Positions 1 through 64,000 of a DNA stretch of 64,000 bases are shown piece by piece. The number at the start of each line of letters is the position of its first letter. Position 1 is the stretch's first letter. The position numbers were made by a program, and so were the translations under genes. A model generated the notes under the pieces. The model ran no database searches. It was not told the DNA's origin and saw nothing but the letters and a program-made list of their open reading frames with translations. Source of the stretch: a virus (lineage: Duplodnaviria; Caudoviricetes); the IMG/VR virus record IMGVR_UViG_3300017700_000931, positions 224,001 to 288,000 of that record; one strand, written 5' to 3'.

Positions 1-319
1 CTTGAACTATTGGAATCATATTTCTAACCGCTTCCATAGGTTCGGCGGTTTCTGAATCAAATTGTTTCTTATAATTTTTAAGAACGTCACCAAATCTTTT
101 CGACATGATTTTTTCTTCAAAATGAGATTCATCACTCTCAGGAAAAATAGGGTGATTACCTAGACTATGATTTCTGTCTCTCAGTTGTTTAACTAAAATT
201 GAATTCATTTTTTCAGGATGACCATCTTCATAAACAATTCTACTTTCGTTGATTGGTTTATTAGTACTGGCCAATGCCTTTTCTAATGCTCTTTTTCTTA
301 TTTCGTCTAATCTACTCAT
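1..319 (-). CDS. Hypothetical protein, 5' part only (runs off window start)
   Basis: ATG at 319-317 overlaps the upstream TAA (TAATG); open frame MSRLDEIRKRALEKALAS...NHSLGNHPIFPESDESHFEEKIMSKRF continues to base 1; not in the ORF track. Confidence 0.8.
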   Translation of the reverse strand, partial: MSRLDEIRKRALEKALASTNKPINESRIVYEDGHPEKMNSILVKQLRDRNHSLGNHPIFPESDESHFEEKIMSKRFGDVLKNYKKQFDSETAEPMEAVRNMIPIVQ

Positions 320-1074
320 TATTTTTTTGTTTTTAGTATGTGTTCAACCAAATCAGATTTCTTCATCCTTGGGTTAACGTTTTCTGATACGGATTTTAAT
401 GATTGTAATATCATTGGTAATTTTGCTCTAGGAATTCCGATTCTCTCACCGAACGCTGCAATTATTTCAGCTTGCTCAATGGGTTTATCTATCTTAGCAA
501 ATAAAGCTTCAAACTGACCTAGATTTAATTTATCCATAAATTTTTGTACGTCGGATTTTAATTTAACTTGGTCAACAGGAATGGTTTCTAAATTTTCTTC
601 AGTAAGTCCATTATTTTTTTTCTTCAACGCTTTAACGTATTGTTTTTTAATATTTAACAATGTTGGTATACCGTCAAATTCCATATTTCTTTTTAGAATT
701 ACTTCAGTGTTAGGTTTCCCACCAGTATCATACACACTTCTAGAAGTTATTTTTAACACACCATTTTTATAAATAATTGGAGTGTAAACCATAGGCTCTT
801 CCCAAGTACCTGTAGTATCAATTACACCTATCGGGTCACCGTCAGTATCGATTGCATCAGTAATCATTTGATTAATTAGATTAACCAATTTCTCTACTTT
901 AGGTTCATTACGATTAGTACCAGCATTATCGGCCTCATCAACAATCTTCACAACAGTATCGTCTGGTAATTCATCAACACTATCTTGATATTGTTGCAAA
1001 TTCATAACAACTTTCTTTTGTTCAGCTTCAACAACCTTATGAAGTTCACCAGTGATTTTATTTTTTAAGTTCAT
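319..1074 (-). CDS. Hypothetical protein, probably virion/head-associated
   Basis: 251-aa ORF coupled to its neighbours; function inferred from operon context only. Confidence 0.75.
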   Translation of the reverse strand: MNLKNKITGELHKVVEAEQKKVVMNLQQYQDSVDELPDDTVVKIVDEADNAGTNRNEPKVEKLVNLINQMITDAIDTDGDPIGVIDTTGTWEEPMVYTPIIYKNGVLKITSRSVYDTGGKPNTEVILKRNMEFDGIPTLLNIKKQYVKALKKKNNGLTEENLETIPVDQVKLKSDVQKFMDKLNLGQFEALFAKIDKPIEQAEIIAAFGERIGIPRAKLPMILQSLKSVSENVNPRMKKSDLVEHILKTKK

Positions 1075-1477
1075 TTTTTTTGACTTTATATTCTAGTACG
1101 AAATCTTTCTCGTACAAAGAGTCTTCAACAGACTTTATTGTTTGTCCAAATTTAAACCTAAGTCTAGAATTTGGGTATTCTTCATAATCAGAAATATCTT
1201 CCCAAGCTAATGCTATGATATCATCAACAGCATCCCAAACAGCAAAGGTGTCGCTATTTTGTACTGTTTCAAGCTTTAATTTTGAAGTCAATACACCAAC
1301 AGCCTTAACCAAATCTTTTCTAGGTGGGCTAGGTTGTCCCGATGCCGGATACAAGTCCCAATCTTCACCATCAATATTTTCTTTAGTATCTGAAAAAATG
1401 AATTCATAAATGTTCTCATTCTCCCAATCACTACCTAAAACATTTACATAAATCAAAAACAATCCGTCTTTATTCAT
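1058..1477 (-). CDS. Conserved-looking hypothetical phage protein
   Basis: 139-aa ORF, start overlaps the stop of 1477..2565. Confidence 0.75.
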   Translation of the reverse strand: MNKDGLFLIYVNVLGSDWENENIYEFIFSDTKENIDGEDWDLYPASGQPSPPRKDLVKAVGVLTSKLKLETVQNSDTFAVWDAVDDIIALAWEDISDYEEYPNSRLRFKFGQTIKSVEDSLYEKDFVLEYKVKKNELKK

Positions 1478-2565
1478 TATTTTTTCTCTTCAATATAATC
1501 ATCAGCAACACCTGAAACATCCAAATTTGTTTCTGGATTACCATTAAATTCTACCTTCACAGTATAATTTTTCTCATCCGGTGCATCAACTGATTTATAA
1601 ATATAAAGCCATGGCTCATCGCTGTTAGTTGGCTTTTCAGTGTATTCACCTGAATTTTCAAACTTCATATCAATCTCATTGTCATCTAAACTAACTTTAA
1701 GAATTGCTATTTTGCTATCTAAAAATTTAACATCAATGATTTTACCACTAGCACCATTACCTTCAGATAATACATCAGATGCTTTAGGATTTGTTTTAGG
1801 TTGAATACTTGGCCTCCAAGGTTTTTGTCTTCTAGATGGTTTAACATCCGGTGTACTAGGTTTGATTGTTGGTTTAACAATCGGTTCTACTTCAGACATC
1901 TCATTTAACTTGCTCATAATTTTAGCTTTAGTCACAAAGTTACGCTTTTTTTCTGAATCTACCAACGATTTAGTCGGTGTTTTTCCCTCACCTAATTTAA
2001 AATTTTCTTCGGCAACATCTTCTCCACCTAAATCCGGTGCATCATTACCACCATCTCCATTGGTTGTATCAACATTAGCATCAGTATTATCTGAATTAGT
2101 ATCAACATCGACATTAACGTCTACATTATTTTTATCGTTACCAGCTGATTTAACCTTGTCAATGATATCCTTTTGGTCAGAATCATCCATTTGGCCTGTG
2201 TGAGTAGCTGAAAGAACTGAATTAACAGCAAATTTTTCTAAATCAAAATCAGGATTACCTTGTTGTCCACTATATGACCTCAATGATTGACCTAATTTAC
2301 CAGCTAATTGTTGTATGAATGTTTTTGGGTCTGATTCTTCATCAGCTTCAACACCAGCATCGAATGGTTCATCATCAAAAGGTTTATCATCAACTGGTGC
2401 ATCACCACCCATATCCTCTAAACTTCCTAAATCACCACCCATGTCTTCCAATCCATCCAATGAATTAGCATCAGGTGCTGGGGCTTGAGCCCCCAACTTT
2501 AATTTGAATTTTGTTTCATCGATATTATATCCATTTTCCTCATCAGAGAAAAGGCCAGTGGACAT
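1477..2565 (-). CDS. Acidic low-complexity protein; probably the C-terminal part of a -1 frameshift fusion with 2586..3419
   Basis: Frame stays open upstream of the ATG back to the A10 run (KKSLTETKLDG-MSTGLF). Confidence 0.75.
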   Translation of the reverse strand: MSTGLFSDEENGYNIDETKFKLKLGAQAPAPDANSLDGLEDMGGDLGSLEDMGGDAPVDDKPFDDEPFDAGVEADEESDPKTFIQQLAGKLGQSLRSYSGQQGNPDFDLEKFAVNSVLSATHTGQMDDSDQKDIIDKVKSAGNDKNNVDVNVDVDTNSDNTDANVDTTNGDGGNDAPDLGGEDVAEENFKLGEGKTPTKSLVDSEKKRNFVTKAKIMSKLNEMSEVEPIVKPTIKPSTPDVKPSRRQKPWRPSIQPKTNPKASDVLSEGNGASGKIIDVKFLDSKIAILKVSLDDNEIDMKFENSGEYTEKPTNSDEPWLYIYKSVDAPDEKNYTVKVEFNGNPETNLDVSGVADDYIEEKK

Positions 2566-2569
2566 ACCA

Positions 2570-2604
2570 TCTAACTTAGTTTCAGTTAGACTTTTTTTTT
2601 TAAA
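2570..2604 (-). other. Candidate -1 programmed ribosomal frameshift signal
   Basis: Minus strand T-TTA-AAA heptamer, 7-nt spacer, then 7-bp hairpin TCTAACT/AGTTAGA. Confidence 0.7.
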
Positions 2605-3419
2605 GCTTCAGAAAGAGCTTTAATTTCTTGTGGAGTTAGGCTATTAAGCATTTTATTCAATCTATCTTCGTTTTCACCGATAGAAATTGCTTTACCTATT
2701 TTAAGTCTTTTGTTCACAAGGTAATCATCTGATTCATCAGAGTCACCATCGTTATCAACATCAGAATCTTCTTTACCAACTGCATCCAATGATTCACCAG
2801 TAATCATTTTATCAATTGCTTCTTCATCTTCAGTCAATTCAACATCGTCTTCTTTTATAATTTCAGTATCATGGCCAGCACCTCTTGCTTTACCAGTATT
2901 TTTTGAGCTAGCTTTTGGTTTTTCTTTAAAATCACCTTCTAGATTATCTCCAGATGTATCTTTGTCAACCGGAGCGGCATCACCATTCATGTCCTCTATT
3001 TCACCAACAAATCCCCAAGAACCACCAGCAATGGCATTATCTTCTTTAAGTAATCTATCGTTCTCAAATACATTAACTCTTTCACCACCAAATGATTCAT
3101 TGATGCTTAAGAATTTAAGATTTAATTGCTTAATAGCTTTTGCGTATGTTGGGTAAGCTTCAGCTTTTTTATTTTGAAGTCCACCAATATATTTAAAATC
3201 TTCAGTAACAAGATTAGATTTTTTATCAGATATCTTGATATAATATTCATGATTTTCTCTAACGATTCCGTAGACAACACCATTAGGCCCAACTTTTGTC
3301 AACTCAACAACAGAATTATTTGTAGATTCATTAACGAATGTACCCATCAATTGTCTGATACGGTCCAATTCTTGATTTCCTTTTAGACCTGTTGGTTTAA
3401 TTGTATTAATTTTCTTCAT
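2586..3419 (-). CDS. Acidic hypothetical protein (head scaffold/core-like by inference), ends LKKKV-stop at the slippery site
   Basis: 277-aa ORF, ATATTTAT motif 18 nt upstream. Confidence 0.8.
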   Translation of the reverse strand: MKKINTIKPTGLKGNQELDRIRQLMGTFVNESTNNSVVELTKVGPNGVVYGIVRENHEYYIKISDKKSNLVTEDFKYIGGLQNKKAEAYPTYAKAIKQLNLKFLSINESFGGERVNVFENDRLLKEDNAIAGGSWGFVGEIEDMNGDAAPVDKDTSGDNLEGDFKEKPKASSKNTGKARGAGHDTEIIKEDDVELTEDEEAIDKMITGESLDAVGKEDSDVDNDGDSDESDDYLVNKRLKIGKAISIGENEDRLNKMLNSLTPQEIKALSEALKKKV

Positions 3420-3455
3420 CTTAATATGATTTTATAATAAATATCTTTTTATTGT

Positions 3456-3707
3456 TTAAAGTACCTGACTACCAAGATTTGTATTTTGGTACAGAGTATT
3501 CATAGGTGAACCTATAACGTATACGTTAGCTGTCGAGCTAATTGATTTAACTCTAATATCTAGTACAGTCCCAGCTGCCATCACAACACTCGTACCATTG
3601 ATGGTAGGTGTAGCATTTGCCCCAGCATAAACTTGAGTATAAGTAAATGCGCTCAAATTTGCAGATGATGATAGGTGAATTATTGAATTATCTTTTAGAA
3701 GTCCCAT
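3456..3707 (-). CDS. Small beta-rich hypothetical protein (possible virion decoration)
   Basis: 83 aa, S/T/A/G/V-rich, ATATTTAT motif upstream. Confidence 0.7.
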   Translation of the reverse strand: MGLLKDNSIIHLSSSANLSAFTYTQVYAGANATPTINGTSVVMAAGTVLDIRVKSISSTANVYVIGSPMNTLYQNTNLGSQVL

Positions 3708-3741
3708 ACTTACAATTATTTAATTATAAATATATCCATGG

Positions 3742-3773
3742 AATAAAAAAAGTCCCCGAAGGGACTTTTTATT
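3742..3773. terminator. Intrinsic terminator, bidirectional
   Basis: AAAAAAAGTCCC-CGAA-GGGACTTTTT. Confidence 0.85.
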
Positions 3774-3930
3774 GGCATTTAACGCAACCACTTATTGAGT
3801 TGAAAGATTCTAACGTAAGAAATCTGATTTTACGTTTATGTTTTCGCAACCTCTCTAACCTCTCGTATACTTCTTGATGTCTAATTTTTACTTGCAGCAC
3901 TGGTGTTTCCACCTCATTTATTGTATTCAT
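3769..3930 (-). CDS. Small hypothetical protein (53 aa)
   Basis: MNTINEVETPVLQVKIRHQ...SGCVKCQ read by hand; AGAGGA upstream; ends at the terminator. Confidence 0.55.
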   Translation of the reverse strand: MNTINEVETPVLQVKIRHQEVYERLERLRKHKRKIRFLTLESFNSISGCVKCQ

Positions 3931-3958
3931 TTTTCCTCTTTAATATTAAATAGATTAC

Positions 3959-5074
3959 TTAGTTAGAAAGTTTTGCAATTATAGCCGGATGTGGGTCATA
4001 ATTTGAAATCTTAACGTTCTCATAACAATAAGTAAAAAGATTATCTGCTTTTTCTAGATTTAATTTGGGTAATTCTCTAGGCTCCCTAGATAATAATTCA
4101 TTTACTTGGTCAATATGATTCTTGTAAATATGCACATCACCTAACGACCCAATCAATTCATCTGGTACCATATTAACTTCCTTCGCAATCATATGTAATA
4201 GAAGTGCATATGATGCAATGTTAAATGGTAACCCCAAGAATGTATCAACTGAACGTTGAATCCATTTTAATGAAATAGCCCTAGTTGGTATATTAAATGA
4301 ATCAAAATATTCATGAGATTCTTTACTTCGTTCTAGAACTTCCGGTTTAGTCAAGCGATTAAAATATTCATCTCTACGTTCCTCTAAATCCAACACCCTT
4401 GTATTTAGTTCAAAACCATAGTGACACGGCGGCAATACCATATCTTTAATTTCACCAACATTCCACGCATTAACAATAAGCCTTCTAGAATCAGGATTAT
4501 TTTTCAATTCATTAATTAAATTTGCAATTTGATTTATACCTTTGAAATGAACACCCATATTACCAGCTCTATCAGCATGGCCAGCGGAGAAATAACCACC
4601 CCAGTTTACCCACTGCTTACCATAGATAGGTCCTAAATCACCCCATTTTTTTGCAAATGATTCAGACCCATATTCATGACAATTTTTTATCATATCTATA
4701 AAGTCTGCTTCGGATAAAATAATATCCTTGTTTTCACCATTCAATTTTTTAACCATCTGAGTTGTACCAGAAGCATTCCCTTTTTCAAATTCACTTTTAT
4801 AATGTTTATAAGCATCACCATTCCAAATGTGAACTCCATTATCTACAAGATATTTTATGTTCGTATCACCATTCAAAAACCATAGAAGTTCATGAACAAT
4901 ACCCTTCATATACATTTTCTTTGTGGTTAACAATGGAAATCCGTCTGACATTTTAAATCTAACATCTCTGGAAAAAACAGAAATGGTACCAGTTCCAGTT
5001 CTATCACTTTTACTAGTACCATTTTCTAAAATGTCTTTCAATAGTTTTTGGTAAACTACATCTACTTTATCCAT
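3959..5074 (-). CDS. thyA: Thymidylate synthase
   Basis: DRTGTGT, FPLLTTK, ELLWF, LGPIYGKQW, MVLPPCH, QRSVDTFLGLPFNIASY, GDVHIYKNH motifs. Confidence 0.98.
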   Translation of the reverse strand: MDKVDVVYQKLLKDILENGTSKSDRTGTGTISVFSRDVRFKMSDGFPLLTTKKMYMKGIVHELLWFLNGDTNIKYLVDNGVHIWNGDAYKHYKSEFEKGNASGTTQMVKKLNGENKDIILSEADFIDMIKNCHEYGSESFAKKWGDLGPIYGKQWVNWGGYFSAGHADRAGNMGVHFKGINQIANLINELKNNPDSRRLIVNAWNVGEIKDMVLPPCHYGFELNTRVLDLEERRDEYFNRLTKPEVLERSKESHEYFDSFNIPTRAISLKWIQRSVDTFLGLPFNIASYALLLHMIAKEVNMVPDELIGSLGDVHIYKNHIDQVNELLSREPRELPKLNLEKADNLFTYCYENVKISNYDPHPAIIAKLSN

Positions 5075-5498
5075 TCTTTTCGTTGTTTAATTTGGAAATT
5101 AAATATTGAATTTTAGTTAACAATGCTGCATCCATAACAGATTTGCTAGCATAGGTACTAATTGTTTTATCCATAGCTTTAATCAAATCACCCTCAATCA
5201 TTTTGATTTCATTTTCTTGATGTTTTTCAACTTCCTCAATGATTTTGCTTGGGTCTATTGCTTCACCTTGAGTGAATGGATACTTCTTAATCACTTCATT
5301 CAATACTTTACCTTGTGATTCAGCAATTTCAAATCTAGTGTAATCCGTAACCGGAACACCAGTATAAGTATAGTTGGTACCCTTAGCGAAAGTTATTGTC
5401 AAGGCTCCATTGGCTTTATCGTATTTTGAAGCTAATACGTTAGAAGATTTGTAAATCGATTTTACAATTCCATCTTTTTCTACTCTTTTTAAAATCAT
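5067..5498 (-). CDS. KTSC-domain protein
   Basis: SSNVLASKYD...LTITF.KGTNYTYTGVP...AESQGK pattern typical of KTSC. Confidence 0.8.
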   Translation of the reverse strand: MILKRVEKDGIVKSIYKSSNVLASKYDKANGALTITFAKGTNYTYTGVPVTDYTRFEIAESQGKVLNEVIKKYPFTQGEAIDPSKIIEEVEKHQENEIKMIEGDLIKAMDKTISTYASKSVMDAALLTKIQYLISKLNNEKNG

Positions 5499-5507
5499 TA
5501 ATTAAAT

Positions 5508-5717
5508 TTATTTTGCTTTATATGTTATGTATTTTTTCATGTTGGATAATTCAAATACTTGACCCTCAGTTTTTTGTGACCCGCTGATGCTATCCAATTT
5601 ATCACTAATGACAATAATTTTGTCAGCGGTTAGAATCATTCCACAATCTTTAAAATCTGTCATGGTATCATCTCGCCAATATAATTCTATTGTTTCGTAT
5701 TTTGGGGCTCCTTGCAT
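5508..5717 (-). CDS. Hypothetical protein
   Basis: 69-aa ORF at the head of the thyA operon. Confidence 0.65.
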   Translation of the reverse strand: MQGAPKYETIELYWRDDTMTDFKDCGMILTADKIIVISDKLDSISGSQKTEGQVFELSNMKKYITYKAK

Positions 5718-5744
5718 TTGATTATTTTTATGCTTTTGTTATCT

Positions 5745-5812
5745 GATACAAAGATACTGGATTTTTTTATAAAATCAACCTTGTTTTTTAAAAAATAAAC
5801 CATATATTTGCA
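5745..5812. promoter_or_regulatory. Divergent Bacteroidota-type promoters
   Basis: TATCTTTG on minus (~5750) and TATATTTG on plus (5803-5810) between the thyA operon and clpC. Confidence 0.65.
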
Positions 5813-5830
5813 GTAAAGTTAGTTTGATTA

Positions 5831-8347
5831 ATGAAGAAGGATGTTCTACCGAAGGTAAAAATTGTTATGAAGAATGCCTTCGAAGAAGCGAAGGCTTTTA
5901 GTGATATTAAACTAAGACCGGAGCATATAATGATGTCAATGATTACTGATGATGACAACAAATGTGTTGATATCCTAAAAGAATTAAAGGTTGACTTAAG
6001 TGAATTATATGATAGATTGAGTAGATATTTGATTGAAAGTGATTTGATACCAAGAATTACTACTTCAGCAAATGTTGATTTACCACCAAGTGAACTAACA
6101 ACTAAAATTTTTAAAACAATTGATAACGAATGCGACGAATTAGGTGATGCCGCAATAGATTTAACACATATAATGTTAGCTATCTTAAATCAAGATTCAC
6201 CAACAACTAGTATCCTACTTGAAATGGGAGTAAACTATAAAAATTTCAAAAACCTTATTATGAATAAAAACGAAGAAACAAAAGGTTCATACGATGAATC
6301 AGATGAAATGAATGAAGGTTCTAAATCAATCAACAATAAGAAAAAAAACACGACAACGAAAACACCAGTTTTAGATAACTTCTGTAGGGACGTTAGTAAG
6401 GCTGCTGAAGATGGTTTAATTGACCCAGTAGTTGGTAGACATAATGAAATCAAACGTGTTTCAACAATCCTATCTAGAAGAAAGAAAAACAATCCAGTTT
6501 TAATTGGAGAACCCGGAGTTGGTAAAACTTCTATTGTAGAAGGATTAGCCCAACTTATCAAAGATAAAAAAGCACCAAGATGCCTTTTAGAAAAAAGAAT
6601 TTATTCATTGGACCTTGCTTCAATTGTTGCTGGTACAAAGTATCGTGGACAATTTGAAGAAAGAATGAAAGCGATTCTTGAAGAATTGAAAGAGAACCCA
6701 AATGTAGTATTGTTTATTGATGAGTTACATACCATCGTAGGTGCTGGTAATGCTAGTGGTTCGTTGGATGCATCCAATATCTTTAAACCAGCATTGGCTC
6801 GTGGTGAGATACAAGTAATTGGTGCTACAACACTTGATGAGTTCCGTGAAAACATCGAAAAAGATGGTGCATTAACTCGTAGATTCCAACAAGTTTTAAT
6901 TGAGGAACCGACTAACGAAGAAACTGTCACAATCCTTATGAATATTAAGGATAAATACGAAAATCACCACAAGGTTAAGTATACACGAGAAGCAATTGAA
7001 GAATGTGTTAAGATGGCTGATAGATATATCTCTGATAGAGCTATGCCAGACAAAGCAATCGATATTCTAGATGAAGCTGGAGCTATTACTAATGTTGACA
7101 TTGAAGTTCCAGATAATATTAAAAAATTAGAAATCAAAAAGGTTGAAATTGAAGCTAAAAAAGTTGCTGTTGTTGCAAAACAACAATATGAAGAAGCTGC
7201 TAAATTGAGAGATGACGAAAAGAAAGTTGAGGAAGATATTGAAAAAGCTAAAAAAGAATGGATTGAAAGTTTAGATAAAGAACGAACAATCATTACTGTT
7301 GAATTGGTTGCCGAAGTAGTTTCCAATATGACTGGTATTCCACTTAGTAAAGTTTCAACTGAAGACACTAAACAATTGGCTCAAATGGAAGCTAATCTTT
7401 CTGGAGCTGTAATCGGACAAGATGAGGCTGTTATTAAGGTTTCTAAAGCAATCAAAAGAAGTAGATTGGGGATTAGAAAAGGTGGTAAACCAATCGGTTC
7501 ATTTATTTTCTTAGGACCAACTGGTGTAGGTAAAACTTATCTGGCCAAATTACTCGCCGAATATGTTTTTGGTGATAAAGATGCGTTGGTTCGTATTGAT
7601 ATGAGTGAATACATGGAGAAATTCTCTACATCCAGATTAATCGGGGCACCTCCGGGGTATGTCGGATATGAAGAAGGTGGTAAATTGACTGAAGCAATTC
7701 GTCGTAAACCTTACTCAGTCGTATTGTTTGATGAAATTGAAAAAGCACATCCTGATGTCTTCAATCTATTATTACAATTACTAGATGAAGGACAACTTAC
7801 TGATTCACTTGGACGTAAAATCGATTTCAAAAATACTATGGTAATCATGACATCAAATATTGGTGTTAAAGAATTGAATAGTTTTGGAACTGCGGTTGGA
7901 TTTGCTACTGGTGATACTATCGTAAAAGAAGAAAAAAGAGCTCACGATATTATCGAAAAAGCACTAAAGAAAAAATTCCCACCAGAATTTCTTAATCGTT
8001 TGGATGATACAATCATCTTCAATTCATTGAAAGAAGAAGACATTCATAAAATCATTAAAATTGAAATTAAAGATGTCGAAAGTAGAATGGCCGAACTTGG
8101 TTATAAAATTAAGTTAGACAAAAAAGGGATGGAATATATTGCCAAACAAGGTTACGACCAAGAATTTGGTGCCAGACCATTAAGTCGTGCAATTCAAAGA
8201 TACATCGAAGATACAATTGCCGATGAAGTGATTAATGGGAATGTCCAACAAGGGGATACCATCAAAATTAGTTACAATAAAACTAAGGATGAAATGGTCA
8301 TCAGCACGGAAAAATCTTCCAAGGAAGAAACTACCGATGAAGAGTAA
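5831..8347 (+). CDS. clpC: ATP-dependent Clp protease ATPase subunit, ClpC type
   Basis: Clp N-domain, Walker A GEPGVGKT and GPTGVGKT, FIDELH, UVR-like KQQYEEAAKLRD, GAPPGYVGYEEGG, FGARPL. Confidence 0.95.
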   Translation: MKKDVLPKVKIVMKNAFEEAKAFSDIKLRPEHIMMSMITDDDNKCVDILKELKVDLSELYDRLSRYLIESDLIPRITTSANVDLPPSELTTKIFKTIDNECDELGDAAIDLTHIMLAILNQDSPTTSILLEMGVNYKNFKNLIMNKNEETKGSYDESDEMNEGSKSINNKKKNTTTKTPVLDNFCRDVSKAAEDGLIDPVVGRHNEIKRVSTILSRRKKNNPVLIGEPGVGKTSIVEGLAQLIKDKKAPRCLLEKRIYSLDLASIVAGTKYRGQFEERMKAILEELKENPNVVLFIDELHTIVGAGNASGSLDASNIFKPALARGEIQVIGATTLDEFRENIEKDGALTRRFQQVLIEEPTNEETVTILMNIKDKYENHHKVKYTREAIEECVKMADRYISDRAMPDKAIDILDEAGAITNVDIEVPDNIKKLEIKKVEIEAKKVAVVAKQQYEEAAKLRDDEKKVEEDIEKAKKEWIESLDKERTIITVELVAEVVSNMTGIPLSKVSTEDTKQLAQMEANLSGAVIGQDEAVIKVSKAIKRSRLGIRKGGKPIGSFIFLGPTGVGKTYLAKLLAEYVFGDKDALVRIDMSEYMEKFSTSRLIGAPPGYVGYEEGGKLTEAIRRKPYSVVLFDEIEKAHPDVFNLLLQLLDEGQLTDSLGRKIDFKNTMVIMTSNIGVKELNSFGTAVGFATGDTIVKEEKRAHDIIEKALKKKFPPEFLNRLDDTIIFNSLKEEDIHKIIKIEIKDVESRMAELGYKIKLDKKGMEYIAKQGYDQEFGARPLSRAIQRYIEDTIADEVINGNVQQGDTIKISYNKTKDEMVISTEKSSKEETTDEE

Positions 8348-8365
8348 TTCATAATATTTTTAAAT

Positions 8366-8393
8366 AAAACCCAGCCTTAAGCTGGGTTTTTTT
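8366..8393 (+). terminator. Intrinsic terminator
   Basis: AAAACCCAGC-CTTAA-GCTGGGTTTTTTT. Confidence 0.85.
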
Positions 8394-8405
8394 ATATTTA
8401 TAAGT

Positions 8406-9020
8406 ATGAAATCGGAAAAAATTAAGGGCGGATTAGCGGATAAAATGACAGCAAAGGACCTTGCAGAAAAACATGGTGTATCATTAAAACAGATAAATCG
8501 TGAGATTGAAATGGGTATAAAGGTTGAATTAGAGCACGTTGACGATAAAGTACTAGCTAAAGAAATTGCTATGGACCACTTATTTGAAATCCCAGATTAT
8601 TATACTAGATTGAAAAAGATGGAAACTGAAGCCAAAAAAGAATTGAAGATTAAAGAATCACTACAAAAAGAACTGATTAAAAAATTAATCAGAGAAAATA
8701 TTGAATTGATTATTGCCGATAAAACATCAACCACAAATCAATTCGACATTTACTATAAAAAAAGGTTAGCCGGAAAACTGACCCTTGGGACAGCACCTTC
8801 AGCATTAGGACCTGACACACTTGAAATCATTGATTTGTATTTGGATGATGAATATACAAATCTTAATGTGGCAAATCAAGCAATAAAATCTTTATGGGTG
8901 GCATTACCAGACACCAATAGATTCGTGGTAAACGTTCCAAAACCTAGCGAACAATTTTGGAACAAATTAGGATTCCAAAGACTTAATGATTATTATCATA
9001 TGATAATGAGAGGTCATTAA
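8406..9020 (+). CDS. DUF5661-like N-terminal domain plus a possible GNAT-like C-terminal domain
   Basis: GIKVELEH...AKEIAMDHL.E.PDYYTRL; C-terminal FWNKLGF. Confidence 0.7.
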   Translation: MKSEKIKGGLADKMTAKDLAEKHGVSLKQINREIEMGIKVELEHVDDKVLAKEIAMDHLFEIPDYYTRLKKMETEAKKELKIKESLQKELIKKLIRENIELIIADKTSTTNQFDIYYKKRLAGKLTLGTAPSALGPDTLEIIDLYLDDEYTNLNVANQAIKSLWVALPDTNRFVVNVPKPSEQFWNKLGFQRLNDYYHMIMRGH

Positions 9021-9790
9021 TAAGGTCCAACCTTAGTTAATTTAGATTCAATACCTCTGATATATGAGTGGTTATGTAAATTACCTCCATTATTTACATA
9101 GGCAAGCATAGAATTGGTTCCAGAATTATAACCAACCAACGCTCTTAAATGTCCGCCATCTTTATCAATTTTTATCCTCATAATGACTGCCCAGAGTATT
9201 ATATTATTTGTTTCATCGGTGAGCCACTTTGTGGTTTGACTAAGTTTATTCGTTTGTCCAATAGATTCATCATACGCAAAACTGAAATCACTAGCACCTA
9301 ATAAATGCATGGTTTCAACCATACTAGAATCAATTCTTTTTCTGAAATAACCAAGAGCGGTTGTAGGAATTATTTGACAGAATCCAATCGCACCATTAGG
9401 GCTTTTAACTAATTGCCCAGCCTTTGGGTGTCCTGTCTGATAGTATTGTTTTGCACCGGATTCAAGTATTACTTGTCCAACACTCCATTTAAACATTTGT
9501 TCCGTAGAATCTAATCTAAAATGATTAACGACTTCTAAAAATGTTACGACGGTACAGGAATCAATATCATTATTAAATCTTTTAAATGCATTAAAGGTAT
9601 AATTGAATTTCTTCACGTTTTCTTCAGTTGAAACAACCAAGTCGAAAAACACTCCGTTTATTTTTGCATCAGTTTGGGTGTTAGATTCTACCCCTAGATT
9701 TTTTATTTCATTAACTTCACTGGTTAATGAAATGATACCAATTAAATTAATTATCACTCCACCTATTAACATTATTCTCAAATTTTTCAT
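9017..9790 (-). CDS. Membrane-anchored lytic transglycosylase (SLT-like) / cell-wall hydrolase
   Basis: N-terminal TM segment; ILESG, GAIGFCQIIPTTA and YNSG motifs of the SLT/lysozyme-like fold. Confidence 0.75.
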   Translation of the reverse strand: MKNLRIMLIGGVIINLIGIISLTSEVNEIKNLGVESNTQTDAKINGVFFDLVVSTEENVKKFNYTFNAFKRFNNDIDSCTVVTFLEVVNHFRLDSTEQMFKWSVGQVILESGAKQYYQTGHPKAGQLVKSPNGAIGFCQIIPTTALGYFRKRIDSSMVETMHLLGASDFSFAYDESIGQTNKLSQTTKWLTDETNNIILWAVIMRIKIDKDGGHLRALVGYNSGTNSMLAYVNNGGNLHNHSYIRGIESKLTKVGPY

Positions 9791-9834
9791 AAATTCGTTT
9801 TAGTTCAATTACAAATATACCAATAATAAATCAT

Positions 9835-10257
9835 TTATGCAACTTTTTCACCTATAAATTCATAACTAAAGCAGACCCTTTTATTGTCAACATAGTGATT
9901 CTTAAATAGATTGGTGTGATTCACATCGATTCTTAGCTTCTTATTTTTAGTGGTCGGTTTCCATAATGGAGAATGTTGCATATAATATCCCATTCTGGGG
10001 TGGGCCGCTCTAGAAAAGAACCTCTTACCTTCGTCAAGGTGTAATTGAGCACAAGCGTTAATAAACCTAACCCCGATACCCAAGCCTTGATAATCAGGTA
10101 ATATGACAACCCTATGGCCACGCCACGCATTTTTAACATATCCAGTTGGCATTGCAATACTGGCTAAAAAACCAACCACATTACCGTTCCATGTGGCAAC
10201 ATAACATCTGGTCGCAACATGTAAGTCATCATTTAAATAATGATGCTCTTTAAACAT
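9835..10257 (-). CDS. GNAT-family acetyltransferase (C-terminal part of a probable frameshift fusion)
   Basis: HRVVILPDYQGLGIG acetyl-CoA binding motif. Confidence 0.85.
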   Translation of the reverse strand: MFKEHHYLNDDLHVATRCYVATWNGNVVGFLASIAMPTGYVKNAWRGHRVVILPDYQGLGIGVRFINACAQLHLDEGKRFFSRAAHPRMGYYMQHSPLWKPTTKNKKLRIDVNHTNLFKNHYVDNKRVCFSYEFIGEKVA

Positions 10258-10922
10258 GGGCCAGATACTGCGATTTGCTCTATGTATTTGGAGATTGATT
10301 TCTGGTCGGACAAAAAAAAACCATCGTAGATTTCTCCATTATTAGCATTTATTACCCAGTCCGGTTCTAACCAATCAATCACATCATCATGACAAGTAGC
10401 AATAACCACGTTTTTTATATTATTTTTTTTAATGTATTTTGAAAGAGATACTGATGCAGCCTTCGCTACATTTCTATCTACAACCGACGTGAATTCATCC
10501 AATACTGCATTGTCTTTAATTTTTCTGGCTAAATCGGCCCTAAATTTTTCACCATTGGATAACACATGGTATGGTTTATACCAACTTGGGATAGTATTCA
10601 ATCCAACGGCACCTAATTTATTTATAGCTTCATCTGGCGTATCAAAATGAGACATGATGGATTTATTTATTTCCCAGCTAGGTTGTAATTCTTGACCAAA
10701 TTCATTCAATAGGGTACTTTTTCCAGAACCACTGGAGCCATAAATAACGCCAATATTAAATTCAGATGGTAATAGTTTTGGTTTTTCCCATGGGAAGAAT
10801 CTTGAGGTTCCGTCAAAAGTACAATCAAATGCTTTCTCACTAGCCATGATAAACTCATCCTTTTCAACGGACGAAGTTAGTGGTATTAGTTGTTTTGATA
10901 ATTGTTCTATGATATTCCTCAT
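10233..10922 (-). CDS. Soluble ABC-type ATPase
   Basis: Walker A GSSGSGKS, signature LSNGE, Walker B LDEFTS, switch ATCH; no TM partner nearby. Confidence 0.9.
   Translation of the reverse strand: MRNIIEQLSKQLIPLTSSVEKDEFIMASEKAFDCTFDGTSRFFPWEKPKLLPSEFNIGVIYGSSGSGKSTLLNEFGQELQPSWEINKSIMSHFDTPDEAINKLGAVGLNTIPSWYKPYHVLSNGEKFRADLARKIKDNAVLDEFTSVVDRNVAKAASVSLSKYIKKNNIKNVVIATCHDDVIDWLEPDWVINANNGEIYDGFFLSDQKSISKYIEQIAVSGPCLKSIII
10312..10320 (-). other. Candidate -1 slippery site (U9) joining the ABC ATPase to the GNAT
   Basis: GGT TTT TTT TTG; the -1 frame reads FVRPEINLQIHRANRSIWP-MFKEHHYL. Confidence 0.65.
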
Positions 10923-11040
10923 AGAACAATTCTATTATTTATTGTTCGAAAATCAATAGATAGACTAGAACTTTTTAAACATAAGAATAGCCAGACAACT
11001 TAATGCCTAGCTATTTATTTTTTACTTAATTGCTTCTAAA

Positions 11041-11250
11041 TTACTTAGTTGCAGCTTTTGAATCCGTTAAAAGAGCGATTTTTTTCTCAAGGCTTTTAAT
11101 TCTAGTTTCAAGAATATTATTACCTTTAGATGCGTTTTCAGCAATCCATTCTTTTTTCTTTAATTCTACGGCCTCAGTTACGATACCATCAATTAATTCA
11201 ACTAGTTTGCTTTCAGTGAATCTTACAACTTTTACTTTTTTTCCAGACAT
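11041..11250 (-). CDS. Small hypothetical protein with an FTESKL motif
   Basis: 69 aa, ATATTTAT upstream. Confidence 0.7.
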   Translation of the reverse strand: MSGKKVKVVRFTESKLVELIDGIVTEAVELKKKEWIAENASKGNNILETRIKSLEKKIALLTDSKAATK

Positions 11251-11334
11251 GGTTTAACCTTTTAAATATACTTGTTAGTCTACTTAATAAATATAGATTA
11301 AATCCTGAAAGTTAAATAAATTTTTATTTTTATC

Positions 11335-11487
11335 TTAAGATACTTTCTCAACAATGAAAATGCTGACCAATAAATCCTCAGTCAGCATTTTCATCTTAGC
11401 AAAATAACTTATAGCGTCTGACCTATCATTGGCTGTAATCTTTTTAATCACATCACCATTTGTGGTCCTTAATTCATACTCTCCCAT
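11335..11487 (-). CDS. Small hypothetical protein (50 aa)
   Basis: MGEYELRTTNGDVIKKI... read by hand. Confidence 0.5.
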   Translation of the reverse strand: MGEYELRTTNGDVIKKITANDRSDAISYFAKMKMLTEDLLVSIFIVEKVS

Positions 11488-11537
11488 ACTATCACAAATA
11501 TATGATAAATATTGAAAATCACAAGTAAAAATTAGAA

Positions 11538-12131
11538 TTATTTACATATTTTATCAGCCCCCTTTGAAGCAGCATAAGCATCCGGTTTAATTTTGCTCTC
11601 CCAACCCATACCAATGATATAACCAATCGCATCACCTAATGCAACATGTGATTCATATCTTGGGTCTGGATTAATATCAGCATGTATTTCCATAGTGATA
11701 CCATATAAATCAAGTAATGGCCAAACCTCCAAACCAACTTCGATAGATGAACTAACTTCCCTCAACATCCGTTGATTGATTATTTCAATCTCTCTATGTT
11801 TTTTCTTATTGGTTGTCGCTCTCATTTCTTCCCAGAAAGTTGCACCAATGACCATTGCACCCCTACCGGAGTAGATAGGAACTTTAGTTTTTGTCCCATC
11901 CCAGTTTTTCTTATACTCAAAACCCATATGCTCTCTAGTCTCAACAACTATAGCAGTAGCGAATTTATATCCCTTACCAGCTTTTTGTGAGTCAGTACCA
12001 ATACATACTTTAAGTTCAAAACCCTTTTCAAGTTCTGCTTCAAAAAGTCTTTCTAAATAATCAACTAATGGTTCTTCAATAGGACCATGGTTTACTCGTT
12101 TCCATTTCATAATATGTTTTGTTTTAAGCAC
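11538..12131 (-). CDS. RNase H-like YkuK-family protein
   Basis: CIGTDSQ, FATAIV, RMLREV, EIHADINPD, AYAAS.GAD motifs. Confidence 0.8.
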   Translation of the reverse strand: MLKTKHIMKWKRVNHGPIEEPLVDYLERLFEAELEKGFELKVCIGTDSQKAGKGYKFATAIVVETREHMGFEYKKNWDGTKTKVPIYSGRGAMVIGATFWEEMRATTNKKKHREIEIINQRMLREVSSSIEVGLEVWPLLDLYGITMEIHADINPDPRYESHVALGDAIGYIIGMGWESKIKPDAYAASKGADKICK

Positions 12132-12187
12132 GAAAACCTCTCCTTTTTTTAAGAAGAGGTTTTCATAATTTATTAAAAATTTTTCAT

Positions 12188-13645
12188 CTACGCTTCAACT
12201 ATATCTGACAACATAGCTGATGGTAAAAGTCTTTTTAATTTTTTATAATTCTTCTCTCCAATTTCAGCCTCTCTAACTGAAATTCTATAAAGTTTTCCAC
12301 CTCTACTCATATCCAACTGCCCAATTTCTTCTGGAATATCAGTAATCTTGTTACCAACAAGATTTAGGAATATCAAACTTTTACAATCACCAATTTCTTT
12401 TGGTATTGACGTTAATTTGTTTTTGGGAACTGACAATACTTCTAACTTAGGTAAGCTAAACATACTCGGATTTAATTCCCTCAGAGATGTCTCCCCCAAG
12501 TAAATGGTTTCAACGTTTTTAAATCTAGACAAATCAGGTAATTTTGGTATCTCTCTCTTTTTAAATCTTATTGTTGGTTGGTCCACATCTTGAATATCAA
12601 ATAAAATATCCGTAAAACCAAACGAAATTAAATAATCAATGTAAAAATTCTCATTTAAATTTCCATTAAATGCTTTCGCTAATGGCGTTAGTTCTTCGTA
12701 GAAGAAATTTGATAATGCTTCACTCTTCGAAAGAATCGAATCATAAATATTCTTATTGGCACCATTACTTCTATCTCTCAACTGTTTGCTTTCAAAATGG
12801 ATTTGATACATCATATCGTTCGGAATAGAACTTGTATCAAATTCACCATTTAAAAATCTGTTATCTATGATAATATATATTCTAGATTTATTTGAAATTG
12901 GTGTTTTATAATTAGTGTAACTATCAAACATACCATTACCTTGTTTAGTCGTACACCAACTAGCAAACCCATCAAACAAAACATTAGCATCCCTAGTTAA
13001 TGGAATAAATAATGTGAAATTTCTATCTCTAACTGGCATCAAAGCATGTCCGGCATCAACAAAACGCTTCATAGCTCTTTCAAAATCTGATGCATCTCGC
13101 TCAATAAACGGGTCAACCGAATCAAAGAGTTGTGCTAGGTTTTGATATTGATTGATATTTGTGGTATCAGTCATATTTTTAAGAGCGTAGTTTGATTCTG
13201 TTAATTCTTTGAACAGACGTTTACGTTTGTTGCTATCAAACAACTCTAGATACTCATTAGCTTGCGGTAAATCTTCAGCACCAAATCTAATTGCGTCATC
13301 AATCTTACCATCCTTAATCAATCTAGTGAAAACAGTTAACATCCACTGTAAGTAGATTTTATTAGGCGTTGGGTCAGCCGCAATCATTGCGGCAAAAATG
13401 TCCTCATGGATTCTTACAGTTTTTCTAACCCTAGATTTATCCTCATTAGTAATGATTGTATCAAGGATAGCAAGTGTTTTCTTGGTCATAACACCCATAT
13501 GAGTGTCAGTGTGGTCAGCTACTTCAATTTTAGTAATCTCACGACCTTCATTAGTTAATGATTCAACAATACCATTCATTTCTTCTTCCATGAATACATT
13601 GTATTTATCAGCCAAAAATTCTATCCTCTTTTCAATCTTTACCAT
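12188..13645 (-). CDS. Leucine-rich-repeat protein with an N-terminal WCT-motif domain
   Basis: C-terminal LRRs (LEVLSVPKNKLTSIPKEIGDCKSLIFLNLVGNKITDIPEEIG); FASWCTT; start placed at MVKIEKRI. Confidence 0.8.
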   Translation of the reverse strand: MVKIEKRIEFLADKYNVFMEEEMNGIVESLTNEGREITKIEVADHTDTHMGVMTKKTLAILDTIITNEDKSRVRKTVRIHEDIFAAMIAADPTPNKIYLQWMLTVFTRLIKDGKIDDAIRFGAEDLPQANEYLELFDSNKRKRLFKELTESNYALKNMTDTTNINQYQNLAQLFDSVDPFIERDASDFERAMKRFVDAGHALMPVRDRNFTLFIPLTRDANVLFDGFASWCTTKQGNGMFDSYTNYKTPISNKSRIYIIIDNRFLNGEFDTSSIPNDMMYQIHFESKQLRDRSNGANKNIYDSILSKSEALSNFFYEELTPLAKAFNGNLNENFYIDYLISFGFTDILFDIQDVDQPTIRFKKREIPKLPDLSRFKNVETIYLGETSLRELNPSMFSLPKLEVLSVPKNKLTSIPKEIGDCKSLIFLNLVGNKITDIPEEIGQLDMSRGGKLYRISVREAEIGEKNYKKLKRLLPSAMLSDIVEA

Positions 13646-13702
13646 AACAATCTTTTTGCAAATATACAAAGAATTATTTAAATAATCAATATAATGACAA
13701 AA

Positions 13703-13730
13703 AAAAGGTGCAACCATGGTTGCACCTTTT
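13703..13730. terminator. Perfect palindromic terminator
   Basis: AAAAGGTGCAACCATGGTTGCACCTTTT. Confidence 0.8.
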
Positions 13731-13733
13731 AAG

Positions 13734-14072
13734 TTATTTATAGAATCGCCTCAATAAATCAAGGTTTTCATAATCTCTAATTTTCAATATGTGGGCCCAG
13801 AGATATTTTTTAATTTCATTGTCTCTATCAATGATATCTGAAATAATATCATTCGGATTCTCCCCACCAGTTAATCGATATTTTATTTCATCAAAATAAT
13901 CAGCCCTATCCAATCTTACCAGTTCTGCTATTATTGATTCATAAGTGTGCCATCTTTCTTTCGTTTCTTCGTTGGTATTTCTTAAGTAGTTTTTAATAAA
14001 TCTGTTATACATTTTATCTAGCGTATTGTACGTGCCAGACCCCGCCCTGATAGTAATTTTAGAAGTCTCCAT
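13734..14072 (-). CDS. Hypothetical protein
   Basis: 112 aa; shares a Y.L...E.P motif with 14490..14840. Confidence 0.7.
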   Translation of the reverse strand: METSKITIRAGSGTYNTLDKMYNRFIKNYLRNTNEETKERWHTYESIIAELVRLDRADYFDEIKYRLTGGENPNDIISDIIDRDNEIKKYLWAHILKIRDYENLDLLRRFYK

Positions 14073-14202
14073 GTTACTATAAATTTAACATTGTTATTTG
14101 ATAATAAATATCATTTCGAACAACAATGTCGGGGTGTTTTGAATATAAAAAAGATTAACCTTTGATAGGATTAAATTAGGCCGGATTTAATATATAAAAA
14201 AA

Positions 14203-14490
14203 TTATTCATATAAATCCGCAATGAATTTTTCTACTTTATCATCAATCATTTTGGTAATGTTTTCATCGTTTGGGTCATCCCTTAAAATGTTGAATTCAT
14301 TATCCAACCCCTCAAAAATTTCTGATTTAATATTACCATCCATGAAATGTTCTATTTTGATGATGAACTCAGGATTTAAGATATAATGTTTGTCAACATA
14401 CTTAGAAAGAATCCTAACTCTTTGTTTATTGAAAATTTCTTCAACCTCTTCTTGGGTATAGACTTTCCCATTAATTCTAATTTTCGACAT
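14203..14490 (-). CDS. Hypothetical protein
   Basis: 95-aa coupled ORF. Confidence 0.65.
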   Translation of the reverse strand: MSKIRINGKVYTQEEVEEIFNKQRVRILSKYVDKHYILNPEFIIKIEHFMDGNIKSEIFEGLDNEFNILRDDPNDENITKMIDDKVEKFIADLYE

Positions 14491-14840
14491 TATCCAAATT
14501 TTATTATTTTTTTGTACAATCGCTCCAACTCAGATGAACGCTCTTTTACTTCACTTATTACTTCAATGCAAACATTTTTCGGGTCCTCAACATCGGTTAG
14601 CCTATATTGTAATTCTTTAACCCTAACCATGTCTTTCAGATTATTTTTGAATTCGATAATAACCTGATTGTAGGTGGCCCAAGCTCTTTTAATACTCAAC
14701 GCCTCAGATGTTAGCCTTTTATTTAAATGCTCTTCATAAAGTTTTTCAACGATAGTTTCTTCATACTTGTGTTCTAAATAAGTTTCAAAGTTACCATACG
14801 ATTCTCTAAGCTCTTTTTTTATCTTATCCCTTAAGTCCAT
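14490..14840 (-). CDS. Hypothetical protein
   Basis: Start placed at MDLRDKIKKELRES. Confidence 0.65.
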   Translation of the reverse strand: MDLRDKIKKELRESYGNFETYLEHKYEETIVEKLYEEHLNKRLTSEALSIKRAWATYNQVIIEFKNNLKDMVRVKELQYRLTDVEDPKNVCIEVISEVKERSSELERLYKKIIKFG

Positions 14841-14844
14841 CGCA

Positions 14845-15105
14845 CTAAGTTTGAATATGAATATTTTTAAGATGCTGAAACACTTCATCACTATCAATAC
14901 CAAGTTCTACACTCAATTTTTCCGACATCATCTCGAATAAATCTATAACCCCATCAAAAATCTTTTGTTGATGAATAAATTCTAAATCAGTTTTGTCACC
15001 TTTTAATCTTGAATGATAATAATTAACCATACTTCTCTCAATGAGTTTGTTTTCATTGACATAATGTTTTTTTGTATAGGCTAATATTTTATCAGCATTT
15101 GTCAT
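14845..15105 (-). CDS. Hypothetical protein
   Basis: 86 aa, ATGA-coupled. Confidence 0.6.
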   Translation of the reverse strand: MTNADKILAYTKKHYVNENKLIERSMVNYYHSRLKGDKTDLEFIHQQKIFDGVIDLFEMMSEKLSVELGIDSDEVFQHLKNIHIQT

Positions 15106-15443
15106 GCAATAGGTGTGTTTTTTGACAGAGTACCAGTCTTATCTAAATTACCTTTAAACCAATCAGTAATAACTTGCTTAACAAAAGTCGCACCAAGTTT
15201 ATACTTATACATCATGTAATCAAATAAAGACTTTGGAGTCATTAACTCTTGATTGACCTTATTGAGCACCATAGGTTGTTCATGAAACTCACCACCCTTT
15301 TTATAGGTTCCTTTTGATGGTTCATAATTCAAATCCAAATCTGCCGCAATACGTCTAACTAATATCTCATGATTATTTGATTCATAGATATAGTCCCTCA
15401 GCACCAATAGCTGACTTTCCGATATTAATACTCTTTTTGCCAT
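15102..15443 (-). CDS. Hypothetical protein with an ISESQL motif
   Basis: 113 aa, ATATTTAT 5 nt upstream. Confidence 0.7.
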   Translation of the reverse strand: MAKRVLISESQLLVLRDYIYESNNHEILVRRIAADLDLNYEPSKGTYKKGGEFHEQPMVLNKVNQELMTPKSLFDYMMYKYKLGATFVKQVITDWFKGNLDKTGTLSKNTPIA

Positions 15444-15486
15444 ACTAATAAATATTTGGCAAATATGAAATATAGTCCTAGTGGGA

Positions 15487-15813
15487 CTACTTTAAAGCAT
15501 TAATTTTATTTTGGTAAGCTGATTTTGGGTTGGCCCCCAATAATCTATCAACCACAACACCATTTTTTATAAAAAGAATCGCCGGAATACTTCTAATACC
15601 GTAGTTAGTAGCACTAACCGGATTCTCATCCACGTTTATTTTACCAACCATAATATCTGGGTTGTCATTTGCTAGTTCATCAATCACCGGACCTACCATT
15701 CGACAAGGTCCACACCAAGCCGCCCAAAAATCAATTACTACTAATTCTGAATTTAAAACCTCACCAATATTTGAATCTGTTATCTCTAAAGCCATTTCAC
15801 ATTTTTTTATCAT
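15487..15813 (-). CDS. trxA: Thioredoxin
   Basis: DFWAAWCGPCRM, KINVDE, GIRSIP. Confidence 0.97.
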   Translation of the reverse strand: MIKKCEMALEITDSNIGEVLNSELVVIDFWAAWCGPCRMVGPVIDELANDNPDIMVGKINVDENPVSATNYGIRSIPAILFIKNGVVVDRLLGANPKSAYQNKINALK

Positions 15814-15855
15814 TCGTTATATTATACAAATATATCTATTTATTATTAAAAATCA

Positions 15856-16128
15856 ATGTCTAAAACAACATTTATTTGGCGATATTTCTTTACGAAAATT
15901 ATTACCCAGTCACACCCAGCAGTGTATCAGTACATTAAGGGTGGTGTTAGGAGTAAGGAAACTGCTATTAGTAGAGTTACAGAAGAAATGTATGATTGGT
16001 GTAACCCCTATTGGTTAGATGATGAAGATATTGACATCATTTTTATCCGAGGGATATCCAGACAATACCTAAAAAGTATGGAAGAACAATGGAAAGCTGG
16101 AAAAATTAAGATACGAGAAATATATTAA
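15856..16128 (+). CDS. Hypothetical protein
   Basis: 90-aa ORF. Confidence 0.55.
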   Translation: MSKTTFIWRYFFTKIITQSHPAVYQYIKGGVRSKETAISRVTEEMYDWCNPYWLDDEDIDIIFIRGISRQYLKSMEEQWKAGKIKIREIY

Positions 16129-16423
16129 ACTGATTTCTTATTTGATTAATCGGGTCATAATAAATTTCCCACTTCTTTTCTTTAAAATACTTGGCAACAT
16201 ACATTGCCGCCTCTCTCGGAGGTAAGCCCATAATTTCAGACAATTCTAAAACTATCGGCGTAAGGTATTGTTCAATAGCATTGAAATTTTTTGCTTGAAT
16301 ACTATTAAATATGAATTCACCAAACAACCGATATGTGGTGAATTGAGTTTTTTTCTTACTAATGACAATAGAGGCATCAGTAATTACCAAATGAATATGA
16401 TGTTCAAACAATTTTTTGCTCAT
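16106..16423 (-). CDS. Hypothetical protein
   Basis: 105-aa ORF. Confidence 0.6.
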   Translation of the reverse strand: MSKKLFEHHIHLVITDASIVISKKKTQFTTYRLFGEFIFNSIQAKNFNAIEQYLTPIVLELSEIMGLPPREAAMYVAKYFKEKKWEIYYDPINQIRNQFNIFLVS

Positions 16424-16575
16424 TATGCAAATTTAGGCTTTTTAGATGACATCCGCAAATATTTATTACTAAATTTAATATAATGGATGAAATAGAAGAT
16501 TGGGGAGATTTTGGTGACCATAGTATCACCTCGTTTTGACTTGACTAGTCAAAATATTTTTAGTAGATTTAATCT

Positions 16576-17109
16576 ATGAAAAAAACTATTGATAAAAAAC
16601 TTGAGAAAATTATAATTAAGACAATCAAGACCCAATACATCGTAAATGATTCCAAAGAATTAATATCTATTGATGATAACCTAATTAATTCACCCAAAAA
16701 TCTATCTGATTTTATTATTGAAATGTTTGATATTCGAAATGACTTGGCTGATTTAATTACGTACAATTGGCTATTCAAAAATGGTTATGAAAATATCCTA
16801 GCTAGTTGGGACGTAATATTCTTACAGTATCGTGATTATGACCCATACGTACCCGGAGGATATGGAATTCATATAACCAGCTCTGCCTCAACAACCACTA
16901 GTGATTTATTCATATCTACTGATGTAATTAGACCGAGTTTCGACTATTCAAGTCTACCAACATTACAAGTGGATGATTGTTCCTTTTCTGCATCATCTAG
17001 TGTAAACTATATTATTGGGTGTGATACAGCCGCCGCATCACCATTAGTATCGTACTCAACTGTAACCCTTCGACAACTGAATGGTACTAACACACTTGAA
17101 TACACATAA
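16576..17109 (+). CDS. Hypothetical protein, S/T-rich C-terminus
   Basis: 177-aa ORF. Confidence 0.6.
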   Translation: MKKTIDKKLEKIIIKTIKTQYIVNDSKELISIDDNLINSPKNLSDFIIEMFDIRNDLADLITYNWLFKNGYENILASWDVIFLQYRDYDPYVPGGYGIHITSSASTTTSDLFISTDVIRPSFDYSSLPTLQVDDCSFSASSSVNYIIGCDTAAASPLVSYSTVTLRQLNGTNTLEYT

Positions 17110-17141
17110 GGCTTTATTTTAGCTCACTTCATAATATATTT

Positions 17142-17420
17142 ATGAAGATGAAAGAACTAGACCAATACTCACAAGACATTATGCTGAAATTTCTTCAGGC
17201 ATACTTTCCAGTGAAAAAATTGAAAGATGGTAGACGATTTAAACGTGGTATAATTATTGAGCCCGGATTCTCGGTTGGCCCAACTAGAAAAATATACCTT
17301 AAACCACAAAGTGAATTACATGCTTTATTTGTAATTCTCTATTCTATTCTAGAGGATGTTTTTGATTTTTCAAAACTAGAAATCAATATGGTACTCCTTA
17401 AGTACCTTAATGTTATTTAA
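17142..17420 (+). CDS. Hypothetical protein
   Basis: 92 aa; likely start 17148 after ATATTTAT. Confidence 0.6.
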   Translation: MKMKELDQYSQDIMLKFLQAYFPVKKLKDGRRFKRGIIIEPGFSVGPTRKIYLKPQSELHALFVILYSILEDVFDFSKLEINMVLLKYLNVI

Positions 17421-17515
17421 TTTTTCTTAGGGAATCTTCTTCCCAATTTGAATCCAACAATAAACACAGCTATTAAAGCAATGATTGTTATAATGTTTCC
17501 GAATATTAACATAAT

Positions 17516-17776
17516 TTATCTTTTGTTTTTTTTCTTTAAAAATTCCATGTATTGAGTGGTGGACATACCAGCGGCTTCAGCTTCTTTCTCAATTTTATTA
17601 ATCGTAGCTAATTTCAATCCAAAATAAAGTATGAAAAATAAATAAATAAAAAACCACCCATCATGTAATATGAATAATGAACGACATAGTTGAACTAGTA
17701 AGCCAATACTAACAATATGTAAGAACCATTTATATATTTTAACCCCGTTTTCTTTGGCCGCAGTATCTTTATCCAT
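17516..17776 (-). CDS. Small 2-TM membrane protein
   Basis: Two hydrophobic segments. Confidence 0.6.
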   Translation of the reverse strand: MDKDTAAKENGVKIYKWFLHIVSIGLLVQLCRSLFILHDGWFFIYLFFILYFGLKLATINKIEKEAEAAGMSTTQYMEFLKKKNKR

Positions 17777-17784
17777 AGAATAAT

Positions 17785-18333
17785 TTATTGTTTGACAAAG
17801 GTTAACTCAGAAAAGTATTTATAATTAACACCACCAATACTCTCATACGTTTCTTGGACATAAAAGTTAACTGAATTCTCCGAGTAATCAGACAAATAAG
17901 CCGACAGAGGTCTGCTAGACCCACCTAATTGTGTTGGTCCGGTACTCCATTCAACAATACTCATATTAGAAGTGGTTAAATTGAACCCATATGGGTTTAA
18001 ACTATCGTAATTTAGCCAAAATTCACCCATGTTTGGTATATGGTCGGGTGAAATGAAAGACCAAACAGTGCTATCCACGACAATTCTTTCAAATTCAAAC
18101 ATTTGTCCCTCATATCTTAAGCTAGAAACCGTTTTTGTATCATCAAAATGTTCATAAACAGTCTTCTCACCCGTCTCCAAGTTCTCCATGTACATCTTAC
18201 CATCAACTAAAAGCCAATCCCCAAAGACTGAAATGGCTTCAACTGGTGGAATTGGGTCCTCAACTGGTGGTGGCAATTCTTTTTCACATGAAAAAAATAT
18301 AATTGAAACAAATAATAGGATTAAATTTTTCAT
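17785..18333 (-). CDS. Lipoprotein (lipocalin-like by inference)
   Basis: MKNLILLFVSIIFFS-CEKE lipobox; GDWLLVDG. Confidence 0.7.
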   Translation of the reverse strand: MKNLILLFVSIIFFSCEKELPPPVEDPIPPVEAISVFGDWLLVDGKMYMENLETGEKTVYEHFDDTKTVSSLRYEGQMFEFERIVVDSTVWSFISPDHIPNMGEFWLNYDSLNPYGFNLTTSNMSIVEWSTGPTQLGGSSRPLSAYLSDYSENSVNFYVQETYESIGGVNYKYFSELTFVKQ

Positions 18334-18593
18334 AATTATAGGTTTTAATGATTAATGATATGCCAAAGATAAGCATAATTATTTAATCTACCAAATTTAA
18401 TTGTGAATATTTTTATTTCTGGGTATTCTAACGCTATGAATAAAGTTATTACAAGCTAACTTAGTACCAGTAAATAGAACATCATCAGTAACCAAAACTT
18501 CAGATGGTGTTTTGGTTGTCATGAAACCATAATTTGTAATAACGACTTTGTAATCTTCCATAAATAATGCAAAGATACAAATATTTTAATAAT

Positions 18594-19031
18594 TTACAAG
18601 TCGATTTTTTTAATATCCTTAAAATTATTATCAATATTAGCCTCAGCAAATTTGTTTAATTCCTCGATAAGGTCTTCTAAAACATCAATTTTATGGTATA
18701 CAACTTCTTGGAAGATATCATCGCACTTCGTATCAGCTTCCTCCCATTTAGTTTCAAACTCTTCATCTGGTAATCCCTTAAAAAAAGATTCTACTTTGTT
18801 TTTATGAGTGTACATTACGGTTCTCAATTGCTCTAGCTTACGAAGCATAATACTTAAATCACTATTACCATCTATGATTTCAGCTAATGTAGTAAAGGTC
18901 AATTGGCTATACATTCTATTAACCACTTCCTTTGTTTCATCACCCTTTGTTATAAAGGTATCAATAATTTCACGACCCTCAGTAATGAGCCTAGCTTTAT
19001 TTAATTGTGATTCCCTTAATTTGACTTTCAT
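18594..19031 (-). CDS. Hypothetical coiled-coil protein with an LRESQL motif
   Basis: 145 aa, ATATTTAT 5 nt upstream. Confidence 0.7.
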   Translation of the reverse strand: MKVKLRESQLNKARLITEGREIIDTFITKGDETKEVVNRMYSQLTFTTLAEIIDGNSDLSIMLRKLEQLRTVMYTHKNKVESFFKGLPDEEFETKWEEADTKCDDIFQEVVYHKIDVLEDLIEELNKFAEANIDNNFKDIKKIDL

Positions 19032-19077
19032 AGTAATAAATATCTGTACTTTTTATAAAAATAACCTATATTTAATC

Positions 19078-19557
19078 ATGGCAAACTACGATTTTACCAA
19101 AGATATACATACTGGCGAAGCCGGAGAGAAAATTGTTGTAATGGACCTAGAAACGCTTGGTCTTAAATTATTATCAGATAATAAAACCAATACCTATGAT
19201 TTATTAATGGATAAAGATGGTAGAGAAATTACCTATGAGGTCAAAACCGATGTACTAATTAGACCAGAAAGTGATACTGGAAATATGTTCATAGAATTTG
19301 AATCAAGATATAATCCATCTGGTATCAGCACATCAAAAGCAGAATGGTTTGTAACCTTCTTCCAACATCTAAGAGAAATCTGGTACATCCGAACCACGGA
19401 CCTTATCCAATTATTGGCCGAAATTGAATGTCCTATTACCGAATCAGCTGGTGACATAGATAGTAATACCAAGGGATATTTATTGAATAGATACAAATAC
19501 CAAAATAAATTTATAGTAAGACGAGTACCAAAATCATGGCTAAACCCCCAAAATTAA
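19078..19557 (+). CDS. PD-(D/E)XK-family nuclease
   Basis: GEAGE...YDLL...TYEVKTD...GNMFIEFES pattern; start placed at MANYDF. Confidence 0.75.
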   Translation: MANYDFTKDIHTGEAGEKIVVMDLETLGLKLLSDNKTNTYDLLMDKDGREITYEVKTDVLIRPESDTGNMFIEFESRYNPSGISTSKAEWFVTFFQHLREIWYIRTTDLIQLLAEIECPITESAGDIDSNTKGYLLNRYKYQNKFIVRRVPKSWLNPQN

Positions 19558-20012
19558 CAATCGAATTAGTTCCATCAACATGTTGGTTCTCTAATGTAAG
19601 GAGCCAACTTCCAACGAAAGAATGGGATAGGCTTAGAAAAGAATCATATGCTAAGGCAAATCATAAATGTGAAATTTGTAATGGCTCCGGCTTAGAACAA
19701 GGCTATAAGCATCCGGTGGAGTGTCACGAAATATGGTCCTATGATGATGAAAAGAAAATTCAAAAACTTGAGGGTCTAATTTCATTATGCCCACAATGTC
19801 ACCAAGTGAAACATATTGGAAGAACTACTATTATCGGAAAACAACCAGAAGCATTTAAGCAATTAGAAGACGTTAACGGATGGAACCATAAAGAAGTGGT
19901 TGAATATGTTGCTGAGTCTTTTTTATTACACAGATGGCGTTCCAATTTTGATTGGACCCTAGACATTGGGATTCTAACCGAATCTTATGGCGTGGATAAA
20001 AAATTCTTGTAA
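19536..20012 (+). CDS. HNH endonuclease
   Basis: CEIC...ECHEIW...LCPQCHQVKH. Confidence 0.85.
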   Translation: MAKPPKLTIELVPSTCWFSNVRSQLPTKEWDRLRKESYAKANHKCEICNGSGLEQGYKHPVECHEIWSYDDEKKIQKLEGLISLCPQCHQVKHIGRTTIIGKQPEAFKQLEDVNGWNHKEVVEYVAESFLLHRWRSNFDWTLDIGILTESYGVDKKFL

Positions 20013-20158
20013 TCAATTTTTCTTTTGAAGTAACGATTGTATTTGTTCATCCTTAGATAAATTGAACATTATTTCAGCCTCGTTATCTGTTATTGCAGCT
20101 TCATCGAGTTCCATTAACAAAACATACAACTTACGTTTTGCTTCTAAAATCTCTTCTT

Positions 20159-20371
20159 TCACGTTAATGCTTTTAATGGTTTGTGCTCACCAGTTAAATT
20201 GTTTACACTGCCATTATCAGTTATGCTAACATAAGTACTCCGGTCATACGTAAAACTAGGATTAACTGTGAATAACGCCGATTGATTTGTGTTCAACCAT
20301 TTCTTATACAAGAGATGGCCGTTCATCCAAACATAAACTTCCTTACCAATTATTTCTGAATGTGCTGCCAT
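20159..20371 (-). CDS. Hypothetical protein
   Basis: 70-aa coupled ORF. Confidence 0.6.
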   Translation of the reverse strand: MAAHSEIIGKEVYVWMNGHLLYKKWLNTNQSALFTVNPSFTYDRSTYVSITDNGSVNNLTGEHKPLKALT

Positions 20372-20775
20372 TATTCTTCCTCCTCTTTATCGTTATAATA
20401 ATTACCATACTTTTCTGGATAGTTATCCATCATGCTTTTAATAATACCCTCGAACTTAACTAAGGTCTCATAATCCAACGCAGAAATCGCATTGTGTGAC
20501 CTTAAATCAATCAAAGATATCATAGGGCCAGTATTGGTTTCTTTCTGATTCCTACGTTTAACAGAAATCATCTCTTTTTTTGGTGGTTCAACATTTGGAA
20601 CCACTCCGGCTAATTGACCATATAATTCACTAATAGGAATTGAAACAATACCAGTTTTCATTCCTTTAAGTTTCATAGAGACACCCTGACTTTCAGTCAT
20701 TGTAATAATGATTTCTCTATCGTTAACCTTAATACTTGATTCCCTAGTAATGTCTTTCTCTAATTTAGTCGCCAT
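20371..20775 (-). CDS. Hypothetical protein
   Basis: 134-aa ORF. Confidence 0.65.
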   Translation of the reverse strand: MATKLEKDITRESSIKVNDREIIITMTESQGVSMKLKGMKTGIVSIPISELYGQLAGVVPNVEPPKKEMISVKRRNQKETNTGPMISLIDLRSHNAISALDYETLVKFEGIIKSMMDNYPEKYGNYYNDKEEEE

Positions 20776-20778
20776 AGT

Positions 20779-21387
20779 TTAAGCTCTAAGTTTAGTTAGT
20801 AGTTCATCAAATATTGGGTAGTAATCCCTTGTGTCAAAATCATCTGGGTCAATCGCTTTGAATTTAAAATACAATTCATTACATGCACCAAAATCTACAA
20901 TCTTTTGATGTTTCTTTAATTGTAATCCGAATTCTAGAATCCTCAATGCATGGAACATACCTTTCTTGGCTCTATCCGCATAACCACTCTTAGCTTGTTG
21001 GTCAGCAATGTGACGACTGGCAGAAGCTTTCTGAATAATCTTTTTCACCATTTGTTTTTCATCCCAGCTACCAATCTTAAATGGCCATTTTTTCAAGATG
21101 ACATCATCCGGTGCTAATGAAAGACACTCTAAAGCACCAATCTCATAATTGTTGATTGCGTCAATGAATCCACCTCTAGAATAAACCACGCCTTGAATTT
21201 TCCAATCCTTACTGGTGATAGCGTTGTTTTTAAATGCTCCACTATCAAGCATGGCATTCTTCATTACAATAATATAATCGTAATCAGACTTTTCATCGGC
21301 GGTTCCGTAAACACGGCTACCGTAAGGGAAGATACCAATTACCTCACCTTCAATTCCTAACTCACTTAATATTTTTTCTGTGTTCAT
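20779..21387 (-). CDS. Pol-beta-superfamily nucleotidyltransferase
   Basis: YGSRVYGTADEKSDYDY; helical C-terminus with FHALRIL. Confidence 0.85.
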   Translation of the reverse strand: MNTEKILSELGIEGEVIGIFPYGSRVYGTADEKSDYDYIIVMKNAMLDSGAFKNNAITSKDWKIQGVVYSRGGFIDAINNYEIGALECLSLAPDDVILKKWPFKIGSWDEKQMVKKIIQKASASRHIADQQAKSGYADRAKKGMFHALRILEFGLQLKKHQKIVDFGACNELYFKFKAIDPDDFDTRDYYPIFDELLTKLRA

Positions 21388-22237
21388 CAGTATAAGATTT
21401 TATTATGTCATAAGATATCCCAGTCCCCTCAACTACTTTATCATCAATTATATCCAAAGCAGCTAATTTATCTTCTTTGGTTTCTAAACGGGATAAAATA
21501 TTTCTTATTCTAGTATTGATGATAATATCTTTTTCTGTCTCACTATCTTCTTCTCGTTTTCTTTTTAATTCACCAAGACTCATTAGGAAAAATAGAACAG
21601 AGATTATCATCCCAGTAATACTCCAAAATGTAATTGACCACCAAAATAAAGCAACGCAAAATATTTGTGTCACAATGATTGAGATTTGAAATCCCTTCTT
21701 AATATTAAAATGTTCAAACATGTGTCTTAAAAATAAACCACCATCCATTGGATAGATAGGCAAGAGATTAAAAACGAACATCAATGCATTCATCACTAAT
21801 CCGGTTAACACAAGATTCTGGCCAACACTCATATTTTCCAAAGCCTTTATTGAACCACCTTCAAAATCTTGAAAAGCAAAGAACCCAAGACCGATGAATA
21901 AAATAAACATTATCAAATTAGTGAGCGGCCCAGCAAAAGCAATCCACATGATTTGTTTTGGTTTTAGTTTTTCCATATCACCATCAACCAATGCAACCCC
22001 ACCGAGAAAAGATAATACAACCGTTGGTGTATTCACACCATATTTCCTAGCTGCAAAGATGTGGCCGAATTCATGAACCAATACAAAGGCATAAATCATT
22101 AAGATTGTAAGTGAACTTAACAACATCTTAGATACCGGACCAGTGAAATCAATCACAAATAAAAAGACCAATAACAATGACCAATGTATTTTTACATCAA
22201 CCGAAAACAAATTAAATAATTTAAAACTCTTTAGCAT
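21362..22237 (-). CDS. Site-2 protease (M50) intramembrane metalloprotease
   Basis: VHEFGH, AFAGPLTN, FNLLPIYPMDGG, multiple TM segments. Confidence 0.95.
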   Translation of the reverse strand: MLKSFKLFNLFSVDVKIHWSLLLVFLFVIDFTGPVSKMLLSSLTILMIYAFVLVHEFGHIFAARKYGVNTPTVVLSFLGGVALVDGDMEKLKPKQIMWIAFAGPLTNLIMFILFIGLGFFAFQDFEGGSIKALENMSVGQNLVLTGLVMNALMFVFNLLPIYPMDGGLFLRHMFEHFNIKKGFQISIIVTQIFCVALFWWSITFWSITGMIISVLFFLMSLGELKRKREEDSETEKDIIINTRIRNILSRLETKEDKLAALDIIDDKVVEGTGISYDIIKSYTDEHRKNIK

Positions 22238-22246
22238 AATTTTTTT

Positions 22247-22540
22247 TTAAAAGGGTAAATCGTTGTTTATATAACCATAACCCAATATCGAGTCATCCGG
22301 TTTCACATAATCTGGGTTATCAATCTTATCTACTACGATGGTATTATTTATCGGGTAGAAAGAAATCGCATCATATGGTTCATACCTATTAAGTGGGGGC
22401 TCATTTTCCACTGAAAATACATATGCAATACCATTAATTTGCATGATATCAGCAAATACTTCCTTCTGAATCACTGATAAACCACATAAAATCTCTAATT
22501 TAAAGATAAATCTAGGGTGTCTAACCTCATTTTTCTTCAT
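22247..22540 (-). CDS. Hypothetical protein
   Basis: 97-aa ORF. Confidence 0.55.
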   Translation of the reverse strand: MKKNEVRHPRFIFKLEILCGLSVIQKEVFADIMQINGIAYVFSVENEPPLNRYEPYDAISFYPINNTIVVDKIDNPDYVKPDDSILGYGYINNDLPF

Positions 22541-22844
22541 TTTTAATCGTTAATAACTCTTTTTCGTTATTTTTTACCACCTCAGAGTACTTATCGTGGT
22601 ACATATTCTCCCCATTTACACGCTTCATGAACTTAATTCGAGCATAAAAAGCTGAAAATACGAAGAAAATGATGTTTGTTAGGAACAATTTCCCTACAAT
22701 ATCTGGAAAATCAAGCCAAATTCCCAAAATTAATGTCCCAAAAAAGCTAAAAAAGCAAATACTGACCGCTTTATTGACCATATGGTCGATAAAAGTGAAG
22801 TTTCGCTTGTCCAATTTCCTGTTATTATACCTATATTCACCCAT
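22527..22844 (-). CDS. Small 2-TM membrane protein
   Basis: Hydrophobic segments. Confidence 0.6.
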   Translation of the reverse strand: MGEYRYNNRKLDKRNFTFIDHMVNKAVSICFFSFFGTLILGIWLDFPDIVGKLFLTNIIFFVFSAFYARIKFMKRVNGENMYHDKYSEVVKNNEKELLTIKNEEK

Positions 22845-22942
22845 ATTTTATGTGTTAAATTGACTCAAAATCAACGATTTAAGCCTTATTTTATGCTAAA
22901 AACACCCCTTTTTGACCATTTTTAGGCCCAAAAACAGCATTT

Positions 22943-23692
22943 TTACCCCTTTTTATCCAGTTTTTTCTGGTATTTACCCTGTACTACCTCTATAACAAGC
23001 ATAATAAAGATGATAAAGTAGAAAGTAGTACTACTCATAGGGGTAATATGCTCCCCAAATAGCTCCATATGGGCCAAATGACCCCCTTCTGTCACCAACA
23101 TTATACCCACTACAAACAAAACAAACAGTCCTAATACCTCATACATCCGGTTTCTATTGATAAAATCTGATACCCTATTAGACATCCATATCATTATTAC
23201 ACCAGAAACGACCACAGCTGCCGCCATTAATACAAACGAATCACTTAATGCTATTGCCGCTAACGTACTATCGAAGGAAAACACTAGATTCATCAATAAA
23301 ATCATTACGATTATCTTAAATGTGGATGATTTTTTCTTGGTTTCTTCCCCATGGTCCTCTTTAAGCATATGAATGATTTCTTTCATGGCCGTATAGATGA
23401 TGAAAATCCCACCCAATAATACGATTAGACTATGAACATTAAATTCACCACCAATAACAAAGTTACAAACTTCAAATAATGGCTCCTGAAAATCCTTAAT
23501 CAAATGAACTAACAAAAATAATAATACAACCCTGAGCACTATCGCCAAACCAAGAGCCCAACGTCTAACCATGACCTCCTTATCCTTGGGTGCTCTTTTA
23601 GCTTCAATAGAAATGTATAATAGGTTATCAAAACCTAAAACCAATTGCAATAAAACCAGCATCAAAAATGTTAATGTATACTCTGCCCACAT
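22943..23692 (-). CDS. terC: TerC-family integral membrane protein
   Basis: LQLVLGFDNLLYI, LVFSFDS, LMAAAV, FVVGIMLVTEG; about 7 TM segments. Confidence 0.92.
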   Translation of the reverse strand: MWAEYTLTFLMLVLLQLVLGFDNLLYISIEAKRAPKDKEVMVRRWALGLAIVLRVVLLFLLVHLIKDFQEPLFEVCNFVIGGEFNVHSLIVLLGGIFIIYTAMKEIIHMLKEDHGEETKKKSSTFKIIVMILLMNLVFSFDSTLAAIALSDSFVLMAAAVVVSGVIMIWMSNRVSDFINRNRMYEVLGLFVLFVVGIMLVTEGGHLAHMELFGEHITPMSSTTFYFIIFIMLVIEVVQGKYQKKLDKKG

Positions 23693-23695
23693 AAA

Positions 23696-24109
23696 TTACC
23701 AATCGTATGTAAAACTATTAATATTATTATTCATGAATTCTTCAAAGATTGGTTGATATTCCTTTTTCAACAAATCTATCGCTTCTGGAGAATGTGTAAG
23801 CGTATAACACTCTGGGTCCAGAAATAAACTTAATTGTTCTTCAAATAAATTTTCTAGTTCATATGTTCTATGCCTATCAAATTCAAATCGTTTTTCTTTT
23901 GCCCATTTCGTAAAGTTAGGAAATTTACCACCAATTGATGGTGCATAACCTAAATTCCTACCACCAGAACCATAATACCATGTACTAAACCTAATTGCGA
24001 AATCTGCTGAACTATTAATAATTTCTTTTTGTAGTTCATTCCGCCTTTGTGTTAAAACACTAATTTGCTTATCCACCGAATCAAGTTCAGCCATTAAATT
24101 CTCAATCAT
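23696..24109 (-). CDS. Hypothetical protein
   Basis: 137-aa ORF. Confidence 0.6.
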   Translation of the reverse strand: MIENLMAELDSVDKQISVLTQRRNELQKEIINSSADFAIRFSTWYYGSGGRNLGYAPSIGGKFPNFTKWAKEKRFEFDRHRTYELENLFEEQLSLFLDPECYTLTHSPEAIDLLKKEYQPIFEEFMNNNINSFTYDW

Positions 24110-24699
24110 TCTACATCCAAGTTTAAAGTCGCAAAGGTTTTAACCTCATAGTGACTAATGAATTTTGTGAATTCAATTTTTTGCCCACCAACCAATTTAT
24201 AGTTGGGCTTAAAATTAATAACACCTAAGTTAATATTAACTGAACCAATGGTCGCATCATCAGACAACATAATTCCTCTATGAGCCGGAGAACAATGCCA
24301 AGAATAAACAACATATAGTAACATGTATTTAATCACATCAGCAGTATCCTTAGTAGAAGCTGGGTCAACATAAGCCATGTTGAAATATCTCATCAGAAAA
24401 GTCTCGAACCCAATTTTAATGTCATTGGTAGGAGCCAGTGTGTATTCCATCATAACACATTCGTAAGTGTCATTACCAGAATGTAACAATGTATCACCCT
24501 CTAGCATTTTATTTGTGTTGGCCTTAGCAGCAAAATACAAATCATTATCCCAACGTAATGTACTAACACCATTAGCTTTACGGTATGTATTAACATATCC
24601 GAATAGCTCAGAATCTTGTCCGAAAACAATGCTGGTTAAAAATAATATTGGGAATAATAATTTCATAGTGGTTGGTTTCAATACATCAAAGATAAACAT
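24106..24699 (-). CDS. Secreted CAP/SCP-domain protein
   Basis: Signal peptide; VNTYRKANGVSTLRWD...LLHS...WHCSPAHRGIML. Confidence 0.85.
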   Translation of the reverse strand: MFIFDVLKPTTMKLLFPILFLTSIVFGQDSELFGYVNTYRKANGVSTLRWDNDLYFAAKANTNKMLEGDTLLHSGNDTYECVMMEYTLAPTNDIKIGFETFLMRYFNMAYVDPASTKDTADVIKYMLLYVVYSWHCSPAHRGIMLSDDATIGSVNINLGVINFKPNYKLVGGQKIEFTKFISHYEVKTFATLNLDVE

Positions 24700-24739
24700 A
24701 ATATTTTAATCCACCAAATAATTTTGAAACAATTTTTAA

Positions 24740-25039
24740 TTAAAATGTAATCTTCTCAACGCTACGAACACTCGAATCATCATCTTTTTGACATAGTCTA
24801 ACATAAGACATCACCTCGGATTGAATATGTTTTTTAGCAATATCTTCAGTTAAAAATTTCTTTGGAACTATAGCCCCAAGTTGATAATCAGTAACATCAC
24901 ACCAATAAAAAAATATCGATTTGTATTGCACGTTAAAATAAACATCACCACCAACTAATTTATATTTTAGAATTCGCCAGTTCTTTGGTAATGAGCGTTT
25001 CCTATTAATTTTTCTCTCAATTATTCCTGTCCAACTCAT
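24740..25039 (-). CDS. Hypothetical protein
   Basis: 99-aa ORF. Confidence 0.6.
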   Translation of the reverse strand: MSWTGIIERKINRKRSLPKNWRILKYKLVGGDVYFNVQYKSIFFYWCDVTDYQLGAIVPKKFLTEDIAKKHIQSEVMSYVRLCQKDDDSSVRSVEKITF

Positions 25040-25259
25040 CCTTTAAATACTTTTCAAATTTAACTATCGTAGCAATCTTATGATGACTGCTATCACTCCA
25101 AACCAATGCTTTACCTTCTAATGAAATAACAATCAATTTATCATATTCCATTACATCAAAACCTAATTCACGATAAGATGTAAATTTGTCCCTAACAAAA
25201 ATATCACGTTCCTCAGATGTCATCTGATTCCAGTTAGAAACAATTTTACAATGTACCAT
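25017..25259 (-). CDS. Hypothetical protein
   Basis: 80-aa ORF. Confidence 0.55.
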   Translation of the reverse strand: MVHCKIVSNWNQMTSEERDIFVRDKFTSYRELGFDVMEYDKLIVISLEGKALVWSDSSHHKIATIVKFEKYLKDELDRNN

Positions 25260-25533
25260 ATTACTAAACGTTTTTAATTCATTAGGGAAGAAGGGGGCTG
25301 GGGGATGATGGGTCGGGTTTAGCGACCTAACGCTAAAAAACGGCCTTTTTAGCCCAAAAACCCAGTTTTAGTCTACTTTCTTAAAGTTAACCTTACCGTG
25401 CTTAAAAACCCTCTCAAGTTTTGCTGTAACCGGATTAGAATCCCTTTTAGTTTTTACCTTTAGGATAATATTATCCTTACCAGTAAATCTTACTTCCTTA
25501 TTTAATGCTTCAATGAAATCCTTCATATCTTAT

Positions 25534-25905
25534 TTAATTTGCACCTATGCGCTCAATTTCTTCTGTTAAAATCTTCTTAGTCTCAATGCTAACACACTCC
25601 TCAACCTGAGCCTTCGCTTTTTCTTTTCTTAAAAAAGCAAATCTACTCTCATGAGCCCAATGTATATCCTTACCTTGAATTTGTTTTCCCCCACATGGAA
25701 CACAAACTGTATACCGATGATGAAATGGGTCTAATGTTAAACCAATATCATAACACCAAACTCGACAACAAGTGGTTTTTGTCCTATTAAGTATTTTATA
25801 TTCTTGACCAAATTTAATTGTATGCTCTCGGTCATCAATACACTTTACGATATCACCAACTTCAAATTTTGGTTTCTTACTAAATAATCTGCTTAACCAA
25901 CTCAT
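25534..25905 (-). CDS. Hypothetical protein (KOW/SH3-like FEVGDIVKC start, Cys-rich)
   Basis: 123-aa ORF behind a TATCTTTG promoter. Confidence 0.6.
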   Translation of the reverse strand: MSWLSRLFSKKPKFEVGDIVKCIDDREHTIKFGQEYKILNRTKTTCCRVWCYDIGLTLDPFHHRYTVCVPCGGKQIQGKDIHWAHESRFAFLRKEKAKAQVEECVSIETKKILTEEIERIGAN

Positions 25906-25968
25906 ACCAAATCCAATTTTTTACAAAGATACAATTTATTACCTAAGAATCCAAATATTTATAATTAA

Positions 25969-26652
25969 ATGATGAAAAATTTTATAGGATATAGACTTAA
26001 ACAATTACTTGAAGGTAGATTAGCTTCTCACTCACCTAGTAATCCTGTAGGAAAGGACCCTAAGTTATCGAGCGATAACGATATTGCCAGAACTACCCAT
26101 AAGATTATAACCCTAAATGATAAATACGGAGATGACCCATACTTCCAAAATGCCCACGAGGGTGATGGAATCTATATGGCAACCATCCATACGAATGGAA
26201 GCGTTAGCATTAAAACACCTAACACTAAAAATAGGATTTCAGATTCTGACATAGGTATGCTATCCACCGGAACGGGTGGAAATAAACACGTATTTATTAA
26301 AGCTTATCGTGGAATCGAACACCCAGAATTTAAGGATAGAAAGGGTAATGTCAGAACTTCATCACCAGCTAATGATGCTGCAATAAAAACATATCTTCTA
26401 TTCGGTAAAGATATCCTAGACTTTGTGAAACAAAACCAACATGGAGAAAATCAATATACTTCCGATGAAAAAGATTTCAAATCACAAACCCCTGATAAAT
26501 GGCAATATAAATACGCCAAGCTCGATAAGGAAAAAAATCAATCTAAAAGTAAAATCACCATGGACCCAGATAAAGCGTCTGAAATGGAATTAAAACAAAA
26601 AGAACTTCAAGATAAAATCGCTAAGCTTAAACTAAGAAGAGGTCTATCCTAA
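25969..26652 (+). CDS. Hypothetical protein, probably late/virion
   Basis: 227 aa, ATATTTAT upstream, N-terminal LKQLLE. Confidence 0.7.
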   Translation: MMKNFIGYRLKQLLEGRLASHSPSNPVGKDPKLSSDNDIARTTHKIITLNDKYGDDPYFQNAHEGDGIYMATIHTNGSVSIKTPNTKNRISDSDIGMLSTGTGGNKHVFIKAYRGIEHPEFKDRKGNVRTSSPANDAAIKTYLLFGKDILDFVKQNQHGENQYTSDEKDFKSQTPDKWQYKYAKLDKEKNQSKSKITMDPDKASEMELKQKELQDKIAKLKLRRGLS

Positions 26653-27107
26653 TCTTTATCATGAACAGCTTTGTTCATTTTCTTTAAATTCGTAAGCGTC
26701 TTTGATTGAATCTCAGCTTCCAGCTCTAAAGCAATCTTATTTAACTTTCGATTGAATAATCTAGTTAAAAAAGCATCCTGTTTTTCAGTTAACGCAAATG
26801 AATCGGCATGATGACCATCCTGAATCGTTATCACCTTATAATCAATAATCACAAAGAAATTATCGTTATGAATAAACATCTTCTTTGTAATCGGTGCAAC
26901 AAATAAAATACTATCCTTTTTATTTATTAATCCAGTTGCAAGACTTATGGCCTCACGCTGCATCGCAGTCATTTGTAAATCTCTACGTTTACCAGCAATT
27001 CGCAGCTTTAATTTTTTCATCTTGAATCTCCAACCAAGCCTAATACGCTCCAATCCCAATATGAGATTAGCCAAGTCAAATCTATGGTTAAATAATATAG
27101 CCTTCAT
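26649..27107 (-). CDS. Hypothetical protein
   Basis: 152-aa ORF. Confidence 0.65.
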   Translation of the reverse strand: MKAILFNHRFDLANLILGLERIRLGWRFKMKKLKLRIAGKRRDLQMTAMQREAISLATGLINKKDSILFVAPITKKMFIHNDNFFVIIDYKVITIQDGHHADSFALTEKQDAFLTRLFNRKLNKIALELEAEIQSKTLTNLKKMNKAVHDKD

Positions 27108-27244
27108 CTTTTAATTTGATTTTAAATTCATTGTATTTTTTCAGGCTCTTACACTCAATTAAGCTTAATAGCTTACGCAATGTTAGAGCCTCAAGTTCCT
27201 CTTTAGTGTGTTTGTATAAACCCTTAACACACTCTCGCATTTCT

Positions 27245-27682
27245 TCAATCACCATCAGTTATTACTATTAAAGTGGTTAAATTAAATTCGGTTTTTAAAC
27301 GTTCAACCCATTCCTTAGCCTCAGAAGTGTATTTAAATTCTTTTCTGATTATTTCACAACCAAGAAGATTCATTTCAACAGACGCTCGGTGAGCCCAAAA
27401 ACCATCTGAAGTTATTTCATCAGATGCATTACCATCCTTATCTAAGAATACATAACCGGATTTTTTAATATAATCAGGTTCTAATGTTAAATCCTCAAAC
27501 AAAGAATACCAACCAGCTGGAGTGTAATTTCTAATAATAGATTTTTTACCCCAGAAATTTGTTTTACTTATTTCAGCAAGTTCATTTTTCCACCCGAATT
27601 GTTTTGTCCTTTTATTTGGGAAAATTTTAATGGTTTGGATATTACCAAGATTGAAATGCGTTTCTATACCTGTTGTTTCCAT
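27245..27682 (-). CDS. Hypothetical protein
   Basis: 145-aa ORF. Confidence 0.65.
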   Translation of the reverse strand: METTGIETHFNLGNIQTIKIFPNKRTKQFGWKNELAEISKTNFWGKKSIIRNYTPAGWYSLFEDLTLEPDYIKKSGYVFLDKDGNASDEITSDGFWAHRASVEMNLLGCEIIRKEFKYTSEAKEWVERLKTEFNLTTLIVITDGD

Positions 27683-27685
27683 GAT

Positions 27686-28021
27686 TTATGCTTTTAAATA
27701 CCAATCACGTTTCTTACTTAATATAAGCATAAACATCTCCTCATTGCCGATTGGGGTCTCTTCTGAGCCATGTGATTTATACTTTTCCTTATAATCACCT
27801 TGAATTATTAGTTGATACTTCTTTGTATTGTTAACCGTAAACGTAAGTAATAACGTAAATGGATTAATAAAGTTGCAACTAGGGTTAGAAATTGTCGTCA
27901 TATTGCCCTTAGCAATAAACTTGCTTCCTCGACCAATATACCAGTTGCCAATCTTAGTTAGTAGGTTACCATACCATATGGCCGTTTTACTCCCTCCGAA
28001 TTTCCTTGTGGTTTCTTCCAT
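27686..28021 (-). CDS. Hypothetical protein
   Basis: 111-aa ORF. Confidence 0.6.
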   Translation of the reverse strand: MEETTRKFGGSKTAIWYGNLLTKIGNWYIGRGSKFIAKGNMTTISNPSCNFINPFTLLLTFTVNNTKKYQLIIQGDYKEKYKSHGSEETPIGNEEMFMLILSKKRDWYLKA

Positions 28022-28073
28022 GATGCAAATTTAGACATTTAATTTGAATCTACCAAACTATTTTTAATAATAA

Positions 28074-28622
28074 TTAACAACTAGCAGACTTTATCTTTAA
28101 ACCTAATTCCTCTAAACCCTTATCATGACAGTCCCTAACACTAGCCATCCCATGCTTAGTAGCAATCTTTTGAAGTATCTTTGCATGGTAGGATTCTTCT
28201 GGCTCTATAATAGCAAACATATCCCGTAGGTCATCCGGTGTGTTTTCATCATTTATTATAACACGCATTCTACGTAAGGATAATCCTTCAGCATAGGCAC
28301 CGATGGCCGCAGCTGTTTGCATGTCACAGACGCAAGGTAATGCGTTTTTCCAGTACCTTCCATCCTTAGTTGATTTGGAATATAATTCGATTCCACGAGC
28401 ACGTAGGATATTATCAACTAATATGGCGTGATTGTGTTCTTGCTGAGCAATCTCAATGAAAATATCGTAGGCTTCTTTATCCTCTAGACAATATGTATTA
28501 GCGAAGTCTATAAAACGCTCTTCAGCATCCTTTTCATTATTATATAGGCCGACTAACCAGTGTTGCAGTTTTTCTGGATTATTTATACACTCGGTCCACC
28601 AAGCTTCAGTGATTTTATTCAT
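28074..28622 (-). CDS. Ferritin-like di-iron four-helix-bundle protein
   Basis: E..(QQEHNH)..E..(EESYH) duplicated ExxH ligand pattern. Confidence 0.8.
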   Translation of the reverse strand: MNKITEAWWTECINNPEKLQHWLVGLYNNEKDAEERFIDFANTYCLEDKEAYDIFIEIAQQEHNHAILVDNILRARGIELYSKSTKDGRYWKNALPCVCDMQTAAAIGAYAEGLSLRRMRVIINDENTPDDLRDMFAIIEPEESYHAKILQKIATKHGMASVRDCHDKGLEELGLKIKSASC

Positions 28623-28745
28623 AGGGGTTTAAAATATTTGGCCAAAATTTTCTGGGAAATTTTTTTTTGAAATAGGCATAGGTCACTTTTTACTTCGAAA
28701 AATTTCTGGAAAAAATTTGTTTGTCACTCCATATGCCCTATTAAG

Positions 28746-28822
28746 CACCCCCACACAGGGGGGGTGTAAGAGGGTTTACGGGGGGAGGGGTACGTAGGGG
28801 GTGTTACCCACCCCTCCCCCCG
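28746..28822. repeat. GC-rich inverted repeats / G-tract cluster
   Basis: Perfect 13-bp IR CGGGGGGAGGGGT (28779-28791) / ACCCCTCCCCCCG (28810-28822); CACCCCC/GGGGGTG hairpin (28746-28766). Confidence 0.85.
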
Positions 28823-28833
28823 CTAACAAAGGG

Positions 28834-29367
28834 TTAGGAGAACATCAATGTATCTCCTTTCATGGTCACCTTTGCCATGTTCGTAAGGTTGTAGTTTCGG
28901 TATTGCGTTGACTTCATCTCTTTGCGTATGTCATCTTTCGCAATGGTAAGTGGTTTTCTGGTATCTTCTTTATAGTCACCACTCACTAGCACTTCTTTTT
29001 TTACTTTCATTCCCACCACGTACAATTCGTTGGTTTCGTTGTGAATTTTTAATCCATTTGTCAGGTAAGTATAGGCATTTGTTTGACCTTCACTCATTGC
29101 TTTGCTAGGGCTAATTAGCGCACCTAACAGGGCTTTACGTGCCTCTTCTAATAATGCAGTACCCTGAGTACTTTTAATGGTTTTAACATCGAGGTTTTTA
29201 AGGTATTCAATATCCTTCAGTTTTGCATTCTCATAAGAGACACCGACGTTAATGAGTGTTTTTTGTGTTTCATTTGCTTCGTTTGTGTACACAATTGAAA
29301 CGAATGAGCAACCTGTAATGTTTTTCAGGTTTCCGAATAGTGTTGTAAGTGCTTGTAGAATTTTCAT
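28834..29367 (-). CDS. Hypothetical early protein
   Basis: 177 aa, own promoter-leader module. Confidence 0.75.
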   Translation of the reverse strand: MKILQALTTLFGNLKNITGCSFVSIVYTNEANETQKTLINVGVSYENAKLKDIEYLKNLDVKTIKSTQGTALLEEARKALLGALISPSKAMSEGQTNAYTYLTNGLKIHNETNELYVVGMKVKKEVLVSGDYKEDTRKPLTIAKDDIRKEMKSTQYRNYNLTNMAKVTMKGDTLMFS

Positions 29368-29449
29368 ACCTTAGTTGTTTGACAATACAAATATACGAAC
29401 AAAGTTTGAATCCACCAAATAATTAATGAATTATATTTTTATAAAGTTA

Positions 29450-30085
29450 TTAACCATTCTTTCTTAATTCTTTTGCAATGGCTTTGAGTTGAATCATTTC
29501 AGTTGTATTCACAATACCATCACCAATATTAGTAGTGAACACCTCCAAGCCACCTTGGTTATTAGGGTTTGAGAATGTCCAACGGTGGTTTTTCGTTTCA
29601 ATAATATACAAGGTACTTGTCTTTGTTTTTTCCATTCGGCATCTACCAGTAATAACGTTTTTTATTCTGCTTTTATTTGGCTTTGCTTTAAACTTAGGGT
29701 TGAACCAAAATTCATTAATATAATCCTGTGTTTCTCTATCTACCATATAGGCTGTAAAGTTCCAACGAAAGTGACCTTTATGAATGGTTTCAAAACTTCT
29801 ATTCATTTGTGTAACGTGCATCCCTCTGAGTTGTACACCTCGTGTAAATCGTTCATTAGACTTCACCTTAGAGTAATCACCCCAACGCTTTATTGTGCCT
29901 TTAGAAATGCTCTTTAACATTCCTTCAATAGACGAAGGTGAACCAATGTTAAAAGCCATGTGGTTCATTTTGTCAGCTAAGGCAGAAATAACGTGCGGTT
30001 GTAATCCTGAATAGCACATTACGAATCTTTCAATTTCCTTTAAGAAATTTTGTTTGAAGTTGGTTACAATTTCTAGTGGTGTCAT
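29450..30085 (-). CDS. Hypothetical early protein
   Basis: 211-aa ORF. Confidence 0.7.
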   Translation of the reverse strand: MTPLEIVTNFKQNFLKEIERFVMCYSGLQPHVISALADKMNHMAFNIGSPSSIEGMLKSISKGTIKRWGDYSKVKSNERFTRGVQLRGMHVTQMNRSFETIHKGHFRWNFTAYMVDRETQDYINEFWFNPKFKAKPNKSRIKNVITGRCRMEKTKTSTLYIIETKNHRWTFSNPNNQGGLEVFTTNIGDGIVNTTEMIQLKAIAKELRKNG

Positions 30086-30091
30086 AGTGGT

Positions 30092-30511
30092 TTATTGGTT
30101 ATTTAAAAATGTGTTTAGTTCTTCTTTATTGTTTGCGTATTGGGCTTCAATCGGGTTATCGTTTGTATCCCATTCAATTCTATTTCCGTCTGAGTCAATC
30201 GGGTAAATAACCCAGAGTTTTTGTATTCTATCGTAGAAGTATTCAAAGCCTTTTTTCTGGTAGGTTTTCATTTCTTTCATGGCTATTTTTTTCAATTGTA
30301 TTTTACCCCATTTATTAGCAATATCAAAACGAACTTCTTTTTCAATATCACCAAATTGAAGTGTTAACACCTCTCCAATCCCACCAACAATTAACGCAGA
30401 GGTAATTTCTTTATTTGTTTCATTTTTAGCAACTAAAAATTTGCGACCTTCAACCTCAACAATTTTAATATTGTTATCAAGGTATTGTATTATTTTACCT
30501 TCAATTTTCAT
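30092..30511 (-). CDS. Hypothetical early protein
   Basis: 139-aa ORF. Confidence 0.65.
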   Translation of the reverse strand: MKIEGKIIQYLDNNIKIVEVEGRKFLVAKNETNKEITSALIVGGIGEVLTLQFGDIEKEVRFDIANKWGKIQLKKIAMKEMKTYQKKGFEYFYDRIQKLWVIYPIDSDGNRIEWDTNDNPIEAQYANNKEELNTFLNNQ

Positions 30512-30688
30512 GGCTATTTTTTAAGTTGAATTTGTTCACGAATACATTTTGCCATTCGTTCGAGGTGGTCTGCTTTATCCTCATCGGAGCGGTTTTGTTT
30601 GTAGGTATCGAATAAGCGTTTTTCTTCTTTCTTCAATTCCTCTAGCCGGAGTGCTTTATTGTTTCCTTTCATTTGGGTAGTTAATTTG

Positions 30689-30868
30689 TTACCAAGCCAT
30701 TACGCTATATGGGTTATAGCCTTGTGTACGTAATTCATCTCTTAGTTTAATGAATTTTTTTTCACTTACTTTAAAAACTGAGGTGTTGGTACTGGCTTCA
30801 ATGAATGTTACCTTTGGTAATATTTTTTTGAATATTGGTTCGTTTTGTTTTGCGATTAATACGTTCAT
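30689..30868 (-). CDS. Small hypothetical early protein
   Basis: Start placed at MNVLIAKQ after the leader. Confidence 0.65.
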   Translation of the reverse strand: MNVLIAKQNEPIFKKILPKVTFIEASTNTSVFKVSEKKFIKLRDELRTQGYNPYSVMAW

Positions 30869-30944
30869 GTGGTTTAGTTTATTAGTTTGACAGGACAAAT
30901 ATAAAACAATATTTGATATAAACCTAATTTTTTATGAATTATTT

Positions 30945-31014
30945 TTGAATAAAAAAAGAAAAGTCCCTAGTGTAGTTTTGGTTAGCTACGATACTAGGGA
31001 CTTTATAACCAATA
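30945..31014 (-). terminator. Long-stem terminator closing the ncRNA/tRNA transcript
   Basis: AAAGTCCCTAGT/ACTAGGGACTTT 12-bp stem plus a T-tract on minus. Confidence 0.75.
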
Positions 31015-31252
31015 AACATGAAGTAACCAGCTGCATGTATCTTTTTGCGTTGTTACGCAAATGGGAGGGGACACAAATGATAAACTACATACGTCTCATC
31101 TATCAATTGTTAATAAGTTCCGTTGTCGTACTAACAACTTCTTTATTAAGTCCCCATGTATCTTAAAACACTATCAAAGTCCCATAATTAATGACCTTTG
31201 GGTATTAGTAGACGGAACGGTCATGCGCCCTACTTTGGTAATGTTAATTTAG

Positions 31253-31324
31253 CGCACGAGGTGGGACTCGAACCCACAACTATCCGTTGAAAAGACGGTG
31301 CTTTACCAGTTAAGCTACTGTGCT
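31253..31324 (-). tRNA. Degenerate tRNA (anticodon ambiguous: Lys-UUU or Glu-UUC)
   Basis: TAGCTTAACTGGTAAAGC D-arm and GTGGG-TTCGAGT-CCCAC T-arm intact; bulged acceptor stem, 4-bp anticodon stem CCGT/ACGG, no CCA. Confidence 0.7.
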
Positions 31325-31620
31325 GGGGTTTCCCCCATTTTAGGTGTGCACACCTACTAAGGCCGTACCTTGCCTTAGTGCTACGTTTGGTCAGACGGCC
31401 ATCCAACCTAAAGGGGTGTTTGCTTGCCCACTTTTGCTATTCGGCAACCTCTGTCAACCGCCTTGTTGGGAGGTTGTACACATTATGCCGATACTAGCTT
31501 CTTTCAACCGCTTGGTACACACCGGAGCGAACTCCGAAAACCTAAGCGGTTATCATATCTATTGTTGTCACTTTATCGGGTTTGCTGGTCTTGGTAGGAC
31601 AACTCACCTTAACACCCAAC
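31325..31620 (-). ncRNA. Candidate structured ncRNA (~300 nt) upstream of the tRNA
   Basis: Own TATCTTTG promoter (~31628-31635), about 50% GC by eye, at least six stems including UUCG and GAAA tetraloops. Confidence 0.6.
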
Positions 31621-31665
31621 TGAGGAACAAAGATAAAACAAATATTTCATTCCACCAAATTATTT

Positions 31666-31857
31666 TTAATCTTTTTTAAAAATAATGAAGAACATATTTA
31701 CAAACGCCCCAACAATTCCACCAATCAACGGAATTAAAAAATTCCAGTTTGCTGGGTCATGGTTAATAATGTAATCTGCACCCTCAACAATTCCCCAAAT
31801 TGCACCTGAAATATATGCAATTGCACAAAGGAAGTGAATCAAAATGTTCATAGCCAT
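31666..31857 (-). CDS. Small 2-TM membrane protein
   Basis: 63 aa, hydrophobic. Confidence 0.6.
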   Translation of the reverse strand: MAMNILIHFLCAIAYISGAIWGIVEGADYIINHDPANWNFLIPLIGGIVGAFVNMFFIIFKKD

Positions 31858-32066
31858 ACGGTTACTTTTTTATGTTTTGATGATAACATTAGGTAGTGAC
31901 CTCGTGCCGTTGATAAGAATTACGCTTTCGCCACCTCAACGTGTGTATCCTCTACCTAGTGTTATTGTTTTAGATTACTTTTTCATAACGGGGCGTGTTT
32001 TTGGTTAATACTTTGAATAAATAATATCAGGAAACAAATATAAGTATAATATTTTAATCTACCAAA

Positions 32067-32420
32067 TTAAAATTCAAGTTTTATTTTAGTTATTAATTGG
32101 TTATCGTACATTTGTTCTTTACCCTCAGTATATTCGTATGCTTGTATAATGTATGACAACCAACTTTGTTTGTCATCAAATTCTGAGCGGTTTTCATAAT
32201 CAAAATGAACATCAATAATAGTTCCATCCAATAATGTAACACTCGTCCATTCATCAGAATCATTAAAAACTATTGTTTGTTTACATTTAATGCTAGACTT
32301 TGAATCTTTTTGGAATGTCTCCCAACTTTTATCTTCAAAATCCAAAACAAGTTCAGTACCTTTTTTTAATGTGTATTCTAATACAACACTTCTAAATCCT
32401 AAATTTAATATCGCTTTCAT
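32067..32420 (-). CDS. Hypothetical early protein
   Basis: Start placed at MKAILNLG after the hairpin-leader. Confidence 0.7.
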   Translation of the reverse strand: MKAILNLGFRSVVLEYTLKKGTELVLDFEDKSWETFQKDSKSSIKCKQTIVFNDSDEWTSVTLLDGTIIDVHFDYENRSEFDDKQSWLSYIIQAYEYTEGKEQMYDNQLITKIKLEF

Positions 32421-32823
32421 GGTTATCCGGTTAAATTGGTTATTTGATAAAGGGCATAAAGCCCTTTGGTTAACCACCCATATCCTCTGAAACCTCAGAC
32501 ATCAATGTGCCGTCTTCAAATTCTTTGCCTTCTGCAAGGGCTTCAATTTCCTCACCCTCAATAGAACGAGTAACGGCTCTTAATGCTGACAAAATTTGTT
32601 CCTTTGTTCCTGAACCAGTAATTTTAATTTGTAATTGCATATCGTTTGTTTTAGTTTGACTGATACAAATATAATACTATATTTTCAATTGACCAAATTA
32701 TTTTGAACTTATTTTATGAATTAATTTCACAACAATTGGTTGAACATAAGAAAGTGTTATAATCATTCCGCTCACAATTAAAATAAAGTACATAGGTTGA
32801 GTTTTTGATAAGGGTTTTACCCC

Positions 32824-33015
32824 TTATTCTTCTTCCTCAACATCAATAATATCGGAGGCAGAAATATCTGAAATGAAAATCTTTGGTTCTGCTTCCAGTT
32901 CACTAGCACCAACAATATTATTCATTACCTCTAAGGTGTCCTGAACCTCTGTCAAATCATTCCCACCCTCTTTAATTAACAATTGAATTTGTACGGTTAC
33001 TGTAATTGCTTTCAT
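32824..33015 (-). CDS. Small acidic early protein
   Basis: 63 aa, cassette leader. Confidence 0.7.
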   Translation of the reverse strand: MKAITVTVQIQLLIKEGGNDLTEVQDTLEVMNNIVGASELEAEPKIFISDISASDIIDVEEEE

Positions 33016-33060
33016 ATCTGGTTACTTTTATTAGTTTGATAAAGGGGTTTCCCCCTTTAT

Positions 33061-33390
33061 TTAGTTAGTCGTATAAGCAATTGAAACAACAATATATTCT
33101 TCATCGACTGTATGTGTGTTAACCTCAACCGCAACATAGAAATCACTCTCAGTTTGGGCTTCAACACATTCGTGAATAATATCAATTGGTTGGTCATAAG
33201 TTTCAAGTGTTTCTTCAATCACTCGTTCTGCTTCTGAAACGAAACCTTTTTCTAAGGTATCCTCTCTATACTGTTCTACATTTTCTGTGAAGTCAGCATC
33301 AAAGAATAATTCTAAGAGGCTTTCTTTTGTAAGTTTACCATCTTCACCGAATCGAACAATTACTAATTTTGAATTTAATGTTACTTGCAT
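33061..33390 (-). CDS. Acidic early protein
   Basis: 109 aa, cassette leader. Confidence 0.75.
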   Translation of the reverse strand: MQVTLNSKLVIVRFGEDGKLTKESLLELFFDADFTENVEQYREDTLEKGFVSEAERVIEETLETYDQPIDIIHECVEAQTESDFYVAVEVNTHTVDEEYIVVSIAYTTN

Positions 33391-33436
33391 ATCTGGTTAC
33401 TTTTTAGTTTGATATTGGGGGCAATTGCCCCCAAAT

Positions 33437-33622
33437 TTAAATACTTTCTTCAAAATTATGGTCAATAGCTTGGTCAACAATACCAGAGTCAACAACTTTA
33501 ACGCCATCAGTATTGGTTGTAATTGTACAATCAAGTTCTTCAGCAATTTTTCTCAATTGTTTTGGGGTTACTGGTTTGTCAAGTTCAACTCGTACATTTA
33601 AATAAAAAACATTCACTTTCAT
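33437..33622 (-). CDS. Small early protein
   Basis: 61 aa, cassette leader. Confidence 0.7.
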   Translation of the reverse strand: MKVNVFYLNVRVELDKPVTPKQLRKIAEELDCTITTNTDGVKVVDSGIVDQAIDHNFEESI

Positions 33623-33846
33623 ATCTGGTTACATTTTTAGTTTGATAAAAGAGGGGAATTAATTCCACCCCTTTTTGTGCTTATCCTTTCGGTTATAAGC
33701 CTTTTTGTTTTTTTGCACCATTGGGCGTACCGCTTGGTGAATTTCGTGTTGGGTGAGTTGAATTGTTTGCAGTTTCATAATTGGTTATTTTAGTTTGACA
33801 TGACAAATATAATACAATATTTCTTATCCACCAAACTTTTTTGCAA

Positions 33847-34179
33847 TTATTTTTTACTTAAATCGTAAGGCACTGCATCCAAGCCATATTCACAGGTATA
33901 TCCAATGGCTTCCAATTTCTCCACTAAGGTAGCACAAGCCTCATAAGTCATCGTATCAGTTGAGTACTTGTCTAATACTGCTTTAACCTCGTCCGGCAAG
34001 TTGTCGTAATCCTCAAATAAATCGGTACTTTGGTTAAATAACTCCAACCATTGTTTGGTTGTATATAAACCATATTTATTTCTACATTCGTCAATACTTA
34101 GATTGAATCTAATTGACGCAATATTCAAATATTTTCTGTAGGTTGAAATTGCTGGTAATTTGTCCTCTATTTGGTTCAT
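33847..34179 (-). CDS. Hypothetical early protein
   Basis: 110 aa, cassette leader. Confidence 0.7.
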   Translation of the reverse strand: MNQIEDKLPAISTYRKYLNIASIRFNLSIDECRNKYGLYTTKQWLELFNQSTDLFEDYDNLPDEVKAVLDKYSTDTMTYEACATLVEKLEAIGYTCEYGLDAVPYDLSKK

Positions 34180-34222
34180 ACTGGTTACATTTATTAGTTT
34201 GATAAGGGGTTAACCCCCTTGC

Positions 34223-34435
34223 TTATAATCTCTCAATTATAAGCATTGACTTTTTGAATTCATGGTTACACCCATCACATGCCATACTGAAATAAATTTC
34301 ATTATCGTGACCCAATAATTTGTATGCTTTTTTTAAATCTGGGTCAGCCTCCTGAATTTGGTTTTTACTGGAATGTGCCAATGGTTCGTTGTCGGTTGTA
34401 CGCACCATGAAAGAATTGCATTTTGGACAGTTCAT
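34223..34435 (-). CDS. Small zinc-ribbon protein
   Basis: MNCPKC...ACDGCNHEF; start after the leader. Confidence 0.7.
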   Translation of the reverse strand: MNCPKCNSFMVRTTDNEPLAHSSKNQIQEADPDLKKAYKLLGHDNEIYFSMACDGCNHEFKKSMLIIERL

Positions 34436-34482
34436 AAAGTTGTTTATTAGTTTGATATTTGTGGGGCAATTGCCCCACAAAT

Positions 34483-34767
34483 TTAATAAACACAAATTTC
34501 CTCCATCTTAATATCCTCATAGAAATCTGAATCCTCAGCCTCAATTAAAACGTGTGCTGACAATACAACGGTTGTGCTTAATTGAAGACTTTCAACTGTA
34601 ACAATTTTCACCGGACAAGAATAATGTTCTTTCAATGCCAAAACTAGTTTTGGCTCAACAATTTCTCTTAGGTTAATTTTTTTAGTATCGTTGACTTCAC
34701 CTAAGTCAATAACACCAACATTTTTTTGACCTTCAATCGCAATGTTTACAAAGATTCTTCTTTTCAT
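34483..34767 (-). CDS. Hypothetical early protein
   Basis: Start placed at MKRRIF. Confidence 0.7.
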   Translation of the reverse strand: MKRRIFVNIAIEGQKNVGVIDLGEVNDTKKINLREIVEPKLVLALKEHYSCPVKIVTVESLQLSTTVVLSAHVLIEAEDSDFYEDIKMEEICVY

Positions 34768-34870
34768 AATGGTTACGTTTATTAGTTTGACAATACAAAT
34801 ATAATACAATATTTGATATAAACCAAATTATTTGTAATTAATTTTGATAAAGGGGTTTCCCCCTTTGTGG

Positions 34871-35380
34871 TTATCTGTAATACTCCCTTACAGTATAATC
34901 AATGGTTTGCTTGAACGCATCCAATTCCTTTTGCATCTCGTTTAGCTTAGCCAGTTTTTTCAATTCAGCATCCAAATCAATGGTTTTATCCAAATCGTAC
35001 TCAGTGACTAGTTTATCGTAATCCTCGACGCTAATCAATAAGCCGTCTTTAATTTGACCAATTGCAATTCTTCGCTCAAAGTATTCTGTATATGCAGTGC
35101 TTGGACGAACGTCATAAGAACCACCGAATTTGCATATCTTGAAATTAATATACATACATCCATGAGCAAAGGTAATATACCCAACGGAACGCTCACCTTT
35201 TTCATCCTTTACAATAAGAGGTAATAACGAATCAGCACTTTTAACCAGTACGTTACTTGCTTTAACAATTTTTTTGCCTAGGAAAAATACTAAGGCGGGT
35301 AGAATTTGTTTTAGGGTTTCTTTAATTGCGGTATTCAATTCCTTGTTACCTTCAATCACAATGTTAATAGGTGTTTTCAT
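34871..35380 (-). CDS. Hypothetical early protein
   Basis: 169 aa, promoter-leader module. Confidence 0.75.
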   Translation of the reverse strand: MKTPINIVIEGNKELNTAIKETLKQILPALVFFLGKKIVKASNVLVKSADSLLPLIVKDEKGERSVGYITFAHGCMYINFKICKFGGSYDVRPSTAYTEYFERRIAIGQIKDGLLISVEDYDKLVTEYDLDKTIDLDAELKKLAKLNEMQKELDAFKQTIDYTVREYYR

Positions 35381-35537
35381 AATTTAGTGGTTTAGTTTAT
35401 TAGTTTGACTGGTACAAATATAATACTATATTTTTAATCTACCAAATAAAAAGTGAATTATTTTTAAATAAAAAAACCCCATCCAGACCGGACAGGGTTT
35501 TCCTCGTGAAATTGTCGTCAAACTATAACCACGGAAA

Positions 35538-35732
35538 TTATTTTGTTTTGTTATGGTTGTCCATAACTTGTTTATACTCTTTCATCAGGTCGTCGTGCAT
35601 ACCCTCATTGAGCGGTTTTAACTTAGCAAAAAAGAATCCACAATTTGCCTCCGCAGGTGTTTTGCTACCAGACTTTATTGCTCTCATTCCGGCTCTAATT
35701 TTATCAATACTCATTTCCTCGGTTGTCTTCAT
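35538..35732 (-). CDS. Small hypothetical protein with the late-type upstream motif
   Basis: 64 aa; ATATTTAT at 35753-35760; terminator at ~35471-35500. Confidence 0.65.
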   Translation of the reverse strand: MKTTEEMSIDKIRAGMRAIKSGSKTPAEANCGFFFAKLKPLNEGMHDDLMKEYKQVMDNHNKTK

Positions 35733-36010
35733 AGTGGTTTATTGGTTTGTTGATAAATATAAGACTATATAAATAAAGTTGGGTCCGTAACTGGGTAGGG
35801 TTGTTACGGACCCTCTTTATTAGTCAAACTAAAAACTACTTAAAGTATTTTGCGTAATATGGTCTACGTTTTTGTTTGTGCTTGTATTCCTTTACCAATT
35901 GTGGCAACACAATTCGTTTAGGTAATACGGCACTGAATTGAACAGGTGAAAATAATAACAAGAATGCGAAAATAATTGCTTTCATAATAATTTGGTTTTT
36001 GTGGTTAATA

Positions 36011-36265
36011 TTAATTCATTGCAAGGTTGTAAGCCTTAGAAATCTTGGTGAGGTTTTCATTAATAATACGAATATCATTCTTAATATCATTAATGGTAAT
36101 ATCACCCGTACCTTTAAGCCCATCAAACATTTTGGTGGCTTCAATTAACATTCGGTTACCATGTCGTTTTGCGACCATTAAAGCGAATAAATCCATATCC
36201 ATCAAAAAATGTTCTGGGGTCTGGTTTGTCTCTTCCAGAAACAACTCAGTTAATTGGTTTGCCAT
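36011..36265 (-). CDS. Hypothetical early protein
   Basis: Start placed at MANQLT. Confidence 0.65.
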   Translation of the reverse strand: MANQLTELFLEETNQTPEHFLMDMDLFALMVAKRHGNRMLIEATKMFDGLKGTGDITINDIKNDIRIINENLTKISKAYNLAMN

Positions 36266-36337
36266 ATTGGTTAATTTAGTTTGACTGGATAAAGGTAAGA
36301 ACAACTTTTCAATATTCCAAATTATTCTTACCTTTTT

Positions 36338-36736
36338 TTATGCTTTTTTCAATTTCAGTCGTTGAATGTTATTTGTGTGCTTATCTTTGAAGCGTCTCCA
36401 ACCAAGACCAGACCAATAAGCATAACATTCAACAAAATCATCCTTTGCCTCATCTTTATAGGCTTGTGGGTCGAGTTCTTTTAACACCTCTCTGAATTCA
36501 TCAAACTCTGCTTTAGAAATTCCATCAGTATATTGAATTGGGTCTGTGTCAGTTGGGAGTGTCCCGAATGGGCATTCTTTGTCATCCTCAATGCTTTCAA
36601 CATTATCAGACAAATCATGGTCAAGTTGTGTTTGAAGTCCTTTTTTTGCTTTTGAAAGCGTTTCTTCTCTTGTCGCAGTTTCATCAACAATAACACGAGT
36701 TAAAAGAGTTACATGTACTAGTTTGGCTACTTTCAT
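36338..36736 (-). CDS. Hypothetical early protein
   Basis: 132 aa, cassette leader. Confidence 0.7.
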   Translation of the reverse strand: MKVAKLVHVTLLTRVIVDETATREETLSKAKKGLQTQLDHDLSDNVESIEDDKECPFGTLPTDTDPIQYTDGISKAEFDEFREVLKELDPQAYKDEAKDDFVECYAYWSGLGWRRFKDKHTNNIQRLKLKKA

Positions 36737-36787
36737 ATTTGGTTACTTTTAGTTTGATAATGGTGGGGCGGTTAAGCCCCCACCAAT

Positions 36788-37171
36788 TTACTCTTCTTCT
36801 TCAATAGCTTCTAACCCTGCATCCTCACCATGCACTCCAATAGCAAACCAAATTTGTTCCATTGTGGCTTCATTTTTTAAAGCGTTGTGTAGAACTTTTT
36901 GTGCCTCTTCATCAGTGCATTTGAATTTCGCTTTAACATCAGCAACACTCCAAAGGTTATCAGTATAGAATCCGGCTTTTCTCAATAGTTCTTTAGCCAA
37001 TTCAACATCACTTTTTACCACATCGAATTCAGTGTTTTTCACTTTAATCCAAATATCTTTTCTTGGGTGTTTAACACTCATCAAAGTGTCAGAAAATTCC
37101 AGTGGAAGCCCTTGTGGAAATACAACACCGAATTTTTTACTTACTTTTTGTTTTTTTAGAATAACTTTCAT
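36788..37171 (-). CDS. Hypothetical early protein
   Basis: Start placed at MKVILKK. Confidence 0.7.
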   Translation of the reverse strand: MKVILKKQKVSKKFGVVFPQGLPLEFSDTLMSVKHPRKDIWIKVKNTEFDVVKSDVELAKELLRKAGFYTDNLWSVADVKAKFKCTDEEAQKVLHNALKNEATMEQIWFAIGVHGEDAGLEAIEEEE

Positions 37172-37214
37172 AGTATGTGTTTTAGTTTGACGATACAAAT
37201 ATAATACTATATTT

Positions 37215-37694
37215 CTAATTAACCAAATTTTTTATAATCTTTTTTACACTTTTTTTTATTTGGGGAATTTGGTTACGTCGGAATCTAGGATTCCAGCCCG
37301 TTTCACATAAGGCAATAGATTCCATTGTCGACCAAGAAATATTGGTTATTGCAGTATATCCAGACCAACCACTGTTGGCTAAATCTTTATAGACTCCTTT
37401 AGAGTCCATATAGCAAGTGCCTAATTTAACGAAACAATGGGCTAAATACATACCCTCTGAATTGAATTCAGCTAATGTGGGTTTGTTGTTCGTTTCTAAT
37501 ATTTTATTGAATTTATCCTCAGTACAATTACGACCTAACCAAACAATTTCGGCTTTATATCCGGCTTTGCAAAGTTCCTTTGCTAGTAAATAAGCAACAA
37601 TACCACATCCACCTGCATTCAGGTTAAAATAATTTCCTTCAAGTTCATCAGGGAGTAGTACGTTAAGTTTGGTTAAGACTTTTTTGGTTACCAT
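37215..37694 (-). CDS. Possible papain/transglutaminase-like Cys-His-Asp protein
   Basis: LNAGGCGIVAYLL...AHCFVK...YMDSKG. Confidence 0.55.
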   Translation of the reverse strand: MVTKKVLTKLNVLLPDELEGNYFNLNAGGCGIVAYLLAKELCKAGYKAEIVWLGRNCTEDKFNKILETNNKPTLAEFNSEGMYLAHCFVKLGTCYMDSKGVYKDLANSGWSGYTAITNISWSTMESIALCETGWNPRFRRNQIPQIKKSVKKIIKNLVN

Positions 37695-37741
37695 ATTTGG
37701 TTAGGTTTTTGATAAATGGGGGTATTGCTACCCCCATTCTT

Positions 37742-38554
37742 TTATTTGAAACGTTTCAAAATGTCCTTAACGCTTTCGCTTTTCAGGGCAATGTACAACT
37801 CAATCAATTTGGTTGCTTCGTCGCTTTTGTCCTCACGTTTGTCAAGGGCTTCAACAACCTCTTTCAATTTTTGCATTGGGCTTTTTGCTGTCAAAGTAGC
37901 AACGTGTTTTGTTGTCGCTTTTTTCGGTGCTTTGCCAGTTTCAACTGCCGTTGCTTTTGCTGAATCAATTGCCTCGGTAACAATTTTCAATTGCTCATCA
38001 GCATTTTTTGTTTGCTTCACAATTTGAACAACTGTACCACCAGAAATCAAACCTTCAATTACGAAGTTTTTAATTTGTTTCCCAACGTTGGCAAGTGACA
38101 ACAAGTTGTAAATGTGTGGAACTGACTTCGCAATTTTTTGTGAAATCTCTTCTGGTTTGTAGTGCATTGCAACAAGGCGTTTAATTGCCTCAGCTTGCTC
38201 CACTTCATTCAGGGCTTTTTGCCCCGTACCAGTCACAATCATTGTGAAAATCTGGTCTTCCTCATTCCCTGTGTAAGGCGCAACCTCAACGTAAGGAATT
38301 GACTCACCTCTTTTCAAAAGAATCTGAATCGCTGCGAAACGTCTGTGACCGTCAACCAATTCGTAGGTATCTTCACCACGAGTTTTTTTAGCCTTCAATG
38401 GAACTTCCAGACCAATTGAGGCAATTGAATCTGCTAGGGCTTCCAAATCACCCATGTCAAGACGCACGTTGAATCCCTCACGTACCACAATGTTGCGTGG
38501 GTCAACAAGCATTGTATCTTTTCTTTTTGTAACTAATACTGCTCCTTTTTTCAT
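37742..38554 (-). CDS. ParB/Srx-like N-terminal domain protein with HTH
   Basis: GFNVR...LADSI...GLEVPL...YELVDGHRRFAAI; LNEVEQAEAIKRL. Confidence 0.9.
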   Translation of the reverse strand: MKKGAVLVTKRKDTMLVDPRNIVVREGFNVRLDMGDLEALADSIASIGLEVPLKAKKTRGEDTYELVDGHRRFAAIQILLKRGESIPYVEVAPYTGNEEDQIFTMIVTGTGQKALNEVEQAEAIKRLVAMHYKPEEISQKIAKSVPHIYNLLSLANVGKQIKNFVIEGLISGGTVVQIVKQTKNADEQLKIVTEAIDSAKATAVETGKAPKKATTKHVATLTAKSPMQKLKEVVEALDKREDKSDEATKLIELYIALKSESVKDILKRFK

Positions 38555-38872
38555 AACTTTTTTGGTTTTTAATTAATAATGATGTGACAAATATAATAGG
38601 ATATTTTTAATTGACCAAATAATATTATAATTATTTTCGTCAAAGTTATTAACAATTTAGAAATTCGTAGTGTTTTTGCCGGGTTCAGGAGCATTCTTTT
38701 TTATTACTAGGAACGCATTGCCGAAAATATTGCTAGTGAATCCAACAATAATATGTTCACCCTTTGGAGTGTCAACAACCAAATTTCCTTTTGGGTCAAT
38801 CGAAAGTTGTGAAAGTTCTTTGTTATGGTTCATAATAATATTATTTTGATAAAGGGCTTTAAAGCCCTTTGG

Positions 38873-39130
38873 TTAAGTGTGAATTACAAATCTGCTCTCT
38901 GACCCATAATACGAATATAATAACGGGTAAGTATTGCTAATCTCACTCAAATATCTCACTTCAATGTTAATGGTTGCACCATCCTTGCAAATTGCTTTAT
39001 ACTTGTTGTGCAAGTGTTCCAAGGCTAATTGAATTAAGTTTACATCGGTTTCCTTTAACACCGTATCAAATACAACTGGTTTCCCATCGGTTTTAACTTC
39101 AACACTTACTTTTAGAATATCGTTTTTCAT
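38873..39130 (-). CDS. Hypothetical early protein
   Basis: 85 aa, cassette leader. Confidence 0.7.
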   Translation of the reverse strand: MKNDILKVSVEVKTDGKPVVFDTVLKETDVNLIQLALEHLHNKYKAICKDGATINIEVRYLSEISNTYPLLYSYYGSESRFVIHT

Positions 39131-39179
39131 AGTTGGTTACATTCATTGGTTTGATAAGGGGTATTAACCCCTATTATTA

Positions 39180-39620
39180 TTATTTTACATTATATTCAAT
39201 AATTCTTAAACTTTTGAATGGCGCACCAGTAACCGACATACCACCACTCGAATTTGTTTTAAGAATTTCAAGGTGACAAGGAATAAAACCAGTTGACTTA
39301 CCTACAATAAATCTTCTCTTTTCTCCGTATTTGTCAACAACCTCAACTCTGTGACCTTCTTTACCAATTAATTCAGGTATTAACTGGGACTGACTTCTCC
39401 AACCAGTTTTATCATTTCTATCACTAGCAATTTTTACTAAATTAGTATAATTGGTGTATGCTTTTTTTGTACCTTTTTTCTTTGGAATTAAATCCTCCAT
39501 TCCAAGTTCTTTGGCTAAGGCAATGGTTCTATCCTGACATACATCAAAACCAAGGCAAGTGAATCCACTACCACAATTTAATACAAATAACTGTTGTTCT
39601 TTATTTATTGAATTTAACAT
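39180..39620 (-). CDS. Conserved-looking phage hypothetical protein
   Basis: Start placed at MLNSINK; C-terminal RRFIVGKSTGFIPCHLE. Confidence 0.75.
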   Translation of the reverse strand: MLNSINKEQQLFVLNCGSGFTCLGFDVCQDRTIALAKELGMEDLIPKKKGTKKAYTNYTNLVKIASDRNDKTGWRSQSQLIPELIGKEGHRVEVVDKYGEKRRFIVGKSTGFIPCHLEILKTNSSGGMSVTGAPFKSLRIIEYNVK

Positions 39621-39876
39621 ATCTAATAGTTTTAGTTTGACAGGACAAATATAATACAATATTTGATATAAACCAAATTATTTGTATTCTTTTTTAAAAT
39701 AAGTTTTTAACTCAGCTAATGTGAATAACTTTTGGTATTGTGTACATTGTGTTCTATAACCCCCATCCACCGGAATGACGTTATCAGACTTTAACCATTT
39801 GTTGAATTCTTTCATAGGATAAAGGAGGTCTTTCGACCTCCCTTGTAACTTGGTAATGAATTTGTACATTCCATAC

Positions 39877-40188
39877 CTAAGCCTTGTTTTTAATCTCAGT
39901 CCATTCACCGTTCCACTCTGTGCCGTTCAAATACCATGTACCTTGACGTTGGCTAATTCTTACGTTAGGTAGGCCGTTCAAACGCTCCTTAGTGGTGTTA
40001 CTTTTCCAACCTGCATTTGTAATGCTTAGTTTGGACTTTGTTAGACTGGTCAATTCTCTTTTTGCAATTACATTGCCATGCAATAAAAGTGTTGTAACTT
40101 TATCAGAAACTTCAACACTCATGTTCGCTTTTTTGAAAGGAGTCCCAGTCAAAAATGCCTCAATACTTTCTTCAGTAATTTTTTTCAT
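39877..40188 (-). CDS. Hypothetical early protein
   Basis: Start placed at MKKITEES; AGWKSNTTKERLNG. Confidence 0.75.
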   Translation of the reverse strand: MKKITEESIEAFLTGTPFKKANMSVEVSDKVTTLLLHGNVIAKRELTSLTKSKLSITNAGWKSNTTKERLNGLPNVRISQRQGTWYLNGTEWNGEWTEIKNKA

Positions 40189-40285
40189 AATGGTTACGTT
40201 TATTAGTTTGACAATACAAATATAATACAATATTTGATATAAACCAAATTATTTGTAATTATTTTTGATAAAGGGTTTTACCCCC

Positions 40286-40543
40286 TTACCATGCTTCCCC
40301 GTCACCAATAAATAATTTACCATTCTGGAAACTTGGCTCATATTCTTTATGGTCTGCAACCATATCACCAGTTTCATAGAATGTACTTAAATCAGCTAAT
40401 TCTAATTCGTGACAAACACAAACAACAAAGGTATCCCCACCATGTATAGGGTGTTCAACAAATTGAATTTTCTGACCTAATGAATTAACCATTTCACTGT
40501 AAACAGTTGGGTTCAATTCCATTAATTTTTTATAGTTTAACAT
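40286..40543 (-). CDS. Hypothetical early protein
   Basis: Start placed at MLNYKKL. Confidence 0.65.
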   Translation of the reverse strand: MLNYKKLMELNPTVYSEMVNSLGQKIQFVEHPIHGGDTFVVCVCHELELADLSTFYETGDMVADHKEYEPSFQNGKLFIGDGEAW

Positions 40544-40577
40544 GGTATAGAATTTAGTTTGACAATAGAATATTATT

Positions 40578-40778
40578 TTAACTACATTGACAAGTTCCAT
40601 AATCACAACAACAAGTACTACTATATACTTGACAAGTGTTACACCAATTCATTTCACCAGTGTGGCATAAGTGACATATTTTAGTATGGTCATGGCATGC
40701 CTCACATAAATCAGGGTTACCATCATGTGAATTATTAACAATTGTTAATTCAATATTACAGTCTTCGCAGTGATTCAT
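40578..40778 (-). CDS. Small Cys/His-rich metal-binding protein
   Basis: Several CxxC pairs in 66 aa. Confidence 0.65.
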   Translation of the reverse strand: MNHCEDCNIELTIVNNSHDGNPDLCEACHDHTKICHLCHTGEMNWCNTCQVYSSTCCCDYGTCQCS

Positions 40779-40891
40779 ATTGGTTTAGTTTGACGATACA
40801 AATATAATACTATATTTCTAATTGACCAAATAATATTATAATTATTTTCTTATTTATACTCATTCTAAATTAAAAAATAAATGCAAAAAAG

Positions 40892-40997
40892 TTTGGTGGA
40901 ACGAAATATTATGCTTACCTTTGTCTTGTCGGTTGGAAACAGAGACAGGTCAGGTGCGACAATCCTGAGAGAGTAGACTCCGTCACGCCCTATAACC
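40892..40997 (+). ncRNA. Promoter plus candidate small RNA, copy 1 (antisense to the array)
   Basis: TTTGG...TACCTTTG promoter; shares GAGACRGGTC and TGAGAGAGTAGACTCC with copy 2; no ORF. Confidence 0.5.
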
Positions 40998-41129
40998 AAA
41001 TCCACCCATTTTAAAAAAAGCTACAAAGGTAATACTTAATTTTGATATATCCTAATTATTTAACATTTACTTATTAACACAAAAAAAGGGGTAGTTGTTG
41101 AAAACTACCCCCTCAATAATTAGGAATTC

Positions 41130-42038
41130 TTAAATTTTAATTCCGGCGTAATCTAAGGCGAATGCCAGACTTTCTTGGTTGGTACGGTAGTTTGTACCAA
41201 CTGTCAAACTCTCAATTCGACCATTCTCACGTTTTGGTGCTGACTTGTCGTGCGTTGTCCAACGGGTTACTCCCGAATGAAGTCCCCAAAGGTTTTGCCC
41301 CTTTTGGTTCATCTCAATTTCAATGGCGTTGTATAATGACTCCATCGCATTCATTGAGCGGGTTGACTTGTCAATCAATTCGCTTGTCATTGTACGGTCA
41401 AAGCCTAAAATGTGCTTTACCATTTTGTTAGCCAATTCTTTGCTAACTTTGTTCGACTGGAACGCATTGTAAATCTCAATCATTCTCAGGCTCTCAGAAA
41501 GTGACAATTCAATCAATGAAGGAATCGTAGCCATTTTTTCAACCAAGTTAGCTGAATGTCTCCATTTAGCCTGACCAGAACGGTAGAAACGAAAGAACTG
41601 GTTTTGACATGACATTGTTAAGTCACCAATACCAACTGACAATCCGGTGCTACCGTCGTTAGAGTCAATAATGGTCACATAACGTTTAATGCTATCCTCA
41701 CCAACTTTTGACATACCGTCAACGGCTAATTGAATAAACACTTTACGACCACCATCAAGCGCACCTGCTTTTGAAACTGACAACTCACCGAATTTGTTCA
41801 TTCCTGTTAATACCAGTTCAACCAATTCGTCGTTTTGACTCACCACATACGAACCTTTAACAGTATTCAGAATCTCACCGCTCTTGTCATTGTATAGACC
41901 GAAATAATCGCTCTTTACATTATCCACGCTTTGAACACCCTCTGGTGAGGTAATAATACGTGGAGCAACCAATGGCAATTTTTCAATGCGGAAATCTAAA
42001 CCGAACTGAGCTAAAATTTGTTGTGCTTTTTCTTTCAT
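41130..42038 (-). CDS. DUF932-family (phage/plasmid-like) protein
   Basis: YVVSQNDE, AGALDGGRKVFI, NDGSTG, CQNQF, NLWGLHSGVT motifs. Confidence 0.88.
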   Translation of the reverse strand: MKEKAQQILAQFGLDFRIEKLPLVAPRIITSPEGVQSVDNVKSDYFGLYNDKSGEILNTVKGSYVVSQNDELVELVLTGMNKFGELSVSKAGALDGGRKVFIQLAVDGMSKVGEDSIKRYVTIIDSNDGSTGLSVGIGDLTMSCQNQFFRFYRSGQAKWRHSANLVEKMATIPSLIELSLSESLRMIEIYNAFQSNKVSKELANKMVKHILGFDRTMTSELIDKSTRSMNAMESLYNAIEIEMNQKGQNLWGLHSGVTRWTTHDKSAPKRENGRIESLTVGTNYRTNQESLAFALDYAGIKI

Positions 42039-42208
42039 AATAAGGAGTTAATTTAAGTTAGTAATTTATTTGACTGGTACAAATATAAGATAGTATTTCC
42101 GAATAAACAAATATATTATAGTATATTTTCAATTTATTTTTAAAATCCTAACGTTTATGCGGGTTTGAGTTAGTGAAATAAAATAATACGAAAATATATG
42201 CTTTTTTA

Positions 42209-42312
42209 TTTGGTAGATTGAAATAAAGTTCTTATCTTTGTTTTGTCAGTGGTGAATAACTGAGACGGGTCGACCAGAAAAGTTGAGAGAGTAGACTCCA
42301 CTGTGCCTTATA
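42209..42312 (+). ncRNA. Promoter plus candidate small RNA, copy 2
   Basis: TTTGG...TATCTTTG promoter; same conserved blocks as copy 1. Confidence 0.5.
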
Positions 42313-42372
42313 TTTTTTTACACATGAATTTTCGACCTGTATAATATTTGACATGACCAAATAATTTACACA

Positions 42373-42405
42373 AAAGTTATTAACAATTATTTTGTTAATA
42401 ACTTT
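42373..42405. repeat. 14-bp perfect inverted repeat containing DnaA-box-like TTATTAACA
   Basis: AAAGTTATTAACAA / TTGTTAATAACTTT. Confidence 0.75.
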
Positions 42406-43016
42406 GATGAAAAAAGTTACATAAAAATTTGGTAGAACCGAATTAATGTATTATCTTTGTTATGTACATTCCATATCTGCATAAACGGCAGACAGCCACC
42501 CCCTACCCTTTACACTGGGTTTTAGGGGGTAGAGTCGTTACACCTCTTTTTTAGGGGGTACCGAAAGGAACCGTTACATACCTATGTTAATAGCCTGTTT
42601 TTGCCTTACTGCAAAGATACTAAAAATATCTGACAACTGCAAGGAATAGAGGATATTAGACCACGCTTTTTATAAAAATATAATTGCTCAAAAACTTGCA
42701 TATTTCAAAAAATTTGTGTAAAGTATTGAGCGTGTTTATGTTGTACTTCATATTTTTTAGAGGTATCCGGTGCATCACATATCCAATAAGCAGGGTTTTT
42801 GGTATAATTTACCACGATTTACCACTTTCTACCATTTAATGACAACGTGCTAACTCAAGTACAAAAAGGACGCATAACCTATCTGAATGCGGATGCCATA
42901 TTACACAAGATGTAGCACACAATGGGCCTTGAGCTGGGGTATACACAAATGTGTACTAGGGTATGTCATGGTACAGGGTGTCCTGTGGGATTTAGGGTAC
43001 ACAAATGTGTCCTTAC

Positions 43017-43253
43017 TTACTGTGACCCCCAAGCACAATAATGTTCTTCATTAACAAAAAATCCTTTAGATAGGTCTTCACCAAAATCAACGAAATTATC
43101 TTTAATATGTTCTATGGAAAAGAAGTATTGTTTAACCGGATTAGATTCATTAATTACATTATAATATAATTTACCATTAAGTGATTTAATAAATCTAGTT
43201 CCAGCTGGACAAGATGGTAAAGCCATATATAGTATTACTACATCAGGTAGCAT
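43017..43253 (-). CDS. LPxCP-family paralog 1
   Basis: ALPSCPAGTRFIKSLNGKLYYN...KQYFFS. Confidence 0.8.
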   Translation of the reverse strand: MLPDVVILYMALPSCPAGTRFIKSLNGKLYYNVINESNPVKQYFFSIEHIKDNFVDFGEDLSKGFFVNEEHYCAWGSQ

Positions 43254-43474
43254 TATAGGGATATGTATGGAGTATTATCATCGAAGAAGAAGTCATAGTT
43301 ATTGAGGATTTCTTCTCTGGTGAATGAGTAGTCTTTAAAGTTGTTATTGATTCTATCTTCATCGGATAGGATGAGATAATAGAATGATTGGTTAAGAGAT
43401 GCTTTGAAGAACATTCCGGCTGGGCAAGATGGGAGGTCTTTGAGCAGTTTAATATTTTGAGGGAATTGCATCAT
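43253..43474 (-). CDS. LPxCP-family paralog 2
   Basis: DLPSCPAGMFF...KDYSFTREEI. Confidence 0.8.
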   Translation of the reverse strand: MMQFPQNIKLLKDLPSCPAGMFFKASLNQSFYYLILSDEDRINNNFKDYSFTREEILNNYDFFFDDNTPYISL

Positions 43475-43764
43475 AAGCTACAGAATGTATTAAACCATTT
43501 GGTATGAATATCTGCTGCATCTAGTGTATTTCCAAACGTTAAAAATTCAGCACTAAAATTATGTGAGAAGAATGTTGTTATTATGTCTGGCGTAATGATT
43601 GTGGATAATTCATTAATTGAAAAAAAGTATTGTTTTATTTCATTTGAACCCTCATTATAGTAGAAGTTACCATCGATGGTTTTAATGAATGATGTACCTG
43701 CTGGGCAGTTAGGTAGTTCTTTAACTAGGGTTAATATGCTAGGTTGTATTTTAAATTGCATCAT
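43471..43764 (-). CDS. LPxCP-family paralog 3
   Basis: ELPNCPAGTSFIKTIDG. Confidence 0.8.
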   Translation of the reverse strand: MMQFKIQPSILTLVKELPNCPAGTSFIKTIDGNFYYNEGSNEIKQYFFSINELSTIITPDIITTFFSHNFSAEFLTFGNTLDAADIHTKWFNTFCSL

Positions 43765-44060
43765 AAGTTTGACCAACTCCAATTATCGGCAATATGTTTG
43801 AGAAAGCGTTCATGTGAAATATTACAATGCGTTGTATGGTGATTATTATATGCAGCATATGTAACTATTGTTGTAAAAAATGATTCTGTTACGTTTGTAC
43901 TAAGAGACTTTAATACTTCATCAATTGTAAATATATAATCCTTAATATCATTAGATGATTCATTAAAATAGAATTTATTATCTAATGATAAATAGAACTT
44001 TGTACCAACCGGACAAGATGGTAGAGACTTAAATAATATGAGTATATGAGGTAATGTCAT
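43761..44060 (-). CDS. LPxCP-family paralog 4
   Basis: SLPSCPVGTKFYLSLDN. Confidence 0.8.
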   Translation of the reverse strand: MTLPHILILFKSLPSCPVGTKFYLSLDNKFYFNESSNDIKDYIFTIDEVLKSLSTNVTESFFTTIVTYAAYNNHHTTHCNISHERFLKHIADNWSWSNL

Positions 44061-44365
44061 TCGAGGTGTAGCCAATTGCTATAGTAAGTGCGCCAAATTG
44101 CTTTATAATCTTCTCGACCAGATACGGTTTGATAAAACTCCATATTTTCATGAGTATCTTTAAATACAAAGAATGTTTTATCTAATATGGGTGACATGGC
44201 CATTAGGATTTCTTCTATTGTGAATACATATTGCTTGGTTGAATCCTCTGGGGTATTATAATACTGACTACCATCGAATGACTTAATGAACTTAGTGCCT
44301 ACTGGACAAGATGGAAGGTTCCTGTGCAATACTAGAATATGTGGTATGTATTTAGGTCTAATCAT
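44057..44365 (-). CDS. LPxCP-family paralog 5
   Basis: NLPSCPVGTKFIKSFDG. Confidence 0.8.
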   Translation of the reverse strand: MIRPKYIPHILVLHRNLPSCPVGTKFIKSFDGSQYYNTPEDSTKQYVFTIEEILMAMSPILDKTFFVFKDTHENMEFYQTVSGREDYKAIWRTYYSNWLHLE

Positions 44366-44622
44366 TATAGTGTATGATTAAAGAGTGTATCCATTATAGT
44401 AGATGAGACAATATAAGTTTTACCGAATGGTATGAAGAAATCTGGATTAGTTAGTATTTCTTCTCTAGAGAATATGTATTGTTTTTCTGATTGGGATGTT
44501 TCGTTTGTTATGTTATAGAAGAATTGCCCATCTAGGGTTATTTTGAAGATGGTTAATTTAGGGCAGCATGGCAAATCCTTGACCAATAAGGTTTCTGTGA
44601 AGGATATATCTCGTGTATTCAT
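44365..44622 (-). CDS. LPxCP-family paralog 6
   Basis: DLPCCPKLTIFKITLDG. Confidence 0.8.
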   Translation of the reverse strand: MNTRDISFTETLLVKDLPCCPKLTIFKITLDGQFFYNITNETSQSEKQYIFSREEILTNPDFFIPFGKTYIVSSTIMDTLFNHTL

Positions 44623-44661
44623 TGTTTTGTTGATGTTTGTGGTGTTATAGAAGAATAATGG

Positions 44662-45072
44662 TTATTTTAAGAAGGCAGTATGGGAAATCTGTATTCCAGA
44701 ATTAAAGCCAACACTTAATGAGTGTGACTTATTTTTTGTTTGATTAGGTTCATCCTCATATTCATCCCATTTAATATCATCGCTCATATGAAATGACTCA
44801 GGGTATCTAATCATTCGTTCCTTTATATCAGGGAATATTCTTTCCCAATCCGTTAGTACGCATCTGAACTTATAATGAATTAATGCCCCATGAAAGAAGA
44901 AGTCTGGATTATCTATTACCTCTTGTATTGTGAATGAATATTCTTTTATATTAGCTTCATCATCCGGCATGACAAGTGTATAGTGTTTTTCATCAAGGCT
45001 AAGGTTGAATTGGCTTAACCTAGGACAATTCGGTAGGCTTTTTAATAGCGTTATAGTTTTATCCAGCATCAT
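44662..45072 (-). CDS. LPxCP-family paralog 7
   Basis: SLPNCPRLSQFNLSLDE. Confidence 0.8.
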   Translation of the reverse strand: MMLDKTITLLKSLPNCPRLSQFNLSLDEKHYTLVMPDDEANIKEYSFTIQEVIDNPDFFFHGALIHYKFRCVLTDWERIFPDIKERMIRYPESFHMSDDIKWDEYEDEPNQTKNKSHSLSVGFNSGIQISHTAFLK

Positions 45073-45370
45073 GAATAGATTTGAATAGGGTGTTTAAATC
45101 AAGACCCAGCGATGTATTAAAATATTTCTCTTCTGGTACTAGAGTACCTAATGCATTAGCCCAAACTAAAAGCCTTTTGTAAGTTGTTTTATCACCCATA
45201 TAAAAGAATTCTTTATTGGATTCAACTTCATCAATTGAAAATATGTATTGCTTTGTGGTATCATCAGGTTCATTATAATAATATTTCTCATCTAATGATA
45301 GATAGAATTCTGTCCCAAGTGGACAATTAGGTAACGATTGCTTTAGCGTTATGATTTGGTGCTTACTCAT
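45059..45370 (-). CDS. LPxCP-family paralog 8
   Basis: SLPNCPLGTEFYLSLDE. Confidence 0.8.
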   Translation of the reverse strand: MSKHQIITLKQSLPNCPLGTEFYLSLDEKYYYNEPDDTTKQYIFSIDEVESNKEFFYMGDKTTYKRLLVWANALGTLVPEEKYFNTSLGLDLNTLFKSIHDAG

Positions 45371-45698
45371 TTAAAAATCTTCTTCTATGTGATGGTGAAG
45401 CACCATATATTTCATTAAAAGCATCACCTCTATCATGATGAAGCCAGATTTCTTTATTTCCATGAAAAAAGAAAGCATTATTAAATATAACCTCATTAGG
45501 CAAGAACATATATTGTTTTATATTTCCCCTCATGTCATCCTCGATGAGTGGATTATAGTAACATGATTCATCTAGTGCTAGGACGAATGATTCACCTCTT
45601 GGGCAATTGGGTAGATTAACCATAAGGATTACTTCTTTGGGCAATTCGGTTAATTGTATGTCTTCTGGTTTCATTGGTCTGCAAGCCATTTGTTTCAT
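45363..45698 (-). CDS. LPxCP-family paralog 9
   Basis: NLPNCPRGESFVLALDE. Confidence 0.8.
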   Translation of the reverse strand: MKQMACRPMKPEDIQLTELPKEVILMVNLPNCPRGESFVLALDESCYYNPLIEDDMRGNIKQYMFLPNEVIFNNAFFFHGNKEIWLHHDRGDAFNEIYGASPSHRRRFLNE

Positions 45699-46000
45699 TG
45701 GTTTAGTACTTGTATTATTTGGTTAAGCATATGATTGATTCTTTGATTGGTATTATCATGAATATCAATTTCACCACATGGGTTCATGTTATATGATATG
45801 AAGAAATCTGGATTGGTTAGGATTTCTTCCATGGTAAAGAAATATTGTTTAAACTTATCATTAATGACTTCTTCATCTGTCATTATGTGATAATACTGAC
45901 TACCATCTAATGTGGCTCTAAATTCTCGGCCACTTGGACAAGACGGTAGACTTTTACATAGGATTAGGTGGTCAGGTAATTCCATTATATGTTTGTTCAT
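45695..46000 (-). CDS. LPxCP-family paralog 10
   Basis: SLPSCPSGREFRATLDG; start placed at MNKHIMELP. Confidence 0.8.
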   Translation of the reverse strand: MNKHIMELPDHLILCKSLPSCPSGREFRATLDGSQYYHIMTDEEVINDKFKQYFFTMEEILTNPDFFISYNMNPCGEIDIHDNTNQRINHMLNQIIQVLNQ

Positions 46001-46230
46001 TAAGTAATAGTTGCTTAATAGAATACCTTCTAAAAAAACCATCAAGAAATTCTTTAAAGGCATCCTTATCACTATATATTAAAATTTGATTACCACAAAG
46101 AATAACATTATTTCTATGACGTATTTCCCACCTAATACTCATTGATGTTATAGATAATATTTTCACCTTTAATTTTAAGTTATGTTTCTTACCTACCTTA
46201 ATAATCAATTTAACCATAGATTGAGAGCTT

Positions 46231-47011
46231 TTAAAGTTTTTCATCTATCAAAGCATGCGTTAACCAGAAAGCAATTGAGGTTGCTTTGGCTAGGTTATAA
46301 TCGTTATATCTCATGAAGGCATTTTCATCCCAAGGTTCCGGCTCTGGGCTATCACCAATGAATGCTGTATTCTGCTGTATTGGTTTTATCCTGATAGGAT
46401 TTGCACATTGAAAGTAATTCATCAAGTGATTTTGACATTGGTTTTCGATTATCTGCATCAAATGCATCATAACCCCATCTACCTCTCATGAAGTTCATAA
46501 TATCTGTTGGGGTTCTGAAGATATCATCAGCTTTCTCAGTTCTTATAGCCAAACGAACATCATAACCATTTCTCTGATATTTTTCACCATCCGGCAGATA
46601 TAGTTGTTCCATTAAAGCATTTTGTGGTACTTCTGATGGCACTACAAGAAAATATGGTTTGTCGTATGTATCTGGGTGAACCTTTGATGCAATTGGGGCC
46701 AACTGGGAGTTCAGTGCTTCTTCTAGTTTGGTTAAACTTTCTTTCACCAAATCATCTAGTTTACCATACCAATTTTTATTATGTGGATTACTACCATATT
46801 CAAATTTTTCTAAGTCAATCCAATATTGATAGACAAATGAATGTGTTGGTTCGGAACAACCTGTTCTTTCGGTGATATTAGCGAATGACCAAACACCATC
46901 AGAATTGGTATGAGGTTTTAACACTAGGATATTTTCGTTTTGCATTTTTGGTGCAACCGGATTTGAACCTCTTACAGCACTTACTTCAAAATAGATGTAT
47001 TTAATCTTCAT
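46231..47011 (-). pseudogene. Gene apparently frameshifted by a 10-bp tandem duplication
   Basis: TGCTGTATT-C-TGCTGTATT at 46363-46381; removing 10 bp gives one 257-codon frame. Confidence 0.6.
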
Positions 47012-47339
47012 AATTTTCCTTTATGTTTTTCTTTCTGAATTCTTCAATATCTTCAGTCTTTATTTTACCAGCCGCTACATTCTTACCTAGGGCCTGAAGA
47101 TAACCTTCTTCTTCAATATCACCTAGGAAGAAAAATTCAGAATTATATACAACTTCTTTAACTGAGAAGATGTATGCTTTTAGCTTACCACTTATAGCTT
47201 CTTCATCAGTCATTGAGTGATAGTAATGATTGCCATCAACGGTTAGTTTAAACAATCGCCCAACCGGACAATTAGGTAATGCTTTTTTGACCATTACGAT
47301 TTTAGGTGGTTCAAGTAATTCTTTTGGAGGATTTGCCAT
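47001..47339 (-). CDS. LPxCP-family paralog 11
   Basis: ALPNCPVGRLFKLTVDG...KAYIFSVKEV. Confidence 0.8.
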   Translation of the reverse strand: MANPPKELLEPPKIVMVKKALPNCPVGRLFKLTVDGNHYYHSMTDEEAISGKLKAYIFSVKEVVYNSEFFFLGDIEEEGYLQALGKNVAAGKIKTEDIEEFRKKNIKENYED

Positions 47340-47340
47340 G

Positions 47341-50300
47341 TTATTCAGGTTTAAATTCTTTTGCGTCTAATAAATCTATTATGGAATCAAGGTGTTCGAG
47401 GTTTTCAATTACTGTTATGAGTTGTGGTTCGCCAACGCCATCATTAATATCAAATAGCTCGTGTGTATTGGTATTGTACATGTAATCCCAATTACCATAA
47501 ATGAATTCAATGTTATTACCTTTAAGGCAAACGAATCCACGTTCTTTGAGAATATCTGGTGTAATCATATTTTACAAAGATAAGAATTATAAATCATGTT
47601 TGACAGCAAAATCAAAAATATAATTTAAAAATAAATCACTAGTATCAGATGGTCCTTTACCAATTAATAGAATTGGAATCCACCATGTGATTGGTAGTAG
47701 AACAATGTATACCACGAAAATGATATAAATAATTCCCAGATATATTCGTTTAATTATCTTCATGTACAAACATTATAAATTGCAGCAATAAAAAAGCTAA
47801 TTATCATTCCTATTGCGATACCTAGTTTTAGTGTTGCTTTATCTTCTTCGGTAATATCTGGGACGACAATCCCATTTTCTTTAACGTATCGTGGTGGAAC
47901 AATAATTGTTTTGACTTGTGATTTAACATCATCTAAGCTAATATTGAATTTCTTTTCAATATCGGCCTTTGTACCATATATGGTTTTACCAATGTTTAAT
48001 TGATGAGCATCCTCATATACTACCATGAATTTATCCACGAAACCAGTTTCGATAACGTGTATTAATTCCGGCTCACCTTCCCATTGGAATGTTTTGCAAT
48101 TATTCTTGATTGGTATCCATTTAATATTTTCGTGCTCTTCCATGATGTCAAGTTAATATTACTTCTAGTTCGTGTCTCAATGCAATAAGTAGTGTCTCTT
48201 TATCCACTTCATAGCATTTTTTAGTTGTGTTAACACTGTTACGACTATCGCCGGAATGATAATATTTTTCACCTTGTCTTGGTATCACATCTAACATAAG
48301 GTCTAATGAATCTGATATATCAAATTCTTCTGAATCATTATACATTCTGTATGCCCATAATTCAGAAAACCATATACGTTTTACTTCATCAAATAATAGT
48401 TTATCAGGAAGACTATCAGACACTCTTTTAATGAACTCATCAATCTTAGCTCTTTTGAATTCAGTTGGGTCACATGGTTTAAAATGCTGTAGGTCCAAAT
48501 TATAATCTCTGTTAACATAGTTACCATTTTCATCAAAGAAGCAACTAATTGAGCCATATCCTTTAAAATATTCGAATTTAAAACCATGATATGTTGAAAT
48601 CTCAATTCTCTCATGGTATCTAGCAGCTACGCTAACTTCATCATATCCTTCAACTCTATGTGGATTCTTAGGCATAGCATCTTTAATACCTAATAAGATA
48701 TCATGTCCATCAGTTACGGTACCAAAGTTTTGTGTGAAGTAATCACCAACATAAAATTGTTTATTGATTTCCGTCAGCAATTTTTCTTTGGATGATGCTG
48801 GTTCAACAATGACATGTTTACCATGTCTATTTTTCACTAAGACTTCGGTATCACTAATGCGATTTATTACTTCACATTTACCTTGAAACATATCCTCTAT
48901 GATATTCTTATCTTCGATAACCCTAACGGCTTTAATTTTTGCTACCAATTCTTTATCAGTATTCTCAAATACTGAATAACCTTTTTGGTCAGCGTAATCC
49001 CCAATTCGTTTCATAATTATTTTTAATTAAATAGAAATTTATCACTTGTTGCTTCTACTTTAAAATCTGGTTGTTCTCTGTGGTGTGCCTTTATTACTGC
49101 AACCAATTTCTTGTCACTAGTTGGGTTGTTTTCTCTTATCTCAATACTATCAATAATGAAAAACCCTTTAAGACTAAAATTTTCACTGTATATTTCAGTA
49201 CTATTGGTTGGAGTGCAAGAAATCTTTTTCATATTTAAAGTAGAAATCTTTTCTGTTGTCCTAGCTATTTTTATTAACCTTTCCAAACATTTAGATTCTG
49301 CCTCTTCGTATGTTCCATTATAATTGATATCAGAAGTAACAAGTTTATCCGTTTTAGTATTGTATATCCTATAGGAAAATTCTTGTGAACCAATTTCTGG
49401 TAATCCAGCTAAGGCGTATTCAGTTCTAAACCATCTAAACACTTGTTGGTATGTTGGTGCCTTACATATTGAAATATTAGTTCTCATGTATGATTCAATT
49501 TCACTAGGTTTACCAACTCCAAGTCCGATTATATTTTTATTTTCTGGTTCTCCAGAAGTGCCAGAATTATAATAATAAGCGAAACAAGGTTCATTGAAAT
49601 CTAAATCTTTCAAACCTAACGCTTCTTCATATGTAATAAAATCTTTATTTACCATAACTTATCCATTTGATATTGTAATATCTTTAGGGTATTTAGCTTC
49701 CATTTTTTCGACGAAATCAATTATATCGTCAGCAATTTCGTCTCGCTCACCATGTGGTTGATTTGCTAGAAGCCTTTCCAGTTTATCGATGTGTTCTTTC
49801 GCCACAACATAATCTACATCCATTCCCATAATTCCTTAGTTATTTGTATAACCTTTATCTTCCCACCATTTTAACAAATCTGAGTCAGTAATTTTGTATA
49901 AGTCATCCTCACATTCCATCTTCAGAACCATTTGATTATATCCGGCATATGCAGAAATACAAACTTCAATGCACATACCAACTTTACTTGATAGATACTT
50001 TAAAAATTCCATAGCTAATTCAGGAAGGTCTTTCATTGGTAAGCTAAGCATTTTAATTGCTTCTTCTACTGCAAGATTGTTCGTTGTTTGTTCCATTATA
50101 TTGATGATTTAATTATCAGTAAACATAAATTCTGCAACAGGTTCCTTTGTTTTGGACCATAAGACAATCAATTCATTTCGTTTGGCCTCCATGTCTTTAA
50201 TCAATTGCAATTCTCTTTCTTCACCGTTTTCTTCCCACCAATTGGACCGGATAGAACATTCAATTGGGTCTTGGTTAATTAACCTCACTTCAAAGCTAAT

Positions 50301-50942
50301 GATATTAATCTTCATGTTTTTTATTCCCTCAACCACAACTGGTGTTATCTCACAACAATACTTTAAATCGATAAGTGAATCATCTATCTTCACGAGCATA
50401 TCCCTTGAGGATTCATTGTTGAATCGTTTATCTATGAAGGCTTCTACCATGTTAAGTATTCTGACTTCATTGGCTCCGCTTTCAAAGATATGGTCTATCT
50501 CAAGTTTGAGTTGTCTGGTAAATTCTTGGTTCATAAATTATGAGTTTTTTTGTTGTTTTTTTACAACTTCAATTAGTTTTCTAAGTACTTCCAATTGTGC
50601 TTCAGGATGTGAATTGTAAACACCCACTGAATTATATTCACCTCTTTGCCAATACCGTCCTTCATAGGTTCTCGGTTCTTTTGTTAAATAAGGTTGAATC
50701 CAACTTTCGATAGGCCATTCAACATATACAGTTGTTTTAGCAAACCATCTAAATGCTTGTTGATATAATGGAGCGGATGTTACATCACCATTGACCAGAT
50801 TATCATTCCAATTTCTTGGTTCAGGGTTTATGTTTAAAAAATTATCAGTTCCTTCAACAAAAACACCATAACATGGTTCATTAAAACCTAATTGTTTTAG
50901 AGCTAATGCCTCATCCGGTGCAACAAAATCTTTTTTTTCCAT
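47341..50942 (-). other. Run of short hypothetical CDSs (47341..47568, 47587..47769, 47760..48143, 48148..49014, 49023..49655, 49836..50096, 50109..50534, 50538..50942)
   Basis: Closely spaced ORFs; 49023 and 50538 share the F(V/I)..E.AL.LK.L.F.EPC...AP.YQQ.FRWF family motif. Confidence 0.7.
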
Positions 50943-50943
50943 A

Positions 50944-52578
50944 TTAATTAATACAATGAAATTCTTGAAGTATTGGTTTTAATGTTAATCCATTAATGTC
51001 ATTACTATACTCCAATAAATTAAGTTTAATATTTAAATCTTTAAATTTTTTGTTAATTTTATTAGTATAATCAATAACTTTATTTGGAAATTCTTCAGCT
51101 ACTAGATATCCATTATTTGAGTCCAATTCAATCATGTATTGTAATAATTGAGAAACATCTTTAACTTCTGCTTTATATAGTTTAACTTCCCACGGAATAT
51201 TATCTTCTTTGATGTATATATCTAATTTATTACCTGAACCAGACAAGACATATTCCTCCTTAGTTGAACCAATAATTGTTTTACCATAATACATACTACC
51301 AAAACTATTTAAACTTTGAGCGATTGTATCACGTAATTGATGTTCATCTGACATTTTTTGTTGTCTAATATATGGGTTAGATATCAAATTCATCCCACTT
51401 TTGTTGATGCTATTTTTAAATGATTTTGCTGATTCTTCATTATAAAATTTAAAATTATCTGAAGAACTAATTTTACCATTTTTCAAAAACAATTTTATTT
51501 GTTCTAGAATATTTAAAACATCATCACTTCTAATAATTCTATTTTTTGTAATAACAGTTTCCACACCATACCAACGTACTTGTCCTCGTAAAAATTGAGT
51601 CCAATTACTACCTGTATCATTAATAAAATCAACAACATGTTCTTCTATAAGAATGTCATAAATAAAAAAATCAAAACCACCATACTTAGCAGCAATATTA
51701 TATGGATAATTACTTCCTGATTTTAATAATTTTGGGTCCATATCAAGCATTTGATAATGCTTGATTCCTATAATATCATTTTTAGGTGAATAACCAAATT
51801 TTAATATTGCTTTAACATTACCACATGTGAACTCTTTACCATCAATTATAGGGTCTTCAATCTTTTTTGTCTTGTCAGCATCCCATTCTGGAGGATAATA
51901 ATATATTGGTTTAACACTATTGATTATTTCAGTCCTTATTTTTTCTTCATCAACAATTGTTAAGTTAAATTTGATTGAGGTATCAGTTAAAATTAATTGA
52001 TATTTTTTTCCTAAAATATTCTTCATTTGATTAATACCTTTATGAGTTGAAATTTTAAAAAATTTGTTCTTATCTTTTGAAACAAATATTTCAACTTCAG
52101 TTCCGTGGTCACCATCAAAATTAATAGGCGTTAGACTTATATCATCTCCAATACTAAATTCATCAATAGAATAACCATCTATTAATTTTATATGTTCTTC
52201 ATTAATAGCTTTTGTTTTAACTTCAAATTTTTCGCCTAAAAATAAAACACTAGATTTTAAACCAACATCATGTTCATTAATACTATTTTGAGTTTCCTTT
52301 GCGAATGGTGTAAGGGCCATATTTATTTCATGAGATGGTATCCCACACCCATTATCCTTTATAATAACTTTATCAACAACTTTAATATATTTGTCACCCT
52401 CCAATTCTGATTTAATGATAAACTTAAGTTCTATTGATAAATTATTAACTTTACTAGCGATAGAATTATTTATTAATTCATATATTGCTTCTTCTGGTGA
52501 CTCATATGGTGTTTTACTTAACCCCTTAAGTAAATTGACTGGTTTAGTACCTTTTATTTTAATTTGTGTTGGTTTCAT
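50944..52578 (-). CDS. GHKL (MORC/Hsp90-like) ATPase fused to a C-terminal PD-(D/E)XK nuclease
   Basis: AIYELINNS, IKDNGCGI, VGLKSS, HGTEVEI; C-terminal KLDI...WEVK...VSQLLQYM. Confidence 0.85.
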   Translation of the reverse strand: MKPTQIKIKGTKPVNLLKGLSKTPYESPEEAIYELINNSIASKVNNLSIELKFIIKSELEGDKYIKVVDKVIIKDNGCGIPSHEINMALTPFAKETQNSINEHDVGLKSSVLFLGEKFEVKTKAINEEHIKLIDGYSIDEFSIGDDISLTPINFDGDHGTEVEIFVSKDKNKFFKISTHKGINQMKNILGKKYQLILTDTSIKFNLTIVDEEKIRTEIINSVKPIYYYPPEWDADKTKKIEDPIIDGKEFTCGNVKAILKFGYSPKNDIIGIKHYQMLDMDPKLLKSGSNYPYNIAAKYGGFDFFIYDILIEEHVVDFINDTGSNWTQFLRGQVRWYGVETVITKNRIIRSDDVLNILEQIKLFLKNGKISSSDNFKFYNEESAKSFKNSINKSGMNLISNPYIRQQKMSDEHQLRDTIAQSLNSFGSMYYGKTIIGSTKEEYVLSGSGNKLDIYIKEDNIPWEVKLYKAEVKDVSQLLQYMIELDSNNGYLVAEEFPNKVIDYTNKINKKFKDLNIKLNLLEYSNDINGLTLKPILQEFHCIN

Positions 52579-52762
52579 TTTACTATTATTTGTACTTTAA
52601 ATTACTGTATTTCCAGCTTCAATCAATCTTTTTATTGCTGCATCCATTTCTTCTTTACCTTTGGGGGTCCGGTTCCAAGACTTAACATCTTTCCAACCAT
52701 ACCAGACTTTCATTTGGATGAGATAGATTTCAGCTCCATCCCAATCTTCCCACGGACCGTAC

Positions 52763-55422
52763 CTATACGTTTTCATTTTGATTGGCCTTAATAATATTTT
52801 CTAATTCTTTAATCTTATTATCTTTTTCAGACAACAATTTAGCGGCATGGTCTCTTACAATCACAATGTGTGGTAAGTAACGATTTATTAATTCTGGATA
52901 GATATAATTTCTTGCCCATTCTAAATGGTCTTTATCAAATTCTAAATCGAAATCTTTACTTAAATGAGAAATAATATTTTCTTTTATTTCATCATCAGTT
53001 GGTAACACATCTGGTTTTGGGTAAATCATATCACTCATATTACATACTAAATGGCATTTCGAGCCATCTACCTAATTTAATTTTAACTGTTACGGTTCCG
53101 ACCCAACAATCACCTGTCTCACCAACACTACGTTGGTCAATCCAAGCACGTTTTATCTTACCATGATTCTCGTATTGATAGTTGCCAACAGGTTTCCTAA
53201 CAATCTTAAATTTGTCACAAACTTGAGAATCTTCCATGAATGACAATAGGTCCTCATAGAACCTATCTGATTTAATGCTTTTGATTGCTTTAAGTATCCG
53301 GTAGTTTACTCGGTTACATTCATCATTATATTCATTCACAGATTTGGTATAATCATCCATCACCTTATCGAATTCTTTTTGGTTATCTTCCATTATATTT
53401 TGGTTATCTCTCCGTTAGTTGAACGATAATACTTATCACTTTTATAATCACCTAACACATTAACTTGTGTTGCATAGCTATTAAACATTCCGAATTGTTC
53501 CATCACAGGTTCAACACCTTCTTTGTATTCACAGAAGATAGTAAACTTATCCTTTGGGTCAAGCCAATATGGTGCTGCAAGAAATGTATCACCTGTTTCA
53601 ATTTCTTGTACTATTTTAAATGTGTTATTCATTTATTTTTTTGTTGGTACATTGTATGTATCCATTAACCACATTGAGAATGACCTTGTGGTTTTAACTT
53701 CATCATACTCATTCATAATATCCCACCAAGTTTTTGCTTTTTCAGCAATTAATATGTTAGCACGACTATCAGATAGTCGTGGAGTATAATAATCTTCAGC
53801 GTGGATAAAAAGACCACCAGTTAAATCAGCATCAATACCATCAGAGTTTAAACCTCTTCGATATAATTCTACATGAACATTATCACCATCATGGATTTTA
53901 CCATCAACAATATCCTCTAGTGTTGTATTAGATATTTGTTCTGATAAGACAAGTACTTTGTAAAACGCTCTGTCACATGGGCCAGATAAAATTGCTGCAT
54001 TGTAATTTATGTTTTCATCGTCAGCAATTCCAAAATTATTTAACCTTGGATTGAAATACTGGTCTCCCAATTTTATATCCTGTGTTTTAGAAATAATAGC
54101 TGGTTGTAAATTTGCAATTTGATTATTCAGTGGAATAATTATTAAAACACCATTAGTAATAATAGCTTCATGATTAAGAAATCTAAAATATTTAACATGT
54201 TTTGCTTCAATACGAATCATAATTTCTTTTTTAGTGTGTTCCATCAGTTAATGAAATGCCATGCTTAAATCCTCTTAAAAATTCTTCTTTGTTAAAGTCT
54301 TTCTCACCTTCACGTTCTTTAATAGCTGTACCAATAATAAAACCGACTGTATTCCCTAAATCGGATAAATCTGGCTTGAGTGTTGGCCTTATTTTCTCAA
54401 ACTTCTCAAACATGATTTTATCTTTGTTTAAAGCGGCGATTAATTTATCAATAGTATCTATCATATTAAGATTTATTTAAGTCTTTTTAATTTACCAAGT
54501 TCATCAACAAACTCTCTGTGACTTTCACCCATACCATTACTATAATTGTTTAGTGCATAATATGTATTATTTATTGAGGCAACAATAGCTGACTTTTCCT
54601 TTTTATTTAGTAGAAGGCTAATGAAAAAATATCTAACTTTTTTCATAACTTAAGTTTCTGTTGATTCAACTAACTCAAATCCTTGTTCAATTGCCATGAG
54701 GAATTCTGCTTTAGTGAATCCGGCTTTACCAATGTTATCCTTTACAGCTAATGCCATAACAACACCTACTGTACTACCAATATCCTTTAGTGTTCCAGTG
54801 GTCTTACATCTCGCATGGGTTTCTTTTTCCTTATTGAGCTCACGTATTAAAAGGTCAATTGTTTTATTCATTCTTTTTTTTGTTAATGTTGTCATTAATT
54901 GTTTTCAAAGCAATAAAAATATCTCTAAGATACATGAATAATGCTGCTATAAGTAAACCAAACGTTAATGATGTCCAAAAATCAAATGATATTCTAAGTA
55001 TTAAATGTATTATTAATACTTTTATAAAAAACAATTGAGGTACGCTTAAATCCTCAGTAAATTTATCACTCATTAGATTTACACGATTTATGTCTAAGTT
55101 TATTCATACTAATTTGAAGTTCTTTAATCTCAATTAGTCTAACACATTTCATCGAATCAATGAACTCATAACTTCCTTTATCAGTAAAAGAAAAATCTGG
55201 TGACTTAGTAATTAAGACATACCCAGTGAAATCTTTATGAAATATAAGTGGATGGGTATCATCATCACCAAAAGAAATTGTATCAAGAGTATGATACTCC
55301 CAACTATCCTCAACATACGAAATAGTTTGTTGGATGTCGAATTCATCGCTTGATGTTTCCTCAAGGCATGATGTCATGCTGATTAATAAACTTGCGAATA
55401 ATGTGTAGATTGCTATTTTCAT
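52763..55422 (-). other. Run of short hypothetical CDSs (52763..53038, 53040..53393, 53393..53632, 53633..54244, 54231..54464, 54650..54895, 54864..55073, 55066..55422)
   Basis: Coupled ORFs; 54231 and 54650 are paralogs; 55066 has a lipobox (MTS-CLEE). Confidence 0.7.
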
Positions 55423-55460
55423 AAAACAAAATTATACTTTTTTATTTAATACCACAAGAC

Positions 55461-56585
55461 CTATTCTTCAATAGGATTGAAAATGCTCCAAATTGTAATT
55501 GCAATTGTCACAATTAGTGTAGTAATATGGCACCATGTAATTGCCCATCCGGGTGGGTCTACAGTCAAATAACTGAATTCTTTAAAGTCCTTTCTAATGA
55601 ATTTTTCACTAAGTTCTGTTTCAACAAATCCGGCTAAGGCAAGTAAGTCTAATTTAGATTGCTTCATGACAAAATCCCTCACATTAATCTTTGGTTCTTG
55701 CACTTCGGACCATGAGAATACATGGCACCAATTGATTGCTGAATAAGATGAATCAGTTCCAATACAAATAACGAATTCATTATCATTACCACCCTTCCAA
55801 TAACGCTCTTGCATTTGTCCAGTTGATGGTGTATGACTACCATATAATAGAACCCAAACTCTTAGGCCCTTAGCTTTACCCAATTTGGAGTTGAGCCAAG
55901 TGAATTCTCTTTCAGCATCTTTATGTAATTCTTTGTTCGCACCTAAGATAGAATGTTGATAACGTCCATTATAAATGTTAGCATACTTATGTAGTCCGTG
56001 GTGTTTAGCTTCTTCTTCACTTACATCAGGATAATTGTATACTGAGTGTGATGCTTGAACTCTATTTTCGTATGTGTGTTCAGTGTACATTGGTTCGAAT
56101 GTTTCCTTCTCACCTTGCCAATAGAATACATACTTATCACCATCATTTGTATATGAATTTCGAGCTAGCTCAACAAAGCTTGGTTTTTGTTTGAATTGCC
56201 TCATTAGACGATTGTATTCGGATTCACTAATACTTTGTACAATACCATTGTTATCTGTGATTTGCCAAGATGCTGGATGATACTTCACATATGAACAATC
56301 GTATGGTCTACTACATGTACTCTTACCACATTTATAATGGTGATAACAAGTCTTATGTATATACTCATTCCAATCCTCGTAATACTCTACCTTTTGGACA
56401 GTCCCACCCCAATACTCAGTATCACTTGTTATGGATTTAATAACAAAGAAACGGAATACGATAATGAATAGTATTGCCACACCAATTGGGATGAGTGCTT
56501 CCCACCAGATGACCTTGTGTTTAAAAAAGTACATTGCTAAGGCACCGATAATTATCGGGTACAATAAGGGAATCCAAATTTCCAT
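55461..56585 (-). CDS. Membrane protein with N- and C-terminal TM segments
   Basis: 374 aa; two N-terminal TM segments, one C-terminal, Cys-rich loop. Confidence 0.8.
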   Translation of the reverse strand: MEIWIPLLYPIIIGALAMYFFKHKVIWWEALIPIGVAILFIIVFRFFVIKSITSDTEYWGGTVQKVEYYEDWNEYIHKTCYHHYKCGKSTCSRPYDCSYVKYHPASWQITDNNGIVQSISESEYNRLMRQFKQKPSFVELARNSYTNDGDKYVFYWQGEKETFEPMYTEHTYENRVQASHSVYNYPDVSEEEAKHHGLHKYANIYNGRYQHSILGANKELHKDAEREFTWLNSKLGKAKGLRVWVLLYGSHTPSTGQMQERYWKGGNDNEFVICIGTDSSYSAINWCHVFSWSEVQEPKINVRDFVMKQSKLDLLALAGFVETELSEKFIRKDFKEFSYLTVDPPGWAITWCHITTLIVTIAITIWSIFNPIEE

Positions 56586-56610
56586 AGGAAGATTTTAAAT
56601 TGTTTTTTAA

Positions 56611-57156
56611 TTAGAATTCTAGATTCTTTTCATCATGTCCGGTTGCCCAAGTATCTTCAGTATATTGGTCAGTGATAACAACTAATTCAAGTTCTGAAGC
56701 ATCATCAATAAACCACTTATAAGGTTTTTGATTTCTTAGTTTATCATGTTCAGCCTTAATAGATATTTTCTTCTTTTGTTCCTCATGAAATTGTGTACGT
56801 GTAGCATTAACTGTTGTCATCAATTTCTCATGTGTAGCCAATGAATATTCTGGATTAGATTCAGCAATCCATTCGAATAATGGTTGACCCTTTTCTCCAT
56901 ATCTACCTTCCATAAGTGGTTGATAAATCTTAAGGAAATCATCAGATGTTTTGCTAACAACATTAGCTTCATCTTCAATGATGGACCACATTGTTTTAAA
57001 GTATGATTTGCATACTTCGTCCTGTGCTTTAAAGTCAGCACGTAATGCAACGTCTTTGTTGTCAGTGTGCCAATCAATACCCCAGATGGTGATAACGAAT
57101 ATCAGTGTTACTACACCACCAAAAATTAATCCCGCTTTTTTCAATTTGTTTTTCAT
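56611..57156 (-). CDS. LemA-like membrane-anchored helical protein
   Basis: Single N-terminal TM, then a helical bundle (WIAESNP, EHDKLRNQKPY); family call is tentative. Confidence 0.55.
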   Translation of the reverse strand: MKNKLKKAGLIFGGVVTLIFVITIWGIDWHTDNKDVALRADFKAQDEVCKSYFKTMWSIIEDEANVVSKTSDDFLKIYQPLMEGRYGEKGQPLFEWIAESNPEYSLATHEKLMTTVNATRTQFHEEQKKKISIKAEHDKLRNQKPYKWFIDDASELELVVITDQYTEDTWATGHDEKNLEF

Positions 57157-57171
57157 ATATTTGTTTTTAAA

Positions 57172-61299
<4,128 letters not shown>

Positions 61300-61314
61300 A
61301 GTTTTGTTTTAAAA

Positions 61315-61448
61315 GTGAGCATGGTGTAGCTGTTAACTCCGGCATCCGAAAGGGTGAAAAGGATACCTTCATAGTCATTTGCGCCTCCACGTTTATTATT
61401 TACCCTTCGTATTTAACGTGCAACACAAGCCACTTCCGCCATGCTCAC
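61315..61448 (-). ncRNA. Candidate structured RNA with a kissing-loop
   Basis: 10-bp closing stem, two internal hairpins with complementary loops. Confidence 0.55.
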
Positions 61449-61452
61449 AATA

Positions 61453-63940
61453 TTATGTTTGAAAACAACCATTATCACAACCCAATTCACCACATCGCCA
61501 GATACCATGAGGTGAAACTTTAAGCATTGCTCCGTGTCTAATACAATATGGCGATTGTAAGCCATCGTTATGGTCTTTTAAATACACCTTACCGCTTGAC
61601 ACGCTATCAATACCGTTTGGTACTGATGGGTTAAAGTTGGCCATTTCTTTAATGTCAATTATTTTCATGTTGGTAAACCAAATTAGTCTTGGTAATTCCT
61701 TTATTATTTTTACCTGCACAAGTAATCATGAATCGACCATCTTCAAACAATTCCGGCTGACCATCCTTATCAAGTTTGCACATATGTATGGTTTCATCTT
61801 CTTCCTTAACAATAAAGAATAATCCATCGTTCCAAGAGAAGGAAGGTAATTCACATTTCATATGAATCACCTCAAATGTTGTAATGTTTGTTTTAGACAT
61901 ACTAAGTTATTTAATACAATATTACTTTTTGCGTAAATTCTTTTTACGTCTTTCTTCGGCATACTTTTTCAATCGCTCTTTATCCTCACGAGTTAAGAGT
62001 TCACCTTTTCGCTGTTTGAATTGTAATTCCTCAATTGAAAAAACGTGGGCTTTATAGTAATCTATTGTTCTTGGTAACATCATAACTAATTACTTTGCTT
62101 GTTTAATTGCGTGAAATGCGTTATAAATTTTAACTTCTTTTTCGTCATCAGTATGAACAAATTTTGGAAGTACTGCTTCAATACCAATCATTGCAACATC
62201 TAATGCTTTCTTCATTTTGTCATTTTGTTCAATAAGCTGTCCGGCATCAGTCTCAGCAAGTTTTTTTAGGTCCTCAATTATATTAAGAACTTGTCTCATC
62301 TCAGAACGCAAAAACAATGCTTCGTTTTCACTTAAATTATGGTACTTATCATACTCAGACAATAACTTAGCATGTTGGTCTTCCCACTTTTTAATCAATG
62401 TTTTAATCATACCTTATGGTTTAATAATGTTAGAAATCGTAATCAATTCTTCTTCATTCGGAGCTGACTCAAATAGGCCATCATCAAAATGTTTAATCAA
62501 TTGTCGCACATCATCATCTGCATGTTCATCACCAAAATATAATTGTACAATTCCTTCAATGGCTGAATTATCGTCAGGCAATGTTCGTGCAACAACCTCC
62601 AGAATTTTCTGACTTTCCACATATTTTCGACTGACCACCCAATCTTCTCGTGGTTCAAGCACATTAGCAATAGCAATTAATTGCTCATCACTTAATGTTT
62701 CTAAATCTTTTCTGGTATACATAGCAAATTGATTTTGACAAATGTAGTGATTATTTTTGAATCCACCAAATTAAATATGAATCTTATTTTTACAAGTGGT
62801 GCATTCCCACCAAAATTGACGACCAGCAAACCCAAGACCCATTGTTAATATACCAAAGAATAATGTTTCACCAGCACTTTGGTCCGAGCGTTTAATGTGA
62901 CTTGTTTCTTTCTTACATTTTGAGCAATCCAATTTTTGAACCTTCATAATTATTTGAATAACGATTGTCTGGTAAAAACCTTTACATATTCCTTATTAAA
63001 TAATTCAGCATAGACTAGTGTTGGTACTCTATCTGGTAGAACATCGCCTTCATCCTTATAAGTAACAGTGAATAATTCTAATGCATCAGTAATGCTGTTC
63101 TTCTTCACTTCAAAGGCCACGCCTTCTTTAAACGACTGAGATTTATACAATCCCTCAGCGGCAAAAATATCTTGAAATTTCATATTAGTAAGGAAAATGG
63201 AAGTAAGTATTGTTTAATGCACATAAAAACACGGAATACATTAGTATCATCCCCGCTGACAAGAATATAAAATATGCTGTTGACATATCATCTTGCCCAT
63301 AGAATTTATACAACTTCTTTACGGAATCACCAACTGTTGCTGCAATGAATACATGTGTAAGGAATGTCATCGCAATTGAAATCAGAATAATAATTGTTGC
63401 TGTCATGTGACAAATATAATGATTAATTTTGATTCCACCAAATAAATTTTATTCTTTATTTGATGCTCTGGTTGGAATGCCAATCATCATATCCCAGATT
63501 TTATATACGTCACCTTTAGTTAGTTCATCAGTTCCTTCCGATTGTGGTTTACCAAATATGAGATGATTAAGTTCTTTTTGTTCTGATTCAGATTTTGATT
63601 CCCACCAAATTAATGCTTCTTCCATTGGTTTAGTTTGATTATACCATTCAATACCTCTAACCAATGAAGCCCACGTTTTTTCAATTGAATGAAATGCTAA
63701 ATAATTACCAGTTAATGACCTATGTTCAGAATGTTCGAATTCATGCTTACCTAATTTAAATTTCAAGTCCCTGAATTTAACCCAAGCTATCATTAACCAC
63801 TGATAATTACTATGAAATTGTAAACTAAATGATGGTGATGGAACTCCTTTAGTTGGGTCATCGCACATTCCATTTACGTGTACTTTTAGGTCTATGAACT
63901 CAGCAATAATTGAATTACCATATTTAAATCTTTCTTCCAT
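61453..63940 (-). other. Run of short hypothetical CDSs (61453, 61655, 62090, 62414, 62950, 63185, 63449)
   Basis: ORF track plus Bacteroidota-type promoters near 62738 and 63412. Confidence 0.65.
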
Positions 63941-64000
63941 AATTATTTCGTTAGTGTATTAACCTCAATCTTCTTTGATATCCAATGGCCATGTGAATTA

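Follow-up and report, generated by a model that had tools for sequence, protein, structure and literature searches.

The window, by which we mean the whole 64,000-nucleotide stretch of DNA analyzed here, comes from a 362.5-kb Bacteroidota phage (a jumbo phage), and its list of open reading frames (ORFs) includes 11 paralogous genes, all on the minus strand. Ten of these (c1 to c10) form a run at 43017-45985 and the eleventh (c11) lies at 47001-47339, with three non-family genes or remnants between c10 and c11 (Table 1). A family profile searched against the whole genome matched exclusively these 11 loci, with E values of 3e-26 to 5e-36, which excludes chance and agrees with the tandem array of 11 diverged paralogs described in an earlier note on this DNA. 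That note had extended the run to 46000; its ten consecutive genes stand, but the upper end is corrected to 45985, since the start of c10 is most likely the ATG at this position (MELPDH). This start and the likely starts of c3 and c4 were set by the orthologs in two related phages, L003 and L004. Eight of the nine junctions within the run overlap by 1 to 14 nt (ATGA or TAATG type), consistent with the mostly translationally coupled run that had been proposed, and the remaining junction is a 39-nt gap.

Table 1. Genes and other features of the array region, in window coordinates
Feature	Position	Strand	Description
c1	43017..43253	-	78 aa, of which 12 form the tail; L003 ortholog at 11906-12160, L004 ortholog at 6157-6414
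c2	43253..43474	-	73 aa; window only, without ortholog in L003 or L004
c3	43471..43764	-	97 aa from ATG 43764 (ORF reaches TTG 43782); window only
c4	43761..44060	-	99 aa from ATG 44060 (ORF reaches TTG 44075); L003 ortholog diverged, none in L004
c5	44057..44365	-	102 aa
c6	44365..44622	-	85 aa; motif LPCCP
c7	44662..45072	-	136 aa; longest tail (77 aa)
c8	45059..45370	-	103 aa
c9	45363..45698	-	111 aa
c10	45695..45985	-	96 aa from ATG 45985 (ORF reaches GTG 46072); tail 91-94% conserved in relatives
Non-family basic ORF	45972..46244	-	90 aa, pI 10.2; inside array, position kept in L003 and L004
3' remnant of relatives' 152-aa gene	46231-46470		remains where the 219-aa ORFan has replaced the rest
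Non-family ORFan	46352..47011	-	219 aa; replaces one family copy along with the 5' portion of a 152-aa gene, which relatives retain
c11	47001..47339	-	112 aa; sole basic core (net +2)
Non-family acidic ORF	47341..47568	-	75 aa; probably first gene of the transcription unit
Bacteroidota-type -7 box	47575..47582	-	TATCTTTG; nearest such box upstream of the array

Because the Bacteroidota-type -7 motif is absent from the coding strand across 43017-47339 and the nearest such box lies upstream, the array is probably expressed from a single operon. Scans for sigma-70-type promoters and terminators performed no better than on shuffled sequences, the stability of a candidate hairpin past the end of the array was not above that of shuffled sequence (z = 0.54), and Rfam gave no match over 41900-47700. 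The operon includes no known anti-defence gene or regulator, and no helix-turn-helix (HTH) gene is found in the array region.

All 11 copies align over an N-terminal core of ~60 aa, here called the LPxCP module, with pairwise identities of 33 to 54% (mean, 42%). The L, P, C, and P of the motif are invariant, confirming an observation of the earlier note, as are F, K, Y, F, and FF elsewhere in the core. The tails that follow range from 10 to 77 aa and show no significant BLAST similarity to one another, in keeping with their description as unrelated; no look-alike was found for the c7 tail. DNA repeats between copies reach at most 60 to 74% identity over ~100 nt, so that none would be obvious by eye, as had been remarked. 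Some core columns are fixed among orthologs and different among paralogs. The alignment, the tail comparison, and these paralog-specific columns together uphold the proposed organization of a constant scaffold with variable regions. Small and for the most part acidic (pI 4.3 to 6.4), the proteins begin without a hydrophobic segment, as judged from their translations.

The family, which the earlier note did not recognize, had no meaningful counterpart in the databases searched. The best E value for window copies was 0.011 in Pfam and 0.007 in PHROG, each for a different single copy, and 68 family members showed no recurrent Pfam family and no PHROG match. NCBIfam and PADLOC (a defence-system library) gave isolated matches to single members, none of them consistent, and PDB sequences gave no meaningful match. 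As judged from these sequence searches, the LPxCP module is a domain family without an entry in Pfam, PHROG, NCBIfam, PADLOC, or PDB. A leucine-rich repeat (LRR) reading, in which LPxC..L resembles an LRR unit, was rejected, as there was no LRR match in Pfam and the structural model is a beta-barrel and not a solenoid.

The family is rare, with 78 representatives among 1.84 billion proteins. Four long proteins whose profile matches fall in 4 to 8 short stretches (P0061, P0064, P0070, and P0085) are likely repeat proteins and were excluded. There are 11 copies in the window, 11 in L003 (one disrupted), and 9 in L004, whereas a further 17 distinct loci have exactly 1 copy each; the expansion is specific to this phage clade. 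Outside the clade, the family is single-copy, and the contigs that carry it are phage-like or, in two cases, derive from Bacteroidota metagenome-assembled genomes (MAGs). A metagenome scan with the outgroup alignment recovered 13 single-copy loci. No match was obtained in a metagenome scan with c10 or in deposited phage genomes (megablast with the region; tblastn with c11 and P0018), IMG/VR pattern scans returned no relatives, and a search of the literature found no comparable phage arrays. Bacteroidota jumbo phages are almost entirely uncultured, and their genes are mostly ORFans.

The AlphaFold model of the core, made from c11, is confident (pLDDT, 95; pTM, 0.82), with the element order b-b-b-a-b-a-b, and predicts a small SH3-like barrel. 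The array defines an uncatalogued domain family of ~60 aa with a confident fold and without a Pfam or PHROG entry. The best VIA-align match in the PDB was the SH3 domain of RecD (5ld2_D; Z 4.3, rmsd 3.1 Å, 57 residues aligned), and the SH3-like domain of RecD2 (3e1s_A) scored Z 3.1. Most of the top-ranking structures are SH3, KOW, or helicase SH3-like domains, at Foldseek E values of 0.1 or more, with similar domains coming up in the ESM Atlas and AlphaFold DB searches, and DUF4926 also recurs, but all are weak and lie in the noise range (Z < 5; Foldseek E > 0.07). Fold searches with two models against the PDB (Foldseek and VIA-align wide), AlphaFold DB clusters, BFVD, and the ESM Atlas gave no significant match. 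The recurring weak matches are binding modules, not enzymes. The SH3-like domains of SF1 helicases (RecD, RecD2, UvrD_C_2/SH3_13, Pif1 2B, and TraI) and the KOW and SH3 domains resemble the core in a small five-stranded barrel-like topology, although at identities of 9 to 17% and with scores within the tool's range for common arrangements; they lack the LPxCP motif and the two short helices, and the array proteins stand alone. The best structural look-alike is the viral DUF7399 (PF24132), with a TM score of 0.66 to 0.73 by query over 64 residues but only 0.37 to 0.40 by target. Its HMM (cut-off, 27 bits) had no matches at E ≤ 10 in six frames of the whole genome, nor was it among the hmmscan matches at E ≤ 1; DUF7399 is itself uncharacterized, and we found no paper mentioning it.

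Seven of the paralogs (c1 and c6 to c11) form strongly supported ortholog trios across the window, L003, and L004, and eight are common to all three phages. Since the trios span these relatives, the duplications are older than their split. The copy c11 is sister to the single-copy outgroup family (support, 93/81) and can therefore be regarded as the most ancestral-like. Pooled core dN/dS is 0.27 and 0.21 (~460 pooled codons), compared with 0.03 to 0.06 for conserved neighbors (DUF932, a 374-aa gene, and a 181-aa gene). Pooled tail dN/dS is 0.37 and 0.43, values inflated by poor alignment where tails are replaced. The cores are under purifying selection, and the tails evolve faster and are at times replaced or truncated between orthologs. 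The expansion is old and retained, as had been surmised, and neither of the two outcomes that the earlier note had named as speaking against its proposal, a known housekeeping family or a dN/dS of about 1, was found.

The array is a local divergence hot spot, diverging faster than its flanks: DNA identity to L003 is 82 to 87% in the array and 95 to 97% in the flanks, and the corresponding values for L004 are 66 to 74% and 94%. Cassette replacement is also seen in this region, and no look-alike was found for the 219-aa ORFan between c10 and c11. Overall, a single-copy ancestor gave rise to 9 to 11 copies in one clade; purifying selection has maintained these copies, although their tails and the set of copies present continue to change. 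The array has the marks of a tandem multigene family, namely, at least three adjacent paralogs, orthologs that persist in relatives, a copy number that varies, and a dN/dS far below 1.

Large eukaryotic DNA viruses also carry tandem multigene families and gene accordions, as in MGF360/505 of African swine fever virus (ASFV) and the amplification of poxvirus K3L. These share with the array a lineage-specific expansion of tandem paralogs with copy-number variation, which in those viruses is linked to host interaction. However, the array belongs to a bacteriophage, its proteins are much smaller, and its duplications are old (60 to 74% DNA identity) and not a recent amplification. The internal-protein (IP) locus of T4-type phages is a hyperplastic accessory locus, and at least one of its proteins, T4 IPI*, counters a host restriction system. 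Like the array, this locus consists of clustered, small, fast-evolving accessory genes whose content varies in close relatives and whose products have a conserved N-terminal element and a differing remainder. In T4, that element is a ~10-aa capsid-targeting peptide, whereas the array genes all belong to a single paralogous family whose shared domain is folded and ~60 aa long; no sign of the virion packaging or protease cleavage of T4 internal proteins is seen for the array. Anti-CRISPR and other anti-defence clusters resemble the array in containing small, mostly acidic ORFans in a variable region with quick turnover. According to the abstract of PMC13551039, such clusters usually combine unrelated families with an HTH regulator (Aca), unlike the single paralogous family without an HTH gene seen here. 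The use of the DUF932 and ParB neighbors as markers of an anti-defence island was dropped: a paper on plasmid leading regions does not mention DUF932, and nothing useful on DUF932 was found in the literature. Two further possibilities were an array of orphan immunity genes and the target of a diversity-generating retroelement; among the nearby ORFs examined, there is no toxin gene and no reverse transcriptase, respectively.

Purifying selection combined with turnover of tails and copies is the pattern expected at a phage-host interface, which makes these proteins candidates for host-takeover or counter-defence activities in Bacteroidota. Most members of the wider family carry the module at the N terminus, and some have unrelated C-terminal extensions. 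A distant member has an RNase H domain as its extension (L021 3635-4246: N-terminal module, linker, and PF00075 at E 1.5e-9), an arrangement confined to one lineage that fits an architecture of targeting module plus effector. The single-copy wider family, the variable extensions, and this natural fusion point to a docking module with an effector tail. Our tentative reading, to which we give a probability of roughly 0.4, is that in the array a constant docking module bears variable effector tails and that the set has diversified to serve host takeover or counter-defence. In this view, each protein is a soluble SH3-like module with a labile C-terminal tail. The module would dock on a platform common to all copies, either some nucleic-acid structure or a conserved protein, of the host or of the phage, that functions in DNA or RNA metabolism. 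The partner or effect specific to each copy would be set by its tail, its variable loop, and paralog-specific residues of strands beta2-beta3. In this way, a hypervariable accessory region would supply, probably through one operon, a repertoire of 9 to 11 binders or adaptors that would be expressed during infection for host takeover or counter-defence. Binding with an anti-defence role is plausible only from the genomic context. The array proteins form a small, well-defined set of candidates that is easy to express, and the RNase H fusion provides a first experimental handle on the binding target of the module.

Alternatively, the module could be a nucleic-acid-binding domain (KOW, Tudor, or SH3-like, or a functional analog of the RNase H1 hybrid-binding domain), in which case the proteins would modulate phage replication, transcription, or RNA processing instead of binding host proteins. 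RNase H1 carries a hybrid-binding domain at its N terminus, and the L021 member repeats this layout of small module, linker, and catalytic domain; the weak fold matches center on SF1 helicase SH3-like and KOW domains; and a basic character is shared by c11 and many single-copy members, whose net charge reaches +11. The genes adjoining single-copy members are mostly those of DNA or RNA metabolism, among them ParA (L001), a PD-(D/E)XK-FtsK ATPase (L007), and methyltransferase-, nuclease-, and ligase-like ORFs assigned by eye from translation motifs only (L010), with no partner gene constant across these neighborhoods. However, apart from c11, every array core is neutral or acidic, with a net charge of 0 to -6, and the arginine of the CPKGR loop is retained only in c10 and c11. 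Furthermore, the outgroup is partly acidic, and because its charge spans +11 to -5, a nucleic-acid platform is not uniformly predicted. Neither sequence nor fold searches gave a significant match to the hybrid-binding domain or to another defined nucleic-acid-binding family: the hybrid-binding domain (Cauli_VI; PF01693) was absent from Pfam matches at E ≤ 1 and from the top 50 VIA-align or Foldseek structures. Unlike RNase H1, the array copies also lack an enzyme domain. We regard this alternative as doubtful.

The ancestral-type c11 keeps the basic CPxGR loop of the single-copy family, and the derived copies lost the loop arginine and turned acidic, suggesting that partners changed once the gene had duplicated. 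A more specific version of the docking-module reading, which we consider unlikely, is that the LPxCP module is an unrecognized docking domain for a conserved component of nucleic-acid metabolism, whose ancestral basic form (in c11 and the single-copy members, the RNase H fusion among them) brings an effector to this platform, with the derived acidic copies acting as decoys or inhibitors that each block a different host factor or defence sensor on the same platform. If true, this would be a combinatorial phage counter-defence array built from a single fold.

The earlier note had also suggested interacting subunits, and the paralogs could be components of one hetero-oligomeric structural or regulatory assembly, with translational coupling in the operon keeping their proportions fixed. 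The overlapping junctions, the coding strand without an internal promoter motif, and the eight paralogs shared by all three phages would fit such an assembly. However, overlapping junctions are common in small-gene operons of phages, tails of orthologs are truncated or replaced, and copy content varies in close relatives: c2 and c3 occur in the window only, c4 is not in L004, two other copies, absent from the window, are confined to L003 and/or L004, and L003 has one disrupted copy. Because copy number turns over among such close relatives, obligate subunits are less likely, and we judge the assembly improbable. If the genes are ordinary structural or regulatory paralogs, their value would be limited to a new domain annotation.

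If the LPxCP cysteine were chemically active, for example, in a thiol switch, as a covalent intermediate, at a metal site formed between molecules, or in a Cys-Pro heme motif, the proteins would be redox- or cofactor-dependent effectors. This cysteine is present in all array copies, its conservation across 82 family members is at least 90%, and it is kept where the flanking proline is gone (PSCL, PSCM, and NCS); Cys-Pro dipeptides are known as heme regulatory motifs, a lead only. On the other hand, no second conserved Cys or His for a metal site is found in the family alignments, and there is no match to redox or metal families. In the models, the motif forms the segment joining beta1 to beta2, with its L and C scored as beta-bridges, a position that would suit a structural, packed role, and there is little likelihood of an active cysteine. 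Finally, the idea that the copies are functionless duplicates drifting to loss, to which variable copy number, the disrupted copy, and some truncated tails might be ascribed, has a negligible probability and is contradicted by 11 intact reading frames, by the core dN/dS, and by the retention of eight paralogs in three phages despite the low identity between paralogs.

The genes of the array form a genuine multigene family around a domain that has not been catalogued; the family is statistically secure and has been maintained in evolution. Ten ORFs in succession (c1 to c10) and one set apart from them (c11) have an N-terminal core in common, and the L, P, C, and P of the LPxCP motif are invariant in the core alignment, along with F, K, Y, F, and FF. 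Core identity between pairs is 33 to 54% (mean, 42%), and the C-terminal tails (10 to 77 aa) display no significant mutual similarity. A family profile matches 11 sites in the 362,532-bp genome (E values of 3e-26 to 5e-36), and these are exactly the array copies; the 11-copy array with a common core that the earlier note described is thus real, with small coordinate corrections. Within the run of ten, adjacent genes overlap by 1 to 14 nt at eight of nine junctions. DNA repeats between copies are only 60 to 74% identical, which argues for old duplications and against recent gene conversion.

Coordinates of the array and of the other features discussed, in the window and in contigs with family members
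Feature	Sequence	Coordinates	Strand	Remark
Ten-gene run, c1 to c10	Window	43017-45985	-	Likely starts, by orthologs in related contigs: 43764 (c3), 44060 (c4), 45985 (c10)
Copy c11	Window	47001-47339	-
75-aa gene	Window	47341-47568
Nearest upstream TAnnTTTG sites	Window	47575-47582, 47613-47620		Just ahead of 75-aa gene
Stretch directly downstream of array	Window	42039-43016		About 1 kb
TATCTTTG box	Window	42612-42619	-	Within downstream stretch
HNH-like ORF	L003	12792-13151		119 aa; in equivalent of downstream stretch
Reversed GC skew	Window	42001-46000		+0.12 to +0.13
ORFan	Window	46352-47011	-	219 aa
3' remnant of neighboring gene	Window	46231-46470	-
Same gene, intact	L003; L004	8457-8915; 3545-4009		152-154 aa
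PSC[LM] copy	L003; L004	8137-8400; 3228-3488
Family copy P0017	L003	8916-9473	+	185 aa
Inverted segment	L003	10532-10692		161 bp; window 44912-45072
Cassette differences	Window; L003	48148-50400; 6649-7004		Upstream of array
RNase H fusion	L021	3635-4246	+	203 aa
ClpB-type double AAA+ ATPase	Window	5831-8347	+	838 aa
Leucine-rich-repeat protein	Window	12188-13717	-	509 aa
GHKL-type ATPase (HATPase_c_3)	Window	50944-52578	-	544 aa

Judged by sequence comparison, the array proteins belong to no known family. Pfam, PHROGs, NCBIfam, PADLOC, and PDB sequences gave no consistent match, in keeping with the earlier note, in which the family was not recognized, and the 50,697 deposited phage genomes searched with tblastn yielded no family match. 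When 1.84 billion representatives were searched exhaustively with a profile, only 78 proteins were returned at an E value of ≤1e-3 and none at ≤1e-30, and a scan of 68 of these 78 proteins found no PHROG and no recurrent Pfam family. The wider family (consensus, LxKDLPxCPKGRxFKxxxxGxxFHSMTDxExIxGKxKxYxFTKxEVxxNPxWF) consists mainly of stand-alone proteins of 55 to 80 aa, with a minority that carry unrelated C-terminal extensions, and most members have the module at the N terminus. Outside the clade of the window phage, every recovered locus has one copy (17 distinct loci, namely, L001, L002, L006/L009, L007/L008, and L010 to L022, many of them on short contigs). The Bacteroidota-MAG-binned contig L006 (JAVTWD010000016.1; 375,071 bp) is phage-like and gene-dense around its one family copy, near which are found a radical SAM gene, an HNH-like ORF, and numerous small ORFs; this contig may be another jumbo phage.

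A model of c11 built with an 82-sequence alignment has a confident core (pLDDT of about 90) and low-confidence helical tails, and a model of the core only (pLDDT, 95.1; pTM, 0.82) has the order b-b-b-a-b-a-b. Fold libraries (PDB, AlphaFold DB, BFVD, and ESM Atlas) contain no significant match to the core model, with Foldseek E values of at least 0.07 throughout the first three. Among solved structures, RecD gives the best match, with its SH3-like domain (5ld2_D; Z, 4.3; rmsd, 3.1 Å; 57 residues), followed by RecD2, SH3, and KOW domains with a Z of about 3. We interpret the core as a small barrel of the SH3-like type that represents an undescribed family; the fold class is to be taken as a lead and not as proof. 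In the ESM Atlas, viral DUF7399 gave TM scores of 0.66 to 0.73 (normalized by the query); membership in DUF7399 was rejected, as its HMM matches nothing in the phage genome at an E value of ≤10.

Most of the array proteins, c9 and c10 included, are acidic (pI 4.3 to 6.4), which speaks against a family of nucleic-acid-binding regulators, an explanation that we consider unlikely and that draws its support from an RNase H fusion and from basic ancestral forms. In the natural fusion, a distant family member, the module (residues 1 to 58; E, 4.6e-26) is followed by an RNase H domain (PF00075; E, 1.5e-9; score, 38.6 bits; cutoff, 25.8); the fusion occurs in one lineage only, with P0093 belonging to the same cluster. 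A basic core is present only in c11 (net +2 in all three phages), and the charge of the single-copy outgroup spans +11 to -5. The CPKGR loop is nearly invariant in the outgroup, and its arginine is kept only in c10 and c11 among the array copies, indicating that in the derived copies a basic, conserved surface has been altered. The single-copy members are surrounded by replication or nucleic-acid genes: ParA adjoins one (L001), another is directly upstream of a PD-(D/E)XK-FtsK-like ATPase (L007), and the neighbors of a third (L010) resemble a methyltransferase, a nuclease, and a ligase, by motifs in translations only. The array itself adjoins a DUF932 gene, and a ParB-like gene is about 5 kb away. 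No constant partner gene was found among the family neighborhoods examined, and the array translations contain no signal peptide or membrane segment.

Two contigs from relatives of the window phage, L003 and L004 (L005 is a repeat of the latter), are syntenic with the window and have 11 family genes, one of them disrupted, and 9, respectively. In a maximum-likelihood tree of the cores, most paralogs (c1 and c6 to c11) form strongly supported ortholog trios, so that the expansion came before the three phages diverged and, as the DNA identity between copies also indicates, is old, as had been proposed. Copy c11 is the sister of the single-copy outgroup (support, 93/81) in this tree, whose deep branching order is uncertain because it has just 60 columns. 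Copies c2 and c3 are found only in the window, c4 is absent from L004, and a PSC[LM] copy is present in both relatives and not in the window. In place of the latter and of the 5' part of the neighboring gene, the window has an ORFan with no match in Pfam, PHROGs, or the Atlas; only a 3' remnant of the neighboring gene persists there. Copy P0017, absent from the window and L004, has about 70 aa inserted after the YY strand and before the K-x-Y-x-F strand, and the module thus tolerates a large loop insertion. In L003, the c7 ortholog is broken by an inversion of its start and first ~53 codons, which also changes the tail of the c8 ortholog. The inversion may be real or an assembly artifact, since Logan assembled two of the three comparison contigs from short reads. 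Copy turnover among the relatives makes it improbable that the paralogs are obligate subunits of a hetero-oligomer. We likewise give little credence to Cys-dependent chemistry, for which the invariant Cys is the sole evidence.

Selection was assessed from pooled Nei-Gojobori estimates between orthologs (about 460 core and 250 tail codons per comparison); only pooled values were used, single-gene values on 60-codon cores being noisy. The core dN/dS is 0.27 against L003 and 0.21 against L004, and the corresponding tail values, which are affected by alignment of non-homologous residues, are 0.37 and 0.43. The conserved neighbors (the DUF932, 374-aa, and 181-aa genes) have values of 0.03 to 0.06, which indicates that selection keeps the array copies but constrains them less than it does core genes. 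The core-versus-tail comparison called for in the earlier note therefore bears out its view of the copies as retained, and the idea that they are decaying duplicates, contradicted also by their intact frames, is very improbable. Several tails are truncated or wholly replaced between orthologs, and the c10 tail is more conserved than the c10 core.

The array stands out as a local hot spot of divergence, with DNA identities of 82 to 87% to L003 (flanks, 95 to 97%) and 66 to 74% to L004 (flank, 94%), and the 43- to 50-kb stretch as a whole forms a hypervariable accessory region. In the core, several columns are fixed in ortholog trios yet differ among paralogs, notably near the CPxG(R/T)xF(K) strand, and look as distinct conserved specificities would. 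Whole-gene cassettes distinguish the relatives upstream of the array: the 288-aa and 210-aa ORFs of the window are absent from L003, in which a 236-aa ORF has another N terminus joined to a homologue of the window's 127-aa gene. The GC skew of the array is reversed relative to neighboring minus-strand genes, owing to its amino acid makeup (more P and F; less G, A, and V) and to third-position C over G (0.168 versus 0.104; flanks, 0.124 versus 0.127).

The best-supported reading, to which we assign a probability of roughly 0.4, is that a constant module would dock while variable parts act as effectors, and that expansion in one jumbo-phage clade would have given a binder or adaptor repertoire for host takeover or counterdefense. 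This docking-module model fits the turnover within a hypervariable accessory locus, the purifying selection on each paralog, the residues fixed in a paralog-specific way, and the wider family's architecture of module plus extension. Phage diversity hot spots are enriched in defense and counterdefense genes, according to a preprint (bioRxiv 10.1101/2024.10.15.618418). Large viruses are known to have tandem accessory-gene families; new here are the module, its architecture, and the expansion confined to this clade. The importance is moderate as it stands and would be high if a decoy or adaptor repertoire proved true.

There is no TAnnTTTG motif on the coding strand within 43017 to 47339, unlike the neighboring 29- to 42-kb region, which has a TATATTTG box per 0.4 to 1.8 kb. 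This suggests that the array may be one long transcription unit; a search for terminators at the array demonstrated none. The stretch directly downstream has no convincing ORF and no Rfam match.

The 362,532-bp record (the window being bases 224001 to 288000) has direct terminal repeats and is therefore a complete jumbo phage, with ~32% GC content and short, densely packed genes mostly on the minus strand. Three lines point to a Bacteroidota host: Shine-Dalgarno sequences are absent ahead of the array genes, the Bacteroidota -7 motif TAnnTTTG is in excess (139 sites versus 104 ± 10 in shuffles), and genome-resident family relatives are found only on contigs of Bacteroidota and Bacteroidales MAGs. 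The window also encodes two ATPases, of the ClpB and GHKL types, and a leucine-rich-repeat protein, and proteins of the last kind are encoded as well on the contig carrying P0012, a basic family protein of the single-copy type.
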